From IMG/VR virus record IMGVR_UViG_3300025138_000025, positions 1 to 64,000 of that record: a DNA stretch of 64,000 nt; one strand, written 5' to 3'. The DNA comes from a virus. Position 1 is the stretch's first letter. Each line of letters begins with the position of its first letter. The notes beneath the pieces were generated by a model. It ran no database searches and was not told where the DNA came from. It saw only the letters and a list, made by a program, of their open reading frames with translations. Below, in pieces: positions 1 through 64,000 of the stretch. Made by a program: the position numbers and the translations under genes.

Positions 1-68
1 TCGTCATCCTTCTCTCCTCGAAGGCCTTCTGCGTCTTTGTATTCATTTACTGTTATTAAGTCTGCCAT
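1..68 (-). CDS. Head completion protein, 5' fragment (runs off the window)
   Basis: ATG at 68 reads MADLITVNEYKDAEGLRGEKDDD; lies directly downstream of the capsid gene, as T5 p144 does. Confidence 0.55.
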   Translation of the reverse strand, partial: MADLITVNEYKDAEGLRGEKDD

Positions 69-72
69 AGTT

Positions 73-103
73 AAAAAGTGTGGGGTTTTAGGTAAACCCC
101 ACA
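73..103 (-). terminator. Intrinsic terminator after the major capsid gene
   Basis: Hairpin TGTGGGGTTT/AAACCCCACA with an A-run at 73-77 (U-tract on the minus strand). Confidence 0.7.
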
Positions 104-120
104 AAAACCGTAATTAGCTA

Positions 121-2169
121 TTAACTAGCTTTGTACTGTAGTACGTGACAAGAAGTTGACGCATCAATTAGATCCGTAAATCCTAATCTTTGAGAAGCCA
201 CTAGGACTCTTCTTTGATTAGCTACTTCATAATCGGACTCAATGGTTACACCTCTAAGTCTCGGTAATACGAAGTTTCTTGGGTTTACTGCAAGAGCGTG
301 CATTTTACCTGTTGCCGGAGCAGCAAATTCATCACACATTAATACTCTTGAACCAAATACAGTTCCAATTTCACCAGTAAGCTTAGTTGCCTGATTACCA
401 ACTAGGTTAGCATCTTGGAACTCAGCATCTTCTAGTAATTCGTAGTAGCCTCTTTGAGAGACAACATATACTACGTCTGAAGGATTGATACCATATTTAC
501 CCATGTTCTTTCTAGCACCTAACAACTGTGCTGCTGTTAGTTTATCAGTAGCAAAAGCTGTAGCTGATTGGGTCTTGTTAGCCCCAGCCATTGTGATTAG
601 CCCTTCAAAAGCTGCACCGCCAGTACCAAAAGCACCGTCTGCGTGATTACCAGCTAAGATAGCGTTTTCCATTGCTCTAGCATGAGATCTTACCATTGAT
701 TCTCTAATTAAAGGAAGAATCGGTAGGATAGCATCTTCTTCAGTTTCATTACCTAAGTATGATTGTGAAATTAATTTTTTAGTTGAAAGTGTTCTCTCAG
801 TTAAGTCGACACCTGCTCCATTAGCTGGATCATATGCATCGCCTCGTGGGTCTAAGTTACCTTTCGGTGCGCTTCCAGAAGCTACTTGGTTAGCTGTAAA
901 TTCAGCATAGCCGCTATCTGGCATGATTGGGATAATCATATTAGCAGAGTTCATTGGGATTTCTCTAAATAGAGGAGCCAATACTAACTCATTTTGAATA
1001 TCTCTTTCAATGTTAGTTGAAACAATTTGCTCAAAATCAGCTGATGATACTTCAACACCTGACATTACATTAACTTTTTCCATTAATGCTTTTGCATGAT
1101 TGTTATTCCAACCTTTTCCTGTAGCAAGACCTGCGAATTTAGCGTCGATTACATCTTCTTTAAATTCTGTTTTCCAGTCTGTGCTGCCTGTTCTATCACC
1201 GAAGTGTCTTTTTGACTCACGAATATTCATGATTTCTGATGATTTCTCAACTAGTTGGGCTTCGAGTTCTTTAACTACTTTGCTAAGATCTTCTTGCTTT
1301 TCGTTTACTCTTTTCTCAACATCTGAGATAAGCCTTTCGGCTCCTGTTAATCCTGCTTGGATTACAGATTTTTGTTCTTCCTGTTTAGCTTCTTGAACAG
1401 CTTTTTCAGTAACTTCAACTTCTGCTTGCTTTTCAGCCTGCTCAGTTAATGTTTTTTCTTCAGCTGCTTTAGCTTCTGCTTGTTTCATAGCAATTGTAGT
1501 TGCAGTTTTTTCTGCTACTTCTTTTGCGAATGACTCAAGGTCAAAGCCCGCTTCAGGAGTCTTCTTTTCTTCTGACATTTTAGTCTCCATGTTATGGGAT
1601 TGCTCCCCGCTTGGCTGCTCAATTTTAACAGCGTCTGCTGCTGCACCTGAGTTAGCCTTAATAAATTGGTTTTGGAATTTTTTATAGTCTTCCATATTAT
1701 CGAATGATTTTGCTAAAGAGAACGTTGCTCCCTGGTTGCAAGGCACTGATACTACAGAAACTTCAAAAAGTTCCGCGTCCTTTATCTTATATCCATCGGT
1801 TTCAGTCATATAATCAGCGTCCTTGACTTTGAAACCAACAGAAAAAGCTCCAAGTACGCCATCTTTAATTAAATTCTTTATTTCAGCATTGGCATTAGAT
1901 ATCTTTGCAGTTATATCTAAGCCTTTATCGGTTACTGCTAAATCAGTAGCACGTCCTATAGGTTTATTATAGTCGTGATTAAACAAGATTATTGGATTAC
2001 CTTTAAAGTTCTCCAGTCCGCCTGATTTTGTCCATGCTTGTGCTTCAATTATGTCGCCTGCACGATCTAAATCGATTGTACTTGCGGAACCTTTAATTTG
2101 TAAGCAACCGTCGTCGTCTTCTCCTAAAGATTTAAGAGTGGACGCCCAATGAAAAATTTTATCCGACAT
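121..2169 (-). CDS. HK97-type prohead protease fused in frame to the major capsid protein
   Basis: N-terminal protease motifs (ILFNHD, AFSVGF, LFEVSVVSVPCN), a coiled-coil delta domain, and an HK97-fold capsid C-terminus resembling T5 pb8. Confidence 0.93.
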   Translation of the reverse strand: MSDKIFHWASTLKSLGEDDDGCLQIKGSASTIDLDRAGDIIEAQAWTKSGGLENFKGNPIILFNHDYNKPIGRATDLAVTDKGLDITAKISNANAEIKNLIKDGVLGAFSVGFKVKDADYMTETDGYKIKDAELFEVSVVSVPCNQGATFSLAKSFDNMEDYKKFQNQFIKANSGAAADAVKIEQPSGEQSHNMETKMSEEKKTPEAGFDLESFAKEVAEKTATTIAMKQAEAKAAEEKTLTEQAEKQAEVEVTEKAVQEAKQEEQKSVIQAGLTGAERLISDVEKRVNEKQEDLSKVVKELEAQLVEKSSEIMNIRESKRHFGDRTGSTDWKTEFKEDVIDAKFAGLATGKGWNNNHAKALMEKVNVMSGVEVSSADFEQIVSTNIERDIQNELVLAPLFREIPMNSANMIIPIMPDSGYAEFTANQVASGSAPKGNLDPRGDAYDPANGAGVDLTERTLSTKKLISQSYLGNETEEDAILPILPLIRESMVRSHARAMENAILAGNHADGAFGTGGAAFEGLITMAGANKTQSATAFATDKLTAAQLLGARKNMGKYGINPSDVVYVVSQRGYYELLEDAEFQDANLVGNQATKLTGEIGTVFGSRVLMCDEFAAPATGKMHALAVNPRNFVLPRLRGVTIESDYEVANQRRVLVASQRLGFTDLIDASTSCHVLQYKAS

Positions 2170-2423
2170 TATTTCTCTCCTTTCTTAGTAGCTTTAGGTT
2201 TAGGTGCTGTTACTTCCTCTACCTTTGGTGCTACTACTTGGACAGGATAACGTTTGTTCATCATAGAAATAACTCTAGCCCAAGAACCCCATGCTCTTCT
2301 AAGCATAAAGTCTTTAACTGGAACATCACTTCCATGTGATTTGTAATCGGGCAAGCTCATAGTTTCAACGCCTTTGCTGGCGCAGAAGTCTGAAAGAGCT
2401 TTTACCATCATATCTTTTGTCAT
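2169..2423 (-). CDS. Hypothetical head-module protein
   Basis: Translationally coupled ORF between portal and protease. Confidence 0.6.
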   Translation of the reverse strand: MTKDMMVKALSDFCASKGVETMSLPDYKSHGSDVPVKDFMLRRAWGSWARVISMMNKRYPVQVVAPKVEEVTAPKPKATKKGEK

Positions 2424-2425
2424 AT

Positions 2426-3631
2426 TTAGTCCTCTGTGTCTTCGGGCGGTCTCCCGCCTTCTGCTGGATTGCTTGCGGAGCCTGCAATATTTGCAGGAAC
2501 TCTCGGTGTATCGAATCCGTTGATCTTCTCAAGTCGTAAGGCCTCCCTTGCTTCGTTCGGTGTTAATATACCAGTGTTCACAAGTGTAGCGTAATACGCC
2601 GCTTGGTCTTTTAACTCTGGTTGAAGTGCAGGAATTCCTGACACTTCTTCGTCCAGTTTAAAGCCGAAGAATCTCTCGAAAGCATATGCTATTTTATTAG
2701 TAATAGGCAGTATGGTTTCTAAATAATAAAGACGGTGATTAGGGCGAATGTTCGCATTATTCCCGCCATCCATTAAAATTGGTGGTATTCCTATAGCTTC
2801 TAAGATAATTTTCTCATTAGCTTTAATACCGTCTTGGAAGTCTAAATCTTTGAAGTTTACTTCAGTTAGATTCTCAACTTCTAATCCACCATCTAAAAAT
2901 AGTGGACGTCTGCCTCCAGACTGTGGATTGTATCTTGCAACCCAAGCTGATAACATTCTTTCTTTGATTTTCTCAGAAAGAGTGTTTGGCGATTTTAGTA
3001 CTAGTCCTGGTACTGCTCCATTTTTGAAGAAGTTATCCTGGAAGTTTCTCATGCTAGACAATAATTGCATTGTTCTAAATGCAGGTTTAAGTCTAGGTAC
3101 TCCTCTATAAATAGAGTTAAAACTGTTTTCTTTTATGTGGATAATCTCACTTGGACTATAGTCTATACTGTGGTCATATGTATATTTTTCTACATAAGTA
3201 TTATCATCAGTATGAATAACCATGTGGTCTGCTGGAAGATGGTACAGATGAGCACCATCAAAATATATAAAGATATTACCATCTATCATTAAATCAATTA
3301 TTAAGTTTCTTTTAAAAGCACTTACATCTTGAAATGGGTTTGGTTGTACATTTAGTAGAACATTGACTTTTGACCGTCTTATTCCTTTATATGCACTATC
3401 TAATCCTGTTACTTGCTCACCTACATCAAAAGGTATTTCCGCAGCGTCATCCACTATCATGTTGACTGCTCGGTTTACTACTTCTAATTGTTCGTAAGCA
3501 TTACGGTAATTGGTAATGTTCTCTCTAGAAAGTACTTCTAGACCTTGATCTCTTGAGATGACAAATTGAGACGGATTGAGTTTTTCCTCAACGTCTTTAT
3601 TGTTACCTGTTATAAAATCATACCATGCCAT
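2426..3631 (-). CDS. Portal protein, HK97 family (T5 pb7-like)
   Basis: FFKNGAVPGLVL, IIHIKENS..YRGVPRL and LTPNEARE motifs. Confidence 0.95.
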   Translation of the reverse strand: MAWYDFITGNNKDVEEKLNPSQFVISRDQGLEVLSRENITNYRNAYEQLEVVNRAVNMIVDDAAEIPFDVGEQVTGLDSAYKGIRRSKVNVLLNVQPNPFQDVSAFKRNLIIDLMIDGNIFIYFDGAHLYHLPADHMVIHTDDNTYVEKYTYDHSIDYSPSEIIHIKENSFNSIYRGVPRLKPAFRTMQLLSSMRNFQDNFFKNGAVPGLVLKSPNTLSEKIKERMLSAWVARYNPQSGGRRPLFLDGGLEVENLTEVNFKDLDFQDGIKANEKIILEAIGIPPILMDGGNNANIRPNHRLYYLETILPITNKIAYAFERFFGFKLDEEVSGIPALQPELKDQAAYYATLVNTGILTPNEAREALRLEKINGFDTPRVPANIAGSASNPAEGGRPPEDTED

Positions 3632-3989
3632 GTTTGTTTCTCTGTATCTCTACCCAATGTTGTTGTTTTTTTGCTGTTATTAGTGTTGGGCGTTTCCCAT
3701 AGATACCATGTAATCGTAAATGGTGGCTATGACATAGTGTAACAGCATGGTCATAAAGTTTCTCGTGTTCTTCTTCGATAAATTGCTCTCGAACACCTAA
3801 AATTTCGTCTTCTGAAGTTATGGTTATCTTATTTTTCTTTAACCATACTTCTAATAACTCGGTTAGACCATAAAAGTGATGAAAGTCTAAGTTCTCTTGA
3901 CTGCCGCAAATATAACATTCCGTTCCTTTATTATATTTAGACTTGGCTTTGTCCCGAACATACTTTACTAAATCTCTTTTTAAAGTCAT
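3618..3989 (-). CDS. HNH nicking endonuclease (T5-like)
   Basis: CYICG..LDFHH..TLCHSHH; lies between terL and portal as in T5. Confidence 0.85.
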   Translation of the reverse strand: MTLKRDLVKYVRDKAKSKYNKGTECYICGSQENLDFHHFYGLTELLEVWLKKNKITITSEDEILGVREQFIEEEHEKLYDHAVTLCHSHHLRLHGIYGKRPTLITAKKQQHWVEIQRNKHGMV

Positions 3990-4009
3990 AAACCTACTTC
4001 TATATTAGA

Positions 4010-4038
4010 ATTGTACCAAATATTCGAGCATATGTCAA
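4010..4038 (-). promoter_or_regulatory. Sigma70-type promoter TTGACA-17-TACAAT
   Basis: Consensus hexamers preceded by the phage-wide AAAAATAGTTC element. Confidence 0.8.
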
Positions 4039-4061
4039 GAACTATTTTTTGGTGGGGTATA

Positions 4062-5360
4062 TTAGAATGATGTAACACTTGTCTCGAACGAATATAGAGC
4101 GTAGCGCAAGGCGTCTGCCATGTGACACGCGTAATTATGTTTGGGTTTTTCTCTTAATAAATTAGGATTTGGATCCCACTGATACTGGTCTAGACTTATC
4201 AAAGACTCTTCGCATCTCTGGTGCACTGTTAGTTTATCATTATCAATAATACCTCCTACATGTCCAATACCATCAAGTACAGATTTCTTGGCGTTAATAG
4301 TAGTAATATCGTAATTTTGTGCAAAGTCAAATCTTGTTTGCTGAGCTGCTGAATCAATATAAATATAATCTATATTCCACTTCTCAACGAGCTTGCCTAT
4401 TTCTATAGCGTGTTGTTCAGTAGTTCTCTCTGAATCAAAGTACTCATCTAATAGATAATATCTATCTGCATCCCAATCGTATGCCATAACACAGAAAGCT
4501 GTAGGATCTCTGTAACCTACGTCCATTCCTGCGAATACATCCATTCCATTTAAATCTATTTCTGATAAGTCTGCAACACATTTCTCGTGGTCAAATGCCC
4601 ATACCTGGCCTTCAAAGACATTGAAGTCTGCCATGTATTCTTGATTAAATTCAGACTCAGACATAGTTTTCCTAGCTTCCTCGATGTCTGTATCAGATAT
4701 TCGTGGATTTTCATGATAGGTAGCTTTTACAGAACACCATTCTGGAAACTCATCACTGAATCCTCTATGCCAGAACTCTGCAAACCAATTATTCCTACCC
4801 CTTGGAGTAGATATAAAGATTGCTTTAGAATTTTCTTTATCTAGTGTAGGTCTTAGTGCTACATTGAAGGCATCTCTACCATCCACAAGTGCGGCCTCAT
4901 CAAAGATAATTAAATCGTAACTTCTACCAACTACAGAGTCAACCTGATTGACAGAACCCATACGGATTGTAGAACCATTGGTAAGTTCTATAACTTTATC
5001 CTTAGCATTATCTCTAGTAACTTCTAAATCGAAATGTTTGATTAAACTTCTTTGAAGTTCAAAAGAAATTTGGGATAGTGAGTAGTTGGGTGACATAAGT
5101 AATACATTAGCTCCTGGAACTAAAGTGATTAATTGTCCTATAATATTTGCAATATAAGTTTTGCCCTGCCTCCTAGAAACGGCTGCAGTAACGAAACGAT
5201 ATTTTGGGTTGTTGATTGCGTTTATAATGGCGTGTTGAGAAGTATTAGGAGTTATTCCTAACAAATCCATATAGCCGTCGATTGGTAGCTTAATGAATCT
5301 GTTATCACTAAACTTCATTAAGCCATCTGATAAGATGTCTGTTCTACTTACTTGTATCAA
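4062..5360 (-). CDS. terL: Terminase large subunit
   Basis: SRRQGKT Walker A, IIFDEAA Walker B, ISTPRG, C-terminal nuclease GMDVG and HMADALRY. Confidence 0.96.
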   Translation of the reverse strand: MIQVSRTDILSDGLMKFSDNRFIKLPIDGYMDLLGITPNTSQHAIINAINNPKYRFVTAAVSRRQGKTYIANIIGQLITLVPGANVLLMSPNYSLSQISFELQRSLIKHFDLEVTRDNAKDKVIELTNGSTIRMGSVNQVDSVVGRSYDLIIFDEAALVDGRDAFNVALRPTLDKENSKAIFISTPRGRNNWFAEFWHRGFSDEFPEWCSVKATYHENPRISDTDIEEARKTMSESEFNQEYMADFNVFEGQVWAFDHEKCVADLSEIDLNGMDVFAGMDVGYRDPTAFCVMAYDWDADRYYLLDEYFDSERTTEQHAIEIGKLVEKWNIDYIYIDSAAQQTRFDFAQNYDITTINAKKSVLDGIGHVGGIIDNDKLTVHQRCEESLISLDQYQWDPNPNLLREKPKHNYACHMADALRYALYSFETSVTSF

Positions 5361-5584
5361 TGCAATATCTCGTCTTCAAATAAATTTTCTTCATCCTCTT
5401 CTAGTATTCCTAGAACGAGAGCCTTGTTATATAAGTATACATAAGCGGCAGAAAGATTCTTAAGGTTTTCCTCTGCTGGACTCAATGGTCTTTTCTTTTC
5501 AGTATTCATTAGTTGTTTCATAAATTTAGTACCATGTACTATTCCTTCATCCAACCATAATTTCTGCCCACTTACTTGTGTCAT
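5357..5584 (-). CDS. Hypothetical protein
   Basis: Overlap-coupled ORF in the late operon. Confidence 0.6.
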   Translation of the reverse strand: MTQVSGQKLWLDEGIVHGTKFMKQLMNTEKKRPLSPAEENLKNLSAAYVYLYNKALVLGILEEDEENLFEDEILH

Positions 5585-5823
5585 CTCTTTCTTCCTTTGT
5601 GTAGCCCGTGGCTAGCGTGTTGTTTTCCTTTCTTACTAGCAGCTCTCTTCTTTCGATTTGCTGCCGCTAGTTTCTTCTTACCTGCTGCGGTAGATTTTAG
5701 TTTAGCTATAGTTTTTGAAGGAGCATATACTTCTCCAGTCTTAGATGACTTCTTGCCACTAGCGGTTCTCCACTTCTGTTTAGTCCACTTTTTTAAGGAC
5801 TTCTGTGACTTCTTTAAAGCCAT
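5581..5823 (-). CDS. Small Lys/Arg-rich protein
   Basis: Very basic, SQKSLKKWTKQKWRT; coupled to neighbours. Confidence 0.75.
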   Translation of the reverse strand: MALKKSQKSLKKWTKQKWRTASGKKSSKTGEVYAPSKTIAKLKSTAAGKKKLAAANRKKRAASKKGKQHASHGLHKGRKR

Positions 5824-5996
5824 TACTTTCTACCTTTAGCTTTTACTTTTGCTGTCTTGCTTAGATCTTTAAAGTGAAAAAGCCTTACACTTGTTTTAGT
5901 ATGAGATTTGTTTGTATGTAACTCTCCATTAGGCATCTTATGAGAAGTGCCTTTATGTTCTGTTCCATCTTTTTTATAGTGTTTTACGCCTTTCAT
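5823..5996 (-). CDS. Small basic His/Lys-rich protein (57 aa, not in the ORF track)
   Basis: MKGVKHYKKDGTEHKGTSHKMPNGELHT...; TAATG overlaps on both sides. Confidence 0.75.
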   Translation of the reverse strand: MKGVKHYKKDGTEHKGTSHKMPNGELHTNKSHTKTSVRLFHFKDLSKTAKVKAKGRK

Positions 5997-6196
5997 TACT
6001 TTCTATATCCTCCGCCAGCCTTTTTGTAAGCTGATGCTAACATCTGGGCTTTTCTTGCAGACCACTGGCCTGGGCCTCCACCTTTGCTACCTGCTTTTAT
6101 CCTGTTGAAAAGGTTTTTACGCATAGTGGGTTTAGTGTAGTTTCCTGCTGCATTTACTGTTGACTTTTTCTTTTTAGTCGTAGCTTTTCTAGGCAT
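5996..6196 (-). CDS. Small basic protein (DUF5872-like)
   Basis: NYTKPTMRK..KAGSKGG.PGQWSARKAQMLA..YKKAGGGY. Confidence 0.75.
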   Translation of the reverse strand: MPRKATTKKKKSTVNAAGNYTKPTMRKNLFNRIKAGSKGGGPGQWSARKAQMLASAYKKAGGGYRK

Positions 6197-6345
6197 TACT
6201 TCTTTTTCTTTTTCATCATAGCCATCTGAAGTGCTTTAGGTAACTTCTTCTGTGCTGCTGTTAACCCACCACCTGATTTCTTCTTACCAGCTTTCTTTGC
6301 AGGCTTCTTCTTCGTAGGTTTTTTCTTTCCATACATTCCTTTCAT
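6196..6345 (-). CDS. Small Lys-rich protein
   Basis: Start reassigned to MKGMYGKKK after an AAGGAG Shine-Dalgarno. Confidence 0.7.
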   Translation of the reverse strand: MKGMYGKKKPTKKKPAKKAGKKKSGGGLTAAQKKLPKALQMAMMKKKKK

Positions 6346-6355
6346 AGTTTTCTCC

Positions 6356-6643
6356 TTACCATTTAACCTTGTCGGCCCAATAAGCGGCGGACATTTTACC
6401 ACGCGCAATGTTTTTTGCGTGTCTTGCTTTAAAACTTTTTCTTTTTGCTTTCATTCTGTCTGATTCACCAGCTTTTGGCGCACCAGCAGTACTAGCACCT
6501 TTCTGTCCAAAACGAATAGTCTTTATCTGACTACCACTTTTAGCCACCACAATGTGTGATTTGGTTTTGTGTCCAGGTGTTCTTTTAGGCTTGTTAAAAC
6601 CACTAACTCCAGCCCGTTTTAACCTGGGGTCCTTGGTTGCCAT
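6356..6643 (-). CDS. Small basic protein
   Basis: KSHIVVAK..IRFGQKG..RKSFKARH..SAAYWADKVKW, a type seen in marine phages. Confidence 0.75.
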   Translation of the reverse strand: MATKDPRLKRAGVSGFNKPKRTPGHKTKSHIVVAKSGSQIKTIRFGQKGASTAGAPKAGESDRMKAKRKSFKARHAKNIARGKMSAAYWADKVKW

Positions 6644-6903
6644 TAATCTACGTGAACTGGCGTACCGAACACGGTAGCTGCTGCTGCAAATATTTGATCC
6701 GTTGTTTCTTTATATACTATTTCAGTACCAAATGCAGATACTTTAATGCTTCCCAATGTTACATCGGCAGCGTTTGCTATTGTCACGACTTGAACTGTAG
6801 CGGTATTGTTAAAAATTCTAACGTAATTAGAATTTAAAAATGTGGAGGCTGCCCCTACGGTAGTACCGCAAGCTGCTTCTGCTCCTAATAGTCTCATTTT
6901 CAT
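6643..6903 (-). CDS. Hypothetical beta-rich protein
   Basis: Coupled ORF with AGAGGA SD. Confidence 0.6.
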   Translation of the reverse strand: MKMRLLGAEAACGTTVGAASTFLNSNYVRIFNNTATVQVVTIANAADVTLGSIKVSAFGTEIVYKETTDQIFAAAATVFGTPVHVD

Positions 6904-6907
6904 GATT

Positions 6908-7090
6908 TTATCCTCTGTTTAACAATTTATCTAATTGTTTTTCTCGAAAGTTACATTTTTTCATAGTTGTGTAATCTTTCAACTTGTGTAATTTCTCTAG
7001 TCTTGCCCTATGTTGCATAATCAATATTGCTACAGATTTCTCAATCTTCTGCATTTGACTTGGTAACTCGAACTTTTCGTACAAATCCAT
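6908..7090 (-). CDS. Hypothetical protein
   Basis: AAGGAGG SD before MDLYEKF. Confidence 0.6.
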   Translation of the reverse strand: MDLYEKFELPSQMQKIEKSVAILIMQHRARLEKLHKLKDYTTMKKCNFREKQLDKLLNRG

Positions 7091-7142
7091 AGGCCTCCTT
7101 AAAGGTGAAAACAAGCCCCTCTACGGGGCTCATTGTAATAGT

Positions 7143-7319
7143 TTACTTGTCCTTCGCTCGGCCTACGTTTAACGCACACCAATCGATAACTGTGTAAATC
7201 TTTTTTAACCAACCGTTGTCTACTGGTGTAGGCGTTAAAGCTGCAATCAGTGATGCACCTAATACGATTGTTGGAATTACTGAAATTAATTTAGTAATCC
7301 ATACTAGAAGATCTATCAT
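7143..7319 (-). CDS. Small membrane protein, holin-like (58 aa, not in the ORF track)
   Basis: MIDLLVWITKLISVIPTIVLGASLIAALTPTPVDNGW..ALNVGRAKDK with GGGGAG SD; followed by a terminator-like hairpin at 7108-7130. Confidence 0.6.
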   Translation of the reverse strand: MIDLLVWITKLISVIPTIVLGASLIAALTPTPVDNGWLKKIYTVIDWCALNVGRAKDK

Positions 7320-7354
7320 ATCTCTCCCCTTATCTGTCCTTTCGGACGCTTAGC

Positions 7355-7837
7355 TTAAACCCAGACTAATTCTGTGCCTGTGAGTATGCTCCCATTGAAC
7401 CATGGTAGGCGATTTTCATTCATATTGCCAAACCCCATAATTCTAACTGCGGTTACGGTTGTTCCATCTGATACCATTCTATATAACATATTGGTATCTT
7501 TAGTAACGAGATATAAGCCACCGAAGGCTCCACTAGTATTATTAAATTTTCTTGTTTCTGTTAAATTTTTAGTGACTACGGTATTTACAAAGGAGTTTAT
7601 TCCATATGTAAAACTGTTGTCTATACCTGCATATGAACCTTCTCCGACTAGGGAGAACGATTCATTACTGGCGTCTACTGTTATTGTGGATTCATTGGCA
7701 TATATTACGAAGCTTGTAATAGCAGCTCCCGTTGGATTAGGAAAGTTCTGCTTTAGTGTGGTTTCTGTAACCATCTTTACCCCATGACCTAAAGAGGCCC
7801 TATAGTGAGTTTTTGCTTCTGCCATTGTTCTATTCAT
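7355..7837 (-). CDS. Hypothetical protein
   Basis: 160-aa ORF in operon orientation. Confidence 0.6.
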   Translation of the reverse strand: MNRTMAEAKTHYRASLGHGVKMVTETTLKQNFPNPTGAAITSFVIYANESTITVDASNESFSLVGEGSYAGIDNSFTYGINSFVNTVVTKNLTETRKFNNTSGAFGGLYLVTKDTNMLYRMVSDGTTVTAVRIMGFGNMNENRLPWFNGSILTGTELVWV

Positions 7838-7970
7838 TGTGTGCGTTACTAGGCTTATAGTTGTACTTGTGAGCTTTCTTTTTTGCTCTAATCATATCAT
7901 CTTTTATATCTACTTTGCCGTCCCCATTTAGGTCTTTGCCAGTAAGTATATTCCATAATTTTTTAATCAT
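7830..7970 (-). CDS. Small protein with an EF-hand/dockerin-like Ca-binding loop
   Basis: DLNGDGKVDIKD motif. Confidence 0.55.
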   Translation of the reverse strand: MIKKLWNILTGKDLNGDGKVDIKDDMIRAKKKAHKYNYKPSNAHNE

Positions 7971-8113
7971 ATTAACCATACAAATATAGAAGTAAGTAAT
8001 ACTCCTTCTCCAAAGGATATCCACATCATTGTATAGTCATCTAGTCCAAGTTTCTCTTGCCAGCCTACTATCCAGTCTCTGTGCCATCCCATAATAATTT
8101 CTAATTTTTCCAT
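7967..8113 (-). CDS. Small membrane protein
   Basis: LGLDDYTMMWISFGEGVLL hydrophobic C-terminus. Confidence 0.55.
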   Translation of the reverse strand: MEKLEIIMGWHRDWIVGWQEKLGLDDYTMMWISFGEGVLLTSIFVWLI

Positions 8114-8237
8114 AATAATATCCCAAAAGGGGAAGAGTCGGGACCTATGAGTTATTTCCGTGTCATGAAATGTATTCATGCATTTACGCTTAGTATTAGG
8201 TCACCGCTCTTCAAAAACTTTGAGAATCACCTCCAGT

Positions 8238-8393
8238 TTATGTCCATTTACCGACTGGACACTCTGCCCGTTTTATTCTAGTCTTCAGGGGCATAAAACA
8301 TTTGCACACTTTACAGCTTCTCCATCGTTTATCGAACTCTGGACACTTCTTGCAGATTTTTAATCTATCTGCATGGTGCAGTTTGTTGTTCAC
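8238..8393 (-). CDS. Small Cys-rich protein, DUF6171-like (51 aa, not in the ORF track)
   Basis: RLKICKKCPEF..CKVCKCFMPLKT..AECPVGKW; GTG start overlapping the upstream stop. Confidence 0.7.
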   Translation of the reverse strand: MNNKLHHADRLKICKKCPEFDKRWRSCKVCKCFMPLKTRIKRAECPVGKWT

Positions 8394-8578
8394 TTCAAAG
8401 ATTGAGGCAAATGATTCTTTCTTTGTCGTTGCAAGGTTTTCTTGCGTGCTAGTAGTCTTTTGATTCTACTTGCCATGGCAGGTACTTCTTCTGTTACGAC
8501 TTCTCCTGTATTATCTTCGAAACCTTTAACTGCTTTAGCTAATGCTTCTTCCATAGTACTTGTTTTGTTTTTAGCCAT
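8390..8578 (-). CDS. Hypothetical protein
   Basis: Coupled ORF. Confidence 0.55.
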   Translation of the reverse strand: MAKNKTSTMEEALAKAVKGFEDNTGEVVTEEVPAMASRIKRLLARKKTLQRQRKNHLPQSLK

Positions 8579-8750
8579 TAATGTAATCCCATGCCTCTTC
8601 TTCTGTTGCATAAATTGTTAGTGTGTTTTCGCTATCTCTAACTTTCCAAACCCCTCTGATTAAGTTTAACTGCCAGCCTTCTGGTAGTGTATTTCCGCTT
8701 TTCTTCTTTGGTGATTTAGTTAAATCTTTTTTCATGTATTCTGTGTCCAT
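8571..8750 (-). CDS. Hypothetical protein
   Basis: AGGAG SD before MDTEY. Confidence 0.55.
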   Translation of the reverse strand: MDTEYMKKDLTKSPKKKSGNTLPEGWQLNLIRGVWKVRDSENTLTIYATEEEAWDYING

Positions 8751-8758
8751 TGTTTCTC

Positions 8759-8989
8759 CTAGTGCATAGTTATCATTGTAACTACCACTCCTGATAAGGT
8801 TACGAGTAGAAAGCCTGCGCATCCTAATAGGATAGATTCTATTCTAGTAGTCTTCTCATCGATTCTATTAAATCTAGTATCAGACGCCTCTTCAATATCT
8901 GCTATCTTATTAAAAATTGTTTTCCAACGCTCAGCGCATATAGCTTCGTGTTTCTCTAACGCTGCTGCTACTGCTTCTACTGAGTCCAT
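8759..8989 (-). CDS. XhlA-like coiled-coil membrane protein
   Basis: HEAICAERW coiled coil plus a C-terminal TM helix. Confidence 0.6.
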   Translation of the reverse strand: MDSVEAVAAALEKHEAICAERWKTIFNKIADIEEASDTRFNRIDEKTTRIESILLGCAGFLLVTLSGVVVTMITMH

Positions 8990-9036
8990 GCTTTCCCCTT
9001 TTAATCTTTGTGGAAATATCCACATCTATAGTGAAA

Positions 9037-9065
9037 ATTATATCAAATTATCAGCTGCCTGTCAA
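9037..9065 (-). promoter_or_regulatory. Sigma70-type promoter TTGACA-17-TATAAT
   Basis: Perfect consensus hexamers. Confidence 0.85.
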
Positions 9066-9068
9066 GTA

Positions 9069-10859
9069 CTATTTTCGTATGGTATAGATTTTAACTGGTT
9101 CCGACTTGCCTTTGACAGTCACCTCGTCTAGAAATTCATAATCGTAGCCATCTACTAAACTGTGCTCTGATATAATTAAATCTGCGTCGTATTCTTTACA
9201 ACTTGATTCTAGCCTTGCAGCCAAATTAACAGAGTCACCAAGGACACTATAATCAAACCGTGTAGTACTACCAAAGTTGCCAACGACACAGAGTCCTGTG
9301 TTAATTCCCGCTCCTGTATTAATCTCATCCAGGCCTTCTTCTCTGAGTTTTTCATTCAATTCTCCTAAGGCTACTCTCATTTCAATAGCCGCTGCTGTAG
9401 CATTCTCTACGTGTTTTTCGTCAGGAAGAGGAGCACCCCAAAATGCCATGATGCAGTCTCCCATATATTTATCTATTGTACCACCGTGTTTAAGTATTAT
9501 CTCAGTCTGATTGTCAAGAAAACGGTTAATGAGACTCGTAAGACCTTGTGGATCTTTCTGGTATTTTTCAGAGATGGGAGTAAATCCTCGAATATCCGAA
9601 AAAAGAAAAGTTAGTCGTTCTGTGAACCCACCCAATCTCAGTAATGTTGGGTCCTCCTGTAATTTTTTTACAAGGTCGGGGCTAACATACGTTCCAAATT
9701 GTTGTTTGATTCGAAGTTTCTGCAAATACTCTGTAATGAAACTCTTGAAAGTTACAATACTCCAAAACAAAATGGAGATAATTACGACACCACTAAGGTC
9801 AATCAAGTAAGAAGATTTATAAGCTTCCAGGACTGCGTAAATACAACCACCGATTACGATAATTATCATAGGTAGTGAGAAATAAACGCTTCTTGATGCT
9901 AGTAAAATCAGCAGTAGAGCCAAAACTGCAGCTCCCAGCTCTACTGTGACATTCCATGTCGGGATGGATGGTGATGTACCTTCAATAAGGTTGTGTAATA
10001 GGTTAGCTTGCAACTCATGTGGGAACTTTGGTCCTGCTGGAGTCGCTACTGGGTTGACAATTCCTTCTGCCGTAACTCCGATTATAATAAAAGGAGCATT
10101 TATAGGCGCTTCCATAAACTCTGAAGCGGATTGTCTGGTAAAATTGGTATTCCAGTCAAGGAATATGCGTGAATAAGAATCAGTTGTTATGGTTGGGTAG
10201 TTTGGTATTCTTACTGACTCGATTCCTGAGAGGCCAGTACGTAATTGATACGACGGATCTCCAACTCCCACGCGTAAAAGTTCTAAAGCGAAGGATGGGT
10301 ATAACTTATCTTGTACATTTACAACAAGAGGCACTCTTCTTGTGACTCCATCGAGCTCAGGGGTTGCTGTAACGATACCTGCGCCGGAACGAGTTAGTGA
10401 TAAATTCTTCTCAGTACGTATTATGCCAGGATATTTAAACAACCATGGTGTAGGATCCTCTCCTAACTGTGCAGTGCCTACATGAGGACCGCTTTTCTCT
10501 GATTGTAGAGATACTGCTGAAGCCAAAACAGTCGATACTCGATTCATAGCAGTTGCTAGTCTTACATCATTAGCTGGATTACGCAAGTCTGGGTCTGGCA
10601 TCAACACTGTGATACCAGGCACAGCACTTGTTCTTTCTATAATAGATGCGTATAAGTCTCTCGGTAATGGATAACCTCCGTATGCTTCTACGATTTCTTC
10701 ATCAAGGTCTATTATAAGAATATTCTCATTTTGTACTGGTTCGTCAGACATTATGAGATAGTCAAATACTTTTAGTTCTAGTATTTGTAAAGGGGTAGGA
10801 TTCCAAATTAGGATTCCTAAGAAAAGGGACATAAGTCCTAAATTAATAAGTTTATTCAT
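9069..10859 (-). CDS. CHASE2-domain class III adenylate cyclase
   Basis: CHASE2 (ILIIDLDEE, YPLPR, DGVTRRVPL), three TM helices, catalytic FSDIRGFT, DKYMGDCIMAFWG and DYSVLGDSVNLAARLE with ATP-specifying K/D. Confidence 0.93.
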   Translation of the reverse strand: MNKLINLGLMSLFLGILIWNPTPLQILELKVFDYLIMSDEPVQNENILIIDLDEEIVEAYGGYPLPRDLYASIIERTSAVPGITVLMPDPDLRNPANDVRLATAMNRVSTVLASAVSLQSEKSGPHVGTAQLGEDPTPWLFKYPGIIRTEKNLSLTRSGAGIVTATPELDGVTRRVPLVVNVQDKLYPSFALELLRVGVGDPSYQLRTGLSGIESVRIPNYPTITTDSYSRIFLDWNTNFTRQSASEFMEAPINAPFIIIGVTAEGIVNPVATPAGPKFPHELQANLLHNLIEGTSPSIPTWNVTVELGAAVLALLLILLASRSVYFSLPMIIIVIGGCIYAVLEAYKSSYLIDLSGVVIISILFWSIVTFKSFITEYLQKLRIKQQFGTYVSPDLVKKLQEDPTLLRLGGFTERLTFLFSDIRGFTPISEKYQKDPQGLTSLINRFLDNQTEIILKHGGTIDKYMGDCIMAFWGAPLPDEKHVENATAAAIEMRVALGELNEKLREEGLDEINTGAGINTGLCVVGNFGSTTRFDYSVLGDSVNLAARLESSCKEYDADLIISEHSLVDGYDYEFLDEVTVKGKSEPVKIYTIRK

Positions 10860-11029
10860 GATACATATAAGTTAATAACTGTAAACGATAATATCATAAA
10901 TCCAAATACGCATACTTGGACTATTGACATCCAAACGATTTGTTTCATGGGATGTACGTCTACTATTTTTTCTACCCAGTCTTCACTAGGTGCTAGGTTT
11001 ACGACCTGTAGGATTTTTTCTTCTTTCAT
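10856..11029 (-). CDS. Small membrane protein
   Basis: Coupled ORF with a C-terminal TM helix. Confidence 0.55.
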   Translation of the reverse strand: MKEEKILQVVNLAPSEDWVEKIVDVHPMKQIVWMSIVQVCVFGFMILSFTVINLYVS

Positions 11030-11820
11030 TGTTGTGTGATTGTTATTGTTTTTGTACATTCTGACGTACAGTTAAAAGTTGCAGTATAAGATTGATTCGT
11101 AGCACCAGACTGTGTTACTCCTACATCATATCCTGTTGTATAAAATTTCATATTTGCTACATGAGCTCCTGCTCCATATTGTGTTAAGTCTACTTCATTA
11201 TCAGAGTTGTAAAAGAATATGTCTGCATCTTTATTTCCAGTACCATATTGAGTTACATTAGCCGTGTTACGGTGCGCAGCACCATTTCCATAAATATAAG
11301 AATTATGTTGGCCAGTACCATACTGAGAAACAGTGATATTAGAATCGTCACCGAAAAAGAATATTTTACTATATTTGTTGTTTCCTGTTTGAGTAGTTGA
11401 ATAAACATTATCGTCTCCTGAGCCTAATGATTCCGAATGGTTATCATTCCCTGTTTGAGTAACGGTTACTGTATTGTCGTCTTCGTCTTGGTCAACATAT
11501 GCATAGTTATCATTTCCGTCTATAGTTACGGTAGTAGAGTTTCCTATGTTATTTGACCATACAGTAAACATCTTAACATTATTACTATTACCTTCTACTA
11601 TACTGCTCCATGTAGCATTTGTACAGCTGTGAGAACTATAATTAGCTCCTAGAATAGCACCTCCAGAATTTGCTCCGCAAAGAATAGTGGTAGTATTACC
11701 ATTGCCAATTTGTTTAGTAGTAATTTGATTGTTAGTACCTTTAGTAATAATTGTAGTAGAGTTATCTCCTGCAAAACTAAGGGGACTGATTAATAATAAT
11801 AACGTTATCGCCCGCACCAT
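11026..11820 (-). CDS. Curlin-repeat protein (CsgA/CsgB-like)
   Basis: Signal peptide; repeats of the type TQTGNDN, TQTGNN, SQYGTG, TQYGAG. Confidence 0.8.
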   Translation of the reverse strand: MVRAITLLLLISPLSFAGDNSTTIITKGTNNQITTKQIGNGNTTTILCGANSGGAILGANYSSHSCTNATWSSIVEGNSNNVKMFTVWSNNIGNSTTVTIDGNDNYAYVDQDEDDNTVTVTQTGNDNHSESLGSGDDNVYSTTQTGNNKYSKIFFFGDDSNITVSQYGTGQHNSYIYGNGAAHRNTANVTQYGTGNKDADIFFYNSDNEVDLTQYGAGAHVANMKFYTTGYDVGVTQSGATNQSYTATFNCTSECTKTITITQQ

Positions 11821-12877
11821 TTATACTTACCTCCATAATTACTCCTGCATTGTCAATATATAAATAAGTACCTGCGTTTGTGTCGATACCTATATCGTAG
11901 TTGTTTTGTCCTTCATGTACAAAATAAATTATATCTCCTTCAACAAATGTGTAGGTTTGGTATACTGGATCGAATCCTCCTATGATACCTTCTAACTCTA
12001 CTCCATTTAGCTGAGAAGCCTGTGAGCCTTTCTTATTTGTAGTCTCTACTAATGCTAATAAGTCTACGAGAAATTCTACACCTAATAAATCTATGTCTAG
12101 TCTTGTGACTTCTTTATCTTCTTCGTCACATTCTTCTACTAATGCATCACAGTCTAAATCTGGTGCATCGTCAAAGAAGTCTTTGTCTAATTCGGCAGTC
12201 GGTGATACTCCTGCTTCTTGTTCTTCAACAGCTTGTACTACTTCTTGGGGCTTATTTACTATAAGCATATTGTCAATCATTCCAAGTGTGATACCACTGA
12301 GTTTAACCTTGGGTGTTGGTCTTTGTTCGTATGTTGATACCATAGTAGCTTGAAAGGCCTCATTAAGAACCTCTACTCCTGCTGCTGTTGTTACTGTAAT
12401 CTCTCCTGATGAGTTTCCGAATTCATCGGGAAGTAGTATAACGAGGCTTCTTCCTAGCTCGTCTACTGTTGTTGTGAAATCTGTCCCACGAATACCTATT
12501 TGGGCTGTGGGAGTCTTTATGCTTATATTCTCTTTGTTCATTTTACCGAACTTTCCTGAAATAAACCTAGCTGTTCCAGACGCCATGTTGAGTGCCATTT
12601 TTGACTTGCTTGGGTCTGGATCATAAATGTATTCATCTATGATTAGTTTTGATTGTTCTGTGAGTCTTACAACTGAATTGTCTAAAAACTCAATGGCTAA
12701 TCTGCCGTTTCCTGTTCTAACATCATCGAAAGGGAGGATATCTGACTGTAGTTCTGCAGTCAAAGAGTCCCCAGAATCTCTTCTAGTTATCTCGCCGGTA
12801 CCCCGTAATTCAGATATCTCTCCTATTTCAGTTGACAAGGCCGAAACACTAAAAAGTGCTAACAGCCAGATGCGCAT
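11777..12877 (-). CDS. Secreted FecR-domain protein
   Basis: Signal peptide; DDVRTG..F.DNSVVRL..S.L.IDEY; TPTAQIGIRGTDF; acidic C-terminal half. Confidence 0.85.
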   Translation of the reverse strand: MRIWLLALFSVSALSTEIGEISELRGTGEITRRDSGDSLTAELQSDILPFDDVRTGNGRLAIEFLDNSVVRLTEQSKLIIDEYIYDPDPSKSKMALNMASGTARFISGKFGKMNKENISIKTPTAQIGIRGTDFTTTVDELGRSLVILLPDEFGNSSGEITVTTAAGVEVLNEAFQATMVSTYEQRPTPKVKLSGITLGMIDNMLIVNKPQEVVQAVEEQEAGVSPTAELDKDFFDDAPDLDCDALVEECDEEDKEVTRLDIDLLGVEFLVDLLALVETTNKKGSQASQLNGVELEGIIGGFDPVYQTYTFVEGDIIYFVHEGQNNYDIGIDTNAGTYLYIDNAGVIMEVSINGAGDNVIIINQSP

Positions 12878-13536
12878 TGGTCTACATTAATAGTACCACT
12901 TGATGTGGTAGATATTATGTTTGCAACGTTCGTACTTGCAGTATCAGTTTGGTCAATAGTTACAGTATTTGAGCTACCAGTTAATGCTACCGTAATAGCA
13001 TGGTCAGCTGAACCTGTTTGTAAAGTGGTTATAGTATTACTATTACCATCTATATCCCAATTATTAATACAACCCACAACCTCACAAACACCAGTAACAC
13101 TATTAGATGTACCAGTTATTGCAAAATCATTGTTTGCACCAGTAGCAGTTGAAGCTGCTCCTTGTGTCCAGACTAGTACGTTACTATCTCCGACTGTGAT
13201 ATAATCAAAATCTGAGCTAGCTGCATCACCTGTGGCTCCAACAGCTAAAGTAGCTGAGTTAGAATCACCAGTAACGCGGTACGTCCAACTGGATGAGTTG
13301 CCTTGTAGGATAGAAGCTAGAAAGGAGTTAGTATCTCCAATCTGGTCTATATCTACTGTCATAGATGTACCTGACAAAGTTGCTCTTGCAGAAGTTGTAC
13401 CAATTGTATTAGTAGCACCTATCTGGTCAATAGTCAATGTAAGTCCTGTACCTGTCTGGGTGATATAAATATCATTGTTCCCAGCGAACGCTGTAAAAGA
13501 TAGACATATCGCGAATAGTCCTAGTATCTTTTTCAT
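12859..13536 (-). CDS. Curlin-like secreted protein
   Basis: Signal peptide MKKILGLF..AFA; IYITQTG..IDQIGATN repeats; S/T/N/G-rich; directly downstream of csgG. Confidence 0.75.
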   Translation of the reverse strand: MKKILGLFAICLSFTAFAGNNDIYITQTGTGLTLTIDQIGATNTIGTTSARATLSGTSMTVDIDQIGDTNSFLASILQGNSSSWTYRVTGDSNSATLAVGATGDAASSDFDYITVGDSNVLVWTQGAASTATGANNDFAITGTSNSVTGVCEVVGCINNWDIDGNSNTITTLQTGSADHAITVALTGSSNTVTIDQTDTASTNVANIISTTSSGTINVDQCASGC

Positions 13537-13537
13537 T

Positions 13538-14392
13538 CTATTTTTCTCCCAGGCTTGAGTAATTAAAATCCCAAACCTCTTTTTCGAGGCCTTGAACAAC
13601 TAAACCGTATACAGCTGCTTCAATAGCAGCTCTTGTGGCGTGTCCAACAGCTTCGTTTTCCGTATAGCCACTTTCGATTTCAACGAGTTCTGTACCAAGT
13701 TCTATGAACCTGAATACATCGCCTCCACCTCCAGTAGACAATATGGTTTTTGTGGTTGTAACATTTAACAAGACTTCTCCTGTCTGAACTAATACTGCTC
13801 TTAATGTTACTGTAACGATATCTTCACGATATTGATTTTTCATACCGATACCTAAGTATCGAGCACCGTTACCACCAGTTCTTATGTTAGTGTCATAACT
13901 AATTATTCCACCTTCAATAATCATCCCTGCATATAACAGGGGTTTTAAAATTGTTTTTGCATCACTGCCACCACCGTAATTTTCAAAGGTAGTTCGCACT
14001 AATTGTCTTTCTTTCGTAAGTCCATCCAAACCTGTTCTTTCTACAACTACAAACCAGTTACCTCTACCAGCATCTCTAAGTGCTTCGATTAGTATATGGT
14101 GTGGGCCTTGCGTCACTGCAGTACTGAAACTAGCAATGTTATCTCCACCTTTTCTTTGACCTGTTAAGTCATTGAATTGGTAGACGGCTACTATAGTTTT
14201 TTGGTTTGGGTATGGTAAATTCAACAACTGCTCTGTAGCAGATGTTTGTATAACAGGACCTTGCGTACAGGCTAAGAAATCGCCATTGCAGTCCATGTTT
14301 GATTTAGGCATGCCAATTACAGCACAGCCTTGTAGTATTAGTAATATTGAGAGTAACTTAACCGCTTGCACAATCTGAAAAACATCCACCAA
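13538..14392 (-). CDS. csgG: Curli secretion channel CsgG
   Basis: Lipobox LQGC; VAVYQFNDLTGQRK, FSTAVTQG, WFVVVER.GL, GGNGARYLGIG. Confidence 0.93.
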   Translation of the reverse strand: MVDVFQIVQAVKLLSILLILQGCAVIGMPKSNMDCNGDFLACTQGPVIQTSATEQLLNLPYPNQKTIVAVYQFNDLTGQRKGGDNIASFSTAVTQGPHHILIEALRDAGRGNWFVVVERTGLDGLTKERQLVRTTFENYGGGSDAKTILKPLLYAGMIIEGGIISYDTNIRTGGNGARYLGIGMKNQYREDIVTVTLRAVLVQTGEVLLNVTTTKTILSTGGGGDVFRFIELGTELVEIESGYTENEAVGHATRAAIEAAVYGLVVQGLEKEVWDFNYSSLGEK

Positions 14393-14849
14393 ACTGTCCT
14401 ACTGGTATTACAATCGTAGTAGTAGAAAGTAGAACTCCATCCATCCATTCTTCGACAGTCAATGTAATATTGACGCCATCGTTCATCCAGATGATTCTAT
14501 TTCCTTCTAACCAGATTTCTCCAAATATAGGATTTTCTAAGGTGCCTGGAGTATCATAATTAAATAAGGACTCCGAGATATCTTTCGCAAGTGTAGAGTA
14601 AATTCTACTTTCTAAGTTTCTTAGGAATTTTGCAAGTGTTGTGTTTTCAGCTTCTCTTTGAGCTTCGTCTAAAGCATCCTGAGCTTTTTGTGCTAGTGCT
14701 TCTTTTCTTGTTCTTTCTTGTTCATCAATAGTTAAATAGTGTGCAGATTGATTAATCCCACTAAAACTAGGTGATCCGAATTTATGTACCAGTTCCGTTG
14801 CGTTTACTGTCGTTGCTAGTACTATTAGTGTTATTACGCTTTTTTTCAT
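14358..14849 (-). CDS. csgF: Curli assembly protein CsgF
   Basis: Signal peptide followed by ELVHKFGSPSFSG; FLRNLESRIYSTLA; adjacent to csgG. Confidence 0.85.
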   Translation of the reverse strand: MKKSVITLIVLATTVNATELVHKFGSPSFSGINQSAHYLTIDEQERTRKEALAQKAQDALDEAQREAENTTLAKFLRNLESRIYSTLAKDISESLFNYDTPGTLENPIFGEIWLEGNRIIWMNDGVNITLTVEEWMDGVLLSTTTIVIPVGQFGGCFSDCASG

Positions 14850-15078
14850 TTTCTTTCATCTGTAAAACAGTGTTTACCTTTTGCTGTAAACGAATCATAT
14901 CGTTGTCGAGCATACGTATTTGGTCTATCAGCTTTATTAGTGCGAAATGCATTCCTTTTATTGCTGGCCCAATCACGTTTGTCATTGTGTGCCAGACATA
15001 GTATACGAAATATCCAAGTCCCACCATTGCGACTACAGGAAAACCAAATTCTTCAACATAAAATACTATAGTTTCCAT
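14782..15078 (-). CDS. Membrane coiled-coil protein (paralog of 15078-15374)
   Basis: FGFPVVA TM helix; MLDNDMIRL. Confidence 0.65.
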   Translation of the reverse strand: METIVFYVEEFGFPVVAMVGLGYFVYYVWHTMTNVIGPAIKGMHFALIKLIDQIRMLDNDMIRLQQKVNTVLQMKENEKKRNNTNSTSNDSKRNGTGT

Positions 15079-15374
15079 TAATCTCTCCTGACGTCTAGTT
15101 TTCCATCCTCTACGAAGTTTTCTGCTCTAGCAATTCTATCTAAATCTGGTGTAAGTTCTAGAGCGCTGCTTACACTAGTGTCCAATCTAATCATATCATT
15201 ATTCATTGTTTTAATTCTGGTTACGAGACTTTCGGTAAAACCTTTTAGTGTACCTATCTGTCCAACTACTCCAGACATTATCTGTTTCATGATTATAAAT
15301 ATAAAAGCTCCAGCTGCCAAAGCCCCTGCTATAGGGGCTCCGAGGTCAGCTATTAGACTAAATGCCTGTTCCAT
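15078..15374 (-). CDS. Membrane coiled-coil protein
   Basis: LGAPIAG TM helix; TMNNDMIRL. Confidence 0.65.
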   Translation of the reverse strand: MEQAFSLIADLGAPIAGALAAGAFIFIIMKQIMSGVVGQIGTLKGFTESLVTRIKTMNNDMIRLDTSVSSALELTPDLDRIARAENFVEDGKLDVRRD

Positions 15375-15953
15375 TTACCAAACGTACGCAAGACCAACTA
15401 ATTGTTCCTCTTCGTAAACTGTTAAGTTTACTTTTAGTTTGTTCGACATCATCCACTCTACTTTTGCTCCATACATATCCATATCCATTGTATCGGACAT
15501 ATGCATTACGTCAACACCCCAGGTGCCACCGTCCCACAAATTAAAGCCCATTTCTAGATATTCTGCATCAGTGTCCATATCTTTGAACCAGTTCATATCG
15601 ACTTTCCAGAAGTCCACTCCAACTCTAGTCTCTTCGAAACTAGGTAAAGTTTTATCCATATAGTCGTATTTAAAATAGCTAAGATTTACACCTAACCATC
15701 CAAGCTGTTTATACCAGCCAACGAACAAATCCAGTTCGACATCTGTTTCGTCATTAAACTCAACATTGCCTACGAATACTCCTGCGTATAGACCGTTATC
15801 CATCCAAGCACTAGAAGTGTGGTACCACGAAGGTCCGTTTTGAGTTTGAGTTACCCCTCTCCAAACGTAGTCCGATGCTACTCCAGTTTCATGTGTTATG
15901 TCTGCAAACGCAAACATTGGTACTGCTAAGAGCAGTGATAATAGTTTATTCAT
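15375..15953 (-). CDS. Outer-membrane beta-barrel, TIGR02001/Gcw_chp (TorF-like) porin
   Basis: Signal peptide, SDYVWRGVTQT, ELDLFVG, terminal aromatic AYVW. Confidence 0.8.
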   Translation of the reverse strand: MNKLLSLLLAVPMFAFADITHETGVASDYVWRGVTQTQNGPSWYHTSSAWMDNGLYAGVFVGNVEFNDETDVELDLFVGWYKQLGWLGVNLSYFKYDYMDKTLPSFEETRVGVDFWKVDMNWFKDMDTDAEYLEMGFNLWDGGTWGVDVMHMSDTMDMDMYGAKVEWMMSNKLKVNLTVYEEEQLVGLAYVW

Positions 15954-15954
15954 A

Positions 15955-16281
15955 TTAGAATCCTACTGATTGACCACAGCCACAGGCCGCAGTCGCTTGT
16001 GGATTAACGAATTTAAATTCTTCGTTAAGTCCGTTTGTTTGGTAGTCCAAGACTACCTCGTTTAGATAAGCATATGACATAGAATCGATTATTATTTTAA
16101 TATCACCTTTATAATACGTGTAATGGTCATTGTGACCGTTCTTAACGCCATCATCAGCAAAATCAAAGATGTACTCGAAACCAGCACAACCGTTTGGGCG
16201 CAGAGCGATAAAAAAGCTAGTATTGCCTTCTTGTGCTGCTCTTTCCAAAAGTTTTTCATATGCTATATCCGTGACTTCCAT
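15955..16281 (-). CDS. iscA: A-type Fe-S cluster carrier protein
   Basis: GCAGFEY and NPQATAACGCGQS. Confidence 0.92.
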   Translation of the reverse strand: MEVTDIAYEKLLERAAQEGNTSFFIALRPNGCAGFEYIFDFADDGVKNGHNDHYTYYKGDIKIIIDSMSYAYLNEVVLDYQTNGLNEEFKFVNPQATAACGCGQSVGF

Positions 16282-16294
16282 TTAAGTTATTAGT

Positions 16295-16738
16295 TTAAAG
16301 ACTTTCGGCAGTCGTCCTGCCTTCATCAGTCTGTGAAATTTTTTCCACATTCTTATCCTCCCAGTTTTGTATAGCACTCTTAATACTACCTTCTGCTAGA
16401 ACGGAACAATGTAATTTGATAGGCGGTAAATCAAGTGCAGTCGCAATGTCCTTGTCTTTGATTTCCTTAGCTTCTTCTATTGTCTTACCTTTCAACATCT
16501 CTACAAACATAGTAGATGATGCAATAGCAGACCCACAACCATACGTCTTAAATTTGACGTCTACGATTATGTCCTGCTCATTTAATTTTAATTGTAACTT
16601 CATGACGTCGCCACATGCTGGGGCTCCTATCATTCCGGTGGCTACAGCGGGGTCTTTTGGATCGAACCTGCCCACGCTAAATTGTTTTGGACTTGCCAAA
16701 ACATCGTAAAACCTTTTAGTTACTTCCTTGCTGTACAA
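16295..16738 (-). CDS. iscU: Fe-S cluster scaffold protein
   Basis: GAPACGDVM, FKTYGCGSAIASS, LPPIKLHCSVLA. Confidence 0.95.
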   Translation of the reverse strand: MYSKEVTKRFYDVLASPKQFSVGRFDPKDPAVATGMIGAPACGDVMKLQLKLNEQDIIVDVKFKTYGCGSAIASSTMFVEMLKGKTIEEAKEIKDKDIATALDLPPIKLHCSVLAEGSIKSAIQNWEDKNVEKISQTDEGRTTAESL

Positions 16739-16922
16739 TTTTTTTAATTCCTAATACATAGTTTTCTGCGCAGTCCTCTGCCCATGACTCACTATGTCCT
16801 GGATATAGCTCTTTGGCTATATGTTTATCTTTCTTGTAAAAATTACATCCGTACACTCCATTTTCCAGAAATGTTTCTGCACTCTTTTTACCATCCATAT
16901 AATTACTTAACAACATTATCAT
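16716..16922 (-). CDS. Hypothetical protein
   Basis: HSESWAEDCAENYVLG; coupled ORF. Confidence 0.65.
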   Translation of the reverse strand: MIMLLSNYMDGKKSAETFLENGVYGCNFYKKDKHIAKELYPGHSESWAEDCAENYVLGIKKIVQQGSN

Positions 16923-17379
16923 CCTCCTTTAAAAGTTTCTCCATAAGTTTTCCATAATTACCTTGTCCGAAAGGTAGTTCTGAATTAATTTGTACATTTG
17001 TCTGATTCTTGATATTTGATGCTTTTGCCTTCTCAAGTTCTGTCATAGCCTTCATTTCGTCGACACGCATTTTGTGTGCCATTACGTACAGATCGGCTAG
17101 ATCTTTGTTTGTATAGATTTGTGATTCTTCTGCTTCTTCAAGCTTCCGTTCTATTAGGTCGTCTAGTGAGTTTGCTAGTTTGAATCGATTGCGATAACCA
17201 GTGTCCAGATAGACTTGGTCTATATATGCTTTTATTTCTCGTTTGTTTAACATTTCCGAGACTTTAGCTGTGTCCATTTTTAGACGGGCGCAAACTGCTG
17301 GGACATTACCAACTTCTAAATAAGTATTAGCAATGGTTAATCCCTCTGGAGACATCTTGGTTGCGATTTCATTCTTCAT
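16903..17379 (-). CDS. terS: Terminase small subunit (T5-type)
   Basis: MSPEG..YL, GYRNR, RKLEE.EE, AHKMR..EMK...LEKAK, NQTNVQ match T5 TerS as recalled. Confidence 0.85.
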   Translation of the reverse strand: MKNEIATKMSPEGLTIANTYLEVGNVPAVCARLKMDTAKVSEMLNKREIKAYIDQVYLDTGYRNRFKLANSLDDLIERKLEEAEESQIYTNKDLADLYVMAHKMRVDEMKAMTELEKAKASNIKNQTNVQINSELPFGQGNYGKLMEKLLKEDDNVVK

Positions 17380-17385
17380 ATGTGA

Positions 17386-17414
17386 ATTATATCAAATTTT
17401 CGAGGGGAAGTCAA
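17386..17414 (-). promoter_or_regulatory. Promoter TTGACT-17-TATAAT for the terS/isc/curli operon
   Basis: Consensus hexamers; the ATG lies 6 nt after the -10 box (leaderless). Confidence 0.85.
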
Positions 17415-17869
17415 GAATTATTTTTGTTGGGTATATGGGAAAGACCCCGTGGTTCGAGCATATACTAAGCTTCCTTTGAAGTCCGTGTAAGAGAGTATCA
17501 TTATGATACGCCAATGGCCCTTTTACCAAACAGTCAAAATTTTTTAAAGTTGTACATGCGGAGGGGCCGCCAGGCTCTGGGCAAATCAGGTCTAATATCC
17601 CCCCTATTTGGGTGGCAAATAACTGCATATTTAACCTCGAAATTACTGGTAATTTCATAGCGAAATCGCTTATAATATTCCTATAGGGAGGGAAAACTCG
17701 TTCACAATCCCACAAGGCGAAATCCTTGTCGCACTCGAAAGACGTAAAGCGATACACAAAGAGGTTAACAAAGGTTGATGAATTTTATATCCCTTTATTA
17801 TCTAGCTAGACAATTACGATTGGGTAGCAAAAACAGAATTACAAAATAAACATTACAAGGAGAATTACT

Positions 17870-18034
17870 ATGACGAATATTAATAACCAATTATCAAATG
17901 ATAATTTAATAATGATGATTGAAAGCAAACAATCAGAACTTGAAATTGCTAAAGGGGTAGATATGGAAACATACTACAAAATACAATCTGAGCTTTTAGA
18001 TTTACTATTAGCTTATTATGAAGGGGGTGCATAA
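17870..18034 (+). CDS. Pre-early small protein (not in the ORF track)
   Basis: AAGGAG SD, MTNINNQLS..., TAATG overlap with the next ORF. Confidence 0.65.
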   Translation: MTNINNQLSNDNLIMMIESKQSELEIAKGVDMETYYKIQSELLDLLLAYYEGGA

Positions 18035-18249
18035 TGCACGAACGACTAAGAATGAAATTACTCAAACTCAAACATGGGTTTGAGTATGAGAGAACTAAGA
18101 TAAGACAAGAGAAAGACTTGTTCATTGAGAAGATTGGTAAACAATCTAAAATGACGAAAGCTATTGGTAAACAATTAAAAGATTACCAACACGCCATTAA
18201 TCAACTCAATGGAAAAATCAGAACTCTTAAACAATGGTTAGCGAAATGA
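18034..18249 (+). CDS. Pre-early coiled-coil protein
   Basis: Coupled ORF. Confidence 0.6.
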   Translation: MHERLRMKLLKLKHGFEYERTKIRQEKDLFIEKIGKQSKMTKAIGKQLKDYQHAINQLNGKIRTLKQWLAK

Positions 18250-18479
18250 ACAAGCTAATCATAATCGTAGCTTCTATGGGTTGCCTAGCATTTCTAATGC
18301 TGGGTTTCTCATGGGGAGAGAACTTACTCAATCAAGAATATATAACGAGGTTTGATTATCTCATACTGATTTTTTCAGGTATGGGAACTATACTTTGTAT
18401 AAATGTATTGTTCTTAATTGATGACTATAAGGCTAACAGCGAGAGCCTTTTACAATCTCGCAATTCATGGAGCAAATAA
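18234..18479 (+). CDS. Pre-early membrane protein (2 TM)
   Basis: Two hydrophobic helices. Confidence 0.6.
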   Translation: MVSEMNKLIIIVASMGCLAFLMLGFSWGENLLNQEYITRFDYLILIFSGMGTILCINVLFLIDDYKANSESLLQSRNSWSK

Positions 18480-18656
18480 AATGCCATTGATAAATAAAAA
18501 GGAAACGCCTAAACCTAAAACATGGGCAAAATATACCAAGACTGAGAAGGCTAATCTCATAAGAGTTAATACTAAGTTAGTATTAAAAGATATTGAGAGA
18601 AGCCCCCACGAGGTATTAAATGAATTAGCAATTCATTTTGGCGTAGGTATTCAATC

Positions 18657-19586
18657 TTGAACGCCTTAAACAATCAACACAAGCGAGTTATCGCTTGTGT
18701 TGTTGATACTGAATGTTGTTATAAAAATACTAAGACTCATGGATTGGTTTTCCATTTTGGGGCAGTATTTGGAGACATCACGCAAGAACACACTTTTGAA
18801 ACTTATAATATGGATTATTACGTTGAAGAAGTTATAACGAATATTGAGAACGCTTACTTCAAGAAGAAGGGAATGTTCAAACAATATAACGAGGTATCTG
18901 AAGAATGGGAACTTGTCGAGGGGTGGATATACAATATCAATCCTATGTTTCAAGAAGCTCAAAAAGATGCTTTTAAAAATCCTCATAAGGTTAAGAAATG
19001 GAAAGAAATTATGAGAGAATTTAATCGTGAACTAATTACAAGAAATGTTGATTACATCACTTCTTATAATTACAACTTCGATATTGGAAGCAATAGAAAA
19101 GTTGGCACAATTAGATTAACTCAAAATCAGCTTTCAGATAAAGGTTTCTATATGCCTAGAGGGATTGAGCATTTTGATTTAATGGAAATATCAGCTATTT
19201 GTTTAGCTAATAGGACTTTTAGAACATGGCTTAATTCTTTAGATAACGAGGAACGCGAGAAAATGCTAACAGCTAAAGGTAATAAATCTTATTCAGCACA
19301 AACAATGCTGAGATATTTATCAAAAGATTTATATTACATTGAGCAACATACAGCATTGAGAGACGCCTTATGTGAATTTAGATTATTAATGGAATTGTGG
19401 AAAGGTAATAAATCAATTATCAAAAAGCATTTTGTTAATAATGTTCAAGGCGTATCAAGGTCTGATTTTGAGAATGGGGTTTCTGTAAAGCAATCTCTAA
19501 TCAATAGGACTAAGAGAGCCAAAGGCAAAAAGGCAATGACTGTAAAAGCAAAACAACTTCAACTAAAACTCGAAGGGGGTAAATAA
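18657..19586 (+). CDS. DEDDh 3'-5' exonuclease-like pre-early protein
   Basis: VVDTE (ExoI), YNYNFD (ExoII), HTALRDA (ExoIII). Confidence 0.8.
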   Translation: MNALNNQHKRVIACVVDTECCYKNTKTHGLVFHFGAVFGDITQEHTFETYNMDYYVEEVITNIENAYFKKKGMFKQYNEVSEEWELVEGWIYNINPMFQEAQKDAFKNPHKVKKWKEIMREFNRELITRNVDYITSYNYNFDIGSNRKVGTIRLTQNQLSDKGFYMPRGIEHFDLMEISAICLANRTFRTWLNSLDNEEREKMLTAKGNKSYSAQTMLRYLSKDLYYIEQHTALRDALCEFRLLMELWKGNKSIIKKHFVNNVQGVSRSDFENGVSVKQSLINRTKRAKGKKAMTVKAKQLQLKLEGGK

Positions 19587-19807
19587 TGAATGAAGGTAAC
19601 AAATGGCTGACTATTGATAAAGATGTCAAATATACGCAACTTGAACTCGACCTAAAACAGGGCGAGTTTCCATATATGGACGAAGCAAGTTACAGGCGAG
19701 ATTTGATAAAAGACAAAAGGAGACAACGAAAACTCCCTAGTCATCTAAAGCATTTATCAGATGAAGCAATAAAATCTCTGAAAACTATGTTTGCGAGAAG
19801 GTTTTAA
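19586..19807 (+). CDS. Hypothetical protein
   Basis: GAAGGGGGT SD, coupled. Confidence 0.55.
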   Translation: MNEGNKWLTIDKDVKYTQLELDLKQGEFPYMDEASYRRDLIKDKRRQRKLPSHLKHLSDEAIKSLKTMFARRF

Positions 19808-20072
19808 AATGACCTATCAGCAAATAAGAAATCGAGATAAAATCAAAACATGGTTATCAGTCAACGCTGATAACCTTGTTATGTGGCTTGGGATTTGCTT
19901 TGTATTCTTAGGACTACAGGGAATATATCCAATCGAGCAAGATATAGGAATAACATCAATAACGATTGGCAACATTGCAATATTCATTTCAGCAATCTAT
20001 AAGGAAAATGTAGAACTTGCTGTGATAACTATTGTTATGGTTGTCGCTCAAATATCACAGGTGCTTTTATGA
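19791..20072 (+). CDS. Small membrane protein
   Basis: Three hydrophobic segments. Confidence 0.55.
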   Translation: MREGFKMTYQQIRNRDKIKTWLSVNADNLVMWLGICFVFLGLQGIYPIEQDIGITSITIGNIAIFISAIYKENVELAVITIVMVVAQISQVLL

Positions 20073-20617
20073 ACTTGTTAAAAAATGAATGTGGGGCGAA
20101 CATAGAGAGGTTTTATAATCTCACGCCTACTATCTATATTTATGATATTGATGGAACGATAGTTAATTCAAGTCATAGGCATTTATCAAATGCTGATGGC
20201 TCGATTAACTTAAACGCATGGAGAGAAAACTCAACAAGGGAATTGATACAGCATGACGATTTAATGCCTTTATCAGTTCAATGCAATCAGCACTATAAAA
20301 ATGGCAATATGGTAATTTTATGTACTGCTGATGTTATCCCTGTTGGGGGTGCTAGATATGAATGGCTTATATCTAATGGCATTTTATTCGATAGGTTGAT
20401 ATCAAGACCTGTTGACTGCATGACTGTTGATTTTGTTTTGAAGCAAAACCAATTAGCTTATCTTTATAGGTTAAGAACTTATGCAAAATGCGACAAGGTA
20501 ATGTATGACGATAATACTAATAATCTAATGGCAATCGCTGAATTAGGTAAAAAGTATAATCAGCCTACATACTGTTATGAGCCTTATGAGAACGGGAGTT
20601 TATATCGTGCATATTGA
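20069..20617 (+). CDS. HAD-superfamily phosphatase (PNKP/dmp-like)
   Basis: YDIDGT, ILCTA, K, MYDDN motifs. Confidence 0.8.
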   Translation: MNLLKNECGANIERFYNLTPTIYIYDIDGTIVNSSHRHLSNADGSINLNAWRENSTRELIQHDDLMPLSVQCNQHYKNGNMVILCTADVIPVGGARYEWLISNGILFDRLISRPVDCMTVDFVLKQNQLAYLYRLRTYAKCDKVMYDDNTNNLMAIAELGKKYNQPTYCYEPYENGSLYRAY

Positions 20618-20780
20618 TAAAGAGGAAATCTTAGAGGGGGAGCAATCCCCCACTCCTAAACTAAGAATTAAAATTCCCTGTATGTCATGCAATGGGAAAG
20701 GGCAATCAATTAATATTAATGGTGATTATTTAATTGATGATTGCTCGGCTTGTAATGGCTTCGGATATTTTGAAGAATAA
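20577..20780 (+). CDS. DnaJ-type zinc-finger small protein
   Basis: CMSCNGKG and CSACNGFG. Confidence 0.55.
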   Translation: MSLMRTGVYIVHIDKEEILEGEQSPTPKLRIKIPCMSCNGKGQSININGDYLIDDCSACNGFGYFEE

Positions 20781-20805
20781 CAAATCCTTGTAATGTTGGA
20801 TTTTG

Positions 20806-20849
20806 ATCTGAATGGGTTGAGAGAAATCTTAATCCATTCAGATTTTTTT
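20806..20849 (+). terminator. Intrinsic terminator closing the pre-early operon
   Basis: ATCTGAATGGGTTGAGA-GAAA-TCTTAATCCATTCAGAT followed by a T-run. Confidence 0.85.
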
Positions 20850-21163
20850 ATTTCTAAAAATGATAGTAAGCACTTACTATAAATGATAATCATTCTCATT
20901 TAAAAAAATTCGAAAATTTTTTTATATGCGCCGAAGGCGCCGACCAGTGCAGTAACGAAACGATGTGACGTGGACCTGCGCCGCAGTACAGTACCGAAAC
21001 GATATGTCAGTGTCTACACGAAGCCAACGGCGCCCATTATAACACAAATCTTGGTCGGGGTCAAGGATTATTTTCACTTTTTTGGAAAAACTTTCGGGAC
21101 ATTAGTCTACTTGGGCAGCCCCGCTGCACTGATAGTGAGTACTTACTATCATTTAAAGGCAAT

Positions 21164-21186
21164 AAAAAACCCACCGAAGTGGGTTT
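21164..21186 (-). terminator. Intrinsic terminator (UUCG hairpin)
   Basis: AAACCCAC-TTCG-GTGGGTTT plus T-run on the minus strand. Confidence 0.75.
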
Positions 21187-21200
21187 CGACTTTTGTCACT

Positions 21201-21368
21201 TTAGCTGAAGAGTTTTGCTAAGCGGACGATTGTCTCTTTGTTTGCTCTTTCTAAAGAGTTTAGAGTACCGACATCTGTTCCGATTTGCTCTTCTAAAGCA
21301 CGCACTAATGCGACTTTGGTTGGTTCTGCTTTTTTAGCGACTTTTGTTTGTTTTGCTTTTTCCATCAT
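21201..21368 (-). CDS. Small protein resembling the A2 C-terminal domain (55 aa, not in the ORF track)
   Basis: Own promoter at 21389-21416, AGGAG SD, TKVALVRALEEQIG...LNSLERANKETIVRL, and a terminator. Confidence 0.7.
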   Translation of the reverse strand: MMEKAKQTKVAKKAEPTKVALVRALEEQIGTDVGTLNSLERANKETIVRLAKLFS

Positions 21369-22045
21369 TTTCTCCTAAATATGGGTATATTATAGGCGCT
21401 TTGACTAGAAAGTCAATAGGTAAAGTGAAAATAAATCAATTATTTTAAGGAACTTTTGTCGACTTTGGCAAATCGCGCCGATTTTATCACACTCTGGGAG
21501 ACTTGTCAATAGTTTTTTCAAAAATATCGCCAGAAATTATATTCTTACGAGTCTAGTTGGCGAAAATTTGCACAAACCCACTAGAATGGGCACTTCAGAG
21601 ACGAAAAACAGCGTAAGACCCCGTAGCGGGGGCGCCGAAGTGCCAAAACGAAGTGCGAAAACGACGGTGCATGCGCCGAAGTGCTAAAACGAAGTACAAA
21701 AACGATGTTTTTACGAGCTAATCCTATTTTAACACACTTTGGCGGGGTTGTCAATAGATATTTTGCGTTTTTTGGGGAAATTTGGGGAAACCCCGAGCAG
21801 GTTTCGCGTCCCGGCCCCCGAAGTAACTTGTGTTTATTTGCAAATAATTCACTGTAACTATTGACAAACCTAATCAATGCGCTTATAATATATATATTAT
21901 GAAAAAAGATAAAGAGATAACCCAAGACTACTTCGCAAAACAATCAATTGCAGCAAAGTTTTTTTGGAAAGTTATTGACATTCTTGATGACATTGAGTAT
22001 AATATACTTATAAACAAAAACAAACCAACATTAAAGGGCAAAATT

Positions 22046-22360
22046 ATGGCAACAACAGTAAAAAATTACACAGATGAAATGGTCGCATCAATGGTAGAAG
22101 CTTACACAGCAGAACCAACAAGAGAGACTGTAGACTCATTAGCACAAGAGTTAGGCAAAACTACAAGAAGTATCATTGCTAAACTTTCAAGAGAGGGCGT
22201 GTACCAAGCACAACCGAGAACAACTAAATCTGGAGAGCCTGTAGTATCAAAAGCAGAACTCGTCAGTGCAATTGCTTCTCACTTCGACATTGAAGTACCG
22301 ACTCTAGTGAAAGCAGGTAAGCAAGACCTACAGAAATTAGTCGACGCAATCAATTCCTAA
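22046..22360 (+). CDS. T5 A2-like DNA-binding protein
   Basis: NYTDE..EAY..LAQELGKTTRSIIAKLSREGVY..SKAELV; promoters at 21861-21889 and 21975-22003. Confidence 0.7.
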   Translation: MATTVKNYTDEMVASMVEAYTAEPTRETVDSLAQELGKTTRSIIAKLSREGVYQAQPRTTKSGEPVVSKAELVSAIASHFDIEVPTLVKAGKQDLQKLVDAINS

Positions 22361-22463
22361 TGGAACTCGCAGGAATGGTGGGGTTCGTAATCGGACTTCA
22401 CCTCCTAATGAGATTTATTGAGTGGAGTAGTCACCTATAGACTGGAGTGATGACCTAATCATC

Positions 22464-22591
22464 ACATTTTAAAGTGGGAACACGAAAGCAGGAAGTGACT
22501 ACGGAAGCACACCTAAAAGGGAAGTAGCAAGTTCGACTCTTGTCCTAACTTTCGGAAGGTTCATTCGAATTGAACTCCCACCTTAAAATGT
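22464..22591 (+). ncRNA. Candidate tRNA-like structured RNA with two T-loop hairpins
   Basis: 16-bp closing stem; GCAAG-TTCGACT-CTTGT and GTTCA-TTCGAAT-TGAAC. Confidence 0.5.
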
Positions 22592-22623
22592 ACAAAGTTT
22601 TTCAAGATTTTCCTAAATATTTC

Positions 22624-22652
22624 TTGACAAATGGTAAGAAAGTCTGTATAAT
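22624..22652 (+). promoter_or_regulatory. Promoter TTGACA-17-TATAAT (near-duplicate of 22804-22832)
   Basis: Perfect consensus hexamers. Confidence 0.85.
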
Positions 22653-22803
22653 ATACTTATATTCAGAAAAAGAGAAGGGAAATGGAAATAAGGGCAACTT
22701 GCAAAGCAATCCTGATTAACCTGACCGACTCTAAGTGGATGCAACCCCGTTGGGATTGAGTCAAAGTTTTAACTACCAAGTAGTAAATAAACCAAAATTC
22801 TTC

Positions 22804-22832
22804 TTGACAAATGGTTAGAAAGTGGATATAAT
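22804..22832 (+). promoter_or_regulatory. Promoter TTGACA-17-TATAAT driving the large ncRNA candidate
   Basis: Perfect consensus hexamers. Confidence 0.88.
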
Positions 22833-22838
22833 ATATAT

Positions 22839-23936
22839 TCAGAAACAAAAAATAGACGACATTGAAATACAGGCAAAAATTAATGATTGAGCTGTGACCT
22901 CCTCGGAGTGAGCCAATAAATAAACCTTCAAAGTCGTACCTCTCGACAGTGGCAGTTCAACGAGATTAAAAAATGCAAACGAGACATTGCCTGCTGCATC
23001 GCAAGTATAGTCTAAAACAAGGGAAGCGAGCCGGCAGTACAATATGTGCCGAAGGGACGGAGAGACGCAGTATTCAATAATTCTACTGTAAGCCACGCCA
23101 TGCGATTCAGCTTTAGCTGTCAAGTGGAGAGTAGGATTACCTAAGAATGTAGTGATAAGCAGTATTGCAGTTACCACCATTGAGTGCTGAACTGAACAGC
23201 GAGAGCATATCGTTAAAACGGAAAGGACAGCATAGTCGTAAGAGTAATTCCTAAACAAGACTTTTCGACAGGTGATTGAGGCGTAGATACATCCATAATA
23301 TCTCGTAGACGAAGCACTATATCGTCTTTAATTATCAGTAGTAAGTGGGCAAGGTGTCTATTCGAGAGACACCACGCTAACCTGCGGTGTAGACCAACCA
23401 ATTGCATGATGACGATTGTTGAAACGGACTTCGGTCGTATAGTAAACAATTAGCAGTGCCGTCGAGTAGGAGTCGCCACATACAGTAGAGGAAAACGCTT
23501 CGGCGTAACGCCTTGAAGAGTGGAATAACGACACATAATCGAATGTATGGTAGAGTTGACGGGGGCAGTTAGCAACTTTAATCAGTGTGCGAGTGATGAG
23601 AAGAAAGGCAGTAGCTCTGTCAAACACAGGAGCAATCTTTGTGTATATCTCTCACCGACAAGTAATGTGAGCATATTAATTATTAGCGAGTAGCAGTATC
23701 GTCTAAAAGTGGGAAGAAACAGCATCTTCGGATGGGGGCTTCAATGTAAGTCCGACATGGAATAGAAAGCCAAACTCTGCACAGAGTGAGTGAGTAATCC
23801 TTAAGTCTCTACACTTCTAGCAGTAAGACTACCATCGCAAGTGCGAGGAGACTAATTACCTCTCGTGCGACACTCAAAAACCAATCTATTGATGAGTTTT
23901 TAGGGCAGTTGAATTAACTTTCATCTGCCTTTTTTT
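22839..23936 (+). ncRNA. Candidate large (~1.1 kb) ornate non-coding RNA
   Basis: Promoter-to-terminator unit with no plus-strand ORF of 60 aa or more; higher GC than flanks; C(UUCG)G hairpins, repeated loop-E AGUA/GAA motifs, possible long-range pairing. Confidence 0.72.
23902..23936 (+). terminator. Intrinsic terminator
   Basis: AGGGCAGTTGAA...TTCATCTGCCT followed by a T-run. Confidence 0.8.
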
Positions 23937-24049
23937 ATTCCCACCAAAACATAACATCAAAATTCCAAACATAATTAAATATAGTTCTTGACAAACAGGT
24001 CAAACATCTGTATAATATACTTATATTTAAAAAAGGAGAGATTAAAATT

Positions 24050-24442
24050 ATGATGTGGCAAGAATTATCAAATTGGGAAGACAATCATAACTCGATAGTG
24101 TTCGGAGTTATGAGTACAGAAGATGTGCGAGAGTCACTTTCATACTGGAACGCCTTCGAAAAAGACGAAGATGAGTTCATTTGCGACATCAATGATGTAA
24201 GTGAGAGACTTATTATGGCAAGTATGAAGTATGCTTACAACACAATCGACGAACCAACATACAACTATATGCTAGAGGTTATCTACGACCACTTAGTAGA
24301 CACACTAAAAGAACGCATCAAAGATGCAGTAGACCAACAGCGACCACATAATATTACTAAAGGTAATTTATGGAACAGCGAAACAAAAGAGTTTGATAAG
24401 GTCAGTGACTTTATGAGACAGAGACAAACAGAATTATTTTAA
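24050..24442 (+). CDS. Hypothetical early protein
   Basis: Promoter at 23988-24016 and AAGGAG SD. Confidence 0.7.
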   Translation: MMWQELSNWEDNHNSIVFGVMSTEDVRESLSYWNAFEKDEDEFICDINDVSERLIMASMKYAYNTIDEPTYNYMLEVIYDHLVDTLKERIKDAVDQQRPHNITKGNLWNSETKEFDKVSDFMRQRQTELF

Positions 24443-24452
24443 GGAGAGCGTA

Positions 24453-24677
24453 ATGCCAACAAAATTCAAACAATCAGAAAAAGTGTTTAAGCGTGGAGTG
24501 AAAGCGTCTAAACTAAAAGACAAGCACTTCTATATCAAAGATGTGAACAAGGACGAACTGTTCAAGTGCATTAATGAAGATAGAACAAAGCCAAAGCAAA
24601 GACAAAAGTGTCTAAATGAGTTGGCGAGACGAGGCATCCAAATTAACTGGGTAGAGCCAAGTGAGGTGACGACATGA
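24453..24677 (+). CDS. Hypothetical early protein
   Basis: AAGGAG SD. Confidence 0.65.
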   Translation: MPTKFKQSEKVFKRGVKASKLKDKHFYIKDVNKDELFKCINEDRTKPKQRQKCLNELARRGIQINWVEPSEVTT

Positions 24678-24811
24678 GATGGGGTGGAAAGACACAACAC
24701 ATTAGTGTAAAAAAGAAAACATCACAAGGCGATAGCCACAACAGAGTGAGTCTTAACATGAACAAGAACAAAAAGCGTTCATTCAAGAAGTACAAAGGTC
24801 AGGGCAGATAA
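24674..24811 (+). CDS. Small basic protein (not in the ORF track)
   Basis: GAGGTG SD; KKTSQG...NKNKKRSFKKYKGQGR. Confidence 0.65.
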   Translation: MRWGGKTQHISVKKKTSQGDSHNRVSLNMNKNKKRSFKKYKGQGR

Positions 24812-25100
24812 TGTTCGGATTCGAAGTATATTTTCTAATCGCAGTGCTGCTATTCATAGTGGCACTCAACTTACCAAGGTGGTGGTAATATGGGTAAAGT
24901 AATACAATTTCCTACAGTAACGGAAGCAAAGAAACTTCGTGATGCACTACAAGAGTGCGAACACGAAATAAAGTTGTGCCTAAATGATTTGGCAGAACTA
25001 AACGATATGGTCGTAGACCTCACAATGGAGTATGAAATCATGCTTAATAGATTGTGTGAATTAAATGGCATTAGATTGCCAGAGGAGTTAAAGTTAGAAG

Positions 25101-25379
25101 ATGATTAAAGGTAGTATGATGTATGACCAGCATGGTCGTAAGCGTAAAGTAAAGAAACTATACGCAAGTAAGAAAGCGACACCTAATTTCGCTAAACAAG
25201 AAACAAAAACATTTAAGAGTACGAAGGACATCCCTAGTATGCCGATTGGAGAATACAAGACACCAACGGACAACTCTTACAAACAAGAAGTATCAAAGCA
25301 ATATACGGTATCAGTTGCTTATAATAAAGGTGCATATCAAGTGATACCAAGACAAGAGGTAAAAGACATTGGCAAATAA
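25101..25379 (+). CDS. Hypothetical phage protein
   Basis: YTVSVAYNKGAYQVI motif. Confidence 0.65.
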   Translation: MIKGSMMYDQHGRKRKVKKLYASKKATPNFAKQETKTFKSTKDIPSMPIGEYKTPTDNSYKQEVSKQYTVSVAYNKGAYQVIPRQEVKDIGK

Positions 25380-25625
25380 ATACAATAGACATTACGCAGT
25401 AGGTATGTGGGCGAATGGAAGTAAGATAACAAACATACAGTATCCAAGTGATACTAAACAAGCGTGGCAGGGAGAATGTCCTGCTAGAAACACGATACAT
25501 ATGTTCGTGAAGTTAGAAAATGGTACAGTTCTTCGAGATGACGAATTGATACTAGACAGAAAGAAGTGGGAAGCACTTCAGGATATGGAGAAGTTCATAT
25601 CCGATATAAGTGAAGGAGTGGCGTA

Positions 25626-26060
25626 ATGAGTAAGATAAACGACTATGCAAAGTTTGTAGACCAGTGCACATCCGAAACAAGTAAAGATACTACTAAAATG
25701 TGCGATAGACTAGACAAACTAATGGGAAACCACACTATGCAGAATGGAGTAATGATTGACTGTGAAATAGACATGGCAAGACTAATGACTGCACTTATAG
25801 GCATGATGGCTGAGAGTGGAGAGTTTGCTGAAGTAGTGAAGAAAAAAGTATTCCAAAACAACACACAGTTCACAAACGACGAGATTTTTCACATGAAAAG
25901 AGAGTTAGGAGATGTGTTGTGGTATTGGGTACAGGGATGCAAAGCCCTTGGCTTTACCCCCGAAGAAGTGATGGACGAGAACATCAGAAAACTAGAGAAG
26001 CGTTATCCTAATGGCTTCGAGGTAATTAGAAGTGAAGTAAGACAGGAAGGTGACATATGA
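25626..26060 (+). CDS. MazG-like NTP pyrophosphohydrolase
   Basis: ESGEFAEVVKK, RELGDVLWY, NIRKLEKRYP. Confidence 0.88.
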   Translation: MSKINDYAKFVDQCTSETSKDTTKMCDRLDKLMGNHTMQNGVMIDCEIDMARLMTALIGMMAESGEFAEVVKKKVFQNNTQFTNDEIFHMKRELGDVLWYWVQGCKALGFTPEEVMDENIRKLEKRYPNGFEVIRSEVRQEGDI

Positions 26061-26145
26061 TAGATATGATTATAAACTTCTTTGCTGTAATAGGCTTTGG
26101 AACGAGTGCTTTTGGTTTATATATACTATGGGAGAACTTTAAATA

Positions 26146-26766
26146 ATGGCAAATCATGTATATTTTAACATTACTGAGCATGAAGCTGAAGTAATGGACA
26201 AATTAGTAAAAACTGAGGAAAGAACCGTAACCACCAACTGGTCAGGAGAACCCATAGAGCCATATACAGTAACAGAAATCGTAGAACTAGAAGAACAACC
26301 TTTTATGCCTAACGATTGTACTGACGATACCATGTATGATTGGTATATGAATAATGTAGGAGCCAAGTGGTGTCATTTAGAAGACCACGATGACGGTACA
26401 TTATCAGGTTATAGTGCTTGGAGTCCTCCAACAGAAATGTTTGAGCATTTATCAGTAGCAATTAGTAACAAATGTGGACACAGTGTGTTTACTAGAATGA
26501 CTTATGAAGATGAGTTCAGAAACTTTGTAGGAGTTGCTACCTGTGAAACAGAAATGCTCGATGGAGAGTGGATAGCTGTCCTAGATTATGAAGAAATCGA
26601 AGGTGAAGACATAAATATTCGCTTCAAAGAGGAATATCCAGACATAGACATTGATGCAGAAGACTTTGACTGGCATGGAGAGTACGAAACCGAAGATGGA
26701 AGTGTATATCCTAATGAAGTGTGCGACGACTATGTGTACAACTTCTTTGATAGAGGAGAGTGGTAA
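26146..26766 (+). CDS. Acidic protein, YubB/DUF1281 ferredoxin-like
   Basis: MANH, WY.NNVGAKW, SAWSPP. Confidence 0.55.
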   Translation: MANHVYFNITEHEAEVMDKLVKTEERTVTTNWSGEPIEPYTVTEIVELEEQPFMPNDCTDDTMYDWYMNNVGAKWCHLEDHDDGTLSGYSAWSPPTEMFEHLSVAISNKCGHSVFTRMTYEDEFRNFVGVATCETEMLDGEWIAVLDYEEIEGEDINIRFKEEYPDIDIDAEDFDWHGEYETEDGSVYPNEVCDDYVYNFFDRGEW

Positions 26767-27026
26767 TGAGTCAATACGACAGTATAGTAGAGAAACAACG
26801 CCTACTACTAGAAGCAGAGGAGTGGTCAACAAAAGTTAAACTCATTCATGCACACAGTGTAGGTTCGATGTGGTATGATGACACTAACAATACCGAAAAA
26901 GTAATAGACCTAGAGTACTGGAACGGAACTGTATTGAGAGAGATTATCAGTACTGGAGAGAAGAAGTGGTTCGGAGAACAACTAGTAGGAGAGGAGTTAG
27001 TAGATGCATACCAAAGAAACAGCTAG
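26760..27026 (+). CDS. Hypothetical protein
   Basis: Coupled ORF with GGAG SD. Confidence 0.6.
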   Translation: MVMSQYDSIVEKQRLLLEAEEWSTKVKLIHAHSVGSMWYDDTNNTEKVIDLEYWNGTVLREIISTGEKKWFGEQLVGEELVDAYQRNS

Positions 27027-27149
27027 AGAAGAACAGTTCTGGAATTGGGAAGAACAGTATGGAACTGAAGAAGCTATTGAAGTAGCAGCAGAGGAGTGGG
27101 GAATGTCAACCCACAGAGTTAAAACACAAATCAAAAAATGGGAGGATGC

Positions 27150-27482
27150 ATGGCATTAAACTACACAGAAGAACAGGTATCTAGAATGATACAAGAATAT
27201 ACTGAAAGCCCTACTAGAGAAACAGTAGAGAACTTAGCACAAGAATTTAACAAGAGTGTGAAGTCGATAATAGGTAAGTTATCAAGAGAAGGTGTATACA
27301 AAAAGACAGAATATGTTACCAAAACTGGAGAGAAACCAGTAACTAAGTCCCAGCTGGTGCTTAGCATTGCTGAGGAATTAAATGAGGATTACGAAAGTTT
27401 CAAAGGGCTAGACAAAGCTCCGAAAGAAGCTCTTAAAGTTTTACTCGAGTCAATAGAAGAAATTAAACTAGGAGAGATATGA
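27150..27482 (+). CDS. A2-like DNA-binding protein, paralog of 22046-22360
   Basis: Shares NYT.E, PTRETV..LAQE, SII.KLSREGVY, TK.GE. Confidence 0.72.
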   Translation: MALNYTEEQVSRMIQEYTESPTRETVENLAQEFNKSVKSIIGKLSREGVYKKTEYVTKTGEKPVTKSQLVLSIAEELNEDYESFKGLDKAPKEALKVLLESIEEIKLGEI

Positions 27483-27714
27483 GAGTAGCAAAACTAACTA
27501 AAGATAGAAGAAATGACAAGCTTATTTCAGTGAATGGACTATATGCAGAAGCATTAGGTCTTATCGAAACCCCAACGGGGTTCCAGATGCGTTTAAAATT
27601 CGCTAATGGACATAGAGAAACAGTTGAGACTCAAAGAATCCGTATCTTACAAGATACATCAATACTAAGAAGTCCTAACGCATAGCAGCTAAAGAAAGAG
27701 ATTGTGTAAATTAT

Positions 27715-27738
27715 GCCTAACTTATGTTGGGCTTTTTT
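27715..27738 (+). terminator. Intrinsic terminator
   Basis: GCCTAAC-TTAT-GTTGGGC followed by a T-run. Confidence 0.7.
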
Positions 27739-28154
27739 ACGCCTTTAAAAAATTTTGGTTGGTGGAAGTTCCTTGAATTGGAGAGAAGTTTGTAGTAAGT
27801 AGTTATGTTGTTATTGGTTTGTTAGACTTGAGTAAGTCATTAAGAATGCTTTAGATTATGCTTGGTTATCTTGTATGATTTGGTTTATACAATCAATGGA
27901 TAGCTTTTCTTCATAGTTAGGGACTCCATATATCCGCTTACGCTCCTATATGTCGATTCCCAGATTGGAAGTAGCATCCATAATAGGTAGTTTGTATTGG
28001 CTTATAATCTAAATTATGATTTATTATATCACAGTTTTTATCATAAAGCAAGAACTGTTTTTCTCAGGGGTATGATTTATGGGGTTGGTATGGGTTCTAT
28101 TAATGATAAAATATATTAGTATTGCAGATGGTAGTAGTGTTTCTACGAGATTGA

Positions 28155-28415
28155 CTACCTTGTTCTGCTACCTCGATTTTTCTTTTTTGGAACTGTTCTA
28201 AACTTTTTTCGAGCTTCAAGAAGTTCTGTCTCTTTTTGTAAGTCTCTAGTTCGTTTTCTTGTTGTGCTTTTATTGTGTTCATATTTAATGGCAGATGGTT
28301 TTGAGTAGTGCTGTCTTGCACGACACTCTTCCTTGATTCCTGCGTTATCACACTTGCGTCTGAATATTCTAATTGCCTTTTCAATGGGCATGGACTTACA
28401 ATCAATACTCGGCAT
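28155..28415 (-). CDS. rpsU: Ribosomal protein bS21
   Basis: IEKAIRIFRRKCDNAGIKEECRARQHYSKPS; GGAG SD before MPSID. Confidence 0.88.
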   Translation of the reverse strand: MPSIDCKSMPIEKAIRIFRRKCDNAGIKEECRARQHYSKPSAIKYEHNKSTTRKRTRDLQKETELLEARKKFRTVPKKKNRGSRTR

Positions 28416-28650
28416 CAGCTCTCCTATATTTAGTTCTATCACGATGCACTTTTGTCGATGCATGGGGAGGAGTTTCTTTTCTTACTCGAATATCACTCCT
28501 AGAGTTGAAAGTCCATCCTCTTTTCCTTAGATAGTATATCTGTGAGGCGATATTTGAAGGACTGCGACCCAGTTTGGATGCAATATCTTCTGTTGACATA
28601 TCATTATAGTGCCTTTTCAAAAATTGTTTTTCATCAGTTGTCCATTTCAT
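28402..28650 (-). CDS. Myb/HTH DNA-binding protein
   Basis: WTTDEKQFLK..TEDIASKLGRSPSNI; promoter at 28657-28685. Confidence 0.72.
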   Translation of the reverse strand: MKWTTDEKQFLKRHYNDMSTEDIASKLGRSPSNIASQIYYLRKRGWTFNSRSDIRVRKETPPHASTKVHRDRTKYRRADAEY

Positions 28651-28751
28651 AAGTATATTATATCTAATTTTTTTATTCGTGTCAAGAACTATTTTTGGCT
28701 GGGTTATAGATTATTCTTGACAAGAGGTCTGAAAATTGATATAATATTGGA

Positions 28752-28898
28752 ATGATAGAAACAATAGATATAAATTACATTATTATTTTAATCTGCTCTA
28801 TGGGTATATCTTACACCATTGGAAAACAGTTTGGAATAGAGTCAACGATTGATTTTCTGGAGTCAGAAGGTATAATCGAGTTTGACAGCGAAAAATAA
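28752..28898 (+). CDS. Small membrane protein (not in the ORF track)
   Basis: Promoter at 28717-28745; MIETIDINYIIILICSMGISYTIGKQFGIESTIDFL. Confidence 0.6.
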   Translation: MIETIDINYIIILICSMGISYTIGKQFGIESTIDFLESEGIIEFDSEK

Positions 28899-29024
28899 TT
28901 CTTGACATAAAGGTTAAATTTTGATATAATTATTTTGTAAGTGGAATATTTCACTTACTTTTTGGCGCTTTGACCGAGAGGCAAGGCAAAGTAATACTGA
29001 AAAGATTATTTGGAGGAAAATATT

Positions 29025-29405
29025 ATGAGTATTGATTTAACTAAATTTTGGCTTGGATTAGATAATGGGCTTATGCCGTCTTATACGGAGAGTTCTTATC
29101 CTAGATATAACTTAATTGAAAGTGGCAGTGGATTTCGAATAGATGTCGCTGTGCCAGGTTGGAATAAAACGGAACTGGAGATTATCGCTGATGGCGAGGA
29201 ACTCCATATCAAGGGAAACAAACAACACAAACTAGATGAGGGAGAAGTATTTCTTCATCAAGGACTAAGTTTAAAAAGCTTTGAGAGAAGATTTATTCTT
29301 AATCCTGATTTACAAGTAACTAATGTGAATCTACAAGACGGATTATTAACGATACAACTAACTCGGACTCCAAACTCTAAAAGGAAAATATTGGAGATAA
29401 AATGA
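29025..29405 (+). CDS. Small heat-shock protein Hsp20 (IbpA-like)
   Basis: SYPRYNL, VAVPG, LHQGLS..SFERRF.L, LQDGLLTI; promoter at 28902-28930. Confidence 0.93.
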   Translation: MSIDLTKFWLGLDNGLMPSYTESSYPRYNLIESGSGFRIDVAVPGWNKTELEIIADGEELHIKGNKQHKLDEGEVFLHQGLSLKSFERRFILNPDLQVTNVNLQDGLLTIQLTRTPNSKRKILEIK

Positions 29406-29594
29406 AAGCACTAGCTTTTAAAGTTCGAGATGGAATAGACAAGTGTGATGTCGAAGCAATAGGAGAAGTAGTTATACTAACATGTATGGCTGCAATAACC
29501 TTCTTAGCAATGGCACCACTTGTTTAACAAGTTGACGAACATGATGGGGAAGTGTAAGCTTCCCCAACTTTTACGACTACTAACAGGAAAAACT

Positions 29595-30038
29595 ATGACA
29601 ATATCAGAAGAAGGCAAAAGCCTTATTAAAAAATTTGAAGGATGCGAACTCACAGCATATAAATGTGCAGCAGGAGTTCCAACGATAGGATATGGACATA
29701 TCAAAGGCGTAAGCATGGGTGATACCATAACACAAGAACAAGCAGACGAGATGTTTAACCACGAAATGCACGAATACGAAACTTATGTGAACACAGCGGT
29801 AACGGTTCCACTTTCTCAAAATCAATACGACGCTATTGTGTCTTGGGTGTTCAATCTCGGTAATGGAAATCTCTTAGCTTCAACAATGTTGAAAGTCATC
29901 AACTCTGGCGACCATGCTGGAGTGCCTGCTCAAATCAAAAGGTGGAACAAAGCAGGTGGAAAGGTCTTAGACGGCTTAGTACGAAGAAGAGAAGCAGAAG
30001 CATTACTCTATCAAGGAGCAATCTGGGAACATGTCTAA
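29595..30038 (+). CDS. Endolysin, GH24 lysozyme
   Basis: IKKFEG..AYKC.AGVPTIGYGH, FNLG, GLVRRREAE. Confidence 0.95.
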   Translation: MTISEEGKSLIKKFEGCELTAYKCAAGVPTIGYGHIKGVSMGDTITQEQADEMFNHEMHEYETYVNTAVTVPLSQNQYDAIVSWVFNLGNGNLLASTMLKVINSGDHAGVPAQIKRWNKAGGKVLDGLVRRREAEALLYQGAIWEHV

Positions 30039-30276
30039 GCAAGAGTTTTTAGAGAAGTTAAATGATTGGTGGTTCTGGTTTAAGAACCTATTTCTATCTT
30101 ATTACGAACTCACAGTGAGTTATAATTCAATATACGGCGATGCAGATGATGAAACATTCGTAGTCGCAAAGTTTTATAAGAAGCAAGATAAATATCTTCA
30201 GTTCAAAACCGAAGATGGCGATATAGTAGAAATACGAGGAGCTGAAGGGCTCAATTATAAAATTAAGGAGTTATAA
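30031..30276 (+). CDS. Hypothetical protein in the lysis cassette
   Basis: Coupled ORF. Confidence 0.6.
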   Translation: MSKQEFLEKLNDWWFWFKNLFLSYYELTVSYNSIYGDADDETFVVAKFYKKQDKYLQFKTEDGDIVEIRGAEGLNYKIKEL

Positions 30277-30671
30277 TGAACCAACTTTATATAGGAATTA
30301 TATTAGTGTTGAGTCTAGGTAGTTACTACCTGTACCAACAAAACCAAGTGCTAACAGCAAACAACGCAGCACTTGAAGGAGCAGTAGCAACCCAAGAGGA
30401 AGCTATCTCATCAATGCAGAATGATTTTGCATTACAAACCCAGCAGTTAGGGGACTTGCAGAAGAAGTCACAAGCTGCACAGTTAGAGATGAATAGATAC
30501 TTAGACATCTTTAAACGACACAATTTAACAAAACTAGCAGCAGCAAAACCTGGTTTGCTAGAACCAAGAATAAACAAAGGAACAAAAAATGTATTTGATT
30601 CAATCGAAGAAATTAGTCGCACCATTGATAGCCTTGATGATGGCGTCGAGTTGCAGTCTAATCCCAACTAA
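30276..30671 (+). CDS. i-spanin-like protein
   Basis: N-terminal TM plus coiled coil, downstream of the endolysin. Confidence 0.7.
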   Translation: MNQLYIGIILVLSLGSYYLYQQNQVLTANNAALEGAVATQEEAISSMQNDFALQTQQLGDLQKKSQAAQLEMNRYLDIFKRHNLTKLAAAKPGLLEPRINKGTKNVFDSIEEISRTIDSLDDGVELQSNPN

Positions 30672-30981
30672 ACAGATAGAAATAACAGCAAAACCTATGG
30701 ACAGGATAATAACACAACCTGTTCTACCAAGAGAGATAGACTTAAAGCTACCTTTATGGTATGTAGTTAGTGATAAAAACATTGACGAGTTTCACGAAAG
30801 ATTAACAGCAGAACATGGACAAGTAGTATTTGTAGCTATGTCCATACCAGATTATGAGTTAATGTCATATAACATGCAAGAATTAAAGCGTTATATAACT
30901 GAACTCAAAGAGGTCGTAGTTTACTATGAAAAAGTAACAGACCCAAAAGCATTAAATAATGATACAAGCACTAAAAATTAA
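30589..30981 (+). CDS. o-spanin-like lipoprotein
   Basis: Lipobox MASSC; overlaps the i-spanin 3' end. Confidence 0.7.
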   Translation: MYLIQSKKLVAPLIALMMASSCSLIPTKQIEITAKPMDRIITQPVLPREIDLKLPLWYVVSDKNIDEFHERLTAEHGQVVFVAMSIPDYELMSYNMQELKRYITELKEVVVYYEKVTDPKALNNDTSTKN

Positions 30982-31573
30982 GAACAGGGAAACAATCACA
31001 CGATTAGACTTAATGGCAAGAACAGTTTACAAACAACCAGCAAGTTACAATCAAAGTCCAAAACCTAACATAACTCTAGCAAAGCTACGCTCGTCTATGA
31101 CAGCCAATGATGGTAAGCATGAGTTGACAAACAATGTTGACTATGCAGGCAGGGCTGCTCCTATTGGTACTGATATGGTAAGACTTAGAAATATCTTTAG
31201 AAACATTATTTGTACCAAAACTAACACCGAGAACTGGTATTGGGACACTTATATGGCTCAAACTCCTTACTGGGGCTGGACTGGTTGGAATAACAACAAA
31301 GGGAAAGGTAAACTATTCCTTAGATTTATTCATAACTCAGGTCGTGGAGAAACTAGAATGGTGTCAAAAGGTAGATACAAGAAGATACCTGACCAACATT
31401 CAAACTACAACGCTGACTGGACATTATTAGTAGGAGAACAAGACGGAATTGATGACTGGATGGCAGATAGAAACTACAACAAAAAGCCAAGATGCGTCTT
31501 AGAGTTAGCAATTAAAAGTACCAATAAGAAAGCATGGGAAGAAGCTTGTGAATATATTAACTGCGTGGGCTAA
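30959..31573 (+). CDS. Hypothetical protein (possible cupin fold)
   Basis: WTGWNNN..FLRFIHN..RCVL pattern. Confidence 0.5.
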   Translation: MIQALKIKNRETITRLDLMARTVYKQPASYNQSPKPNITLAKLRSSMTANDGKHELTNNVDYAGRAAPIGTDMVRLRNIFRNIICTKTNTENWYWDTYMAQTPYWGWTGWNNNKGKGKLFLRFIHNSGRGETRMVSKGRYKKIPDQHSNYNADWTLLVGEQDGIDDWMADRNYNKKPRCVLELAIKSTNKKAWEEACEYINCVG

Positions 31574-31726
31574 GTTTAGACAAAAAAGAAAAGTCGATAG
31601 ACTAATTGTACAACACCTAGAAACTAGAGTGGAAGAATTAGAGGCGTGGGCTCATCCAAAGTGCGGAATCGAAGGCTTTGATGGATACCATGAATTAGTA
31701 GAAAGAATTAAACGCTTAGAAAGTAA

Positions 31727-32386
31727 GTGAAGTTAGAAGTAAGCGTACATAAAAAACACGATATAGTAGGGCATATACCTACTTTTTTATCTGATGCAGA
31801 AATAGAACAGCTGTATGAGATAAACAAAGATAGGAAGTGGCCGTACGCAGCAACAAGATGGAGTGGTTACAACTCAAAAATACGCAAATGTAAAAAGCGA
31901 AGTCGTATAGAGTTCCCATTCTATGACAGATTAAAGAAAGCAGTAGACTTATATAACGACAATACATATAAGTTTCATCTCTATGATGAGAGAAAGATGC
32001 ATGAAATAAACATGGTTAGATATGATGAACCAGGCATGCACTTTAGAGCTCACAGAGATTATCGTCCTGGATTGAAAGAAATACATACAGGAATGACTAC
32101 TAGAAAAATTAGCCTAAGTATACAACTTAGCAACAGTAAAGAATACGAAGGGGGAGACTTGGAGATAGTTGAAAGTTATACTACTCCTGATGTCTTCATA
32201 GATAGTAACTATCCTCCTGACTTCTTAAAACAAAGAGAAACCTTTAGACACACTTTCCCTACGATTAGGAAGAAAGGTTCTCTTACAATATTTACATCAA
32301 TACATGAACATGAGTCTAAACCATTACTATCTGGGAAACGAGATATAATAGTAGGATTCTTTAGAGGTGCGGGAGCACCATATTAA
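31727..32386 (+). CDS. 2OG-Fe(II) oxygenase
   Basis: HRD, RKISLSIQLS..EYEGGDL, HESKP..GKR. Confidence 0.9.
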   Translation: MKLEVSVHKKHDIVGHIPTFLSDAEIEQLYEINKDRKWPYAATRWSGYNSKIRKCKKRSRIEFPFYDRLKKAVDLYNDNTYKFHLYDERKMHEINMVRYDEPGMHFRAHRDYRPGLKEIHTGMTTRKISLSIQLSNSKEYEGGDLEIVESYTTPDVFIDSNYPPDFLKQRETFRHTFPTIRKKGSLTIFTSIHEHESKPLLSGKRDIIVGFFRGAGAPY

Positions 32387-32899
32387 ATGATTACACAATT
32401 AAATAGTGAACTTAAGAAGATAGCACTAGATATTCTAGATTTTCCTCTTGATATGAGGGACACAACCTTTCCCTTTTGGCACGCAGTTCCTCTGCATAAA
32501 AAACACCCCAAGTTAGACGATTACAAATGTACTTATCCTAAGTGGTATAACCATGAAAATGAGTTCTTAGAGATACTACGACACAAAATAGACAATACAT
32601 TACCAAGTGCAGTAATTGCATTAGAAGTAAAAGATAAGTTTCCAGTACAGATACCGAACAAAGGAATAGTGCAGATATTCTCATTAAACAAAAAGCATAC
32701 TTCGATAGTTATTGGAAAAGACCTTAACAACCTCATGCATTGCTTGGATATTCCTAGCTATGAGCAGTTTGACTGGGCGAAACATTATATCAGTAATAAT
32801 GCCTTACATTCCGACAATGGACTATATGTGGGTAATAAATTTTTTCACTCAATTCATGCGTCAGCGGGAGCAAAGTTATTATATGTCAAATACAATTAG
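32387..32899 (+). CDS. Hypothetical protein
   Basis: 170-aa ORF in operon. Confidence 0.6.
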   Translation: MITQLNSELKKIALDILDFPLDMRDTTFPFWHAVPLHKKHPKLDDYKCTYPKWYNHENEFLEILRHKIDNTLPSAVIALEVKDKFPVQIPNKGIVQIFSLNKKHTSIVIGKDLNNLMHCLDIPSYEQFDWAKHYISNNALHSDNGLYVGNKFFHSIHASAGAKLLYVKYN

Positions 32900-33686
32900 A
32901 TTATTTATAGGTACGAGTGAAAAAGAAGATTATCTAATGGAACAGATATATCTCTACTCACTACGCAAAAACCTCGGTTCGGCATACGAATTAGAGATAA
33001 CATTTTTGAGACCATCAATGTTTCCAAAATGGGATAGAAGATACTGGGGTACACCTTTTACTTGTTTTAGATATGCAGTTCCAGAACTATGCAACTTTGA
33101 GGGGAAAGCTATATACACAGATGTAGATATGATTAACTTTAGAGACATAGCACATCTATGGGAGTATCCAATGCACGGCAAGCCTTTTGGATTTATATGG
33201 GATGCTCTACAAGACAACGGCAAGAAAGGTGCAGAGAAAGGAAAGCCTAGAGGTTGGTGGTGTGATAGTCTGATGTTATTTGATTGCGAGAAAGCAAAGC
33301 CATACATGGACAGCATAAAGGATATGGAAGAATGGAGTGCAAAAACTAGCAAAAGTTATAAGTGGGAGTTCGGAGAGAAACTAGGTATGCCATACCAATC
33401 CAAATCACTAGAGTATATAGAATGGTTAGACTCACGATGGAATTGTTTTGATGGAGTCAACCCCTCAGAAGATGTTCCCAAAGAGGACAGACACGACTTT
33501 TGGAAGAAGCCACAGATGAGTGCAGATTATATGTGGCAGTTACATTTAACAGGTCTTAGTTACCAGCCGTGGCATCCAAGATATAATTGTTTTGCTAAGG
33601 CTACTCACTGGAGACAAGACTTAATGGAGATATGGTGGCACTATGCCGAAATAATTAGAGAGCTGGAGAACAATGGGAAGTCTTGA
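32883..33686 (+). CDS. Glycosyltransferase (GT-A)
   Basis: IRLFIG, TPFTCFRYAVP, AIYTDVDM (DxD), LHLT..QPW. Confidence 0.85.
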   Translation: MSNTIRLFIGTSEKEDYLMEQIYLYSLRKNLGSAYELEITFLRPSMFPKWDRRYWGTPFTCFRYAVPELCNFEGKAIYTDVDMINFRDIAHLWEYPMHGKPFGFIWDALQDNGKKGAEKGKPRGWWCDSLMLFDCEKAKPYMDSIKDMEEWSAKTSKSYKWEFGEKLGMPYQSKSLEYIEWLDSRWNCFDGVNPSEDVPKEDRHDFWKKPQMSADYMWQLHLTGLSYQPWHPRYNCFAKATHWRQDLMEIWWHYAEIIRELENNGKS

Positions 33687-34410
33687 TTTAGACACATTAC
33701 TGCAGCCGATAGGACTTGAACGCTTCTTGAAAGAATACAAAGGTAAGAAACATTTTGTAATCAAGTCTAAAGATAATATATTTAGTGAGCATTATAGCTG
33801 GAAGGAGTTCGATAACTACTTGAATCAGTACGAAATAGGGGCATGGGATAGGATGCCTCAGCTACAAGTAGTAATGCCAGACGGCACTAAGTGGTGTAAG
33901 AAGAAGTCACCACACAAAAGAACAAGAGACGAATTATTAAAACTGTGGAGAGATGGAAGTAGTTTCATTATTACTATCTCCGAGTTTTTAAACAAAACAA
34001 TGTGGAATCAGACTAGAGAGTTTGAAAAACACTATGGCATTGGACAGGCTAATATATACTGTTCCAATCAGAAAGATGCCAAGTGTTTTCCTATTCATGC
34101 CGACTCCACAGACAATTTTCTTTTCCATGTAAGTGGAAAGATAAGATGGTATATGTACGAGGACTTCGCCTTAGAGGACAAGCAGATGCGTCCCAAGTCC
34201 TATACTCCTAAATTACTGGAGACTATAGAGCTTGACGATGGAGACCTCTTGTATATACCTACTAGGCAGTATCATAAAGTAGATACTCTAAGCCCACGAA
34301 TATCAATATCTTTTCATTTCCGTGAACCGCACAGCAGCGGACCTCATGGGGATAGAAGGCGTAAGTGGTTAGATTGGGAGCCAGGAGAAATATATGGCAC
34401 AACCAAGTGA
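33673..34410 (+). CDS. JmjC/cupin-4 oxygenase
   Basis: FPIHAD..DNF, GDLLYIP..YHKV, RISISF. Confidence 0.85.
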   Translation: MGSLDLDTLLQPIGLERFLKEYKGKKHFVIKSKDNIFSEHYSWKEFDNYLNQYEIGAWDRMPQLQVVMPDGTKWCKKKSPHKRTRDELLKLWRDGSSFIITISEFLNKTMWNQTREFEKHYGIGQANIYCSNQKDAKCFPIHADSTDNFLFHVSGKIRWYMYEDFALEDKQMRPKSYTPKLLETIELDDGDLLYIPTRQYHKVDTLSPRISISFHFREPHSSGPHGDRRRKWLDWEPGEIYGTTK

Positions 34411-34771
34411 ACAGTTCCAAGGCGATATGTCGAGGAATGAGGTAGAAATAGACCTTAATAAGTTTATGGCAATGGTTTCAGAAATTGGTGAATTAAAAGC
34501 CAAGATTATGGAGATGGAGAACGAAAAAGAGCCTGATAATCCATGGCAGAAATGGATATGGTTATCAAACATGGTAGACGCATGGAGAATATTCCCTAGA
34601 GCATTTTTAAGTATTTATATGTATTTATTATACTATTGTACTTTTTGGTTCATGGAATTAGATGTACCTACATTAGAGCAGTCGGGATTAATTTCGATTG
34701 TAGTAGGGGCAGGAGCTGCATGGTTTGGTCTTTACGCTGGAACAGCTAAAGATAAGATAAACTCAAAATAG
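34394..34771 (+). CDS. Membrane protein
   Basis: DAWRIFPR plus two TM helices. Confidence 0.65.
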   Translation: MAQPSEQFQGDMSRNEVEIDLNKFMAMVSEIGELKAKIMEMENEKEPDNPWQKWIWLSNMVDAWRIFPRAFLSIYMYLLYYCTFWFMELDVPTLEQSGLISIVVGAGAAWFGLYAGTAKDKINSK

Positions 34772-34925
34772 TTCTTGACATCTACTGATAATTTTAGTAT
34801 AATATACTCATATGAAAATTACAGAAACCAAACATAAACCAACCAAATCAGATAAACCATGCACTTACTGTGGAACTACAGAAAATGCAGATGGATTATG
34901 TGGTGTCTACAAGTGTTGGAAATAG

Positions 34926-35522
34926 ATGAATTTATTTTATTTAGATGAAGACCTTGATAGATGTGCCGAGTACCATGTCGACAAGCATATTGTTAAAATG
35001 CCTCTCGAGGCAGCACAGTTACTGTGCACAGCAATATGGGTTGATGAAGTACTAGGCTTTGTACCTCGTGCGCTTGACAAGGACGAACGAGAAGTACTAA
35101 ACAGTAAGAAAGCCAAGATAAAGCATCTTCCTATGGAAGAGCGACCTCTTACACCTTATCTGCCGATGATGTATAATCATCCATGCACGATTTGGGTTAG
35201 GTCATCTTTGGATAACTTTGAGTGGGCTCATTGTTACGCTAACGCGCTCAATGATGAGTACCACTATCGTTATGGAAAACAGCATAAGTCTATCGTAGAA
35301 GTAGTAAACAAACTACCTGAACCAAAGAATATGCCTAGGTTAGGACAGACTCCTTTCCTTATGGCTATGCCTGATGAGTTAAAAAACGAAGATGATGTTA
35401 TACAATCGTATCGAGATTACTACCACCTAGACAAAGCAACCTTTGCCGAGTGGAAGTACAGAGATAAGCCAGTCTGGTGGAATGAAGATTACGCAGACTA
35501 TGAAAAGAGAATAACAAGATGA
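34926..35522 (+). CDS. Pyrimidine-dimer DNA glycosylase-like (DenV family) protein
   Basis: MNLFYLD, DKHIVKMPLEAAQLL, NHPCTIWVR, EY.YRYGK.H. Confidence 0.8.
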   Translation: MNLFYLDEDLDRCAEYHVDKHIVKMPLEAAQLLCTAIWVDEVLGFVPRALDKDEREVLNSKKAKIKHLPMEERPLTPYLPMMYNHPCTIWVRSSLDNFEWAHCYANALNDEYHYRYGKQHKSIVEVVNKLPEPKNMPRLGQTPFLMAMPDELKNEDDVIQSYRDYYHLDKATFAEWKYRDKPVWWNEDYADYEKRITR

Positions 35523-35913
35523 TAAAAGTAAAAGTGGGCAAAGGTGCCTTAATGTTTAAAGAAGGAACATCAGACGAAGAAATCAATAAGAAGTTATTAG
35601 AGTACGCGCAGTTTCAAGTATTAAAACGACCAATAGTGGTCAGAAAGAGCAATGGGGATGAATACCAGATGCTAAATGGAGTAAGATTAAATGGCAAGAA
35701 GCACTAAAACAAACTTTTTAGACCAACTAATAGGAGTAAAAGAACCAACAGTGGAAACAATGGAACATAGTCAAGTACTAAAACAAAACTTAGAAGCACA
35801 GATGTCAGGTGTCGAGAACGATATTGTCAATCTAAAGGCTCAACTTGCTAAGAAGAAAGAATATCTAGCTAAGTTAGAGGGCGGACTTGAAGTAATAGAC
35901 GAACTCACAAAGC

Positions 35914-36549
35914 ATGACAGTACACATAGTTGATAACTTCTATCCAAACCCAGACGAGGTTAGAGAAAAAGCACTAAAACTTTTTTACTATCCTGGAAGG
36001 CGAGGAAAGAAGATGGCATTTCCTGGAGATAGGACTTTGTCTAGTTACTCTAGTGAGAACCGACTATTCTTAAAGAACAGATTAGAGAAAACTATAGGGA
36101 AGCAGATAACTTACTTTCCTCACAAAAACTCCAATGGAGCGTTTACTCTTGGGATAAAGAAAGAGAACGAGTTTCTTAACTGGATTCACCATGACTGTTC
36201 AGGATATTTAGAGAGAACAACAGAAAGTGTAGATGGTCAGGCATGGGCGTGTGTAATTTATTTACAACCGACAGCCGACATTACTACAGGCACAGCACTC
36301 TTTAGAAGTAAGGTAACAGGTTCAATAGAGAAGTCAGAAGATTTAAAAATAGACAGAAATGCTGGGTTCAAAGGTGAGTGGAAAAGCAACAGTAAAGACT
36401 GGGAGTTGCATACTTATGTTGGGAATGTATATAACAGATGCGTTATTTATCCTGCAAAGTATTGGCATGCTCCTTTCAATGCTTCTTTTGGCAAAGACAA
36501 ACAAACAGGAAGATTAGTACAAGTAGGATTTTTTACAACGGAGAAGTAA
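35914..36549 (+). CDS. 2OG-Fe(II) oxygenase (DUF6445-like)
   Basis: IVDNFY.NPDEVR, WIHHD, NVYNRCVIY..WH, RLVQVGFF. Confidence 0.8.
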   Translation: MTVHIVDNFYPNPDEVREKALKLFYYPGRRGKKMAFPGDRTLSSYSSENRLFLKNRLEKTIGKQITYFPHKNSNGAFTLGIKKENEFLNWIHHDCSGYLERTTESVDGQAWACVIYLQPTADITTGTALFRSKVTGSIEKSEDLKIDRNAGFKGEWKSNSKDWELHTYVGNVYNRCVIYPAKYWHAPFNASFGKDKQTGRLVQVGFFTTEK

Positions 36550-36858
36550 ATGACAGAATATAATAACGACAAGTTTAATGAAAGAGTAGCATTAAACATG
36601 CTAAAGAATCACATACTAAATACTTATGATAGTCACTACAGTATGAATAAAATCCAGTCAACCGAGTTCATCTTCGATGCTGGTCATGGCGAAGGCTTCT
36701 GCCTAGGCAACATTATAAAGTATGCCCAACGCTATGGAAAGAAAGATGGAAGAAACGAGCAGGACTTATTAAAGATTCTGCATTATGCAATCATATTACT
36801 AGGGGTAGAGAATGAGAATAAAGAAGCACGAGAACTTAGCGGAAGCGAATATAAGTAA
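36550..36858 (+). CDS. DUF3310 family protein
   Basis: GFCLGNIIKYAQRYGKK..DLLKILHY. Confidence 0.8.
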   Translation: MTEYNNDKFNERVALNMLKNHILNTYDSHYSMNKIQSTEFIFDAGHGEGFCLGNIIKYAQRYGKKDGRNEQDLLKILHYAIILLGVENENKEARELSGSEYK

Positions 36859-37465
36859 AGTAATAGAATTACTAGAAGGCGAGAAGCCTATAACTAAAAA
36901 AGAAGCGTGTGGCATGTTAAACATTGCCTACAACACTACAAGATTAAACAAAATCATAGTCGAACATAACGAGACTATGAGATTCCGTGCTTTAAGAAAG
37001 GCACAGAACAAAGGAAAAGGTGCAGACCCACAAGAGATAAAGAGTACAGTTCAGATGTATGTAGACGGATTTAATGTATCTGATATAGCTAAGTCGCTTT
37101 ATCGCTCACCTGCATTTATTAAAGGAATTATAGAAAGACTAGGAGTGCCTCAGAAACTCTCCATGACTGACTACGACGGAAGAAGAAACGCAATCTTGCC
37201 AGACCAATGTATGGCAGATGAGTTTGAAATCGGAGAAAAAGTTTGGTGTATTCATCAGAATTACCCAGCTACTATCCAAAGAGAAATACAGCCTGAAGGA
37301 GAAGAAGAAAGAGGTTATAAATTATACTTAGTCTATACCATAGAGTGTACTGACCAAAGTTTATTAAGTAAAACTTTCTTTCCTCACATAACTTCTGCAG
37401 GTAAGTATTACCCACTACCAGCCTACTCGATTGGTAGTTTAAAACATTTACAACAATATTTGTAA
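36812..37465 (+). CDS. T5 D2-like protein
   Basis: TKKEACGML.I, YRSPAF, DEFEIGEKVW, SLKHL. Confidence 0.85.
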   Translation: MRIKKHENLAEANISKVIELLEGEKPITKKEACGMLNIAYNTTRLNKIIVEHNETMRFRALRKAQNKGKGADPQEIKSTVQMYVDGFNVSDIAKSLYRSPAFIKGIIERLGVPQKLSMTDYDGRRNAILPDQCMADEFEIGEKVWCIHQNYPATIQREIQPEGEEERGYKLYLVYTIECTDQSLLSKTFFPHITSAGKYYPLPAYSIGSLKHLQQYL

Positions 37466-38084
37466 AGAACTCAATAAAATGAGCATAAGGAAAAGATATG
37501 GATTATTTAATAGCCTTTTGGCTGTCTGCTTGGTTCATAGTAATATGGAAGCTGGTTCTACCTGCTTTTAGAGTTGCTGTGCTAACAGATAAAGACAATC
37601 CTGTCCTTAGGCATAAGAAAATCGTTACCATGGGAGTGTCATTAATGGCATTACCATTAACACCGTTATTAATGTTTGCGGCATTTGATGTAGGAAAACA
37701 TAGAGAGAGGTTCATTAGGAACTTTGTTATAGGATTATTAGGATGAGCAATTATAGAGATAGATTAGTTAATGCACTTGTAAAAGTTTACGAAGGTTGCA
37801 TTGAAGCACACAAAATGAATATAGAAGTGCTGTTAGGTTCGCATGTCGGACTAGCAGAACATGGAGATATCATTCAGACGTTAGACTTAGAAGTTGAAAA
37901 ACTAGCTGGATTGGAAGACAAGTTGTCTTCTCTAAAGAGGAACTTTAAGTGACACACAACAGAATTGATTGTGCAATTAAATTAAAAGCCTTACTTGATA
38001 AGTTGGATGGGTTGAATGACTTGTCCCCTAAAGAAAGAGAACACGCAATAGATGATTGCAAAGCATTAGCAAGGGAGCTTAGTT

Positions 38085-38441
38085 ATGAGTCAGAATTTAT
38101 TTCTGGAATCTGCTAAGTGCAAGATAGGGGTTATAAGAAACCCCTTTGAGAGAGCAGTAACAGAATATCAAAACAGTCTAAATTATGTAGGCTTTGATGT
38201 TTGGTTGAACGCTAATGTAATGCAAAGTCAGAAAGAAATATATAAGGATTGTAATATCTTAATACGACTAGAAGATTGGAAACATGAACTAGAGGAATTA
38301 GACTTACATCCGAAAGATACATCAGTTTTAGAGAACTTGTTTGTAGCACCTATGTGGAAGCAGTGGTATACATTAAGGACTCGTAGTAGTGTGGCAACAC
38401 TATATAAAGACGATATTATCACATTCGGATATACCTTATAA
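38085..38441 (+). CDS. Sulfotransferase-like protein lacking the 5'-PSB motif
   Basis: IRNPFERAV, IRLED, YKDDIITFGY. Confidence 0.6.
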   Translation: MSQNLFLESAKCKIGVIRNPFERAVTEYQNSLNYVGFDVWLNANVMQSQKEIYKDCNILIRLEDWKHELEELDLHPKDTSVLENLFVAPMWKQWYTLRTRSSVATLYKDDIITFGYTL

Positions 38442-38618
38442 AATTTAGTTCTTGACTAATGCTTAAACTTTTAGTATAATATATTTATATTAAGGAAATA
38501 AGCAATGAGCGACAGGTTTTACACACAAATGCTAGATGCCACAGGTTGGTGTCCGGGGTACCGTAACACCTTTACTCTTGCCGAATACAAACAAAAATAC
38601 AAAACAAGGAAAAGAAAA

Positions 38619-38972
38619 ATGGCTTGGACAGACGAACTAAAAGCTCAGGCAGTAGAGATGTATACTGCAGAGGAACCTACTCCTGAAACAAGTATGGAAA
38701 TCGTTAAAATGATAGCTGATGACATAGACGAGAGTCCGAATGGAGTCAGAATGATATTAACAAAAGCTGGAGTTTATGTAAAGAAAACTCCTGCGACTGG
38801 AACTAAATCAGGTTCAACTGGTGGTACTAGAGTATCTGTAGCAGGTGCACAGGAAACTCTTACTAATGCTATTAGTGATGCAGGAAAAGAACCAGATGCA
38901 GCAATTATCAGTAAGCTTACTGGTAAGGCAGCTCAGTATTTCGCACAGTTAATTAACGAACTGAACGACTAA
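38619..38972 (+). CDS. T5 D3-like DNA-binding protein (possible N-extended form from 38505)
   Basis: WTDEL, SMEIV, SPNGVRM.LTKAGVY, AII.KLTGKAA; promoter at 38452-38480; terminator at 38990-39021. Confidence 0.88.
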   Translation: MAWTDELKAQAVEMYTAEEPTPETSMEIVKMIADDIDESPNGVRMILTKAGVYVKKTPATGTKSGSTGGTRVSVAGAQETLTNAISDAGKEPDAAIISKLTGKAAQYFAQLINELND

Positions 38973-39096
38973 CTTTACCCCTTGAAGCAACTCAGTCTGT
39001 TCGCAGGCTGGGTCTTCTTTTATCTTATAGAATCACCTTGCAAGACGATACCATAGTTGGGACGCTAAAGGACTTTAACAACCCACAAGGAAACGC

Positions 39097-39369
39097 ATGA
39101 AGAAAGATGACTTTATAAAGAATGTAACTAATGCAGGCGATGCCATCATTACTTACCGTAGTCAAAATAGTCGCAGAATGAAATATAATGTCTGCACAAT
39201 GGACTTCGATAATAAGCATATCCAGACTAAGAGGAATAGAGCTAAACCCAATGACGACCAAGTATTATTATTTTGTTGGGATTGTGATAGCTACAGACTT
39301 CTTGTTCCAGAGAATGTAACTTCTATAGTACCTTTAGCAGCGATACTGAAGAATGATAGAACTACATAA
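39097..39369 (+). CDS. Conserved T5-like hypothetical protein (Sm/WYL-like)
   Basis: YNVCT.DFDNK.I, LLF.WD.DSYR; T5 synteny. Confidence 0.7.
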   Translation: MKKDDFIKNVTNAGDAIITYRSQNSRRMKYNVCTMDFDNKHIQTKRNRAKPNDDQVLLFCWDCDSYRLLVPENVTSIVPLAAILKNDRTT

Positions 39370-39655
39370 TGCACCACCAGTATACGAGAAACTAATACAT
39401 TACAATGAAGAAAAACACGAGAGAGTTTACCTTACTGTAAATAGTTTTCGGAATATTGAGTACTTACACATCAGGAAGTATTACCTAGACTTTGATGAAG
39501 AATGGAAGCCAACAAAGGACGGCATTGCTATACCAATAGACTTTAATAATAGCAAGGCATTATTTGAGGGATTAGTTGAGATTCTATCTATCTCGGAAGT
39601 CAAAACCGTTCTTGAAACTCATTTCAAAGATGTATTAGATAAGATTTACCTATAG
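39353..39655 (+). CDS. PC4-like ssDNA-binding protein
   Basis: FRNIEYLHIRKYY..EWKPTKDGI. Confidence 0.85.
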   Translation: MIELHNAPPVYEKLIHYNEEKHERVYLTVNSFRNIEYLHIRKYYLDFDEEWKPTKDGIAIPIDFNNSKALFEGLVEILSISEVKTVLETHFKDVLDKIYL

Positions 39656-39706
39656 CCCACAAAAATAATACTTGACATAAGCTCACAATTTCTGTATAAT
39701 ATATGT

Positions 39707-40648
39707 ATGAATAAGACAGAATACCTAGAATATTGTAATCAAAAGTATGCCGAAGGCAATCCTGTATTGCCAGACGAGGTTTATGATAGGCTTGTGGAGA
39801 ATACTGCTTTAGAAAGTAAAGTAGGCTATATCGAAGTAGGCGAACAAAGATTCCAACACCCCTTCCCAATGTATTCATTACAGAAAGTCTTCGTAGGCGA
39901 AGATGAAGAACCAAAATGGGATATCAACCAATCACACATTATGACTGCCAAGCTGGACGGTGCTGCTGTGTCTATAACTTATGTAGACGGCGTACTAACA
40001 CAGGCACTTTCTCGTGGGGATGGTAAAGAGGGGCTAGATATTACTGAGAAAGTTAGATGTATAGTACCAAATCGAATAGGATTGGATGGAGTAAGGCAGA
40101 TTACTGGAGAAGTAGTTGCCCCTAAGACCATCCCTAACGCTAGAAATTATGCTAGTGGTGCATTGAATCTAAAAGATGTAAACGAATTCAAGTCCCGAGA
40201 CTTAACCTTCATAGCTTATGGCGTACAGCCACAGCCAACCGATAGTTGGACTGAAGATATGTTAGTTATTTCTAACGAGGGACTTAACACAGTCACACAA
40301 AGTGATTATCGAGAATTTCCTCAGGACGGTAAAGTTGTAAGAGTCGACTCTAATATATATTTTGAAACATTAGGCTACACATCACACCATCCAAGAGGAG
40401 CTTTCGCGTTAAAAACCAGACAGGCAGGAGTAGTTACTCGATTGTTAGATGTTGAATGGAATGTCGGCAAATCAGGTGCTGTTTCACCAGTAGGTATACT
40501 TGAGCCTTGTGTCATCGGAGAAGCAACCGTATCTAGAGCAACATTGCATAACATTGCATATATAGACGCTTTGGGATTAGAGATAGGTTGTAAGGTAGAA
40601 GTGATTAGAAGTGGAGAAATAATCCCAAGAATAGTAAAAAGAGTATGA
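39707..40648 (+). CDS. ligA: NAD-dependent DNA ligase, subunit A (adenylation and OB domains)
   Basis: KLDG, RGDG.EG.DIT, DGKVVR, SRATLHN; promoter at 39672-39700. Confidence 0.93.
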   Translation: MNKTEYLEYCNQKYAEGNPVLPDEVYDRLVENTALESKVGYIEVGEQRFQHPFPMYSLQKVFVGEDEEPKWDINQSHIMTAKLDGAAVSITYVDGVLTQALSRGDGKEGLDITEKVRCIVPNRIGLDGVRQITGEVVAPKTIPNARNYASGALNLKDVNEFKSRDLTFIAYGVQPQPTDSWTEDMLVISNEGLNTVTQSDYREFPQDGKVVRVDSNIYFETLGYTSHHPRGAFALKTRQAGVVTRLLDVEWNVGKSGAVSPVGILEPCVIGEATVSRATLHNIAYIDALGLEIGCKVEVIRSGEIIPRIVKRV

Positions 40649-41121
40649 TTTGTGAAATCAAACATTATCAGCAGTTAACTGTTGATGAACTCTATCGCGT
40701 AATCCAGTTAAGAATTGAAGGATTCATTGTGCAAAACAAAGTATGCTATCAAGACTTAGAGGATAAATACGACAAGCATCAATATTATATGATGTGGTAT
40801 GAGAATGGTGTAATGATTGGAGTCAATGCTCTATGCTATAAAAAGAAGTTTAGAGGAGATAATGGAGAGATTTATAAATATCCCGCGTTTCGTAGACAGG
40901 CATGGATGCCTCAATACAAAGGCGGTTGTACTACTAGGGATTTGATTGAAGGAAAGAAGTTCTGTATGAAAACATGGGGAAGCCCACGCATGATGTTAGA
41001 GATAACTTATGAGGGCGGAAAGCAACCTTTTTTAGATTTTGGATTTAAAGAAGTAGGCACTACAATAGATAGTGCAAGTAGAAAAAATTGGATATTTGTA
41101 TATGAGCCCGATACTTATTAA
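40645..41121 (+). CDS. ElaA-like GNAT acetyltransferase
   Basis: LTVDELYRVIQLRIEGFIVQNKVCYQDLE. Confidence 0.7.
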   Translation: MICEIKHYQQLTVDELYRVIQLRIEGFIVQNKVCYQDLEDKYDKHQYYMMWYENGVMIGVNALCYKKKFRGDNGEIYKYPAFRRQAWMPQYKGGCTTRDLIEGKKFCMKTWGSPRMMLEITYEGGKQPFLDFGFKEVGTTIDSASRKNWIFVYEPDTY

Positions 41122-41872
41122 CATAGATGTCTCAGGCATCTGCAACGAAACATGTAACTACTGCCCTCGTAGTAGTGGTTATGAGAATGTAAAAGAGTAC
41201 ATGGGTTTGCGAGATTTCGGAAAATTCATAGCTAGTTGCCACAGTTACAAAGGAACTATTTGTTTCACAGGTAGAGGAGAGAACTCCTTACACCCAGACT
41301 TCGGAGCATTAGCAAGGATGCTTCATCACGAGACTAGAACTTATAGAACAAGAATCTTAACTAATGGATATAAGTTAGAACAAAAGATGCAATACTTTGA
41401 CTTGTTTGATTCACTTATAATTAATAGTTATAAGTCAGAAGAACAGATGGAAGAACGCAAAAAGATTATGCCTAGAGCAACACATAGATACTGGGACCAA
41501 AATATGAAGCCCGAAGATTGGGGAGAGACTCCAATTCAAGTAGCAAACAGAAGTGATATTTATAATCGTATTGCTACAGATAGGTCAGCTATCAATGAAG
41601 TATGTATTCTACCTTTAACTAAAGGATGGATTCATTGGGATGGTAGTATACAGATGTGTTGTAATGATTGGACAGACACAAATATATTTGGGAATATTAA
41701 AGAGGATAACTTCTTTGATGTTTGGAAGAACAATCCTAAACTACAAGAACTAAAACAACAATTAGCAAAAGGTAATCGTGCAGCAAATCCAATCTGTACA
41801 ACATGCAATAGACTACCTTCAAATAGAGATAAGAATAAAATAAAATGGTTGAAGAAATTAAAAGTAATGTAG
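41102..41872 (+). CDS. Radical SAM protein with SPASM/twitch domain
   Basis: CNETCNYC, GEN.LHP, C..IHWDG...CCND, CTTC. Confidence 0.9.
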   Translation: MSPILINIDVSGICNETCNYCPRSSGYENVKEYMGLRDFGKFIASCHSYKGTICFTGRGENSLHPDFGALARMLHHETRTYRTRILTNGYKLEQKMQYFDLFDSLIINSYKSEEQMEERKKIMPRATHRYWDQNMKPEDWGETPIQVANRSDIYNRIATDRSAINEVCILPLTKGWIHWDGSIQMCCNDWTDTNIFGNIKEDNFFDVWKNNPKLQELKQQLAKGNRAANPICTTCNRLPSNRDKNKIKWLKKLKVM

Positions 41873-42522
41873 ACTCCGTAGTAAACCTTAGTGGTGGACT
41901 AGAGTGTGCTGCTGCTTTATGGTATGCAGTTGAGAAAGGTTACAATCCAGTTGCGCTTCATCTATATAATAAACAAGGTTGGGGAGATGTTGCTGATGCT
42001 CAGCTTGCAGCTGCTCATAAACAAGCAAACCTTATGAAAGTAAGACTTCTAGTAGACGAGGCAAATATGCCACAGAATCATAGAATACATAACTACCCAG
42101 TCTTACAGCATCAATCAGCTATATCTACTTTGATAGTAGGTAATCCAAAAGTTAGCTGGAAAGCAATCATATGGGGAGCAAATGCAGATGACTCATGGCA
42201 ACAAAGATTACAACTTAAGTTTCCATTTAGGTCATTAGCTTGTGGGTGGAGTCAGACGCTAGACCCACACGGACTAAAACCTCATCATGTGCTAAAGCTA
42301 CCTACTAATGTATTTCCTTTCGAGTGGATGCAGAAGTCGGAGATTGTAGCCATGCTAATTCAGGCAAAGCCTGAGTTGTTAGATATGATTTGGTCATGCA
42401 CTGGAAAGATAGTAGATAATAAACCTTGTGGAGTTTGTACAAAATGTATAGAACTTAGCTACGCCCGAAAGGTTGCGTGGAAGTCAGTCTACAAAAGACA
42501 AGAAGGAAATTTTAGAACATGA
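41845..42522 (+). CDS. QueC-like PP-loop ATPase
   Basis: NLSGGLEC, KSEIV, IWSC..PCGVCTKC. Confidence 0.75.
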   Translation: MVEEIKSNVDSVVNLSGGLECAAALWYAVEKGYNPVALHLYNKQGWGDVADAQLAAAHKQANLMKVRLLVDEANMPQNHRIHNYPVLQHQSAISTLIVGNPKVSWKAIIWGANADDSWQQRLQLKFPFRSLACGWSQTLDPHGLKPHHVLKLPTNVFPFEWMQKSEIVAMLIQAKPELLDMIWSCTGKIVDNKPCGVCTKCIELSYARKVAWKSVYKRQEGNFRT

Positions 42523-42899
42523 GCGGTGGAGTATACAACAAAACCTATTTCGAGAATCATCCTTGGGAAAAGGATAAAGAAGGAGTGCTCTATGGAGTTA
42601 TCCTTGTAAACAAGGCAACATGGGAAAGAGAAACAATAAAGGTCGGCATCGCAAAAGGGCGAACATTCAAAGACGTAGTAAAAAGAGGGCGTGGCTTTAC
42701 GAACTACGACATCAGAATACAGAGAATATGGAGCGGGACGATATACGACTGCTGGAGATGGGAGCAGAAGCTACACGAGAAATATGAATTGGACAGACAT
42801 AAAACAGAGCATCACTTTGGCGGACATACCGAGTGCTTTGCCATGGACTCAAAAATACTGGAGGACTTCCCCAAGAAGCATGAAATATTTAGGGATTAG
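42519..42899 (+). CDS. GIY-YIG-like (T5orf172/Seg-like) nuclease
   Basis: GVLY..IKVGIA..EQKLH..GHTECF. Confidence 0.6.
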   Translation: MSGGVYNKTYFENHPWEKDKEGVLYGVILVNKATWERETIKVGIAKGRTFKDVVKRGRGFTNYDIRIQRIWSGTIYDCWRWEQKLHEKYELDRHKTEHHFGGHTECFAMDSKILEDFPKKHEIFRD

Positions 42900-44208
42900 T
42901 GAAGGCTTTCACGATGCCGGAGTGGCATTAGTAAACAATAATCAGATACTGTTTGCAAGTCATGCCGAGAGGTATACTAGAGTTAAGAATGATAGATTTG
43001 TGCCTCATGCGTTAAAATATCCTCACGATGTCAGCGTATTCTATGAAGATACTAACCTAAAGAATTTAAGAAGATTAAAGAATGGACAACGAGCAACTCT
43101 AAATGGGCATAGTTATGATAAGTATGTAGGACACCATGAGAGTCATATGGCAGCAGGATATTATACTGCCCCTTTTAAAGATGATGTAGTATGCGTTGTA
43201 ATAGATGCAATCGGTGAGTATGATACAGCAAGTATTTGGAAAGATGGTGAGAAGGTATGGAGCAAAACATATCCAGACTCACTAGGATTATTCTATAGTG
43301 CTATCACGAAACGCATAGGATTAAAACCAAACGAAGATGAATACATAACAATGGGTATGGCAGCGTATGGAACGCCTTGTGTAGATATGGGAGACATAAT
43401 GCACACAAATCTGCACAAAGGAATACCATTAAAGAAATGGTTTTGGAATACACCTGAAGACATAGCCGCTTCAGCACAGTTGTTTATCGAAAGCGAGATA
43501 CTAGATATCATGCGTAAGGCTAGAGAGTACGGAAGTAAATTAGTTTATGGAGGTGGAGTAGCATTAAACTGCGTGGCAAATTCAAAAGTAAGACCATTGT
43601 TTGATGATATGTGGATATTTCCAAGCCCAGGAGATGCTGGGAGTTCGCTAGGAGCAGTCTTAGCGTATACAAAGCAAAGAATAGAATATAAAGATTGCTT
43701 TCATGGATATAATATAGAAAGAGAATTAAATCCAATAAAAGTAGTTGAAGAATTAATAAATAATAAAGTAGCAGGAGTAGCAAATGGAAAAGCAGAATTT
43801 GGGCCTCGTGCACTTGGTAATAGGAGTCTGCTTGGTGATGTGCGTTACGACATTAAAGATACAGTTAATGCCATTAAACGCAGACAGAAGTTTCGCCCTT
43901 TCGCACCAGCGATTTTGGAGGAGTTTGTAGATGAATACTTTGAAGGATACACTAATGAGTATATGCAGTTTACTTCTCAGGCTAAGCATGATTTTAACTC
44001 GATCACCCACGTCGATGGAAGTGCCAGAGTCCAAGTCGTTAGAGCTAACTCTAAGTCAGCATTACGACCTATTTTAGAAGAATACTATGAAGTTACCAAA
44101 GTGCCGATGTTGTTAAATACAAGTTTAAATATAAAAGGACAGCCCATGGTTAATACTTGGGATGAGGCATTAGATTTTCAACACAAGTATGGAGTAAAAG
44201 TATTTTGA
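42880..44208 (+). CDS. Carbamoyltransferase (NodU/CmcH family)
   Basis: FHDAG, HHESH, GGVALNC, EFGPRALGNRS, FRPFAP, LLNTSLN. Confidence 0.95.
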   Translation: MKYLGISEGFHDAGVALVNNNQILFASHAERYTRVKNDRFVPHALKYPHDVSVFYEDTNLKNLRRLKNGQRATLNGHSYDKYVGHHESHMAAGYYTAPFKDDVVCVVIDAIGEYDTASIWKDGEKVWSKTYPDSLGLFYSAITKRIGLKPNEDEYITMGMAAYGTPCVDMGDIMHTNLHKGIPLKKWFWNTPEDIAASAQLFIESEILDIMRKAREYGSKLVYGGGVALNCVANSKVRPLFDDMWIFPSPGDAGSSLGAVLAYTKQRIEYKDCFHGYNIERELNPIKVVEELINNKVAGVANGKAEFGPRALGNRSLLGDVRYDIKDTVNAIKRRQKFRPFAPAILEEFVDEYFEGYTNEYMQFTSQAKHDFNSITHVDGSARVQVVRANSKSALRPILEEYYEVTKVPMLLNTSLNIKGQPMVNTWDEALDFQHKYGVKVF

Positions 44209-45044
44209 TTTATTGGAATGGATGTAGCTTTGTGCAAGGTATGGAAGTCGCTAAGATTAGAGACCAGTTTGTATCATTAGTTTCTAATGAATTTAATCAG
44301 AACTGGATTAGACATTCTAAAGTTGGCGGAAGTAATGATAGAATACTTAGATGTATTATAGATGACTTCTGTAATCACAGTAAAGGTATATTGGGTAAGG
44401 CATACAATTCTAGTAATAGAGATACTGATATTTTAGAGTATGATACTGATGGGAATAAAGCAGATTTGGTTATTATACTTTGGTCTGGAATAAACAGAAT
44501 GGAATACCTAAATCCTAATACTAAAACTTGGAGACAATCGGCTTGGATTAGACATCGTATGGCTCCTAGATACCCCTACAAACTATCAGCCGATTCACAC
44601 ATACACTACCACCCAGACATGACAAGAAGTATGCATAGCGGACTAGAAGGATATGCTAAGGATGTTCGTTTTGGAACGTACAACCTATTACAAAGTTTAA
44701 ATTATATGATTTCAGTAAAGTACATATTAGAATCAAAAGGAATACCTTACTTGTTCTATAACTTAAGTGATGGGCAGATAAACCCAGTCAAAAAGTCAAT
44801 AGACGATAAAAGATTTGAAGGCGCAAATATTACTTGGCATAATCATCAACTAAATTGGGCACAGTATTGTAAAGAGTTACCTCACCTAGAAGGAGAGGGC
44901 TTTTATGATATGTGCAAAAGAAACGATGTGCCATTTGGACCAAAAGACCATCCCTTAGAGGAAGGAAATAGGTTAATGGCAAACAGAATTATAAAGGATA
45001 TATATGATAAAAAATTCGATAAAGTCTTTAGTAAAGAAAATTAA
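44205..45044 (+). CDS. SGNH hydrolase-like protein
   Basis: NGCSF, GGSNDRI, DHP.EEG. Confidence 0.75.
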   Translation: MIYWNGCSFVQGMEVAKIRDQFVSLVSNEFNQNWIRHSKVGGSNDRILRCIIDDFCNHSKGILGKAYNSSNRDTDILEYDTDGNKADLVIILWSGINRMEYLNPNTKTWRQSAWIRHRMAPRYPYKLSADSHIHYHPDMTRSMHSGLEGYAKDVRFGTYNLLQSLNYMISVKYILESKGIPYLFYNLSDGQINPVKKSIDDKRFEGANITWHNHQLNWAQYCKELPHLEGEGFYDMCKRNDVPFGPKDHPLEEGNRLMANRIIKDIYDKKFDKVFSKEN

Positions 45045-45216
45045 AGCACTATGGTTTCAACTTAGAAATCGAAACAAGTACATAGAAGATACTCACATCT
45101 ATGAGGACTAATAATTACTCTGATGTGAAGTTTGGGTGTACCAAACAAAAAATAGTTCTTGACAGATGCCCAAACTTTTTGTATAATATATTATATATTT
45201 AGAAAGGAAACCGTAA

Positions 45217-45972
45217 GTGAAACAAATTATACCACCAACTAACTGTCCTTGTTGTGACTCTACATTAGAGTTCATTAACGACCAGTTATTTTGCAAGAAC
45301 ACTCAGTGTTCTGCACAGTGGGATAAAAAAGTAGTTAACTTCGCTTCCACACTAAAGATAAAAGGGCTTGGACCTGCAGCAATTACAAAGCTGAATATCC
45401 AAGACTACGCTGAATTATATGAATTAACTGTAGAAGATTTGCAGTCAAGACTAGGTTCAGTTAGATTAGGAGAGAAACTCTTTATAGAGATTCAGAACTC
45501 AGAATCGTTGCCGTTGGTTAAGATACTACCATCGTTTTCGATTCCGCTTATCGGTCGTACAGCTTCTCAAAAATTATGCAATAGTATATCTCATATTGAA
45601 GATATCAGCGAGAAAACATGTAGCGAAGCGGGACTCGGTCCGAAAGCAACTGCTAATCTAATTAACTGGTTAGAAACTGAATATTACCCCAATGACTACA
45701 ACAACAGCCTACCTTTCAACTGGAATAATAAAATAGTAGAAAAGACAAAGGTTTCAGGTGTTGTTTGTATTAGTGGTAGACTAAAAAGTTATAAAACTAA
45801 AGCTCATGCAGAGCAAGTGCTTAGTCAATATGGATTTGTCGTAAAATCAAGTCTGACAAAAGACGTGACCCATTTGGTAAATGAGTCTGGAGTCGAGTCA
45901 GCAAAAACACAGACAGCTCGTGAACGAGGTGTCGTAATTATAACCAACCTAAAACATTTATTAGAGGATTAA
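45217..45972 (+). CDS. ligB: NAD-dependent DNA ligase, subunit B (Zn finger, HhH, BRCT)
   Basis: PTNCPCC, IKGLGP, IPLIG, BRCT VCISG..LTKDVTHLV; own promoter at 45159-45187. Confidence 0.92.
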   Translation: MKQIIPPTNCPCCDSTLEFINDQLFCKNTQCSAQWDKKVVNFASTLKIKGLGPAAITKLNIQDYAELYELTVEDLQSRLGSVRLGEKLFIEIQNSESLPLVKILPSFSIPLIGRTASQKLCNSISHIEDISEKTCSEAGLGPKATANLINWLETEYYPNDYNNSLPFNWNNKIVEKTKVSGVVCISGRLKSYKTKAHAEQVLSQYGFVVKSSLTKDVTHLVNESGVESAKTQTARERGVVIITNLKHLLED

Positions 45973-45976
45973 TCAA

Positions 45977-46693
45977 ATGGCATTACCAAAATGGACAGAC
46001 GAAAGAACATCAGAATTGACTTCTTTTGTCGGTGACGAAAGCCCTGTATCACAGGCAACTGTAGCAACTGCTGCAGAACAACTAGAAACTTCAGTAAGAA
46101 GTGTATCTAGTAAACTAAGAAAAATGGGTTTTGATGTAGAACTAGCTTCAGCATCAGCAACTAAATCTTTCTCAGATGAGCAAGAAGCTACTTTAAGTAA
46201 CTTTGTAACAGATAACTCTGGTTCATACACATATGCAGATATCGCTGCAAACTTTGAAGGCGGACACTTTAGTGCAAAGTCTATTCAAGGAAAAATTCTT
46301 TCTATGCAGTTAACAGAACATGTTAAACCTGCTCCTAAAGTTGAGACTGTTAAGTCTTACAACGAGGAAGAAGAAAGCCAATTCGTTTCAATGGTAAACG
46401 ACGGAGCTTTCATTGAAGATATAGCTGAAGGACTTGGTAGAAGTGTAAACTCTATCAGAGGAAAAGCTTTATCACTTCTTAGAGCTGGGGAAATCAACGC
46501 GATTCCTAAGCAAAAAGAAACTAAAGGTTCAAGCAAAGCTGATCCTTTAGCAGACCTAGACATCGATGGTATGACTGTCGACTCTATTGCTGATACAATC
46601 GGCAAAACAGTAAGAGGCGTGAAAACAATGCTTACTAGAAGAGGTCTACAATGTGCTGATTACAATGGCGCAGCTAAAAAAGAAATAGGTTAA
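45977..46693 (+). CDS. T5 D5-like DNA-binding transcription regulator
   Basis: RSVSSKLRKMG, YTYA.IA, IQGKILS, IRGKALSLLR.G, RGVKTML.RRGL..DY.GAAK. Confidence 0.92.
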   Translation: MALPKWTDERTSELTSFVGDESPVSQATVATAAEQLETSVRSVSSKLRKMGFDVELASASATKSFSDEQEATLSNFVTDNSGSYTYADIAANFEGGHFSAKSIQGKILSMQLTEHVKPAPKVETVKSYNEEEESQFVSMVNDGAFIEDIAEGLGRSVNSIRGKALSLLRAGEINAIPKQKETKGSSKADPLADLDIDGMTVDSIADTIGKTVRGVKTMLTRRGLQCADYNGAAKKEIG

Positions 46694-46773
46694 TCTAACC
46701 TTTTCACCTTCGCGAGAGGCTCTACGGAGCCTTTCGTATCTTATAACCACTAAATTGTCTTGGGAGATTCAAT

Positions 46774-48141
46774 TTGACACTAGAAAGTGCATTACTGAAG
46801 CAAATCTTGTCGCTTGGCGATTTTGATACTTGGAACGGTTTAAAACAACATTATTTTCCTGAAGGAGAATACCGCAAAATATGGGGTATTGTTGATAAAC
46901 ATGTAGCAAAGTATAAAAATCTACCAACATTCGAAGAACTAAAACTAGAAGTTCGTTCTTCTGAATTACAAGAGAAAATATACGCTATCGAAACTGTTGA
47001 GACAGATGTCGATGCAGACCTATTGCTAGATTATCTCAAGAATCAATTTACCCAATCAGAAATACTAGGCTCAATCGAGTCGTATGTAGAAAACCAAATC
47101 GCAATATCAGACGCTAGAGAGAACATTGATTTACTTCAAGAGATAGTTGTGTCTGTAGAAGATAAAGTAGATACTCAAGATGCAAATGAGAGTATGGAAA
47201 CGATTGAGTTGTTTGATGATGACGAGGCTTATAAGAAACGAATTACTTTAGGATTGAATCAAGACTTCGACCTAGAGTACTCATTCAAATCAGACGAGCT
47301 TGTATTACTTGGTGCTAAGTCAGGTGGTGGTAAGTCTCTCGTTTGTTGTAATGTTGCTAGTACAGTACGAAAACAAGGTCGTAGTGCTTTATACTTTACA
47401 ATAGAAATGAGTAGTAAAGATATTCTACAAAGAATAGTAGCAATCGAAACCGAAGTAGATGCTAATAGATTGATACATCAGAATCTAGAACCACATGAAT
47501 GGAACAAAGTAGGAGAATGGTGGGCAGGCAGATTTGTAGATGGAGAAGAAGTATTATCTAAGTATGATAACTTAGAAAAAGCTAACTTCAAAGAGTTCCA
47601 TAAAGAATTAGTCAGAAATAAAATTGACTACAGTAAACCACAAATAGAAATTTATTACGACCCAGCTCTCACCACAGCAAAAATTGCTAGTGTTGTGAGA
47701 CAGAATTTAGCTAAGTTACATAATCCAGGTGTTATTATTATAGATTACTTAAACCAAGTAAAAAGAACTAACAATGTAAAAGCAGGTCAGTATGACTGGA
47801 CAGAACAGATAGAGATATCTAAATATTTTAAACAGTTGGCACAGGAGTATGACACAACTACTGTTACAGCGATTCAAACGAAAGCAGATGGTTCTGCTAA
47901 ATTTTCAACCAATGTCGATAATGCTGTAGATGCCTTCTATAGTATTGACCATTTTGACCAGTCGGATGCAATGAAGTTCTCTTGTAAGAAAAGAAGAAAC
48001 GCAAGAGTTGTAGGCTTCACGAGTGAGATGAATTGGAGTACACTAAAGGTTGGACCTCACACTGCGTTAGACCCAGACGAGAAAGCTGAGATAAAAGAAA
48101 CTATGGGAACAGGAGAAAAGGTAGATGATGTACCTTGGTAA
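46774..48141 (+). CDS. Replicative DnaB-like helicase (T5 D6)
   Basis: GAKSGGGKS, YFTIEM, IIDYLNQ. Confidence 0.92.
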   Translation: MTLESALLKQILSLGDFDTWNGLKQHYFPEGEYRKIWGIVDKHVAKYKNLPTFEELKLEVRSSELQEKIYAIETVETDVDADLLLDYLKNQFTQSEILGSIESYVENQIAISDARENIDLLQEIVVSVEDKVDTQDANESMETIELFDDDEAYKKRITLGLNQDFDLEYSFKSDELVLLGAKSGGGKSLVCCNVASTVRKQGRSALYFTIEMSSKDILQRIVAIETEVDANRLIHQNLEPHEWNKVGEWWAGRFVDGEEVLSKYDNLEKANFKEFHKELVRNKIDYSKPQIEIYYDPALTTAKIASVVRQNLAKLHNPGVIIIDYLNQVKRTNNVKAGQYDWTEQIEISKYFKQLAQEYDTTTVTAIQTKADGSAKFSTNVDNAVDAFYSIDHFDQSDAMKFSCKKRRNARVVGFTSEMNWSTLKVGPHTALDPDEKAEIKETMGTGEKVDDVPW

Positions 48142-48295
48142 CAGATGATATTATATACAGAAGAACAACTAATGATTGCATACACTCGACATTTAAGAGA
48201 AGTGCAAAAACTACAACATGTCCCAATGCCTACATATGAAGAATTTAGATTAATCTATGAAGATGAATGGACACAAAGATACAAGGAGATGAACG

Positions 48296-49933
48296 ATGGC
48301 TAAAAAAGATGCAACACTAATAATGAAAGAAGTAAAAGCTGGAGGCACTTTCAGAGCCTTACAAGAAGCAAAAAAGCGGATAGATAGAAAACAATGTGCA
48401 TTATTATTCTGTCAAAACAGTATAGATATTAAGAATCAAGAGATAGCAGCAGCAATAAAAGTAGGCATACCAAAACAAGATATTATAGATGTTACAGAGT
48501 TAAACAGTTGGAAAACTAAAGACTTTCTAAATGAAAATAGTTGGAGAGGAAAACTTTTTATATGTAATAAAAATCAAGTTTACTACCAACCACTCATGGC
48601 TTTAGCACCAAGTATTTTTCCTAATGCTCTTAGAATACTAGATGAGTATGATGTGGAAAATACCGGTCATACAGATGGATTACTAGAAGCTATAGAAAAT
48701 ATAAAACAAGGTAAAAGTACTAAATATTCTCAAATAGACCAAGGTCTGCTAAATATAATTGGTGAGCACGATGAAGATAATCTATGGTTAGTAAGTGCTA
48801 CACATTCGGCTGGGCTTATTTCTAACTGGTCTTTTAAAGTTATAGAACTAGACCCCTGGCACGCTAACTATAAAGGTATGAAAGATCATAAAGAAGTAGA
48901 AGTAGCAAACCCAACAATGAGTACTTTACTAGAAAATGCAGAGCTCACAGGAGCAATAAGAGATTATGTATTAAAAGCTACAACAAAATATAAACTACTA
49001 ATAAATACAACAAAAAGAGTAAATAGTGGTGAATCAGAGATAGTAACTCATGCCAGGATAGCTGCTGCTTGTAGAGCATTAGGAAAGATAGCAATAGAAG
49101 TAAACGGCAGCAACCCATATGACTCAGCAAAATGGGATGAAGCAGAAATAGTAATAGGAGGAGCAGTTTTTGATAGAACTTTTGAAGCAAGAGAAGTATA
49201 CACACAAATCACTGCATATAGTAGTACTGGATGGTATGGCTCAATAGAGCAACAAGAAAGGCTTTGCGGTGTAAAAGATGACCCAGATTATCAAACTGTA
49301 CTTATACTTTCAGAGGATGACATAAAGAAAAGAAAAGAAGTATTAAGAGTAAAAGAATTAATTACTCCTGAACTTATGGAAATGACTTGGGAAGAAAGAA
49401 AAGATAAGCTTCCTGACTTTGTGATGAATCCTTACCCAGGAAATAAAAATAATGGTGGAAAATTAACTCGTAAAAATAATAATAATTATGAAGCATTAGT
49501 TAATTTAAAGGTACTACCCAATGGCAAACCTGACTTGAGTGAATTTAGACAAAAAGCAACAATATTATCAGAGTTTAGATTAGATGATGGCAAACCTGAC
49601 GGCACTGGATTAAGTATGAGAGATATGCACGGTTATGGAAATAAATGCTCTATAGATATTGCAACATCAAAAAGAAGTGCAGGGGAAGTAAAACTTCGTT
49701 TAGAAGCGAATAAAAAGAATAATTTGGGATTAGCAGAGGGAACAAGAATCTCAAACTATAATAAGTTTATTCTAGGAACAAGAGAGGAGAGGCTAAGAAG
49801 AGTAGAAGAGCTGCCTAAGGAGTTATTTCTAGATGCTCAATTTGATAAAGAATATCAATGGTACACAGTTTATACAAAGAAAAATACAACAGGAACAAGA
49901 CAATATATAAAAGAGGAAAATTATGGCGGATGA
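48296..49933 (+). CDS. Divergent SF2-helicase-fold protein, Z1-domain-like
   Basis: EVKAGGT, ILDEYD, VSAT, LLINT, IVIGG...DR, EQQERLCG in SF2/Z1 motif order. Confidence 0.5.
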   Translation: MAKKDATLIMKEVKAGGTFRALQEAKKRIDRKQCALLFCQNSIDIKNQEIAAAIKVGIPKQDIIDVTELNSWKTKDFLNENSWRGKLFICNKNQVYYQPLMALAPSIFPNALRILDEYDVENTGHTDGLLEAIENIKQGKSTKYSQIDQGLLNIIGEHDEDNLWLVSATHSAGLISNWSFKVIELDPWHANYKGMKDHKEVEVANPTMSTLLENAELTGAIRDYVLKATTKYKLLINTTKRVNSGESEIVTHARIAAACRALGKIAIEVNGSNPYDSAKWDEAEIVIGGAVFDRTFEAREVYTQITAYSSTGWYGSIEQQERLCGVKDDPDYQTVLILSEDDIKKRKEVLRVKELITPELMEMTWEERKDKLPDFVMNPYPGNKNNGGKLTRKNNNNYEALVNLKVLPNGKPDLSEFRQKATILSEFRLDDGKPDGTGLSMRDMHGYGNKCSIDIATSKRSAGEVKLRLEANKKNNLGLAEGTRISNYNKFILGTREERLRRVEELPKELFLDAQFDKEYQWYTVYTKKNTTGTRQYIKEENYGG

Positions 49934-50420
49934 TAGAGTAAGTAGAGAAACTGCTGAGATTATACCTCTCCCACCACACACATGGTATGTAAAAACCGTT
50001 GGCTGGATGCTAGAACAAGCAAAAGTAAAAGAGAATATAGAAAATGTTCCACCCAACGAACCATTAACAAACAGTCTGAGGCAGCATGGAATCAAATCTC
50101 CCATTCTATGCATGCCCAACTGGTACCCCATTGCCGGCTCTCAAAGAATGAGAGCCGCGGTGGACTTACCTGAGATACACAACCAAGAAATAAGAGTCTG
50201 CCGCTTCGATCAGGAGTGGTGGCTTTTATATTATCTATGGGGAGATACAGATTTTAGAGACAAATCCATAGCAGTCTGGTTCCAGATGGCAGAACTAGTA
50301 TGGAAGTCTAGATACTATGAACATGAGGTTGACCCAAGTGGTATGGACATGAGAGAGTTCGAGCGCATTGGAGATAAACTAAAATGGAAACATAACAAAG
50401 ACGACGATAAGTGGAAATAA
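49923..50420 (+). CDS. ParB/Srx-like domain protein
   Basis: SLRQHGIKSPIL....IAGSQRMRA. Confidence 0.55.
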   Translation: MADDRVSRETAEIIPLPPHTWYVKTVGWMLEQAKVKENIENVPPNEPLTNSLRQHGIKSPILCMPNWYPIAGSQRMRAAVDLPEIHNQEIRVCRFDQEWWLLYYLWGDTDFRDKSIAVWFQMAELVWKSRYYEHEVDPSGMDMREFERIGDKLKWKHNKDDDKWK

Positions 50421-50483
50421 TAAGTCACATACCAAAAATAATTCTTGACACGGGGTTAAAAAATTGGTATAATATATATAATT

Positions 50484-51332
50484 ATGACAGCAGAAGAACT
50501 ATTACAAGAGAAAGGATTAGCGTATCAGCTTAGCGGTAAAGACGCTAAAGTTTGTTGTCTAAACCCAGAACATGATGACTCAAATCCGTCAATGAGAATT
50601 GATAGAATTACTGGAGTCTTCAACTGTTTTTCCTGTGGTTTTAAAGGTAATTTGTTTACGTACTTTGGAGCACCTTCTAGCCCTTTAGAAGTGAGGCTCC
50701 ATCGTATTCGTGAAGCAATAACGAAAGTCAAGTCTCAAACAGTAGGTATTCAATTACCTAAGGAGAGAATAAGATGGTCAGGTGGACCGCTCAGAAATAT
50801 CTCAGAGGATACTCTAAAGATATGGGATGCGTTTACTTGGAACACTCCTAAGTTTGAAGGCAGAATTGTCTTTCCAATCAGAAACATCACAGGAAAAACT
50901 GTTGCCTTAATCGGAAGATTAATCAGTGAAGCAGGTATGGGACAATCGAAGTACTATATCTATCCTGGCGGGGCGGAAATGCCCTTTTGCCCTGCTAAGG
51001 TAAAACCAATACAAAACAGAGTAATTCTAGTTGAAGGCATATTTGATGCCCTTAACTTATGGGACAAAGGTCTTAAGAATACTGTCTGTTGTTTTGGTAC
51101 GCAACAAATAAATTGGGTAAAACTATCCTTACTAAAAATGCAAGGCGTACAAGGAGTAGACATCATGTTTGATGGAGACGAAGCAGGTAGCAGAGCTGCA
51201 GAAGCAGCCAAAGGTCTAGCTGAGAAACTTGATATGTCAGCAAGGATAGTAACTTTACCACCTAACACAGATCCTGGTAACTTAAATCGTGACCAGATAG
51301 AAAGACTTAAAAAGAAATTGTATGGCGAATAA
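50484..51332 (+). CDS. DNA primase (CHC2 zinc finger plus TOPRIM)
   Basis: CLNPEHDD.NPS, CFSCG, LVEGIFD, FDGDEAG; promoter at 50445-50473. Confidence 0.94.
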   Translation: MTAEELLQEKGLAYQLSGKDAKVCCLNPEHDDSNPSMRIDRITGVFNCFSCGFKGNLFTYFGAPSSPLEVRLHRIREAITKVKSQTVGIQLPKERIRWSGGPLRNISEDTLKIWDAFTWNTPKFEGRIVFPIRNITGKTVALIGRLISEAGMGQSKYYIYPGGAEMPFCPAKVKPIQNRVILVEGIFDALNLWDKGLKNTVCCFGTQQINWVKLSLLKMQGVQGVDIMFDGDEAGSRAAEAAKGLAEKLDMSARIVTLPPNTDPGNLNRDQIERLKKKLYGE

Positions 51333-52161
51333 CTACAAAAATTGTGCTACTAACCGCTCCACAAATGACTTGTGGACTGAGTATGACTATACTTTTTGTG
51401 AAGAACAAGAGTGGGATATAGAGTTCTGCTCAGATACATTAGGAAGAACGCCAGTATCAATTAGAAAGGCTAAACAGAAGTATAATCTAACTTTCCATAA
51501 ACCTTCCCTATGGGAGAAAGGTGGTAAGAGATGGCATCCTTTAGCTAAAGAAATATTATTTGAGTATAAGAGAAAACATATAGAAGATAAAACTCCTATA
51601 CTACAAGATGAATGGTTCGAGATACAAAAGAGATTAGAAGAAGTAGAAGGTTTCTACAGAAACTATAAGCAATGCGATATGCAGACTGAAGCTAAACGAA
51701 TGGTTAACCATCGTCAGACTGACTATGAGAGAGCTACTATTCATATAGATTGGATAGTAACAAAAGAACCTACAGATGCCAAAGACACTATAGAAGTAGA
51801 GTGTCCTGTAGGTCATAAGTTCACACATCATTTTTATGCGTGGACAGACAAAGACATAGGCTGTCCAGCCTGTGCAAGAAAGGAAAATACAACATTGTAC
51901 TTTCTAGATTTTGGCGAATTTGTAAAGATAGGAATAACAGTTAAGACCCCTGAGAAAAGATTTCAAGGCATACCTTTCGAGACAATACAAACAATGAATA
52001 ATATAAGTTGGGGACACGCCCACTATATAGAACAACAAATTATTAAAAACAACAAAGAGTTTGCAACAGAACCTGAATTACTAGTAGGCAATGGCTCAAC
52101 AGAGTGTTTCACTACTGATGCAAAACAATCAATTTTAGAGGAATTAAAACAATGGCAATAG
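51322..52161 (+). CDS. Putative free-standing homing endonuclease (Zn ribbon plus GIY-YIG-like)
   Basis: CPVGH..GCPAC, LYFL..VKIGIT..KRF, EQ, STECF; lies between primase and polymerase. Confidence 0.65.
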   Translation: MANNYKNCATNRSTNDLWTEYDYTFCEEQEWDIEFCSDTLGRTPVSIRKAKQKYNLTFHKPSLWEKGGKRWHPLAKEILFEYKRKHIEDKTPILQDEWFEIQKRLEEVEGFYRNYKQCDMQTEAKRMVNHRQTDYERATIHIDWIVTKEPTDAKDTIEVECPVGHKFTHHFYAWTDKDIGCPACARKENTTLYFLDFGEFVKIGITVKTPEKRFQGIPFETIQTMNNISWGHAHYIEQQIIKNNKEFATEPELLVGNGSTECFTTDAKQSILEELKQWQ

Positions 52162-54413
52162 CAATAATAGAAACAAAGATGTCTTCTACCAACTGGGATA
52201 GATACTTTGATTTTGAGGTAGACCGATATGCTCTATGCTCAAATTCTAGTGTCAAAAAAGTCTTGAAAAAAGATGTAGATATAGAAATAGATATCGATGC
52301 GTATGATTGGCTCATTCTTGTAGGTTCAGAAGCCTTCAAAATGTATACAAAAAAGACATCGGTAACAGAGTTCAATGGAAAAGTTTGCGATTCTAAGTTT
52401 TTAGGTTTAATTAATCCCGCAATGATTAAGTTCAAACCAGAAGCAAAGACAGAATTCGAGCGTGCAGTCGATAGTATATCGAAATACGTAAGCGGAGAAC
52501 TTAAACAAGAGAGACTCGGTGAAGATAAGTGTTATGGAATCACAGAAACAAGTGACCTAATAGTTTATCTTAATAAAGCACTAGCAGATAAGAAAGATTA
52601 TGTCGCACTAGATAGTGAGACTTCTGCTTTATATTGTAGAGATGGCTATATGCTAGGATTCTCTATGTCTTATGAAGCTGACCATGGAGTTTATGTTGAC
52701 TGCGAGGCAATTGACGAAGAAGCTGAAGCTCTTATGCAAAAGATATTTGATACTAAAAGAATAGTATTTCATAATAGTAAGTTCGATTTACAATGGTTTG
52801 AGTATCATTTCAACTTTAAATTTCCAAAATTTGAAGACACAATGTTAATGCACTATATGTTTGACGAACAACCAGGAAAGCATGGACTTAAACAGTTAGC
52901 AATCAAACACACACCATATGGAGATTACGAACAAGAGTTAGACCAGTGGAGAGAAAGTTATTGTAAGACTCATGGAATACTCAAAGGAGATTTCAGTTAT
53001 GACTTGATACCATTTGAAGTAATGAAAACATACGCAGCGATGGATGCAGTAGTTACTTTATTATTGTTTGAGAAGTTTGAAGCTCCTCTTAGAAGTAATG
53101 ACAAACTGTATTGGGTGTATAAGAATCTACTCATCGAAGGAGTAAGGTTCCTTAAAGATGCAGAGTCTAACGGTGTACCTTTCGATAGAACTAGACTAGA
53201 GTTTGGACAAAAGAGAATGAATGAAGATATCGAGAAGGCAGTTGCAGAACTATACAAGTTTCCAGAAATAAAAGCTTACGAGAAAGCTAAAGGCTCAGAC
53301 TTCAATCCTAACTCTACATTACAGCTTAGAGAGTTACTATTTGACTATTTAAATCTGACCCCAACGGGGAAGAAAACAGGCACAGGAGCTCACAGCACAG
53401 ACGCGGAAGTTCTCGGACAACTCGCAGAGGAACATGAAGTACCTAAACATATTCTTGAAATAAGACAGAAAGTTAAGATTAAATCTACCTATCTTGATAA
53501 AATTATACCTAACCTTGATAGAGATTCAAGGCTTCGTACAAACTTTAACCTACACGGAACTACGAGCGGAAGGCTATCATCTAGTGGTAAACTAAATATG
53601 CAACAACTTCCAAGAGACAATCCGACTGTAAAAGGTTGTATCAAAGCTAAAGCAGGATATAAGATAGTTGCAATGGATTTAACAACAGCAGAAGTATATT
53701 GTGCTGCGATACTTGCAAAGGATAGAGGACTACAGAATGTATTTAAGTCAGGTGGTAATTTCCACAGTACGATTGCTAAACAAGTATTCAGACTACCAGG
53801 AGAGGTAGAAGAAGTTGCAGAGTTCTATCCTGCCAAAAGACAACAGGCAAAAGCCGTTACCTTTGGTATTATGTATGGAGCAGGCCCGAAAAAGATTAGT
53901 GAACAGGTCACGAAGGATAGTGGAGAATACTTTTCACCACTTCAAGCGAAAGAAGTTATTGATGATTACTTCGAGGCATTTCCTAAACTCAAAGAGTGGT
54001 TAGACAATACTAAAGATTTTATTCAAGCCAATGGCTATGTCTACTCTCATTTTGGAAGAAAGAGAAGATTACCGAATGTCTTTAGTAAAGATAAAGGTAT
54101 TGCGTCACACGAAGTTCGTAGTGGTGTAAATGCTCTCGTTCAATCTGTGTCTAGTGATATTAATTTACTAGGTGCTATTGATATGCAAAAGCATATTGTT
54201 GAGACAGGCATGGACGCCAAGATATTTGCACTTGTTCACGATTCAGTTCTAGCAGAAGTACGAGAAGATTTAGTAGAAGATTATAGTATCAAATTGAGAC
54301 TATGTATTCAGAAAGATAGAGGCTTAATGATTCAAGGCTCACCAGTTGGATGTGACTTTGATGTCGCTGATGATTACAGTTTAGGTAAGTTCGGGAAGTT
54401 ATATGGTATTTAG
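52152..54413 (+). CDS. Family A DNA polymerase (T5-like)
   Basis: DSET exonuclease, TTSGRLSS, DLTTAEV, RQQAKAVTFGIMYG, VHDS. Confidence 0.97.
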   Translation: MAIAIIETKMSSTNWDRYFDFEVDRYALCSNSSVKKVLKKDVDIEIDIDAYDWLILVGSEAFKMYTKKTSVTEFNGKVCDSKFLGLINPAMIKFKPEAKTEFERAVDSISKYVSGELKQERLGEDKCYGITETSDLIVYLNKALADKKDYVALDSETSALYCRDGYMLGFSMSYEADHGVYVDCEAIDEEAEALMQKIFDTKRIVFHNSKFDLQWFEYHFNFKFPKFEDTMLMHYMFDEQPGKHGLKQLAIKHTPYGDYEQELDQWRESYCKTHGILKGDFSYDLIPFEVMKTYAAMDAVVTLLLFEKFEAPLRSNDKLYWVYKNLLIEGVRFLKDAESNGVPFDRTRLEFGQKRMNEDIEKAVAELYKFPEIKAYEKAKGSDFNPNSTLQLRELLFDYLNLTPTGKKTGTGAHSTDAEVLGQLAEEHEVPKHILEIRQKVKIKSTYLDKIIPNLDRDSRLRTNFNLHGTTSGRLSSSGKLNMQQLPRDNPTVKGCIKAKAGYKIVAMDLTTAEVYCAAILAKDRGLQNVFKSGGNFHSTIAKQVFRLPGEVEEVAEFYPAKRQQAKAVTFGIMYGAGPKKISEQVTKDSGEYFSPLQAKEVIDDYFEAFPKLKEWLDNTKDFIQANGYVYSHFGRKRRLPNVFSKDKGIASHEVRSGVNALVQSVSSDINLLGAIDMQKHIVETGMDAKIFALVHDSVLAEVREDLVEDYSIKLRLCIQKDRGLMIQGSPVGCDFDVADDYSLGKFGKLYGI

Positions 54414-55053
54414 AGAGTTAAACTTATGTTTTATTCATATCCCAAAGTGCGGAGGTTCAAGCATAACTATGCAGTACCACAGAAAGCATGAAGGAGGTAT
54501 TCATAATACTGTAGGTAAGACTTGGAGACCAGGACTAGAAGTAGAAATGTACAGACCTATTGGAAGAGAAGGACAGATACAAAAGTTACACAATATGCAT
54601 GCTGATGCAGACCAATACTATCCTGTGTTCAGAGAATATGATATGATTACACAGGTAAGATATCCACTAGATAGATTCGCTAGTGCATGGAAGCATCTAG
54701 CAAGTGTAGACTTAGTAGATACTCCTTTTGATAAGTGGGTACCTCGTGCAATTGAAAATTTATATGAAGGTCATTGGGCAAGGTCATTAGACTATCCAGA
54801 ACAATACATTCAACACTTAAGTGTTATCAATCCAGGATTTGATGCAAGTATATTATTTAAACATCAGTATACTTTCCTTAGACCTGAAGTTGAAGTACAC
54901 AAATTAGAGGCAGGAACAATTTGGGAAAGATTAAATTTAAAACCCCTGCTACACAATAACAGTCTACCAAAATATGAGGCAAAGTGGACTAGGCATAATG
55001 AAATGCTAGTAGGAGATTACTATGAAAGAGACTTTATTGAATTCGGATATTGA
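54403..55053 (+). CDS. Sulfotransferase family 2
   Basis: FIHIPKCGGSSI, VRYPLDRFASAW, YERDF..FGY. Confidence 0.85.
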   Translation: MVFRELNLCFIHIPKCGGSSITMQYHRKHEGGIHNTVGKTWRPGLEVEMYRPIGREGQIQKLHNMHADADQYYPVFREYDMITQVRYPLDRFASAWKHLASVDLVDTPFDKWVPRAIENLYEGHWARSLDYPEQYIQHLSVINPGFDASILFKHQYTFLRPEVEVHKLEAGTIWERLNLKPLLHNNSLPKYEAKWTRHNEMLVGDYYERDFIEFGY

Positions 55054-55720
55054 TAGTATAGTAGCCTGTGGTGGTGGTATTGAGACAGCAGCCGCTGTTG
55101 CCTGGGCAGTAGATAAAGGATATAAACCTTTTCTATTTACTGAAGTTGTAGATAGAGATAATCCTGCTATAAAAGGAATGACAAGAGCCTGTGAAGATAT
55201 AGCAGAGTATTTTAATTTACCATTCAAGGCAGCTTATAATGATATGCCTATGGAAAATGCAAGTATACCACCTACTGACTTCTCATTTGCACAAGCAATA
55301 AAACTAATTCTAGGCAATCCTAATATTAGATTTAAGTATATTATCAATGGTGGAAATGCAGAAGATAGTATGCAACAAAGAGTACAGATACGATACCTAC
55401 AGAGAATAATTACTAGTAGGTGGGGCAATCAATATGACATGCACGGAATGAAATGGAAGGCATTTTTAAATGTGCCTATAATGTTATTTCCATTTGAGTA
55501 CTTACAAAAGTCAGAGATTATAGGAATAATGATGAACAAACATCCAGAACTTGTAAAGAAAGTCTGGACTTGTGTATCTCCTATTAAAAAAGAAAACAAT
55601 TACAAACAATGCGGACAATGTGGCAAGTGTACTGAATGGAGTTCAGCACTTAGAGTAGCAAAGCAAGCTAAATTAAAGATACAAGAGGGACTAGATTATG
55701 AGTATAATATGCGTCAGTAA
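55022..55720 (+). CDS. QueC-like PP-loop protein (paralog of 41845-42522)
   Basis: CGGGIET, FPFEYLQKSEI, VWTC..CGQCGKC. Confidence 0.72.
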   Translation: MKETLLNSDIDSIVACGGGIETAAAVAWAVDKGYKPFLFTEVVDRDNPAIKGMTRACEDIAEYFNLPFKAAYNDMPMENASIPPTDFSFAQAIKLILGNPNIRFKYIINGGNAEDSMQQRVQIRYLQRIITSRWGNQYDMHGMKWKAFLNVPIMLFPFEYLQKSEIIGIMMNKHPELVKKVWTCVSPIKKENNYKQCGQCGKCTEWSSALRVAKQAKLKIQEGLDYEYNMRQ

Positions 55721-56225
55721 AGAGTGGCACGAGTTAACAATAGAAGAATTATACAGAATTATACAGTTACGAATTGATGGATTCATAGTACAAAATAAAA
55801 CCTGTTATCAAGACTTAGAAGCACACTATGACCAGAATGGTTGGTACACTATGTACTATGATACAAGTTTAGGTATGCATCCTCAGTCTATGGTAGGGCA
55901 GACACAGTTTTGTACTAATAAAAGTTTTACAGGTAGTGATGGTACAGTATACACCTATCCTGCATGGCGCAGACAGACTTGGTTGCCAGGTTATAGAGAT
56001 TGGAGAGTAGAGCAACCACAAACTGTTGCAGCTGCAATGAAGTATACAGGAAAGCCTTACATGATGGCAGAAGTTATGAGCGAAGGATATATACAGCACA
56101 TGATAGATAAGTGTGGGTATAGATGTGTTACAGATGAGCCTTACTTAGATGATGCAGGTAGACCTAACTGGGTATGTGTAAATGATACTATAGACTTCCA
56201 AGAAAGGTATGGTGTAAAGATATGA
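55698..56225 (+). CDS. ElaA-like GNAT (paralog of 40645-41121)
   Basis: ELTIEELYRIIQLRIDGFIVQNKTCYQDLE, YPAWRRQ. Confidence 0.7.
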   Translation: MSIICVSKEWHELTIEELYRIIQLRIDGFIVQNKTCYQDLEAHYDQNGWYTMYYDTSLGMHPQSMVGQTQFCTNKSFTGSDGTVYTYPAWRRQTWLPGYRDWRVEQPQTVAAAMKYTGKPYMMAEVMSEGYIQHMIDKCGYRCVTDEPYLDDAGRPNWVCVNDTIDFQERYGVKI

Positions 56226-56692
56226 GAGCCCCAGTGTTCCCTTTCGAGTTTGATGTAGATAGAGAGTGGCTATTAGAAAAAGCATTACAAGAGCCTAGAA
56301 GACAGTTCTATCACCATGGAAAGAAAGAAGAAAGAATAGAAGGCTACAAGTATGCTATAATAGACTATCCTGAACTACAAGAACTAGTAGGCAGATTCGC
56401 ATTGGCTATAAAAGGCAGATGGAATATGAAGTTTGTGTACATTGCCCCTAACACTACTATAGGTTGGCATAAAGATTGGGGAACAAAGTGTGCGTTTAAT
56501 TGGGTTATAAATGGTAATAACGCAGCAATAAAATATAGAGATAGACCATACGCTTATAGCTCAGCTATAATAAACACACAAGAAGAACATATGGTCAAGA
56601 ATAATGACCGAGAACGAATACTATTTAAGATAGCTTTATTCGATAAGAGTTACGAGGAAACATGCAAACAATTCAGTTCCCAATTTTTGTAA
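56222..56692 (+). CDS. 2OG-Fe(II)/cupin oxygenase-like protein
   Basis: IGWHKD, HMVKN..ERILFK. Confidence 0.65.
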   Translation: MRAPVFPFEFDVDREWLLEKALQEPRRQFYHHGKKEERIEGYKYAIIDYPELQELVGRFALAIKGRWNMKFVYIAPNTTIGWHKDWGTKCAFNWVINGNNAAIKYRDRPYAYSSAIINTQEEHMVKNNDRERILFKIALFDKSYEETCKQFSSQFL

Positions 56693-57135
56693 TACATAGT
56701 GATAATGTAGAAGAACTGGATGGCATACTATGGTTAGATGACCAAGTACTAGACGATAAAAACATGGAAGGCGATAGTCTAGGTATGAGAAGAATACAGT
56801 CGCCAATGAAAAGTATATATCCTTTGAGATATATGATAGAAGATGAGATTAGTTATTTAAAGCACAGAGGGAATACCTTTATAGATAGTACAGGAAAAAT
56901 TATTATAAAGGAAAAGAATAGAAATGCTAGACTAATATATCATAAGATTGTAAAAACAGATTTAAAAGACGTAGCCGCTGTAGTATGGCTAGAGGGAGTT
57001 CCTTTTCCTTTCATAGAAAAGAGACCACCCCCAGCAGAATATACATGGGCAGGAGTGCTACATTTATCAGGTTTCCCATGGAAAGTTTGGGAATACTGTG
57101 AAGAAAAGAAAAAAGATACATGGAGAAAAGTATGA
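56662..57135 (+). CDS. Conserved T5-like hypothetical protein
   Basis: FPIF, VLDDKN.EG..LG.RR, FIDSTG, DTWRKV; T5 synteny after pol. Confidence 0.7.
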   Translation: MQTIQFPIFVIHSDNVEELDGILWLDDQVLDDKNMEGDSLGMRRIQSPMKSIYPLRYMIEDEISYLKHRGNTFIDSTGKIIIKEKNRNARLIYHKIVKTDLKDVAAVVWLEGVPFPFIEKRPPPAEYTWAGVLHLSGFPWKVWEYCEEKKKDTWRKV

Positions 57136-57232
57136 TTAGTTTAATATTATGGACTTGCTTGGTAACAGCATGGCTATGCTATGGTGGACAAGTAATATAT
57201 AACTATATAAAGCATAACAGTGAGCTAATGTA

Positions 57233-57649
57233 ATGAGCAATTGGCATGGTGGAAAAGGTTCAAAGAGACGCAAGTCCAATGAACAAGCTTATCGAGATAA
57301 TTACGATAAGATTTTTAATAAAGGAGTAGAGATGGGAAACGAAGACGCGCAACAGTTAATGATTGCATTAGAGACATGTATATGTTATGTCGCGTATACA
57401 AGCTTAAATAGTGGTGGGCAAAAGGAAAGAGAAATGACATGTTGCCCTAGGTTTATACCTAGTGGTAATGGATTATCTTTTAATCAGAAAGCTTCACAAA
57501 TGGATAAGTGTTTAGCCTATGATATAGAGTTTCAGAGATGGGATGATATAGACTTAGAAACTATAACAGACTGGCATGTAATACAAGAAGATGACTTTGA
57601 AGAGCAGTGCAATGAACTATATGGCGACAATATGCCAGACGTAGAATGA
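57233..57649 (+). CDS. Hypothetical protein (internal start at 57332)
   Basis: ORF with an internal AAGGAG SD. Confidence 0.55.
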   Translation: MSNWHGGKGSKRRKSNEQAYRDNYDKIFNKGVEMGNEDAQQLMIALETCICYVAYTSLNSGGQKEREMTCCPRFIPSGNGLSFNQKASQMDKCLAYDIEFQRWDDIDLETITDWHVIQEDDFEEQCNELYGDNMPDVE

Positions 57650-58092
57650 GAGAGTTAGGAATGGTGGTAATGGGATGCGTATTTTTCGTAGTCTTTTTCA
57701 ATGCTGTCATATATCCTGAGATAGAGTACAAAGGTTTCTCTAATAGTAGTTCTTGTACAGGTAAATGCTATGAAGAATATGTAGCACTTAACGGCACATC
57801 AGTAGAGATTGAACAAAAGAAAAAGGCTTTAGCAGCAACAGACCCATTTAGTGATATTAGAAGTCTATGGTCGGGCTGTGTAGCTTGTCATGGAGCTAAT
57901 GGTGAAGGTGGAGTCGGGCCTATGTTGGCTGGACAAACAGCAGACTATATTAGTGGTAGACTTATATCATATAAGAATGGAGAACAAGTAGGGCCAATGA
58001 GTGCACTTATGTGGGGACAAGCAGCCAAGCTATCTCAGAAAGAAATAGATACAATAGGTGAATTTATTGTAGCAGGGCTTCCAAGTGAGTAA
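57646..58092 (+). CDS. Membrane-anchored class I cytochrome c
   Basis: N-terminal TM, CVACHG heme motif, GPMLAGQ..YI, distal Met (ALMWGQA). Confidence 0.88.
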   Translation: MRELGMVVMGCVFFVVFFNAVIYPEIEYKGFSNSSSCTGKCYEEYVALNGTSVEIEQKKKALAATDPFSDIRSLWSGCVACHGANGEGGVGPMLAGQTADYISGRLISYKNGEQVGPMSALMWGQAAKLSQKEIDTIGEFIVAGLPSE

Positions 58093-58256
58093 GTGGTGGA
58101 GAATCTGGGCAAAGAGCTTAGGAGAGAAAGTAGGTGAAACAGACAAGCAAGCCAATACTATTGCAGGAATTAGAACAGTATGGTGGTTTACCCACATGCT
58201 AACTTGTATTGCAATCATTCTTAATGCTATTGCTAACCATGGTTGGGGTCTGTTAG

Positions 58257-58763
58257 GTGTATAAAATAATAAGAAACTATCTTTCAGCAGATGAATGTGA
58301 CGATTACATAGCAATGACTAGAGTACTTGACCCCAATCCTTCACTAGAAGTTGGATTAAAGACTACTAAGAAATCACATCATCATGTAAATAGAACTTAT
58401 TGGACACTACGAAGTATGACTAAACATTTCAGGCCACTGAAAGCACAAGCAGAAAAATATTGGGACTTACCTTCTGGCTCATTAAAGTTTACACATGCCC
58501 CTAAAAACTATGCACATATTATGTGTTATGACGCACCAGGGCAAGGATTAGAGTGGCATGCAGAACCTAACATTTCTACTGTGTCTGTTTCTATAAATTT
58601 ATCAAATCCTTGGGAGTACGAAGGAGCAGACTTTGAATTAAGAAAAGCTCCTAGCTTAGAGTTATTTAGAGGGGACGCAATATTTTATTCTAGTACTATG
58701 GTACATAGAGTTGCTGACCTAGTGAGTGGCAGAAAGTTAAGTTTTGTTATGTGGTTAAAATGA
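58257..58763 (+). CDS. 2OG-Fe(II) oxygenase
   Basis: WHAE, SVSINLS..EYEG, HRV..LVSGRK. Confidence 0.8.
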   Translation: MYKIIRNYLSADECDDYIAMTRVLDPNPSLEVGLKTTKKSHHHVNRTYWTLRSMTKHFRPLKAQAEKYWDLPSGSLKFTHAPKNYAHIMCYDAPGQGLEWHAEPNISTVSVSINLSNPWEYEGADFELRKAPSLELFRGDAIFYSSTMVHRVADLVSGRKLSFVMWLK

Positions 58764-59278
58764 TTACATATACTGACTGGGTTACTCCCGAAGAAGTAAA
58801 AGAAATAGAGCAAACTGTATTAGTAAAAGAACAATATGTACTTAGTCTACCTACTCCTTGGGAGAATGGTTTTAAAGGACTGACTAATAAGTTTGCAGCG
58901 TACAATTGGTTAGATGACTTTGAGTTTTTAATACCTAAATTACAAGAAATATTAGAAACTCCTCATGTAGTACAGTGCTGGGCTAATGTGTTGAGACAAG
59001 GAGAAGGAGTACCAAAACATCATCATGCTGTAGGGAAGAACGCAAACTTTAAATGCGGAAATTTATTTATATCAGGAGAACAAAGCGTAGGAACTACATA
59101 CGATTGGATAGGTAATGTTCCTAATACTCCTGGTGAGTTACATTGGTTTGGCTGTCATTTGCTACATGAAGTGAGTCCAAATACGAGCAAAAAAGAAAGA
59201 ATTAGTTTGGCATTTGATTGCCATGCAATACAAAAAGATATGAGTGTATTCGATAGAGGAGAATATAGAACAGTATGA
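58751..59278 (+). CDS. 2OG-Fe(II) oxygenase (TIGR02466-like)
   Basis: WANV, HHH, HEV.PN...RISLAFD. Confidence 0.8.
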   Translation: MVKMITYTDWVTPEEVKEIEQTVLVKEQYVLSLPTPWENGFKGLTNKFAAYNWLDDFEFLIPKLQEILETPHVVQCWANVLRQGEGVPKHHHAVGKNANFKCGNLFISGEQSVGTTYDWIGNVPNTPGELHWFGCHLLHEVSPNTSKKERISLAFDCHAIQKDMSVFDRGEYRTV

Positions 59279-59399
59279 ATATAGATAGACACGACTTAAG
59301 AGCAGCCTTAGTCACTGCAATAATATTAATGAGTACATATTTTTGGGCTATCCATGCGGATGCTCAGGTTTGTGATTACTCAGTACATGGACATTATAT

Positions 59400-60905
59400 A
59401 TGTGCGGATTCGTAATAACACAAAATAAAAATATGGTAGTAACCATGTTAGAAAGACAAGGCTTTCGCGGACCTGACCTAATGCATTTTTGGGCAGATGA
59501 GAAAGTATCTATGGGACACGCTCTCCTAGATATTAGTGGAGAAAGACAAAAACAACCATATAAGACTAGAAAAGGAGAGATTATTGTATTCAATGGGGAG
59601 ATGTATGACACGACAAAACCTAATGATACAGCTTTTTTAGCAAATGGTTACGATATGTATGGATTAAAGTTTTTACAGTATACAAATTGGCATGGCGCAA
59701 TAGGGATATATAGTCCTAAAACTACGCAACTAACTTTGATTAGAGACCAGTTTGGAGCAAAGCCATTGTGGTTTTACAAGAAAGGCAAAGCTTTTGCTGC
59801 TTCAACAAGTCTAAGAAGTTTTATAAATAAAGAAAGAGATAAAGAAAATGATAAATCATATATATTTAATCCTCTATGGTCTGGTAATGTGACTCCTTAT
59901 AAACATATAACTAAACTTGCTCCTGGACAGTATGTAACACATAACTTTACTTCAGGAGAGACTCGTACAGCTAACCTATGGAGGGATTACCAAATAATGT
60001 CGATGAAGTTAGATAAAAAAGAATTTAGAGAGAGAACAGTAAACTCTATAAGAAATATTGCTAAAAATAAACAAAAGACAGGTATATTTCTTAGTGGTGG
60101 ATTAGATAGTACATTTGCACTATCTTGTATAAAAGATATGGGACTAGATCTAACGGCTTACATTTGTAAATATGATGACACTAGAGCCCAGTATAGTAAT
60201 CATAATGGGTTTAGAAACGAAACAGACATGGCTATCCAAACTTGTAAAGAGTGGAATGTTCCTTATAAAGTAGTAACATTACGACAAGCCGAAATGGGAC
60301 ATTTAAGTAGGATGTGGATGGCAAAAACACACTTCACTTGGGTTGATAGAAATAGACAAGCACCCCGATATAAATTATGTGAGGCTGCAAGTAAAGATGG
60401 TTGTAAGGTTATAATCACAGGAGATAGCGCAGATGAATTGTATACAGGATATATACATCACTCTAAAAGATTTGAGCCAGACTGGGATAAGGAAACCGTA
60501 AAGAGATGTAGAGAAATGAAATGGTTTCCAGACCAAGTATTTTCTAAAACAGACAGCTTTAACAATGGCTTATTCTTTGATTTATTAGCAACTTCTGAGC
60601 AAAACATATTAACCACAGACCAAACTTGTGGAATGTTTGGAATGGAATCCAGACCAGTATTTTTATCTCAAAATTATGTACAGTATATATTTAGAATTTC
60701 AGGAAAAGAAAAGTTTAAACAACATCCTAATTGGGACAAAGGAACTTATAAATATCTACTAAGAGAAGTAATGGGAGATATGTTACCAAAACATGTAAGA
60801 GAAAGAGAGAAAAAAGTAGGTTGGTCTAGTCCTTGGAATAATAATGTTGAGTTAATACAAAAAAGATGGAGAAAAGAAGACCTAGAGTTTTTAGACGCAT
60901 TATGA
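59400..60905 (+). CDS. Asparagine synthetase-like glutamine amidotransferase
   Basis: MCG N-terminus, RGPD, FNGE, RD.FG.KPL, LSGGLDS, GDSADE. Confidence 0.92.
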   Translation: MCGFVITQNKNMVVTMLERQGFRGPDLMHFWADEKVSMGHALLDISGERQKQPYKTRKGEIIVFNGEMYDTTKPNDTAFLANGYDMYGLKFLQYTNWHGAIGIYSPKTTQLTLIRDQFGAKPLWFYKKGKAFAASTSLRSFINKERDKENDKSYIFNPLWSGNVTPYKHITKLAPGQYVTHNFTSGETRTANLWRDYQIMSMKLDKKEFRERTVNSIRNIAKNKQKTGIFLSGGLDSTFALSCIKDMGLDLTAYICKYDDTRAQYSNHNGFRNETDMAIQTCKEWNVPYKVVTLRQAEMGHLSRMWMAKTHFTWVDRNRQAPRYKLCEAASKDGCKVIITGDSADELYTGYIHHSKRFEPDWDKETVKRCREMKWFPDQVFSKTDSFNNGLFFDLLATSEQNILTTDQTCGMFGMESRPVFLSQNYVQYIFRISGKEKFKQHPNWDKGTYKYLLREVMGDMLPKHVREREKKVGWSSPWNNNVELIQKRWRKEDLEFLDAL

Positions 60906-61035
60906 TACAATTACAAAAATGGATAGGACACTTAATAAACACATTCTTTGCATGGTCTTTTAAAAGAACAGCAGATAGACAAAATAGAAACCTCTATGAT
61001 AAAAGTAAAGTAAAATATACAGATGGCGATAACAC

Positions 61036-61461
61036 ATGATAGGTTTTAAAAAAGATATTGTAGGTTTTACATGTGGAGCTTTTGATTTATTACATGCAGG
61101 GCATATAGTTATGTTAAAGGAAGCTAGGGATAATTGTGATTATTTAATAGTAGGATTACAAACTGACCCAAGCATAGACAGGCAAGACAAGAATCAACCT
61201 GTGCAGTCTGTATACGAAAGGTATATACAACTTAGAGCAGTTAAGTATATTGATGAAATTATACCTTACGATACAGAACAGAGTTTACGCGATTTGATAG
61301 AAGCTACAAAAATAAATATTAGATTTGTAGGAGAAGATTATAAAAACAAAGGTTTTACAGGGGACGATTTGGCAGAAGAGATTTACTATACGAGTAGACA
61401 ACATTCTTTCTCTAGTACTACGTTAAGAAACAAGATATATGAAAGCAGTTATAAAAAATAG
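61036..61461 (+). CDS. Glycerol-3-phosphate cytidylyltransferase-like protein
   Basis: GAFDLLHAGH, LIVGL, VGEDY, SSTTLR. Confidence 0.88.
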   Translation: MIGFKKDIVGFTCGAFDLLHAGHIVMLKEARDNCDYLIVGLQTDPSIDRQDKNQPVQSVYERYIQLRAVKYIDEIIPYDTEQSLRDLIEATKINIRFVGEDYKNKGFTGDDLAEEIYYTSRQHSFSSTTLRNKIYESSYKK

Positions 61462-62719
61462 AATACAAATAATGGGTACACCTGATGTGTTCAATAAAAT
61501 AGAAAAGGAGTTGACTTATACTTTACCTCCTCGTATGCCACAAGATCCACCTATGGTGCTTAAAACAATTAGATACATAAGGAAGGGGTTAATCTCTATT
61601 CCTGTCGGAAGACTAGATTTAATACCAGATGATTACGAAGTTTTCGATAAGCGTGTTAGTGTGCCGGCTGACTTTCCTAAGTTTAAGTTTGACTTACGAC
61701 CAAGCCAAAAAGCGGTTTATGACGAAGTAGATGACTGCGCTATAATTAACGCTTGGGTAAGTTGGGGTAAGACATTTACAGGTCTTGCTATAGCAGAAAA
61801 GCTTGGGCAGAAAACACTTGTTGTTACTCATACAACTACATTAAGAGCGCAGTGGGAAAAAGAAGTAAAAAAAGTATTTGGAATTGACGCAGGAGTAATT
61901 GGTGGTGGAAAGTTTGATGTAGAGCCTCCTATAGTAATTGGGAATATACAGTCATTATACAGACGAGTAGACGACATAAAAGACATATTCGGAACAGTTA
62001 TATTAGATGAAATGCATCATGTATCAAGTCCAACCTTTACGCGTATAGTAGACGAAATGCCTGCTAGATTTAAGGTGGGACTAACAGGAACACTAGAGCG
62101 AAAAGATGGAAGACATGTAGTGTTTAGAGATTACTTTGGAAATAATGTATTTAAACCACCAAAAGAAAATTATTTGATACCTAAAATAGATATTTATAAG
62201 ACAGATATAAGATTTATAGATGGCTCGTTTACGCCTTGGGCGGAACGAATTAACGACCTTACTCACAACGAAGAATATGTCCATAGTGTGAGTATGATAG
62301 CGGCAAAGTATGCTGCAGAAGGACATAAAGTACTGGTTGTCTCTGATAGAGTACATTTTCTAAAAAGATGTGCTAATTTAGTAGGAGATAAGGCAGTATC
62401 AATAACAGGCGATATGAATTTTGAAGAAAGAGAAGAAGCTATGCAAGAAGTAAGAACAAGTAAAAATATTTTATTTGGAACACAATCTATATTTTCAGAA
62501 GGTATATCATTAAATGAATTAAGTTGTTTAGTACTAGGTACACCAGTTAATAATGAACCATTACTTACACAGCTTATAGGTAGAGTAGTCCGAAAACTAG
62601 ATGGCAAAAGACAACCAGTTATCGTAGACATAAACTTAAAAGGAAAAACAGCATCTCGTCAAGCAAACGCTAGGATGGGATATTATATTAGAGAAGGTTA
62701 TGAGGTAACCGTATTATGA
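61439..62719 (+). CDS. SF2 helicase, T5 D10/UvsW-like
   Basis: WGKT, DEMHH, LTGT, QLIGRV.R. Confidence 0.92.
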   Translation: MKAVIKNRIQIMGTPDVFNKIEKELTYTLPPRMPQDPPMVLKTIRYIRKGLISIPVGRLDLIPDDYEVFDKRVSVPADFPKFKFDLRPSQKAVYDEVDDCAIINAWVSWGKTFTGLAIAEKLGQKTLVVTHTTTLRAQWEKEVKKVFGIDAGVIGGGKFDVEPPIVIGNIQSLYRRVDDIKDIFGTVILDEMHHVSSPTFTRIVDEMPARFKVGLTGTLERKDGRHVVFRDYFGNNVFKPPKENYLIPKIDIYKTDIRFIDGSFTPWAERINDLTHNEEYVHSVSMIAAKYAAEGHKVLVVSDRVHFLKRCANLVGDKAVSITGDMNFEEREEAMQEVRTSKNILFGTQSIFSEGISLNELSCLVLGTPVNNEPLLTQLIGRVVRKLDGKRQPVIVDINLKGKTASRQANARMGYYIREGYEVTVL

Positions 62720-63621
62720 CAGAAGAAACAAAAGAAATCCAATTAAATTTGGAAGAGATGAGAAAGATGAAAATCTTTGTAGCTACTCCAATGTATGGTG
62801 GTCAATGCTATGGACTATATACTAAATCATTAATGGACACTACAAGTATGTTTATGCATTATGGAATTGAAATGCAGATTTATTATTTATTTAATGAATC
62901 GTTAGTAACTAGAGCAAGAAATTATTGTGTTGCTAACTTTTTAAAATCTGAGTCAACTCACATGTTATTTATAGATAGTGATGTTGCATGGCAAGCCAAA
63001 GACTTAATGTATATGACTCACTTAGTTGCAGAAGATCCTGAGAAATATAGAGTTATGACAGCACTATATCCTAAGAAAACTATAGCTTGGGAGAAAGTAT
63101 TAAAAGCTGCTCAGTCAGGAACATTTGACGATAATCCAGTAGCACTAGAAAAAGTAGCGGGAGACATGGTTTTTAATCCAGACCATGGAGCATACCCAGA
63201 TGGTAGAGCACCTATATATGAGCCAGTAAAAGTTAAAGAAGCAGGTACTGGATTTATGATGATACATAGAAGTGTATTTGAAGAATATGCAGAAGCACAT
63301 CCCGAGTTAGAGTATACTCCTGACCATTTAAGAGAAGGAGAGTTTAAACTAGGAGAAAAAATTCATGCTTATTTTGACTGTATAATCAATGAAGAAAACA
63401 GATATCTAAGTGAAGATTACATGTTTTGTGAAAATCTGAGAAAGCAGAATATAGATATATGGACATTGCCAATGGTTGAACTTATGCATTGTGGTAGTTA
63501 CATCTACCAAGGCAAACTAGTAGATATGGCATTGAATGACGTTCATGCAACAATGTCTCCAGAAGATATTGGAAAAATTCGATCTAGTCGTCCGTATGAA
63601 GATGACAAAAATAGTTCTTGA
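62716..63621 (+). CDS. Glycosyltransferase-like protein (GT-A)
   Basis: ATPMYGG, NESLVTRARN, LFIDSD, GTGFM, YLSEDY.FC. Confidence 0.8.
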   Translation: MTEETKEIQLNLEEMRKMKIFVATPMYGGQCYGLYTKSLMDTTSMFMHYGIEMQIYYLFNESLVTRARNYCVANFLKSESTHMLFIDSDVAWQAKDLMYMTHLVAEDPEKYRVMTALYPKKTIAWEKVLKAAQSGTFDDNPVALEKVAGDMVFNPDHGAYPDGRAPIYEPVKVKEAGTGFMMIHRSVFEEYAEAHPELEYTPDHLREGEFKLGEKIHAYFDCIINEENRYLSEDYMFCENLRKQNIDIWTLPMVELMHCGSYIYQGKLVDMALNDVHATMSPEDIGKIRSSRPYEDDKNSS

Positions 63622-63646
63622 CAACATCTATAAAATTTGATATAAT

Positions 63647-64000
63647 ATGTTATTATTTAATTGGAATGAGATTTTAAAAGTAAGCAAAGGAAATGTAATG
63701 GACACCATAACAATCCTACGAATTATTACTTTCAAACTTACACCCAAAAATTACAACGACCGAGTGTTTAAATTTTATGAACACTACTATGGCGGTCAGT
63801 CGTTTCTCTTGAATCCTGAGAAATTGATGAACGCCGGTCGCAGCTACTCAGACAAAGAAGTAGTGGAATATGCAGGAGTCGCATCGTTCCGCAATTACTT
63901 TGAGTATCAGCAAACCAAAGACTCCACACTTGACCTTCTGATGTTACCAATATCAGAAGATATTATTACTAAAAACAGACTGCTTGACATAAAAAACGGC
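63647..64000 (+). CDS. Conserved T5-like hypothetical protein, partial
   Basis: MLLFNW..SFLLN..EYAGVASFRNY..; open to the window end; promoter at 63618-63646 abuts the start. Confidence 0.65.
   Translation, partial: MLLFNWNEILKVSKGNVMDTITILRIITFKLTPKNYNDRVFKFYEHYYGGQSFLLNPEKLMNAGRSYSDKEVVEYAGVASFRNYFEYQQTKDSTLDLLMLPISEDIITKNRLLDIKNG

Follow-up and report, generated by a model that had tools for sequence, protein, structure and literature searches.

The window, the 64,000-nt stretch of viral DNA analyzed here (positions 1 to 64,000 of IMG/VR record IMGVR_UViG_3300025138_000025), contains a plus-strand unit at 22839 to 23936 whose features are listed in Table 1. Every sequence string that an earlier note had named for this unit, working from the letters alone, was found where that note had placed it. 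One or two consensus sigma-70 promoters precede the large RNA gene, and an intrinsic terminator closes it. The nearer promoter (P2), which had been described as perfect, matched at 12 of 12 consensus positions, and the window as a whole has 14 perfect TTGACA-N17-TATAAT sites, this one included (0.01 expected); a promoter of this type preceded 87 of 87 full units among the matches listed. A tandem promoter 109 to 190 nt upstream was also kept in relatives from several groups, and an RNA contig (X18) begins at 22649 and continues into the unit. Within the leader between the two promoters, CCCGTTGGGA and TACCAAGTAGTAAATAAA were kept across groups. A 25-amino-acid (aa) open reading frame (ORF) in this leader was rejected as a gene, being present in only 2 of the 16 loci compared (the window and L011). 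The strong terminator proposed at 23902 to 23936 was confirmed, with the hairpin (23903-23908/23925-23930) and U7 tract invariant in 19 relatives and covariation in the inner pairs; a simple terminator scan had missed it because the loop exceeds the limit of that scan. Terminase and DNA polymerase were ~46 to 50% identical to those of T5-like phages, in agreement with the suggested marine T5-like origin, and the RNA gene is kept at one place in the early region of uncultured marine T5-like phages.

TABLE 1 Coordinates of the RNA unit, its predicted domains, and its flanking signals in the window
Feature	Position	Strand	Details
Promoter P1 (upstream tandem)	22624-22652	+	Perfect TTGACA-N17-TATAAT; ~180 nt ahead of P2
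P1-to-P2 leader	22659-22803	+	Non-coding; conserved CCCGTTGGG hairpin 22746-22754; A/T-rich stretch before P2
Promoter P2 of the RNA gene	22804-22832	+	TTGACA 22804-22809; TATAAT 22827-22832
Primary transcript, large structured RNA	22839-23936	+	Start predicted; end is the U-tail of the terminator
A-rich 5' leader and variable 5' domain	22839-22985	+	Hairpins swapped between relatives; hairpin-size indels
M1 domain	23065-23171	+	Outer helix 23065-23074/23161-23171; helices 23088-23091/23137-23140, 23098-23100/23125-23127
M1, 20-nt hairpin	23104-23123	+	GATTCAGCTTTAGCTGTCAA; stem CAGC/GCTG, loop TTTA, UU bulge
Most conserved block of the window's group	23177-23345	+	Near-invariant, 0.92 identity
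Helices in this block	23184-23188/23224-23228, 23199-23202/23210-23213, 23235-23245/23260-23269, 23281-23287/23301-23306, 23307-23312/23322-23327	+	
Core 3' domain	23345-23577	+	GGGCAAGG; hairpin 23353-23358/23368-23373; long-range helix enclosing the loop-E arms
Long-range helix of the core 3' domain	23376-23385/23565-23573	+	GCTAACCTGC with GCAGTTAGC; covaries in other groups
Loop-E (bulged-G type) hairpin	23414-23451	+	GATTGTT/AACAATT; internal loop GAA/TAGTA; apical GAC-TTCG-GTC
Second loop-E arm	23462-23542	+	TCGAGTA/TAATCGA, TCG/CGA, CCAC/GTGG with AGTA 23484-23487; apical hairpin
Variable region	23578-23685	+	GCAA-capped hairpin 23624-23644; 0.60-0.73 identity; absent or replaced in several relatives
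3' domain	23686-23838	+	Closing helix 23686-23711/23812-23838; inner hairpins 23736-23740/23749-23753, 23787-23790/23800-23803
Hairpin GTGCGAGGAG/CTCTCGTGC	23841-23868	+	4/9 pairs changed on both sides
Hairpin, then intrinsic terminator	23876-23936	+	Hairpin 23876-23886/23891-23901; terminator 23903-23908/23925-23930 with U7; both stems invariant; covarying inner pairs in the terminator; RNA depth falls across it
Promoter of the next gene (24050-24442)	23988-24016	+	Bounds the RNA unit; promoter scan

The initial impression of 1.1 kb devoid of plus-strand ORFs of 60 aa or more held, the longest such ORFs within the unit being 35, 32, and 48 aa. Each plus frame contained 20 to 29 stops, with all three stop codons represented; reassigning any one of them would leave every frame closed, and stop-codon recoding of the plus strand was rejected. 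Minus-strand ORFs of 139, 78, and 89 aa matched no family in Pfam or PHROG and were broken in 17, 17, and 16 of 18 relatives, respectively; substitutions over their three codon positions (469/464/464) showed no third-position bias, and these ORFs were likewise rejected as genes. In none of the 9 syntenic units from loci found by protein did an open plus frame exceed 80 aa. The pattern of a protein-coding gene (a kept frame, a third-position excess, and indels in threes) was found on neither strand. Base pairs, not codons, are conserved in the unit, the reverse of the pattern that the earlier note had named as refuting the RNA.

Full units running from promoter to promoter numbered 87 among the matches listed from viral and metagenome contigs of marine origin; all were distinct, measured 740 to 1621 nt, and fell into 13 sequence groups. 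Carriers of the family included 35 viral contigs and >119 metagenome stretches. Searches with nhmmer from the window's group reached other groups weakly, hairpin-size indels occurred throughout the unit in relatives, and the 20-nt hairpin M1 was the only element common to at least 8 of the 13 groups in family-wide 9-mer sharing. Comparison of the unit with 50,697 phage records (blastn) gave no match, and searching the same records with 38 nt around M1 yielded nothing beyond 9 chance matches (E = 6, ≤58% of the query). Across 185,579 species genomes, M1 was found in only 2 contigs, both in metagenome-assembled genomes, which is no evidence of a host. As far as seen, the RNA family is confined to T5-like marine phages. 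No RNA-binding domain or family was detected in the flanking conserved genes. A CRISPR-like or ToxI-like repeat RNA was considered and rejected because the unit has no tandem array.

Covariation among homologs, another proposed check, was examined with RNAalifold in an alignment of 19 close relatives of the window's group (A2) and in an independent second sequence group (A5). The A2 structure contained 184 pairs (98.3% of cells paired), 53 of which were changed on both sides, compared to 21.4 ± 3.2 in shuffled alignments (0/500 reached 53) and 7 to 12 with slid partners; A5 gave 170 pairs with 50 changed on both sides (shuffles, 27.1 ± 2.8; slid partners, 1 to 7), these controls being generous in that each structure was predicted from the very alignment it was tested on and the sequences are related. 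The signal was strand specific. G·U cells numbered 294 versus 17 A·C cells, the reverse-complement alignment folded worse, and compensatory changes kept G·U pairs on the plus strand only. The folding energy of the single sequence was not better than that of shuffled sequences on the plus (z = +1.40) or minus (z = +1.16) strand and differed little between the two (−278.8 versus −272.6 kcal/mol). The predicted consensus fold of the window's group comprises ~30 helices, two conserved loop-E modules, and a long-range helix closing the 3' core domain, and probably also two pseudoknots. With a length of >500 nt, covarying helices, freedom from ORFs, and its own transcription signals, the unit falls in the operational class of large ornate structured noncoding RNAs (ncRNAs), a grouping by features and not by homology.

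Conservation differed widely along the RNA. It was lowest at 22839 to 22985 (0.62 to 0.77 identity per 50 nt), where TGACCT (22895-22900) is predicted to pair with GGGCA (23347-23351), a pairing that does not covary. The near-invariant block at 23177 to 23345 was not found in other groups by nhmmer or the core model and is specific to the window's group. It contains both pseudoknot candidates, which were chosen by scanning for covarying stacks: 23220-23223 with 23248-23251 (3/4 pairs changed on both sides, 100% of cells paired) and 23317-23320 with 23338-23341 (2/4 pairs changed on both sides). A covariance model (R1) built on the core 3' domain, in which GGTGTCT (23353) and AGACACC (23367) are present as first described, recovered that domain at E < 0.001 in 21 of 75 loci outside the window's group and gave no match in L021, L025, or L026. 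In the loci found, the hairpin covaried at 5/6 pairs and the long-range helix, which is invariant inside the window's group, at 7/9.

The loop-E geometry read from the sequence was borne out in both arms, with invariant motif letters and covarying flanking helices. In the loop-E hairpin (ATTGTTGAA at 23415, AGTAAACAAT at 23441), 5 of the 7 basal pairs had both-side changes, and GAA (23421-23423) and TAGTA (23440-23444) never varied; in the second arm, the AGTA never varied, and the apical hairpin (23488-23516) was replaced or deleted in relatives. The proposed long-range pair of TAGACGA (22853) with TCGTCTA (23699) was not supported: the 5' partner was not kept in relatives, and TCGTCTA lies in another, covarying helix. 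The 3' domain contained 19 pairs, several with both-side changes. The variable region contains CAAGTAATGTGAGCA, which other groups place directly after M1.

Short motifs were counted against 2,000 dinucleotide shuffles. The six copies of GCAGTA reported earlier were not reached in any shuffle (0.56 expected; 0/2000), nor were the 11 copies of GCAGT (1.71 expected; 0/2000). The GCAGU excess was limited to the window's group, with 1 or 2 copies in 8 counted units of other groups; for AGUA, 10 of the 13 group representatives showed enrichment (z ≥ 2). The three C(UUCG)G hairpins (GACTTCGGTC, 23427-23436; ACGCTTCGGCGT, 23495-23506; CATCTTCGGATG, 23723-23734) are present as described, but the number of TTCG copies was within chance (5 versus 3.18; 405/2000 shuffles reached 5).

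M1 was identical letter for letter across groups that are otherwise ~45% alike, and L022 carried a compensatory change (C>T/G>A) in its stem. In the surrounding M1 domain, 6 of 9 pairs of the outer helix were changed on both sides and 2 of 4 pairs of the 23088/23137 helix covaried. The position of M1 relative to the core domain moved. The two are 220 nt apart in the window and 30 nt apart in L023, with M1 first in each case, and in L048, L161, and L164 M1 falls within the closing helix of the core domain. M1 was absent in L018/L019, L025, and L026, and the core model likewise gave no match in some members; neither element is strictly required. An alternative pairing of the M1 3' half (23116-23120) with ACAGC (23719-23723) was also seen, with 2/5 pairs covarying, both from the L018/L019 lineage.

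Contigs of ocean metatranscriptomes place the large RNA far above neighboring mRNAs in abundance. In contigs from four metatranscriptome runs of four studies, selected for holding the stretch of the unit, depth over 22837 to 23838 was 652 to 1,151, 17 to 67, 24 to 68, and 158 to 165, compared to 0 to 7.4 over the downstream genes (24006 to 26000) in the same runs. The RNA evidence comes from contigs, each of which carries one depth figure and shows no strand, start, or end. Depth dropped 20-fold or more at the terminator (652 to 63 to 3 across it in X15). An adapter-joined contig end at 22892 (X15) hints at processing of the 5' end, and two more, at 23828 (X16) and 23872 (X20), hint at 3' trimming nearby. 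One X16 contig joins 22849 to 23100 (depth, 74).

To our knowledge, RNAs of such size and intricate folding are rare in bacteria and phages. The few known ones, GOLLD, ROOL, and OLE, were found only recently to form RNA-only assemblies without precedent. The scan of Rfam 15 (4,227 models), also among the proposed checks, gave 0 matches at the gathering score in the 64-kb window and left the novelty of the RNA standing; in 17 loci of other groups, only tRNAs were matched at the gathering score. At E values up to 10 over 22500 to 24100, the sole match inside the unit was a chance match to a human long-ncRNA region (E = 1.2; 14 bits versus 48 needed). The Rfam scans gave no match to OLE, HEARO, raiA, group I/II introns, RNase P, tmRNA, 6S, IMES, or rRNA. 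Searched separately at E values up to 10, GOLLD (RF02032; gathering score, 150 bits) had no match anywhere in the 88,165-nt genome. ROOL (RF03087; gathering score, 99.1 bits) also had no match at E values up to 10; the ROOL result rests on the all-Rfam scans because the control genomes of the ROOL search held no ROOL. No paper on such an RNA appeared in the literature searches; a published set of 10,006 candidate structured RNAs from IMG/VR (supplement of PMC10690425) may include pieces of it.

According to a preprint (bioRxiv 10.1101/2024.12.08.627333), GOLLD and ROOL are phage or prophage RNAs that form cages of 14-mers and 8-mers, respectively, through kissing loops and A-minor contacts; GOLLD is of unknown function, has marine members and a conserved and a variable part, and is highly expressed during infection, and ROOL is a structured RNA with pseudoknots and no known protein partner. 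The RNA in the window resembles GOLLD in being a large, ornate, phage-encoded ncRNA with a conserved and a variable part, marine members, and apparently high expression, and it resembles ROOL in being a large structured phage RNA, in its (candidate) pseudoknots, and in its lack of a known protein partner. Unlike GOLLD, which usually lies beside tRNA genes or islands, it is encoded in a genome in which ARAGORN found no tRNA gene, in the window or elsewhere; the nearest tRNA clusters in relatives are 3 to 4 kb away from the unit, and the RF02032 model is not matched. Unlike ROOL, it is about twice as long as the 574-position model and differs in architecture. Judged by these model searches, the RNA is not a member of GOLLD or ROOL. 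Of the proposed assignment to a GOLLD/ROOL-class or new large RNA, the second part stands: the RNA represents a new family of large ornate phage RNAs, absent from Rfam 15.

We put at about 85% the probability that 22839 to 23936 (plus strand) is the gene of a large ncRNA of ~1.0 to 1.1 kb whose family is not in Rfam 15. The opposing explanation, that there is no RNA gene and the stretch holds decayed or fast-evolving small protein genes, a DNA-level element, or a long untranslated leader, could draw on the three minus-strand ORFs and the unremarkable folding energy. We consider it extremely unlikely in view of the broken ORFs, the absence of third-position bias, the plus-strand-only retention of G·U pairs, and the presence of its own terminator, a separate promoter for the next gene, and a depth drop of at least 20-fold at the terminator. 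A new, unrelated family offers an independent case for what large ornate RNAs do for a virus, and this one has helpful features: it is ~1 kb long, occurs widely across the surface ocean, belongs to lytic T5-like phages, and ranks with the most abundant phage transcripts of four metatranscriptome studies.

How the RNA acts can be addressed only tentatively. In flexible-scaffold RNAs, such as yeast telomerase RNA, the conserved core is small, the arms evolve fast, and binding modules still function after being moved. The favored reading, though somewhat less likely than not, is that the large RNA would act in trans as a modular scaffold or decoy present in abundance; in its favor, M1 is identical across divergent groups, its position moves, hairpin indels abound, and AGUA is enriched. 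The small conserved core and the almost invariant M1 would hold a specific partner (a host or phage protein or RNA), and the periphery would be free to gain, lose, and swap hairpins. M1 may be recognized by its sequence and not its shape, and might work anywhere in the fold, like the binding modules of flexible scaffolds. The likeness to yeast telomerase RNA is one of evolutionary pattern only, with M1 at three places relative to the core helix; the window RNA has no associated enzyme or known partner. The modular build, in which the conserved core is tiny, an invariant hairpin can move, and arms can be swapped, makes a search for partners and structural work directly testable.

RNA-only self-assembly into a homo-oligomeric cage or network, with no protein held, is another mode of action suggested by analogy with GOLLD and ROOL. 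The window RNA is comparable to these two in type and setting (large, ornate, and phage encoded) and joins a variable half to a conserved half as in GOLLD, and GCAGU, so overrepresented in the unit, can by its letters pair with itself (G·U, C-G, A·A, G-C, U·G). We nevertheless regard such assembly as unlikely: the GCAGU excess does not extend beyond the window's group, the loop palindromes inspected in A2 were not kept and no conserved self-complementary loop was found, and sequence and structure searches gave no match to GOLLD or ROOL. A ribozyme, in which the conserved core with its pseudoknots would be a catalytic center for self-processing or for action on host RNA, appears highly improbable. 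The near-invariant 170-nt block with its two pseudoknot candidates and the contig ends at 22892, 23828, and 23872, which could be processing sites, would fit it; against it, that block is confined to the window's group, the sequences diverge between groups much faster than those of known large ribozymes, and no Rfam ribozyme or intron model matched at E values up to 10.

A bolder reading, which we think rather improbable, is that the RNA is an arms-race weapon that floods the cell early and soaks up or walls off a host factor (a defense nuclease, RNase, RNA chaperone, or ribosome) as a multivalent body, either an RNA-only cage or a condensate. The body of the RNA in the window's group would then be knit by the 11 self-pairing GCAGU copies and the loop-E modules, with M1 as bait or latch. 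If true, this would explain why the RNA is so extremely abundant, why lineages swap modules so rapidly, and why the gene keeps its size and position.

The window covers positions 1 to 64,000 of an IMG/VR virus record of 88,165 nt. The terminase and DNA polymerase share approximately 50% and 46% identity, respectively, with their counterparts in T5-like phages of Pectobacterium, Vibrio, Aeromonas, and others. Perfect TTGACA-N17-TATAAT sites were found 14 times in the window, compared with 0.01 expected, and one of them precedes the stretch at 22839 to 23936 on the plus strand. An earlier note, whose named strings were all found at the positions it gave, had proposed this stretch as the gene of a GOLLD/ROOL-class or new large ornate RNA with its own promoter and terminator. 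The observation itself was confirmed and the core reading supported, and we assign a probability of about 0.9 or higher to 22839 to 23936 being a genuine gene for a structured RNA. The hairpin of the proposed terminator (23903 to 23908 with 23925 to 23930) and its U7 tract were invariant in 19 relatives, with covarying inner pairs; the element (23902 to 23936) was not called by a simple terminator scan because its loop exceeds the length allowed. Tandem promoters, spaced 109 to 190 nt apart, recur in other sequence groups, and a fraction of the RNA may therefore be made with a 5' extension. Within the short leader after the upstream promoter (22624 to 22803), a 25-amino-acid (aa) ORF was not conserved; the CCCGTTGGG hairpin and an A/T-rich tail were.

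Features of the RNA gene and its flanks (window positions)
Feature	Position	Strand	Description
Second perfect promoter	from 22624		180 nt upstream of RNA promoter
RNA promoter	22804-22832	+	perfect TTGACA-N17-TATAAT
A-rich leader and variable 5' domain	22839-22985
M1 domain	23065-23171
Near-invariant block	23177-23345		contains both pseudoknot candidates
Core 3' domain	23345-23577		closed by GCUAACCUGC/GCAGUUAGC, two loop-E arms inside
Variable region	23578-23685
3' domain	23686-23838		19-pair closing helix
3' end			two hairpins, then terminator
Third perfect promoter	23988		start of next gene

The unit lacks plus-strand ORFs of 60 aa or more, as had been claimed, the longest being 35, 32, and 48 aa. 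Each plus frame contains 20 to 29 stops of all three kinds, so that stop-codon recoding cannot open any of them. Minus-strand ORFs (139, 78, and 89 aa) had no Pfam or PHROG match and were rejected as genes, their frames being broken in 17 of 18, 17 of 18, and 16 of 18 relatives, respectively, mostly by indels of lengths not divisible by three. In the longest ORF, the three codon positions had even numbers of substitutions (469, 464, and 464).

Related loci were traced via two flanking proteins, which yielded 13 and 23 viral contigs. In close relatives the entire intergenic stretch was alignable at 80 to 91%. Distant relatives carried a 973- to 1,292-nt unit at the same place, with consensus promoters on both sides; these units were mutually only ~45% alike, and none of nine had a plus frame open for >80 aa. 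Common to the distant units was a 20-letter string detected with nhmmer (M1; window 23104 to 23123), which forms a hairpin with a CAGC/GCUG stem, a UUUA loop, and a UU bulge. M1 was present in 35 viral contigs, and metagenomes, including TARA and many coastal samples, contributed at least 119 further stretches; among 185,579 species genomes, only 2 contigs carried it. These two, from metagenome-assembled genomes labelled Nitrospira and Bdellovibrionales (L186 and L187), are probably wrongly binned phage contigs. Neither the unit nor M1 was found in cultured phage records. Extraction from 186 records produced 87 distinct complete promoter-to-promoter units (740 to 1,621 nt) in 13 sequence groups.

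Between 74% and 89% of sampled words of 22600 to 24100 were found in six metatranscriptome runs from five studies. Depth was compared over 21000 to 26000 in four runs from four studies, picked for containing the stretch. Contig depths, which are single strandless figures for each contig and whose contig ends are not RNA ends, were 652 to 1,151 (run X15), 17 to 67 (X16), 24 to 68 (X18), and 158 to 165 (X20) over 22837 to 23838, compared to 0 to 7.4 over 24006 to 26000 in all four runs and 0 to 45 upstream of 22670. Because flat cover is expected from contaminating DNA, the unit exists as RNA, at a level far above its neighbors. Adapter letters fused to contigs at 22892 (X15), 23828 (X16), and 23872 (X20) hint at a stable species from ~22892 to ~23872, without the A-rich leader and terminator hairpins. 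One X16 contig (depth, 74) links 22849 to 23100 and so leaves out a 250-nt part of the variable 5' domain, which could reflect a co-occurring strain with another 5' domain or an assembly effect.

For 19 sequences of the window's group (18 distinct), RNAalifold predicted 184 pairs, with standard pairs in 98.3% of cells. Both-side changes occurred in 53 pairs, compared with 21.4 ± 3.2 in column shuffles (53 reached in 0 of 500) and 7 to 12 when partners were slid by 1 to 3 columns. A second alignment, of 20 sequences with little sequence in common with the first, gave 170 pairs, 50 of them changed on both sides (27.1 ± 2.8 shuffled; 1 to 7 slid), both structures being predicted from the same alignments used for counting. 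A cross-test on other groups was therefore made with a covariance model of the window group's 23345 to 23577, which matched 21 of 75 other-group loci at an E value of <0.001. In the matched loci, five of six pairs of the hairpin after GGGCAAGG had changed on both sides, and seven of nine pairs had changed in the long-range core helix, a helix with no variation within the window's group. Two pseudoknot candidates, selected by a scan for further covarying stacks and hence not independent, showed both-side changes in three of four pairs, with all cells paired (23220 to 23223 with 23248 to 23251), and in two of four pairs (23317 to 23320 with 23338 to 23341). The plus strand is indicated by the excess of G·U over A·C cells (294 versus 17) and by poorer folding of the reverse-complement alignment (−104.5 versus −122.9 kcal/mol). 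Folded as a single sequence, the RNA did not reach a lower energy than its shuffles (z = +1.40 and +1.16); the case for structure is founded on covariation rather than stability.

The loop-E geometry seen earlier was borne out in both arms, where the GAA and AGUA strands are invariant and the flanking helices covary. Ten of the 13 group representatives were enriched in AGUA (z ≥ 2 versus dinucleotide shuffles), consistent with numerous bulged-G or loop-E modules; an excess of GCAGU (11 copies in the window's unit versus 1.71 expected; 0 of 2,000 shuffles) was limited to the window's group. Entire hairpins were gained, lost, or swapped between relatives. M1 lies 220 nt upstream of the core helix in the window, ~30 nt upstream in the related locus L023, and within the helix in L048, L161, and L164; it is absent from L018/L019, L025, and L026, and its stem carries a compensatory change in L022. 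A small module, AGUAGGGCAAG-N-CCCACGC (AGUAGUAGGGCAAGUCCCACGC), occupies differing positions in closely related RNAs, namely, terminator hairpin loops (L054, L062, and L163) and internal sites (L059, L080, and L114), and occurs also in L056, L070, L150, L152, and L178. It thus resembles a structural cassette that can move, and in the window the GUGGGCAAGG...CCACGC core has the look of this module interrupted by a hairpin. The segments 23220 to 23254 and 23712 to 23804 have short direct repeats in common, arranged in matching order (GGAAAGGACAGCAT/GGAAGAAACAGCAT, then GAGTAATTCCTAA/GAGTAATCCTTAA), a hint of an old internal domain duplication.

A match to a known family, for which the earlier note had allowed, was not obtained: 0 of 4,227 Rfam 15 models matched the unit, and the units of 17 other-group loci likewise had no Rfam 15 match. 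GOLLD (RF02032) and ROOL (RF03087) gave nothing at E values up to 10 across the whole genome; for ROOL, the all-family Rfam scans carry the weight, since the ROOL control matched no control genome. T5-like phages are usually rich in tRNAs, and several relatives carry clusters of two to four tRNAs 3 to 4 kb from the RNA gene; the 88,165-nt genome contained no tRNA genes. GOLLD and ROOL are set in tRNA islands according to a preprint (bioRxiv 10.1101/2024.12.08.627333), whereas the window's phage has its RNA gene in a genome without tRNA genes. No description of such an RNA was found in literature searches; the candidate list accompanying PMC10690425 may include fragments. The RNA represents a new family among the large ornate phage RNAs, which are a known kind.

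The analyses showed an abundant, highly structured, noncoding phage RNA, probably a discrete species, which would act in trans, and we tentatively favor a scaffold or decoy that would grip a specific partner. M1 is invariant at the level of sequence, even within its stem, a pattern suggesting that a partner recognizes it and that its role is not purely architectural. Its freedom of position, together with the exchange of whole peripheral hairpins, fits a flexible scaffold or decoy. Mobility and swapping of this kind match the rigid catalytic fold of a ribozyme less well, and that function appears very improbable. An RNA-only assembly of the GOLLD and ROOL type is unlikely, though less so than a ribozyme; the remaining probability falls to some function not yet conceived. 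The groups diverge rapidly at a constant size, location, and level of expression, which is consistent with an arms race against the host. This one is of high interest in that such RNAs are rare, that it is abundant and occurs widely in the ocean, and that it opens clear experiments.

Just upstream of the RNA gene lies a tRNA-like element (22464 to 22591), in which ARAGORN called no tRNA, and a weak Y RNA-like (YrlA) Rfam match was found at 22502 to 22606 (E = 2.8; 16.9 bits versus 69 needed). The RNA gene is preceded, at a distance of 2.2 kb, by a polynucleotide kinase-like gene (20069 to 20617; PHROG 415, E = 6e−16); polynucleotide kinases of this kind serve in RNA repair in other phages.
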